The notes beneath the pieces are model-generated. The model saw nothing but the letters and a program-made list of their open reading frames with translations. It did not search any database and was not told where the DNA came from. DNA of 11,957 nt. Source: Promethearchaeota archaeon (GTDB lineage Archaea; Asgardarchaeota; Lokiarchaeia; Sigyniarchaeales; SOKP01). Each line of letters starts with the position of its first letter. The first letter of the stretch is position 1. Below, in pieces: positions 1 through 11,957 of the stretch. A program made the translations under genes and the position numbers. Location of the stretch: assembly GCA_048940645.1 (NCBI GenBank), contig JBHLOI010000082.1:1-11957 (forward strand), read 5' to 3'.

Positions 1-1
1 A

Positions 2-220
2 TATATTAAAGAAGCACTGACTCTTTTAAAAGAAAATGGCACAACATATCATTATGAGGGTATAGTTGAAAGGGGAAATTATTTATCATTATTTCAAGAA
101 TTTGAAGATATAGCTAATACGAAAAAGATTAAATGTGAAATATTATCGAAGAGATATGTTAAAAGTTACGGTCCTAACCTATTTCATGCTGTAATTGATA
201 TTTTAGCTTCAAAAAACTAA
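2..220 (+). CDS. 3' end (partial) of a Trm5/Taw2 (TYW2)-family SAM-dependent tRNA-modifying enzyme
   Basis: Not in the ORF track. Frame from position 2 is open to TAA at 218-220: YIKEALTLLKENGTTYHYEGIVERGNYLSLFQEFEDIANTKKIKCEILSKRYVKSYGPNLFHAVIDILASKN*. 'A..LLK..G..YHY' and 'R.VKSY.P...H.V.D' match the C-terminus of Met-10+/Trm5/Taw2 proteins. Confidence 0.75.
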   Translation, partial: YIKEALTLLKENGTTYHYEGIVERGNYLSLFQEFEDIANTKKIKCEILSKRYVKSYGPNLFHAVIDILASKN

Positions 221-328
221 GTTTTTGTTTAAAATTTACCTTAAAATGTTTTTCATAAACTAAGATTTATATTAACCTAGTTGCATCACATATGTAATGA
301 ATTATGATATAATAAAAAAGGTCTTATT

Positions 329-1114
329 ATGTTTTTTATCACCGAATTAGAATTAGCTCAACTTTCAGGTTTTACAGCACTTTTGTCTGTTTGTATTGGT
401 TTTTTTTTCGGTTTTATTGTCCTCATAAAAAGTATTAAAGTAAAGGATTTATTAATTTTTAACTTCTTTCTGTGTATTATATTTACGTTATCTCCGTGGT
501 ATCCAAGTGGATTAGGATATGTTTATTGGCTAATAAACAATAGGCCATTAGATTATGACATTTATGTATTAGTTGGCATTGTAGCCATCCCCATTGCTAT
601 TTTAGCCTGGCTCAATGTTTATATGACAACAGTAAAACCAACGAAGAAAAAAATAATTCTATCATTGTATGCTATTTTTTCAATAGCCTTTGAAATTTAT
701 CTATTTTATTTTCTTTATTTTGCTCCAGGAGCCCCTGTAGAATCACTTTTAGGGATAAAAGACCCAACTAATCCAGTGGATATTGACTATAAAGGATTTG
801 TTTTAGTTTATTTAGGTGTGAGCATTTTAACTGCTTGTACAACTGGAATACATTTTGCAATCAAATCAATTAAGGAAAAAGAAACGCCTTCTCTTTTGTG
901 GAAAGGAAGGTTCTTATTAGCCGCGTTTATTTTATTTGGAATATCAGCCATTTTTGATGCAATCGTACAGATGGACCAACTCCTATTGATTATTATGAGG
1001 ATAATCCTAGTAGCCTCAAACTTGTTTTTTTATATTGGATTTATTCTACCAAAGTGGGTGCAAAAAATACTTCCAATAAGAGAAATTGAATCAGAAAGGA
1101 ACCATGATATATAA
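329..1114 (+). CDS. Uncharacterised 7-transmembrane membrane protein
   Basis: 261 aa with seven hydrophobic segments (about aa 9-33, 41-69, 78-102, 109-131, 156-178, 194-214, 218-241), basic loops after TM1, TM3 and TM5, and no soluble output domain. Confidence 0.8.
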   Translation: MFFITELELAQLSGFTALLSVCIGFFFGFIVLIKSIKVKDLLIFNFFLCIIFTLSPWYPSGLGYVYWLINNRPLDYDIYVLVGIVAIPIAILAWLNVYMTTVKPTKKKIILSLYAIFSIAFEIYLFYFLYFAPGAPVESLLGIKDPTNPVDIDYKGFVLVYLGVSILTACTTGIHFAIKSIKEKETPSLLWKGRFLLAAFILFGISAIFDAIVQMDQLLLIIMRIILVASNLFFYIGFILPKWVQKILPIREIESERNHDI

Positions 1115-1122
1115 TTTCTATT

Positions 1123-2562
1123 TTATTTTTTTTTCATTTCCATTGCTCGCTCTTTCATAATTTCATTGACATTATTGAAGTCTTTTTGAGCAGTAAAGAA
1201 TAATGGAATCCAGAATCCGATGGAGATAATACCAAAAACTAACATTGTCCAAATTATTGTAGATGTAAATCCGATCATTAAAACTAAAAATCCACCCATA
1301 AATGCTCCAATAGCACGCCCTATTGTGTCAATAAAAGATGCTACGGCAATCATCGTCCCACGGTGTTCGGGATAGTTAACATCTATCATTGCCGAATACC
1401 AATTAGGGCCAATTCCAAATGAGAATGCCAAACCTAAACCTAATAATGCAGCATAAATAATCCATAAAACCCAAAAGCCCACCTCATTTAGTACTAATGA
1501 ATTAAAGAAGAATGTTTGATTAGGTATGTTTGGAGACATTGTAAAACCTATTAAAAGGAATGGTAGATTTAGAATAGAGCAAATAACCGCTATTCTCACT
1601 CTTCCGGAAAGATCTCCTTTTTGAACTTTTGTATCTCCCAAATGAGCTAACCAAAATTGCCCTAAAATCAAACCAAAAACAATCAGTATTAAAAAAAGAA
1701 TAATAACTTTCAAATCAATGATGTTTACCTGAATATCAAATTGGAAGTATTGAAAAAGATTAGCAACTAATAAACCAGAAGCAATTACATCAAAGAAGTT
1801 AAAGATTAAGAAGAAGTTAGATTTTCTTTTAAATATATATCTTAAATCAGAAATTTTTATTTTATAGGAATATTGATAGTTTTCCTTTGATAATAACTCT
1901 TCAAAGTATATTTCTTTTCCTGCTCGTTTTGGCTCTACAACAATAAAAAAATTAAGGATTACAATGATTAATGCTAAAATAGCTAAGTAAAAATAGGGTA
2001 AACGCCAAGTAGAGATAAGATTTGGGTAATTTATAGTTATAAAATTAATTTTCTCAGTTAAAGATAATGTTGGATCGATTGCTTCAAAATCTATAAGATT
2101 GAATGCCAGAGCAAAAAAACTTGCAAATAAAGTAGCAAACGTTTCAACTAACCCCCAAACTGCGAAGGATTTTGAACGAGATTTTGGAGAAATCATATCT
2201 GCTAAATAAGAAATGGTTAATGGTGCAGTTACTCCTGTAGCAATAGCAGCCATTATTCTAAAAATTAGTAATTGCCAATATTCTATGATAAATATGTAAA
2301 ATACAGCAGGAATCGTCCATACTAACCCTGAGATAATTAAAATTCTCTTTCTATTAATTCTATCTGATAAATAACCAAAAACTAAAATCGAAACACCACG
2401 AATTACCGTATAAGTTCCAATTAAAATGCCAATAGCATCAAAATTAACTCCTAAATCTGCTGCAATTAAGACTTCATTAGGAAGAATTAATGCATTATCC
2501 ATAATCATAATGAGAATTAAAAAAATAAAAAATGTTGCAGATAAGATTTCTCTTTTTCTCAT
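1123..2562 (-). CDS. Major facilitator superfamily transporter
   Basis: 479 aa, about 12 TM segments; MFS motif A 'GYLSDRINRKR' after TM2; 'LLIFRIMAA' in TM4; 'ADMISPKSRS' and 'DVNYPEHRG' loop motifs; 'WRLPYF' before TM6. Substrate cannot be determined. Confidence 0.92.
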   Translation of the reverse strand: MRKREILSATFFIFLILIMIMDNALILPNEVLIAADLGVNFDAIGILIGTYTVIRGVSILVFGYLSDRINRKRILIISGLVWTIPAVFYIFIIEYWQLLIFRIMAAIATGVTAPLTISYLADMISPKSRSKSFAVWGLVETFATLFASFFALAFNLIDFEAIDPTLSLTEKINFITINYPNLISTWRLPYFYLAILALIIVILNFFIVVEPKRAGKEIYFEELLSKENYQYSYKIKISDLRYIFKRKSNFFLIFNFFDVIASGLLVANLFQYFQFDIQVNIIDLKVIILFLILIVFGLILGQFWLAHLGDTKVQKGDLSGRVRIAVICSILNLPFLLIGFTMSPNIPNQTFFFNSLVLNEVGFWVLWIIYAALLGLGLAFSFGIGPNWYSAMIDVNYPEHRGTMIAVASFIDTIGRAIGAFMGGFLVLMIGFTSTIIWTMLVFGIISIGFWIPLFFTAQKDFNNVNEIMKERAMEMKKK

Positions 2563-2718
2563 ATAAATCTACTAAAGTTTCTTTCAAATAAACTAATTTC
2601 AACTTAAACATTTAATAATATTATCTTATTAAATATGAGTTGCAAACAAAATTTATTTAATAATTCTGTTCCTATAAAACGGTTATATCATAAGGTTTTT
2701 TAAGATATTAATTAAAAT

Positions 2719-2730
2719 TTTTATATAAAA
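2719..2730. promoter_or_regulatory. Candidate archaeal TATA box in the divergent MFS / GIFT-protein intergenic region
   Basis: Palindromic TTTTATATAAAA about 60 nt upstream of the ATG at 2793; the AT-rich background weakens the call. Confidence 0.35.
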
Positions 2731-2792
2731 GAAATTAAAAATGGGAATTATTATTATTAAAAAGAATAAAAAAAAAGAAATGATCACTACCC

Positions 2793-4064
2793 ATGAGTAA
2801 TGATATAGCAATTGGGCTTGATTATAGTCATAATAATATGCTGATGTTAGAAGCATCCAGCTATGCTGATTTTACTCAATTCTTATTTAATTCAGGTTAT
2901 AAATTAGGAAAAATTGAAGCAGGATTCTATTCTTCGGAAAAATTAGGGAACTATGACGCTATTATTATGTCCACTCCAAAAAATGTAAACCTCAACCCAG
3001 AGGAAATAGATATTCTTGAAAAATATGTGAAAAATGGTGGAAGTTTATTAATCATTGGAGCACGAGGTGGAGATTATTTAAATCGTTCAAATTTAAATGA
3101 ATTAACTAGTAAATTTGGTTTTAAATTTGCTCCTGATGAAATCTATGATTCTGTAACCTATGTTAATTTACAGAAAAGACCATTATTACAAAAACTTAAA
3201 CCACATTTCATTACGGAACAAGTAAGGAAAATTGTTTTATCAAATCCATGTTCTATAGAAGTTTTAGATTTTTTAGAAGATAAAAAAGATATTAAAATTG
3301 AACCACTTGTCAAAGGCGGGATAAATTGTTGGAGAAAAAAATTTAATGGGGATGAATGGGTTGAAGAGGACTGTCCAAAAATTAACTTAATGGTAGCTGT
3401 GGAATATTTTAAGGGAAAAGTTGTTGCTTTTGGGACTTTATCAATATTTTCATCATTAGGCAGAGAATACGGCTTTAGTGCTTTTGATAATGATATTTTT
3501 CTAGCAAACATCTTAAGATGGTTAACTACAAATATTGAGATGGAAGGTAAAGCGATTACAATTGATTTACAATTAGATATGTTTCATTGGGCAGATTCAA
3601 TTATAAAAAAAGAAGACTGGGATAATTTTTCCGATCTTATTAATGTTAGTCTTAAATACTTCAAAGATAACTACAGTAGCATTATGAAAGAAATAAAAAA
3701 AATTAGGGGAGAAAGATTAGAGAAGAAAAAAGAACACTTAGAAGCAATTAAGAAAGCATTAGAAATACAAGAAAAGCCTGAGGAGGAAGAATTATTAGAA
3801 ATTATACCAGAAAGAAAAAAAGAGGATTTAGAAGGTATTATTGGAGCAATTGAAGAATTAACTGGTGAGAAATATGAGCGATCAATCGATTTTGAGGAGG
3901 AAGAGAAAAAAGAAAAAGCTTTAGCTGAATTACCAGAAGATTTAAATGATTGGACGGTTAAATTATTAAAAAAATTTTGTACAGAATATGAGATAGAATT
4001 ACCACCTAATGCAAGAAAGGCTGATATCATTTCAATAATCAAGTATATTTTTGCAATTGATTGA
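2793..4064 (+). CDS. GIFT (GldG/IFT52)-domain protein with RHH-like segment, charged helical linker and C-terminal SAP/HeH-like motif
   Basis: aa 1-246: 'IGLDYSH', 'LGNYDAIIMSTP', 'EEIDILEKYVKNGGSLLIIGARGG', 'NLNELTSKFGF', 'HFIT', 'GKVVAFGTLSIFS', 'DNDIFLANILRWL' are typical GIFT/DUF4350 motifs. No signal peptide or TM. aa 383-420 'LNDWTVKLLKKFCTEYEI..NARKADIISII' fits SAP/HeH/Rho-N. Confidence 0.8.
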   Translation: MSNDIAIGLDYSHNNMLMLEASSYADFTQFLFNSGYKLGKIEAGFYSSEKLGNYDAIIMSTPKNVNLNPEEIDILEKYVKNGGSLLIIGARGGDYLNRSNLNELTSKFGFKFAPDEIYDSVTYVNLQKRPLLQKLKPHFITEQVRKIVLSNPCSIEVLDFLEDKKDIKIEPLVKGGINCWRKKFNGDEWVEEDCPKINLMVAVEYFKGKVVAFGTLSIFSSLGREYGFSAFDNDIFLANILRWLTTNIEMEGKAITIDLQLDMFHWADSIIKKEDWDNFSDLINVSLKYFKDNYSSIMKEIKKIRGERLEKKKEHLEAIKKALEIQEKPEEEELLEIIPERKKEDLEGIIGAIEELTGEKYERSIDFEEEEKKEKALAELPEDLNDWTVKLLKKFCTEYEIELPPNARKADIISIIKYIFAID

Positions 4065-4138
4065 GTATTGAGTAATAACAATAAAATAGAAAAAATATGC
4101 TTCTTTCTTAAGCTAAAGCAACTTGTTTTTCATAAATT

Positions 4139-5542
4139 ATGGAAAAGTTTTTAATGGTCTTAGGATCAAACTGGCAACTTTCACTAGCAGAATTAGATAA
4201 TGTGCTTAAGAATTCAAATTATAAGGGAAAAATTTTAGATTATTCTGCCAATGTCGCCATTGTAGAATTTGATAGATTAGAGAAACATAAACATTATATA
4301 AATGAACTGATGGAATTTCAATTCATTTTGGGAGGAACTCAAAAAATCGCAAAAATATATGATTTCATCCATATTCATAATATTATAGAGGCCTTTCCGC
4401 GAAAGATTGAAAAATTTCAAGAAGTCCAAAAACTACGAAAAAAAATATTAGAGGTTATAGCTTCAAATCTTGATGAAATCTTTCCAAAAATAAAAAATGA
4501 AAGAATTTTCTATGCTGTATCTATCTATCCAAACTTTTTTGACGATGAATACTACCCGAAAGTTTTAGTTAAACATTTTTTACCCTTTCTTAACACAGAA
4601 ATAATGAGGATCTTAAAAAAAAAAGGTGCTGAAAGGGCTCTCTATTATCAATATCCTGAGAAAAATATCGAAGAAGGAACATTAAACCCCATCTTTCCTC
4701 ATCATGTTATAAAATATGGTTTATTAAATAAGGATCGGGCGGAATTAATATTTGGTTTTACTGAAGAGGGGGTTTATATTGCAAGAACATATACTTGTGA
4801 TGATCCTAATTTTAAAAGAAAAATAGATGAAGAAAGGCCATTTAAAGAATTCAAAAGTAGTATTTCACCAAAATTATCATTAATTATGTTAAATTTATTA
4901 AATCTATTTGATAACAGATATAAGAAGAATATACTTGACCCCTTTGTTGGAAATGGTACAATCTTATTATTTGCTCTACTTCAAGACTTCCAAATTTATG
5001 GTTCAGATATAGATAAGGTAAAAGTAAAAAATACAGTTAGAAACATTAATTGGTTACTGAATGAATTAGAAGAACCTATCCCATTATTATTCACAGAAAG
5101 AATCAAATCTACAGATGTGAAAAATTTATCAAATGCTTTCAAAGAAAAATTTTTTGATGGGATTTGTACCGAACCAGAATTAGGGCCTTTTTACAGTGAA
5201 AGACCCTATTATTCTGAGGTTAAGGAGCTAATTGAAAGCAAACTAGAGCCAATTTATCAATTCGCCTTTAGAGAAGCCTATAAAGTACTCAATGAAAATG
5301 GGCGAATGTGTATTATATCTCCTATTATTGAAACTTTAGATGGCGGAGATATTCAATTAAATATTGAAAAAATAGCAAATAATTTTAATTTTAAACTTGT
5401 TCCTTTATTAGATATTAACCGAATTATCAATAAATCCAATCAAAGGCTACAGTTTCGGAAAAAACAAGTAAGAACAATGATTGAAGCGAAAAAAGATCAA
5501 ATAATTAAAAGAAAAATCTACTTATTTGAAAAAAATTTATAA
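4139..5542 (+). CDS. Trm11/TrmG10-like SAM-dependent RNA (probably tRNA m2G10) methyltransferase
   Basis: N-terminal 'LG...LSLAEL', 'ERPF', 'SISPKLSLIMLNL', motif I 'ILDPFVGNGTILL', 'GSDID', motif IV-like 'DGICTEPELG'. Confidence 0.75.
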   Translation: MEKFLMVLGSNWQLSLAELDNVLKNSNYKGKILDYSANVAIVEFDRLEKHKHYINELMEFQFILGGTQKIAKIYDFIHIHNIIEAFPRKIEKFQEVQKLRKKILEVIASNLDEIFPKIKNERIFYAVSIYPNFFDDEYYPKVLVKHFLPFLNTEIMRILKKKGAERALYYQYPEKNIEEGTLNPIFPHHVIKYGLLNKDRAELIFGFTEEGVYIARTYTCDDPNFKRKIDEERPFKEFKSSISPKLSLIMLNLLNLFDNRYKKNILDPFVGNGTILLFALLQDFQIYGSDIDKVKVKNTVRNINWLLNELEEPIPLLFTERIKSTDVKNLSNAFKEKFFDGICTEPELGPFYSERPYYSEVKELIESKLEPIYQFAFREAYKVLNENGRMCIISPIIETLDGGDIQLNIEKIANNFNFKLVPLLDINRIINKSNQRLQFRKKQVRTMIEAKKDQIIKRKIYLFEKNL

Positions 5543-5554
5543 TAGAGAATTTTT

Positions 5555-6220
5555 ATGGAGATAAAAAAAGTTTTTGATAAAATTGAGAAAATTCTTAAAG
5601 GAGAAGCCCATTTAGATGAATTAGCAAGTAAAAAACAAGATCCCTTTAAAATTTTAATATCCACAATTTTATCAGCACGAACTAGAGACACAAATACAAG
5701 AGAAGCTACTGAAATGCTATTCTCAAAATATAATACCCCACAAGAAATAGCTAATGCAAAAGTGGAGGAAATTGAACACCTTATTTACAAATCAGGGTTT
5801 TACAAAATCAAAGCAGCACGTATAAAAGAAGTAGCTAAACTATTATTGGAGAAGTATGAGAGTAAGGTTCCAAATACATTTAAAGATTTATTAAGCCTTC
5901 CTGGTGTTGGTGCCAAAACAGCAAATTGTGTTTTAGTGTATGCATTTAAAGTTCCCGCTATTCCCGTAGATACTCATGTGCATAGGATAAGTAATAGAAT
6001 AGGTTGGGTTAAAACTAAAAATCCAAATAATACAGAGAAAGAATTAAGAGCACTAATTCCTAAAGATCAATGGATTCGCGTTAATCGTTTGTTTGTGAGA
6101 TTTGGACAAGAAATATGTTTACCTAATGGTCCAAAATGCGATATTTGCCCATTATTTAACTTCTGTCCTAGAGATTTCTCAATGGAGCAAGCAATTAAGG
6201 AGAAAAAAAATAAAACTTAA
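5555..6220 (+). CDS. nth: Endonuclease III (HhH-GPD DNA glycosylase/AP lyase)
   Basis: 'PFKILISTILSARTRD', HhH 'LLSLPGVGAKTA' with catalytic Lys, 'VDTHVHR' with catalytic Asp, and [4Fe-4S] motif C-x6-C-x2-C-x5-C (CLPNGPKCDICPLFNFC). Confidence 0.96.
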   Translation: MEIKKVFDKIEKILKGEAHLDELASKKQDPFKILISTILSARTRDTNTREATEMLFSKYNTPQEIANAKVEEIEHLIYKSGFYKIKAARIKEVAKLLLEKYESKVPNTFKDLLSLPGVGAKTANCVLVYAFKVPAIPVDTHVHRISNRIGWVKTKNPNNTEKELRALIPKDQWIRVNRLFVRFGQEICLPNGPKCDICPLFNFCPRDFSMEQAIKEKKNKT

Positions 6221-6225
6221 ATCGA

Positions 6226-6810
6226 TCAGAATTGATGTTCTTTTACTTGTTTCTTTTTTCTTAATAAGTATCCAATTAAAAGTCCTCCTAAAAATCCAAA
6301 AATATGAGCAAAGTAATTAATCCCTGGAGAAAATGATGATATTATAAAAAATAATACATATACCATAGCTAAAATTAATAAGCTCTTATCTCTATGCATG
6401 AAAATAATAATTACGGCTGCTCCTATCAGTCCAAAAACACAACCTGAAGCTCCTAAACTTATTGTGTCTAATGGTAACAATATTAATGAAAAAATATTTC
6501 CAGTTAGTCCAGAAATAAAATATAATAGTAAATATGATATTTTTGTAAAATATGCTTCTAAAAATGCTCCAAATAATAATAAACCGAACATATTAGAAAA
6601 AATATGTAATATATCTCCATGTAGAAACATAGCTGTAATAAGGCGCCATAATTCATAATGATTAATTACTTTATCATTAATTTGTGCTAATAAGAGAAAA
6701 TATTCTGTTTCTCTTGCAAAACTAAAGGAAATAAAAATGACTATATTAATCGAAATTAAAAACAATGTAATCCTGGCTTCTTTAAAATTTTCTGCAGTTA
6801 ATACAAACAT
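6226..6810 (-). CDS. Rhomboid-family intramembrane serine protease
   Basis: 'WRLITAMFLH', 'HIFSNM', catalytic 'GASG' and 'AHIFGFLGG' motifs; six-TM core. Confidence 0.95.
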   Translation of the reverse strand: MFVLTAENFKEARITLFLISINIVIFISFSFARETEYFLLLAQINDKVINHYELWRLITAMFLHGDILHIFSNMFGLLLFGAFLEAYFTKISYLLLYFISGLTGNIFSLILLPLDTISLGASGCVFGLIGAAVIIIFMHRDKSLLILAMVYVLFFIISSFSPGINYFAHIFGFLGGLLIGYLLRKKKQVKEHQF

Positions 6811-6898
6811 ATCAACGAATTTTGTGTTATGTTGATAAATGGTAGTTTATAATATTTTAATATAAAAAGATATAATAATAATAAGATTTATCATTATT

Positions 6899-8107
6899 TT
6901 GTTGATTATCGTGGAGAGAAAAAAAGTCTTTTATTCAAAAATTCAGCTCTTATTATCATTATTGTATAATGGTTATCTTAAAGATATTCGCCTTTTTAAG
7001 GCCTTCTTAGATGTACAATTGGAAAAGTTTGTCCCAAAGGAGATTCTACCATCAGTAAAAATCTACGATGACGCACCAGTTCTTTTTTACTATGAAAGAG
7101 AACGCCCTGAAAATTTAAGAACAATATCAGCACCTCATATGATTACTATTATGCTTCAAAATTTAATCTTAAAGGAAAATGATGATTTATTGATTTTAGG
7201 AGCAAAAAGTGGCTACATAGCAGCTTTAGCACATAAATTAGCCCCCCAAGGAAAAATTGTTATCCTTGAAGCAAATTCAAGAATTGCAAAGATTACTCAA
7301 AAAAATTTAGAACATCTTGGATTGGATGAAAAAATAAAGGTTATCGTAAAAAACCCTTTAGTTGGTATGCCAGAGATGCAGCCCTGGAAAAAAATATTAG
7401 TGACAGGTGCTATTAAGCAAGAAAAAATTTATCCCCTATTAAATCAACTTGATCATGAATATGGTGTTTTATTTGCACCGATTGGAGAAGAATTTATACA
7501 GACCTATACTCAAATCTTAAGATTAAATAATGATTTTTATGGGAAAAAACATCTTTCAGTAAGATTCACCCCTTTAATTACCCAAATTCAGTTAGATGAA
7601 TTAAAATTAGTTACAGATATTGATGATTTCGATAAAAAAAAAACTATTAATAATTTGAAAAAAAGTGAAAATCGAATTTCAGTTCAATATGCTAAGGATA
7701 TTGTTGAAAAACTTAATCTAGAACCGAAATCAAGGAGCCAATCACTTGAGATAAAACCCAGAAATATTTTCATAGCTTTTTTAGAAAATATGTATAATAC
7801 GATAGAAATTTTAAAGAATGATCAAGAATTGGAGCAATGGACGAATTTTATTGAAAACTCTGAGACATTAATGGATATTTTTAAGAAGTATAAAAGAGGA
7901 ATCAAAATAAACCTTAAGAAAATTGAGATTTCATTAATTCAAATTAAATCTTATAATTTGGCTATGAAACAAATTGAGTATGATAAAAATATTAAATCAA
8001 ATGAGTTACTAGAGAAAAAACTTGAAATTTCACAGAAATTTATCGAAGAACTAGTAAAATTACAAAAATTAATTAAAGATGAAATAAATAAAATTAAAGA
8101 AATTTAA
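6899..8107 (+). CDS. Protein-L-isoaspartate O-methyltransferase (PIMT/Pcm)-like protein with degenerate SAM motifs and a ~175-aa C-terminal helical extension
   Basis: 'AFLDV..EKFVP', 'TISAPHM', 'LILGAKSGYIAAL', 'ILVTGA', 'QL...GVLFAPIG', 'VRFTPL' follow the PIMT layout. The start may be TTG 6899 or GTG 6911. Confidence 0.85.
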   Translation: MLIIVERKKVFYSKIQLLLSLLYNGYLKDIRLFKAFLDVQLEKFVPKEILPSVKIYDDAPVLFYYERERPENLRTISAPHMITIMLQNLILKENDDLLILGAKSGYIAALAHKLAPQGKIVILEANSRIAKITQKNLEHLGLDEKIKVIVKNPLVGMPEMQPWKKILVTGAIKQEKIYPLLNQLDHEYGVLFAPIGEEFIQTYTQILRLNNDFYGKKHLSVRFTPLITQIQLDELKLVTDIDDFDKKKTINNLKKSENRISVQYAKDIVEKLNLEPKSRSQSLEIKPRNIFIAFLENMYNTIEILKNDQELEQWTNFIENSETLMDIFKKYKRGIKINLKKIEISLIQIKSYNLAMKQIEYDKNIKSNELLEKKLEISQKFIEELVKLQKLIKDEINKIKEI

Positions 8108-8137
8108 TTTAATTAAATAAACCTTTTTTTAAAGATT

Positions 8138-8647
8138 TTATTCGAGGAATCTCAATACCTCTTTCATAAAATCCGGCAAATCATCTGGTTTTCGAGATGT
8201 TATTAAATTATCGTCAACAACAACGGAATTGTCTTCGAATTTTGCACCTGCGTTTATCATATCGTCTTTGATTGCAAAATAACTTGTCGCTTTACGATCC
8301 TTTACAATTTTAGCAGAAATAAGAACCCATCCTGCATGACAAATTGCACCAACTAACTTGTTTTGATCATTAATTTTAACAACAAAATCTAATACCTCTT
8401 TTTCCCTTCTTAAATAGTCAGGATTTTTAGTGCCCCCTGGAATAATTACACCGTCGTAATCATCAGCATTCGCTTCTCTAACTAATTTATCTGGTTTCAA
8501 AGGATATCCATGTTTTCCTTTTATTTCTCTTCTATATAAACTAATTAATTCTGTATCAAAACCTGCTTCTTTCAACCTTATTTTGGGATATAACAATTCC
8601 GCATCTTCAAAACCATCAGTTGCAAGAATAGCAATTTTTTTAACCAT
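8138..8647 (-). CDS. pfpI: PfpI/DJ-1 family protein (type 1 glutamine amidotransferase-like; protease/deglycase/glyoxalase III)
   Basis: 'DGFEDAEL.YP', 'YDGVIIPGG', nucleophile elbow 'AICHAG', 'VVVDDNLITSR.PDDL'. Confidence 0.93.
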   Translation of the reverse strand: MVKKIAILATDGFEDAELLYPKIRLKEAGFDTELISLYRREIKGKHGYPLKPDKLVREANADDYDGVIIPGGTKNPDYLRREKEVLDFVVKINDQNKLVGAICHAGWVLISAKIVKDRKATSYFAIKDDMINAGAKFEDNSVVVDDNLITSRKPDDLPDFMKEVLRFLE

Positions 8648-8656
8648 TTTTTCAAA

Positions 8657-8663
8657 ACCTCAC
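8657..8663 (-). promoter_or_regulatory. Shine-Dalgarno-like site of pfpI
   Basis: Minus strand reads GTGAGGT, 9 nt upstream of the ATG at 8647. Confidence 0.55.
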
Positions 8664-8750
8664 TTAAGTAATCATTATAATTTTAACTGTATCTAAATAT
8701 TTTATAATTTGGGTTATAATTTATTATCTTTTAGTTATATTAAGTTAATT

Positions 8751-9386
8751 TCATAAAATAAAATTTAAAAATCCTATATAAACGACAATTAAGGAGATAA
8801 TTATTAATAAATAATTATATGGAGGGGAAAATAGGCGAAATGGAACTTTTTTTCTATATTCAAGGTATTCTTCCCCAAAATTAGGGATAAGAATAAATTT
8901 TTCTTCTAAGATACAATGGATTTCTAGAAGTACAGTAAGAATTGGGTTAAAGAGGATTGCTAAGAAAGAATCAAAAGAAAAACTAAAACCCATGAATATT
9001 AACGACCAAGATAAATAAACAGGATGTCGAATCACTGAGTAGATACCGCTTTTTATTAATTTTGATTCCTTAACATTAATTCCTTTATAACTTTTCATTG
9101 CCATTGAAGCAATTCTGATGCCAATAATGACAATAATAATTCCTAAAATTAAAAACCAAATCCAAATTTCTTGAAAGTAGCTGATATTTTCATTAAAAAT
9201 AAATTGCAATAAGCTAGAATTAATGATTAATATTGGTATTAGAGAAAATATCCAGAAGATTGGAAATACTTTTTCATATAATCTCTTTATTTTTGAATGA
9301 GGATCCTTAATTTTGATGAAAATCATCCAGTACAATATTAGATTAAATGAAAATAATATTTCAAGGATGATAGTAAGAACTATCAA
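8751..9386 (-). CDS. Isoprenylcysteine carboxyl methyltransferase (ICMT)/PEMT-family integral membrane methyltransferase
   Basis: 'LIKSGIYSVIRHPVYL' and 'EE..L...FGEEY.EYRKKVP' signature motifs, several TM segments and an extra hydrophobic C-terminal segment. The TTG start is uncertain. Confidence 0.88.
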   Translation of the reverse strand: MIVLTIILEILFSFNLILYWMIFIKIKDPHSKIKRLYEKVFPIFWIFSLIPILIINSSLLQFIFNENISYFQEIWIWFLILGIIIVIIGIRIASMAMKSYKGINVKESKLIKSGIYSVIRHPVYLSWSLIFMGFSFSFDSFLAILFNPILTVLLEIHCILEEKFILIPNFGEEYLEYRKKVPFRLFSPPYNYLLIIISLIVVYIGFLNFIL

Positions 9387-9490
9387 AACAAATGCCCTAT
9401 TTTTGATTTTTTATTTTTAAATTTTTGAGTGATTTAATGAATCTTTAATTCTTCTTAAATTTTTAATTCATAAAAGAAGCTTCGTAAGGG

Positions 9491-9510
9491 AAAAAAAATA
9501 AAAAATAAAA
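9491..9510 (-). terminator. Candidate oligo-T terminator of the 704-aa gene
   Basis: Minus strand reads TTTTATTTTTTATTTTTTTT about 30-50 nt after the stop codon, consistent with archaeal U-tract termination. Confidence 0.4.
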
Positions 9511-9538
9511 TGAAATTTAAATAATACATAATAAAATT

Positions 9539-11653
9539 CTAGGCATATTTTTCTCTAAATTCCTTTAATTTAGTTAATACTTCATCCCTCAATGAACCAA
9601 CAATAACTTTTTCTGCTAAACTTATTCTTATTTCCCTAGCAAATTGCATAAATTGGTACAAGACAGGACCAGGAGGAATTTTGTCTCTTATTCCTTCAAT
9701 AAAATTACCTAATTTATTCCCAGTTATCGATTGATCTATCATATTAAAGATGGTATTAAATAATTCATGAATTACTGCTTTCTTTTCTATGCTTATCTCA
9801 CTGACTTTTGTTTCATTAATAGAAGACGAGTCTAATTTTTGACTTAATGCCTCTGAGGTTTGACCTAGGCCCTCTCTGCCTTGAACAATAACTTCAGGCT
9901 CATACCTTGGATATTCTCCTTGACCTGAACAGCTATAATTGAGAATAAATGAATCACTTCCTTTTAATTCGACTATTTTAACTTTTAGTTCTGATTCTTC
10001 TCCTAATTGATTAACTTCATAAGCATCGACCTCGATTTGTGATAAATTGAAACCTTTAGGAATTTTATCTTTTACTATAATATTTTCCAATTCTACATTT
10101 CCTTTATTCTGGATACGAACAGAAACAGAAAATTCTCCTTCAGATGCTCCAGGTTTAATACTTTTAAGGGTTTTTAATTTACGCTTTACATATTTAACCT
10201 TTATTTCGGGTTCATCTATAGGCTCATCTATGTAATACTTTCCCTCTACGGGGCTATTAACTTCTATTTTTACTGGTGTTTTATATAATGTCTCAGTAGG
10301 AGGTCTTGGATTTTTCGCAACCAAAGGGTATTGTATAATTAATTTAGAATTTGGTAGGAATTGATCTGATAAATTAAAAAGCTCAATAGTAATTGTATGT
10401 TGTTTTTCAGGGTTCTGATCACTAGGATTAATCTCAATTTTATTAGTAAAATCTGTTCTTGAACTAATATCTATGTCATGCAAATTTATTGTGATTTGAC
10501 TAAGTAAGGGGCAAACAAAGTCTTGAGGAATATTATCTATGATTCTTATAGATTTAATAATAGAACTCCCGTTATTAGCGATTATACTTTTAATTTGAAT
10601 ATCAGTATTAGCGTACGCATCAACTTCTGGTGGATTTATAACTTTTTCTATAGCTGCACTTAACACAGGATAAACAGTAGATTCTTTATTTATTTCCCCA
10701 AAAACTCTGGTTATAACTACAAATAATGGAGTGAATTCGATGGATGAGCTTAGTTCAGGAACATCTTTTGATTCAACTTGGAAATTAAATGACCACGATT
10801 GTTCAGGATTTAATAATCGATTAGGTGTTTGAGATACTACAGTTTCTGTTCCAGTAATTATTTTATGCATCACTTTTACATCTTCTAATTTTACTTGAAA
10901 TTCTGACTCATTTATGAATTCAACTTCACAATCCCAGGACCCAGGTTGAGCTCCTTCATCTCTGTCAATTCCACTCATTGAATCTGTAAGCCCACGAATT
11001 TCTGGATTTAATAAACTTAACTTATAATTATTAATTAAGTAAGAGATATTTAATATACCAAGGGCTTTCTTCTCTTTATCTTTAACATTAACACTGCAAA
11101 AGACAGTTAGTTCAGCGGTTTGGTTACCATCTAAATTTACAATGACCCACTCTAGGGTTCTGCTTTCTAGTTCTTCCTTTACTCCAGCAATTCCTACGTT
11201 TGGTGCCTTAATTTCAATATTTTGGAGGAAATTAGGGATTTCCCGACTTAATTTAATATTTGATATTGGTATTTCTAAAGGATTAGTTAATGTAATTTTT
11301 ATACTACTTTTATTTTCACTTTCAAAAAGAAAAACATTGTTTAGTTTATCATTAATATCTCTATTTGTATCAAATGTTTCATTAACAATCAATGAAGATT
11401 GTTTTAAATTTTGCACCTCATAATTTTTATTATATTCTTGTGAAGGATTAAGTATTCCAACATTAAGTTCTCTTGAATCTATTGTTGTATCAACAATTTC
11501 CTTTAAATCACACATTAAGTTCCAGAGTCTACTTTTACTTGAGGGATTTTTTACTGATAAATTTCCAGTACCTTTAATTTCCTTAAGATTTAGAGAACCA
11601 TCTACTACTAATTTCTCGTTTTCAGTTATATCTATAATAATTAAATCAGACAT
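9539..11653 (-). CDS. Large cytoplasmic multi-beta-sandwich protein (mu-homology-like N-terminus, DUF11-like Ig domains, C-terminal helical bundle)
   Basis: 704 aa, no signal peptide or TM. About five repeats of a '(V/I)x(I/L)xN....(L/I)xN(I/V)x(V/L)xDxIP ... L.P.....(Y/F)' pattern, then a Ser/Glu-rich linker (aa ~593-621) and a helical tail (aa ~622-704). Confidence 0.8.
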   Translation of the reverse strand: MSDLIIIDITENEKLVVDGSLNLKEIKGTGNLSVKNPSSKSRLWNLMCDLKEIVDTTIDSRELNVGILNPSQEYNKNYEVQNLKQSSLIVNETFDTNRDINDKLNNVFLFESENKSSIKITLTNPLEIPISNIKLSREIPNFLQNIEIKAPNVGIAGVKEELESRTLEWVIVNLDGNQTAELTVFCSVNVKDKEKKALGILNISYLINNYKLSLLNPEIRGLTDSMSGIDRDEGAQPGSWDCEVEFINESEFQVKLEDVKVMHKIITGTETVVSQTPNRLLNPEQSWSFNFQVESKDVPELSSSIEFTPLFVVITRVFGEINKESTVYPVLSAAIEKVINPPEVDAYANTDIQIKSIIANNGSSIIKSIRIIDNIPQDFVCPLLSQITINLHDIDISSRTDFTNKIEINPSDQNPEKQHTITIELFNLSDQFLPNSKLIIQYPLVAKNPRPPTETLYKTPVKIEVNSPVEGKYYIDEPIDEPEIKVKYVKRKLKTLKSIKPGASEGEFSVSVRIQNKGNVELENIIVKDKIPKGFNLSQIEVDAYEVNQLGEESELKVKIVELKGSDSFILNYSCSGQGEYPRYEPEVIVQGREGLGQTSEALSQKLDSSSINETKVSEISIEKKAVIHELFNTIFNMIDQSITGNKLGNFIEGIRDKIPPGPVLYQFMQFAREIRISLAEKVIVGSLRDEVLTKLKEFREKYA

Positions 11654-11710
11654 TTTAATGACCTGATATTTTTTGGTTTTGTATAATGGCTAAATAATAA
11701 AAAGAGAGAC

Positions 11711-11725
11711 TTTTTAAATATAAAT
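11711..11725. promoter_or_regulatory. Candidate overlapping TATA boxes for the divergent 704-aa and Cys-cluster genes
   Basis: Plus strand TTTAAATA (11713-11720) preceded by purine-rich AAAGAGAGAC (BRE-like), about 37 nt before ATG 11757; minus strand TTTATATT overlaps it. Confidence 0.35.
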
Positions 11726-11756
11726 TTTAGGAAATAATGATCTTTTAATATTTTAT

Positions 11757-11957
11757 ATGGATTATTATATTAAATTGGTTCCACAAAACAATAATTATTT
11801 CTGGTACGTTATCGAAACTTTTAATAGATTAATGCGATCTGCCATTAAGGGACCTGATTGTACTAATCTTAATAATTGCGATGGTGCCTGTTGTTCTATA
11901 AAAATTGATGTTCCTAAAGTTTTAGCAGAGGAATATATTAAAAGAAATTATGCAACT
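11757..11957 (+). CDS. 5' end (partial) of a YkgJ-like (CxxCxxCC) cysteine-cluster protein
   Basis: Not in the ORF track. ATG 11757 is open to the window end: MDYYIKLVPQNNNYFWYVIETFNRLMRSAIKGPDCTNLNNCDGACCSIKIDVPKVLAEEYIKRNYAT, containing C-x5-C-x3-CC. Confidence 0.65.
   Translation, partial: MDYYIKLVPQNNNYFWYVIETFNRLMRSAIKGPDCTNLNNCDGACCSIKIDVPKVLAEEYIKRNYAT

Follow-up and report, generated by a model that had tools for sequence, protein, structure and literature searches.

Mu-homology domains (MHDs) are the cargo-reading modules of the clathrin-adaptor and COPI coats. The locus described here raises the question of whether an archaeal protein carries such a domain and, if so, what the domain is likely to do there. 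We analyzed a window of 11,957 nucleotides from a Promethearchaeota archaeon of the class Lokiarchaeia, in which 9539..11653 on the reverse strand (-) encodes a protein of 704 amino acids; all features given below lie on this strand. A first-pass annotation, made from motifs compared by eye, had assigned the N-terminal third of this protein to the MHD fold. All of the strings that it quoted occur in the translation, in the order that it gave. The 704-residue protein is acidic (pI 4.9) and soluble and has neither a signal peptide nor a hydrophobic or membrane segment. Residues 1–325, which correspond exactly to 10679..11653, are all-beta with 22 strands in the AF2 model, so the description of a cytoplasmic, beta-rich N-terminus was borne out. 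The first MHD strand forms the very N-terminus of the protein, whose open frame spans 716 codons. Since at most 12 open codons lie upstream, the annotation was also correct that there is no longin domain.

The AF2 model of residues 1–335 has a pLDDT of 89 and a pTM of 0.80, and the structures on the query side are predicted models throughout. When this model was compared with the PDB by Foldseek, the best 50 matches were the MHDs of AP mu1/2/3 or delta-COP (E 4e-11, probability 1.0). VIA-align against a set of 48,161 chains gave only MHDs among its best 10 matches, namely AP mu2, mu4, mu3A, mu1, delta-COP, SGIP1 and Syp1, with Z 13.0–16.4 and 211–228 residues aligned at an rmsd of 2.6–3.3 Å over model residues 1..325. 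The top match placed model residues 1..325 on mu2 169..435 (228 residues, rmsd 2.7 Å, Z 16.4). In contrast, the best non-MHD chain belonged to a tier of single sandwiches (Z 11.1, 122 residues aligned). In the ESM Atlas the model matched eukaryotic AP-3/AP-2 mu clusters (TM 0.59–0.60, 227 residues aligned, rmsd 2.8–2.9 Å). With a Foldseek E of 4e-11 and a VIA Z of 16.4, as against about 11 for the best non-MHD chain, the match is far above chance. Consistent with the first-pass assignment, residues 1–325 are thus confidently predicted to adopt the MHD fold.

In the model, subdomain B is inserted in subdomain A, which wraps around it; the superposition of this predicted model on mu2 is a single rigid body over both subdomains, and both chain ends lie in subdomain A. 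The N-terminal strands of subdomain A (residues 1–104, with an approximate boundary; 11342..11653; model strands E5-95) begin with model residue 1 opposite mu2 169 in the VIA alignment. They are followed by subdomain B, a DUF11/CLIPPER-like sandwich (residues 105–215; 11009..11341). The chain then returns to subdomain A through one or more strands and the loop that the family conserves most strongly (GLTDSMSGIDRDEG; residues 216–236; 10946..11008), a region with invariant columns at 221–233, a conservation of 0.94 and the lowest pLDDT of the model (64–70). A beta-sandwich of about 75 residues is inserted ahead of the last MHD strand (residues 237–310; 10724..10945; strands E239-309), and its residues P237, W240, F246, N248, S250, F252, W287 and P299 are nearly invariant in the broad family. 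The final long strand (VITRVFGEI...; residues 311–325; 10679..10723; E311-323) leads back to subdomain A, where residue 325 lies opposite mu2 435. The annotation had placed an extra domain before a possible final strand, and three observations agree with this. The Pfam match of relatives is contiguous to about profile position 236 of 259; about 100 model residues within 1–325 are left unaligned to MHDs although both ends align; and the last aligned residue, 325, stands opposite the mu2 C-terminus.

At the level of sequence the relationship is remote. The 704-residue protein has no match to PF00928 (Adap_comp_sub) at E up to 10, and its residues 1–335 have no Pfam match at E up to 0.01. Ten of the 34 close orthologues do match PF00928, collinearly, at E 1.6e-6 to 1e-5 and 25–28 bits, which is below the gathering cut-off of 31.6 bits; orthologue residues 113–214 fall on profile positions 122–227. 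A paralogue in the same genome reaches 30 bits, also below the cut-off. Among 30 diverse relatives 17 match the profile (best E 4e-11), and two distant relatives exceed the cut-off, P0155 with 40.9 bits and P0161 with 34.4 bits. The P0155 match covers profile positions 12–236 of 259, i.e. both subdomains. The link of the 704-residue protein to PF00928 is therefore transitive, since distant relatives pass the cut-off and the protein itself does not. PF10291 (muHD) was matched by only 1 of the 30 relatives (E 0.0066).

Neither the protein by itself nor a profile of its close orthologues found a match among PDB sequences. A broad-family profile found AP-3 mu3A (E 7e-5), aligning family positions 115–220 with mu3A 290–396, and the HMM alignments to mu3A were confined to subdomain B. 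The strands that had been paired by eye in this subdomain, SIKITLTN, ISNIKLSREIP, NVGIA, RTLEWVIVNL and LNISYLINNYKLSLL, fall within the alignment, and the mu3A segments opposite the subdomain B strands are RFDITIGP, IEGITVTVHMP, GSYTFD, KVLAWDVGKI and LNIQFKIQQLAISGL. The same stretch also matches DUF11 in relatives. Together, the profile matches and the predicted structures support remote homology between this MHD and those of eukaryotes.

The family is common. Of 301 genomes sampled from the phylum 205 contain it, and so do 57 of 70 genera. The orthologues are about 700 residues long and 59–99% identical to the protein, and the mean column identity among 34 of them is 73%, which we take as purifying selection. 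A profile built solely from Loki-type orthologues matched P0241 over profile positions 8–335 (E 5e-14), and the relatives of P0241 are labelled Poseidoniaceae or Poseidoniales, which are Marine Group II archaea. Judged from these profile matches, the MHD module is common to the Asgard family and to Marine Group II archaea, where it is a conserved gene. The Poseidoniales proteins differ from the 704-residue protein in their length (800–1150 residues), their long polyproline/Met-rich N-termini and their C-terminal parts. A further subfamily, P0223, was considered as non-Asgard and rejected, as it is Heimdall-labelled.

The homology of the Asgard family to PF00928 is already known. Asgard PF00928 candidate eukaryotic signature proteins are given in Supplementary Table 3 of Eme et al. 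2023 (Nature 618:992; PMC10307638), which holds close orthologues and hence the same family as the protein described here. Its Lokiarchaeales entries are about 700 residues long and share the motifs TDSMSG, FINESEF and PPEV(D/A)AYANTDM, and a Jordarchaeia entry is collinear with the 704-residue protein over the MHD and the insert. In its passages on adaptor domains, that paper reports that Asgard archaea have every type of AP domain, calls the distribution of PF00928 sparse and gives no protein joining PF00928 to a longin domain. What those passages and the table give for the family is a Pfam domain match; the fold as compared by structure, the insert, the architecture of the whole protein and the 205/301 distribution are absent from them. 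Our literature search on an Asgard or archaeal mu-homology domain, Adap_comp_sub or muniscin found no papers, and the domain is not discussed in two structure-based Asgard surveys (PMC12962969 and bioRxiv 2026.10.28.762692). Since the homology claim was already published, what is added here is modest: a well-supported confirmation at the level of the fold for one Lokiarchaeial orthologue, and the findings that the phylum carries the family widely and not sparsely, that the longin half of mu is missing, and that the module extends to Marine Group II archaea and subdomain B to DUF11/CLIPPER domains.

Does the protein then belong to a vesicle coat? It could be a working part of an Asgard coat, namely an AP/COPI-like adaptor that would recognize sorting signals in the tails of membrane proteins and recruit them into buds, partnered by HEAT-repeat proteins of the adaptin-like kind and by Arf-type GTPases. 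All AP/COPI coats bind cargo through an MHD, HEAT proteins in the genome score above the Adaptin_N cut-off, and two distant relatives are encoded near a roadblock gene in one case and an Arf/Rag-type GTPase gene in the other; the published report that every AP domain type occurs in Asgard archaea points the same way. However, Adaptin_N also matches in Bacillus and in methanogens, so the HEAT matches of the genome are generic and non-specific. The roadblock and GTPase neighbours are not conserved and were judged compatible with chance; Asgard genomes hold many genes of both kinds. PF01217 (longin) matched nothing in the genome (89.6% complete), in a search that is weak, as control genomes were silent too. 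Lacking a longin domain, the 704-residue protein is not an AP/COPI medium subunit and, unlike mu and delta, cannot dock in the core of a tetramer. The MHD region is also acidic (pI 4.7) at its surface, whereas mu2 carries basic lipid-binding patches, and the module is a conserved gene of Poseidoniales; Marine Group II archaea are not known to possess coat machinery.

The neighbours of the gene form a housekeeping block (PEMT/ICMT, DJ-1, PCMT, rhomboid and HhH-GPD), and a relative with 60% identity retains this block. The conserved upstream genes encode a CxxCxxCC protein and an Mrr-like protein, and no trafficking genes were seen near the ORF at 9539–11653. We found no partner, cargo, coat or membrane link for the protein. 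We consider a working coat component unlikely. The annotation had called the protein coat/adaptor-like. This stands as a statement of fold and remote homology, not of function.

The remainder of the protein is predicted to consist of two Ig-like sandwiches and a tail of four helices joined to them by a flexible linker. Residues 326–490 (10184..10678) form a pilin/cohesin-type beta-sandwich in the AF2 model, with pilins, adhesins and cohesins as best VIA matches (Z about 14, about 139 residues aligned). Residues 491–594 (9872..10183) form a bona fide DUF11/CLIPPER sandwich that starts with an invariant basic stretch (RKLKTLKSIKPG) and has a conservation of 0.92. PF01345 matches residues 505–544 with 33.7 bits (cut-off 24.6), and TIGR01451 scores 31.5 bits (cut-off 24). 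A disordered Ser/Glu-rich linker follows (residues 595–620; 9794..9871; pLDDT <50 at model residues 270–293; conservation 0.38), and then a basic four-helix C-terminal domain (pI 9.0; residues 621–704; 9542..9793; model helices H297-378, pLDDT about 88). The annotation had named tandem Ig domains with DUF11/CARDB proteins as best matches as the outcome that would speak against an MHD. This is absent for residues 1–325; it does fit the C-terminal two thirds, with their pilin-, cohesin- and CLIPPER-like sandwiches.

These domains also bear on whether the likeness to MHDs arose by convergence. The protein could be an array of DUF11/CLIPPER-type sandwiches, the first two of which came to pack like an MHD by chance, with neither shared ancestry nor an adaptor role; a cytoplasmic structural or lattice protein would be an example. 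Ig-like sandwiches are common folds, subdomain B matches both DUF11 and PF00928, and the DUF11 domain at residues 491–594 superposes on mu2 subdomain B (285–393) with Z 10.8 and an rmsd of 2.5 Å. However, the PF00928 matches of relatives span both subdomains above the curated cut-off, and the 228-residue, two-subdomain superposition is MHD-specific and exceeds that of every other chain by 5 Z units. This makes chance packing quite improbable. That the protein is of a surface or adhesin type, exported without a classical signal, is very improbable: although it has PF01345/TIGR01451 matches and resembles pilins, adhesins and cohesins at residues 326–490, the 150 listed of 214 family representatives showed neither a signal peptide nor an anchor (a few have marginal internal hydrophobic segments), the N-terminal extensions of relatives are charged or proline-rich and non-hydrophobic, and the C-terminus is predicted to be a soluble helical bundle. 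Two classes of N-terminal extension in relatives (110–200 residues), considered as possible longin domains, gave no significant PDB profile match.

We favor, as somewhat better than an even choice when taken as a whole, a cytoplasmic multi-domain scaffold whose homologous N-terminal MHD serves as a stand-alone platform for protein-protein interactions. The MHD would most likely use the surfaces of its beta-sheets to capture partner proteins or short linear peptide motifs, a role proposed because the characterized MHDs (AP mu, delta-COP and muniscins) all act in this way. The tethered sandwiches and the helical tail may bring in further partners. Judging from strand order, the invariant loop at residues 221–236 and the insert would adjoin the strands that bear the YxxPhi site in mu2, and they are the best candidates for a binding site of the protein's own. 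For the 704-residue protein as a whole, function is something we infer from its fold only. Counted against the scaffold reading were the lack of a PF00928 match in the protein itself, the acidic MHD, the housekeeping neighbours and the fact that Marine Group II archaea have this module as well.

As a stand-alone module, such a scaffold would follow a logic nearer to that of muniscins than to that of AP mu. The MHDs of AP mu1–mu5 and delta-COP share with it the two interleaved beta-sandwich subdomains (Z 15–16.4, about 220–228 residues) and a remote sequence resemblance in subdomain B; sequence identity is only 10–16%. Unlike them, the 704-residue protein has no longin domain, its last MHD strand is preceded by an additional sandwich, its surface is acidic and it carries three further domains. 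The muniscins (FCHo1/2, SGIP1 and Syp1) likewise combine a longin-free MHD with a flexible region and unrelated domains, and against residues 1–325 SGIP1 gave Z 14.8 and Syp1 Z 13.0. In contrast to muniscins, the MHD here is N-terminal, not C-terminal, and there is no F-BAR match or membrane-binding module. Typical DUF11/CLIPPER repeats (PF01345, TIGR01451) of bacteria and archaea belong to secreted, S-layer or pilus proteins, whereas members of this family lack an export signal and interleave their first two sandwiches as an MHD instead of arranging them as beads.

A further proposal concerns descent. The Asgard and Marine Group II family could be the prokaryotic ancestor of the eukaryotic MHD, already a stand-alone receptor to which the longin domain was fused later. 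The MHD would have been built by interleaving two DUF11/CLIPPER-type sandwiches; in living Asgard cells it would already serve at membranes as a receptor for sorting signals or peptide motifs, through the loop at residues 221–236 and the insert, and a later fusion to a longin domain would have given the mu and delta subunits. Taken jointly, we regard this as doubtful. Subdomain B is common to the family and to DUF11/CLIPPER domains, and the longin half of mu is absent from the family protein studied here. A common family that lacks the longin half, a module that also occurs in the non-Asgard Marine Group II archaea and the kinship of subdomain B with DUF11 together call for caution in taking the family as evidence for an Asgard coat. 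The origin of the MHD bears on the rise of vesicle trafficking in eukaryogenesis.

The window is AT-rich (GC 26-31%), and the 704-aa protein is read from a single long minus-strand ORF (9539-11653), of which 10679-11653 (-) corresponds exactly to aa 1-325. All strings quoted in the first-pass annotation were found in the translation, in the order claimed. The protein is acidic (pI 4.9), and no hydrophobic segment was found in it. An alignment of 34 orthologues revealed a shared N-terminus, MS(D/x)(L/N)LIIIDIT, and the open frame of 716 codons extends only 12 codons upstream of the start, which is therefore secure. Since the orthologues share the start and only 12 codons precede it, a hidden N-terminal domain is impossible, and the annotation was right that a longin domain is absent.

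When the 704-aa protein was searched against Pfam and NCBIfam, we found no family beyond DUF11/CLIPPER at about aa 505-544 (PF01345, 33.7 bits; TIGR01451, 31.5 bits), and a sequence search of the PDB gave no match. Thus the protein taken alone offers no sequence evidence for a mu-homology domain (MHD). Using aa 1-330 as the query we retrieved 236 relatives. Among the matches listed nearly all were about 700 aa long, with 59-99% identity and labels of Promethearchaeota, Lokiarchaeia, Thor-, Hod-, Hermod- or Odinarchaeota, and several already carried a precomputed mark for the adaptor family PF00928. The 34 orthologues are very highly conserved (mean column identity 73%). Ten of them matched PF00928 (E 1.6e-6 to about 1e-5; 25-28 bits, all below the curated cut-off of 31.6 bits) in a constant register that pairs aa 47/113-213 with profile positions 69/122-227 of 259.

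Searching 1.84 billion representatives with a profile of the N-terminal third yielded 214 clusters at E <=0.001. PF00928 was matched by 17 of 30 diverse members (best E 4e-11), the muniscin muHD model by one, and DUF11 by 21, over the same stretch as subdomain B. Two distant members exceeded the PF00928 cut-off: P0161 with 34.4 bits and P0155 with 40.9 bits, the latter over profile positions 12-236, which include both subdomains. In the PDB, the broad-family profile matched AP-3 mu3A (E 7e-5) and AP-2 mu (E about 0.1), and its alignment to mu3A is consistent with the motif pairings made by eye in subdomain B.

An AlphaFold2 model of aa 1-335, built with the 34 orthologues, was all-beta (pLDDT 89, pTM 0.80). 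The best 50 Foldseek matches in the PDB were exclusively MHDs of AP mu1, mu2, mu3 or delta-COP (E 4e-11, probability 1.0, TM by target <=0.69). Independently of Foldseek, we ran VIA-align against 48,161 representative chains and found that the ten top chains were all MHDs. AP mu2 ranked first (Z 16.4; 228 residues at 2.7 A, model residues 1..325 on chain residues 169..435), with two further mu2 entries at Z 16.2 and 15.1. The others were AP mu4 (Z 16.2; 211 residues, 2.6 A), AP mu3A (Z 15.9; 219 residues, 2.8 A), bovine delta-COP (Z 15.4; 214 residues, 2.9 A), AP mu1 (Z 15.0; 217 residues, 3.0 A), SGIP1 (Z 14.8; 216 residues, 3.0 A), yeast delta-COP (Z 13.5) and Syp1 (Z 13.0; 220 residues, 3.1 A). 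Chains below the top ten reached Z <=11 with about 110-145 residues aligned, that is, one sandwich. In the ESM Atlas the closest non-archaeal clusters were eukaryotic AP-3 and AP-2 mu (TM 0.59-0.60, 227 residues aligned).

Independent tandem Ig domains, the result that the annotation had named as refuting, did not emerge for aa 1-325: such domains would not align with mu2 as one body across 228 residues and with both chain ends in one subdomain. The best structural matches of the predicted model are thus the MHDs of AP mu, delta-COP and muniscins, as the annotation had proposed, and together with the family profiles they show a predicted MHD fold and remote homology for aa 1-325.

The annotation had also placed an Ig-like domain before the last MHD strand, and three observations fit this, with approximate junctions. 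The PF00928 match of relatives is unbroken up to profile position ~236 of 259, equivalent to about aa 218. The structural alignments stop at residue 325, opposite the mu2 C-terminus, and leave about 100 model residues unaligned. In the model, aa 239-309 form six strands and a single long strand, 311-323, comes next. The insert is no accessory; P237, W240, F246, N248, S250, F252, W287 and P299 show no or almost no variation across the broad family. The acidic loop preceding it, GLTDSMSGIDRDEG (aa 221-234), has the highest conservation of the protein (0.94) and the lowest model confidence, a combination typical of a functional, flexible loop. From the strand order and what is known of mu2, it presumably adjoins the strands that hold YxxPhi motifs in mu2.

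The remainder of the protein (aa 326-704) was modeled with pLDDT 84.5. The model predicts a first sandwich (about aa 329-490) resembling pilins, adhesins and cohesins (Z about 14), a second sandwich that is the DUF11 domain (about aa 491-593/594; 9872-10183 (-)), a disordered linker (aa 595-618) and four helices (aa 622-703). The linker tethers this basic four-helix domain (aa 621-704; 9542-9793 (-); pI 9.0, pLDDT about 88). The DUF11 domain begins with an invariant basic stretch, RKLKTLKSIKPG (YVKRKLKTLKSIKPG at 10148-10192 (-), aa 488-502). This stretch and the loop region between MHD body and insert (aa 216-236; 10946-11008 (-)) are the two best-conserved stretches of the protein, and both are candidate functional sites. 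The DUF11 domain superposes on residues 285-393 of mu2 subdomain B (Z 10.8, rmsd 2.5 A), and in P0155 and P0161 one stretch scores both as DUF11 and as Adap_comp_sub (PF00928). Both results point to membership of MHD subdomain B in the DUF11/CLIPPER fold class.

Of 301 sampled genomes of the phylum, 205 matched the family profile; among high-quality genomes the count was 66 of 90, and 57 of 70 genera had a match. This distribution is much denser than the Pfam-based "sparse" picture. Frame length is about 700 aa within the order to which the window belongs and about 595 aa in many other families. A 718-aa paralogue in the same genome (C126:15829-17985 (+), equal to L002:763-2919) begins with a basic MARKKEKK segment, carries an insert of about 25 consecutive Glu within its MHD-like part, and has DUF11 domains but no helical tail; its PF00928 score (30 bits) is slightly under the cut-off. 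The Loki-only profile also matched P0241 over profile positions 8-335 (E 5e-14), whose relatives are labelled Candidatus Poseidoniaceae, Poseidoniales or Thermoplasmatota, and the ESM Atlas held a Thermoplasmatota cluster (TM 0.74, 297 residues aligned). By these matches the module extends beyond Asgard archaea.

Among 150 listed of the 214 representatives no signal peptide was seen, and hydrophobic segments were few, marginal and internal. The Poseidoniales-type members P0206, P0214, P0241, P0252 and P0265 carry long polyproline/Met-rich N-termini (PPMPPG-type repeats) before the MHD, reminiscent of profilin- or SH3-binding tracts. Distant members carry one of two conserved extensions of about 110-200 aa ahead of the MHD: P0155, P0160, P0168-P0170 and P0183 the first, and P0161, P0174, P0176 and P0184, among others, the second. 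PDB profile searches with both extension classes returned nothing significant; were either longin-like, a full mu-like architecture would result.

The window's neighboring genes encode an MFS transporter, a GIFT-domain protein, methyltransferases, an HhH-GPD glycosylase, a rhomboid, a PCMT-like protein, DJ-1/PfpI and a PEMT/ICMT-like membrane methyltransferase. The divergent upstream gene (11757-11957 (+)), cut off by the contig end, encodes a CxxCxxCC protein (putative Zn/Fe-chelating, PF03692). A relative with 60% identity, on a 2.27-Mb contig, retains the block, with upstream CxxCxxCC and small Mrr-like genes (55% and, for the 122-aa Mrr-like product, 70% identity in relatives). Neither the window neighbors nor that block gave any hint of trafficking. 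A 423-aa protein kept in the block (2793-4064 (+)) weakly resembles ABC_transp_aux, below threshold, and the IFT52 GIFT domain (E 1.5e-6; 27.9 bits against a cut-off of 27.2). Roadblock and Arf/Rag-type GTPase genes are plentiful in Asgard genomes. A roadblock/LC7 gene (L017:2993-3289 (-)) lies directly downstream of one distant relative of about 595 aa, and an Arf/Gtr1-RagA-type GTPase gene (L018:9127-10188 (-)) two genes away from another; neither type was seen in the window or near close relatives, and the association is not conserved. Clat_adaptor_s (longin) had no match in the window's 89.6%-complete genome, and control genomes were equally silent. The Adaptin_N matches in this genome fall on HEAT proteins; Bacillus and methanogens yield matches of this kind too.

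An Adap_comp_sub domain not fused to a longin domain was reported in most Asgard phyla by Eme et al. 2023 (PMC10307638), whose Supplementary Table 3 has 44 candidates. Among them are Lokiarchaeales sequences with the family motifs TDSMSG, FINESEF and PPEV(D/A)AYANTDM and a Jordarchaeia protein collinear with the family, so MHD candidates of this family have been published before. For this window, our analysis adds a clear confirmation of the fold, the position of the insert, a domain map, the paralogue, a distribution count and the DUF11 link.

All MHDs characterised so far (AP mu, delta-COP, muniscins) serve as platforms that bind short peptide motifs in cargo or accessory proteins. In their tetramers, mu and delta are anchored by a longin domain; because it is missing here, unlike in AP mu and delta-COP, the 704-aa protein is nearer to muniscin logic than to AP mu. 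Of the annotation's "coat/adaptor-like protein", the fold and remote homology stand, whereas peptide binding, a membrane link and a coat role we only infer. Two points speak against a simple transfer of eukaryotic function: the surface is acidic, and the module is also present in Marine Group II. By analogy with known MHDs, the 704-aa protein would most likely be a cytoplasmic stand-alone interaction scaffold, its MHD serving as a peptide-motif platform.
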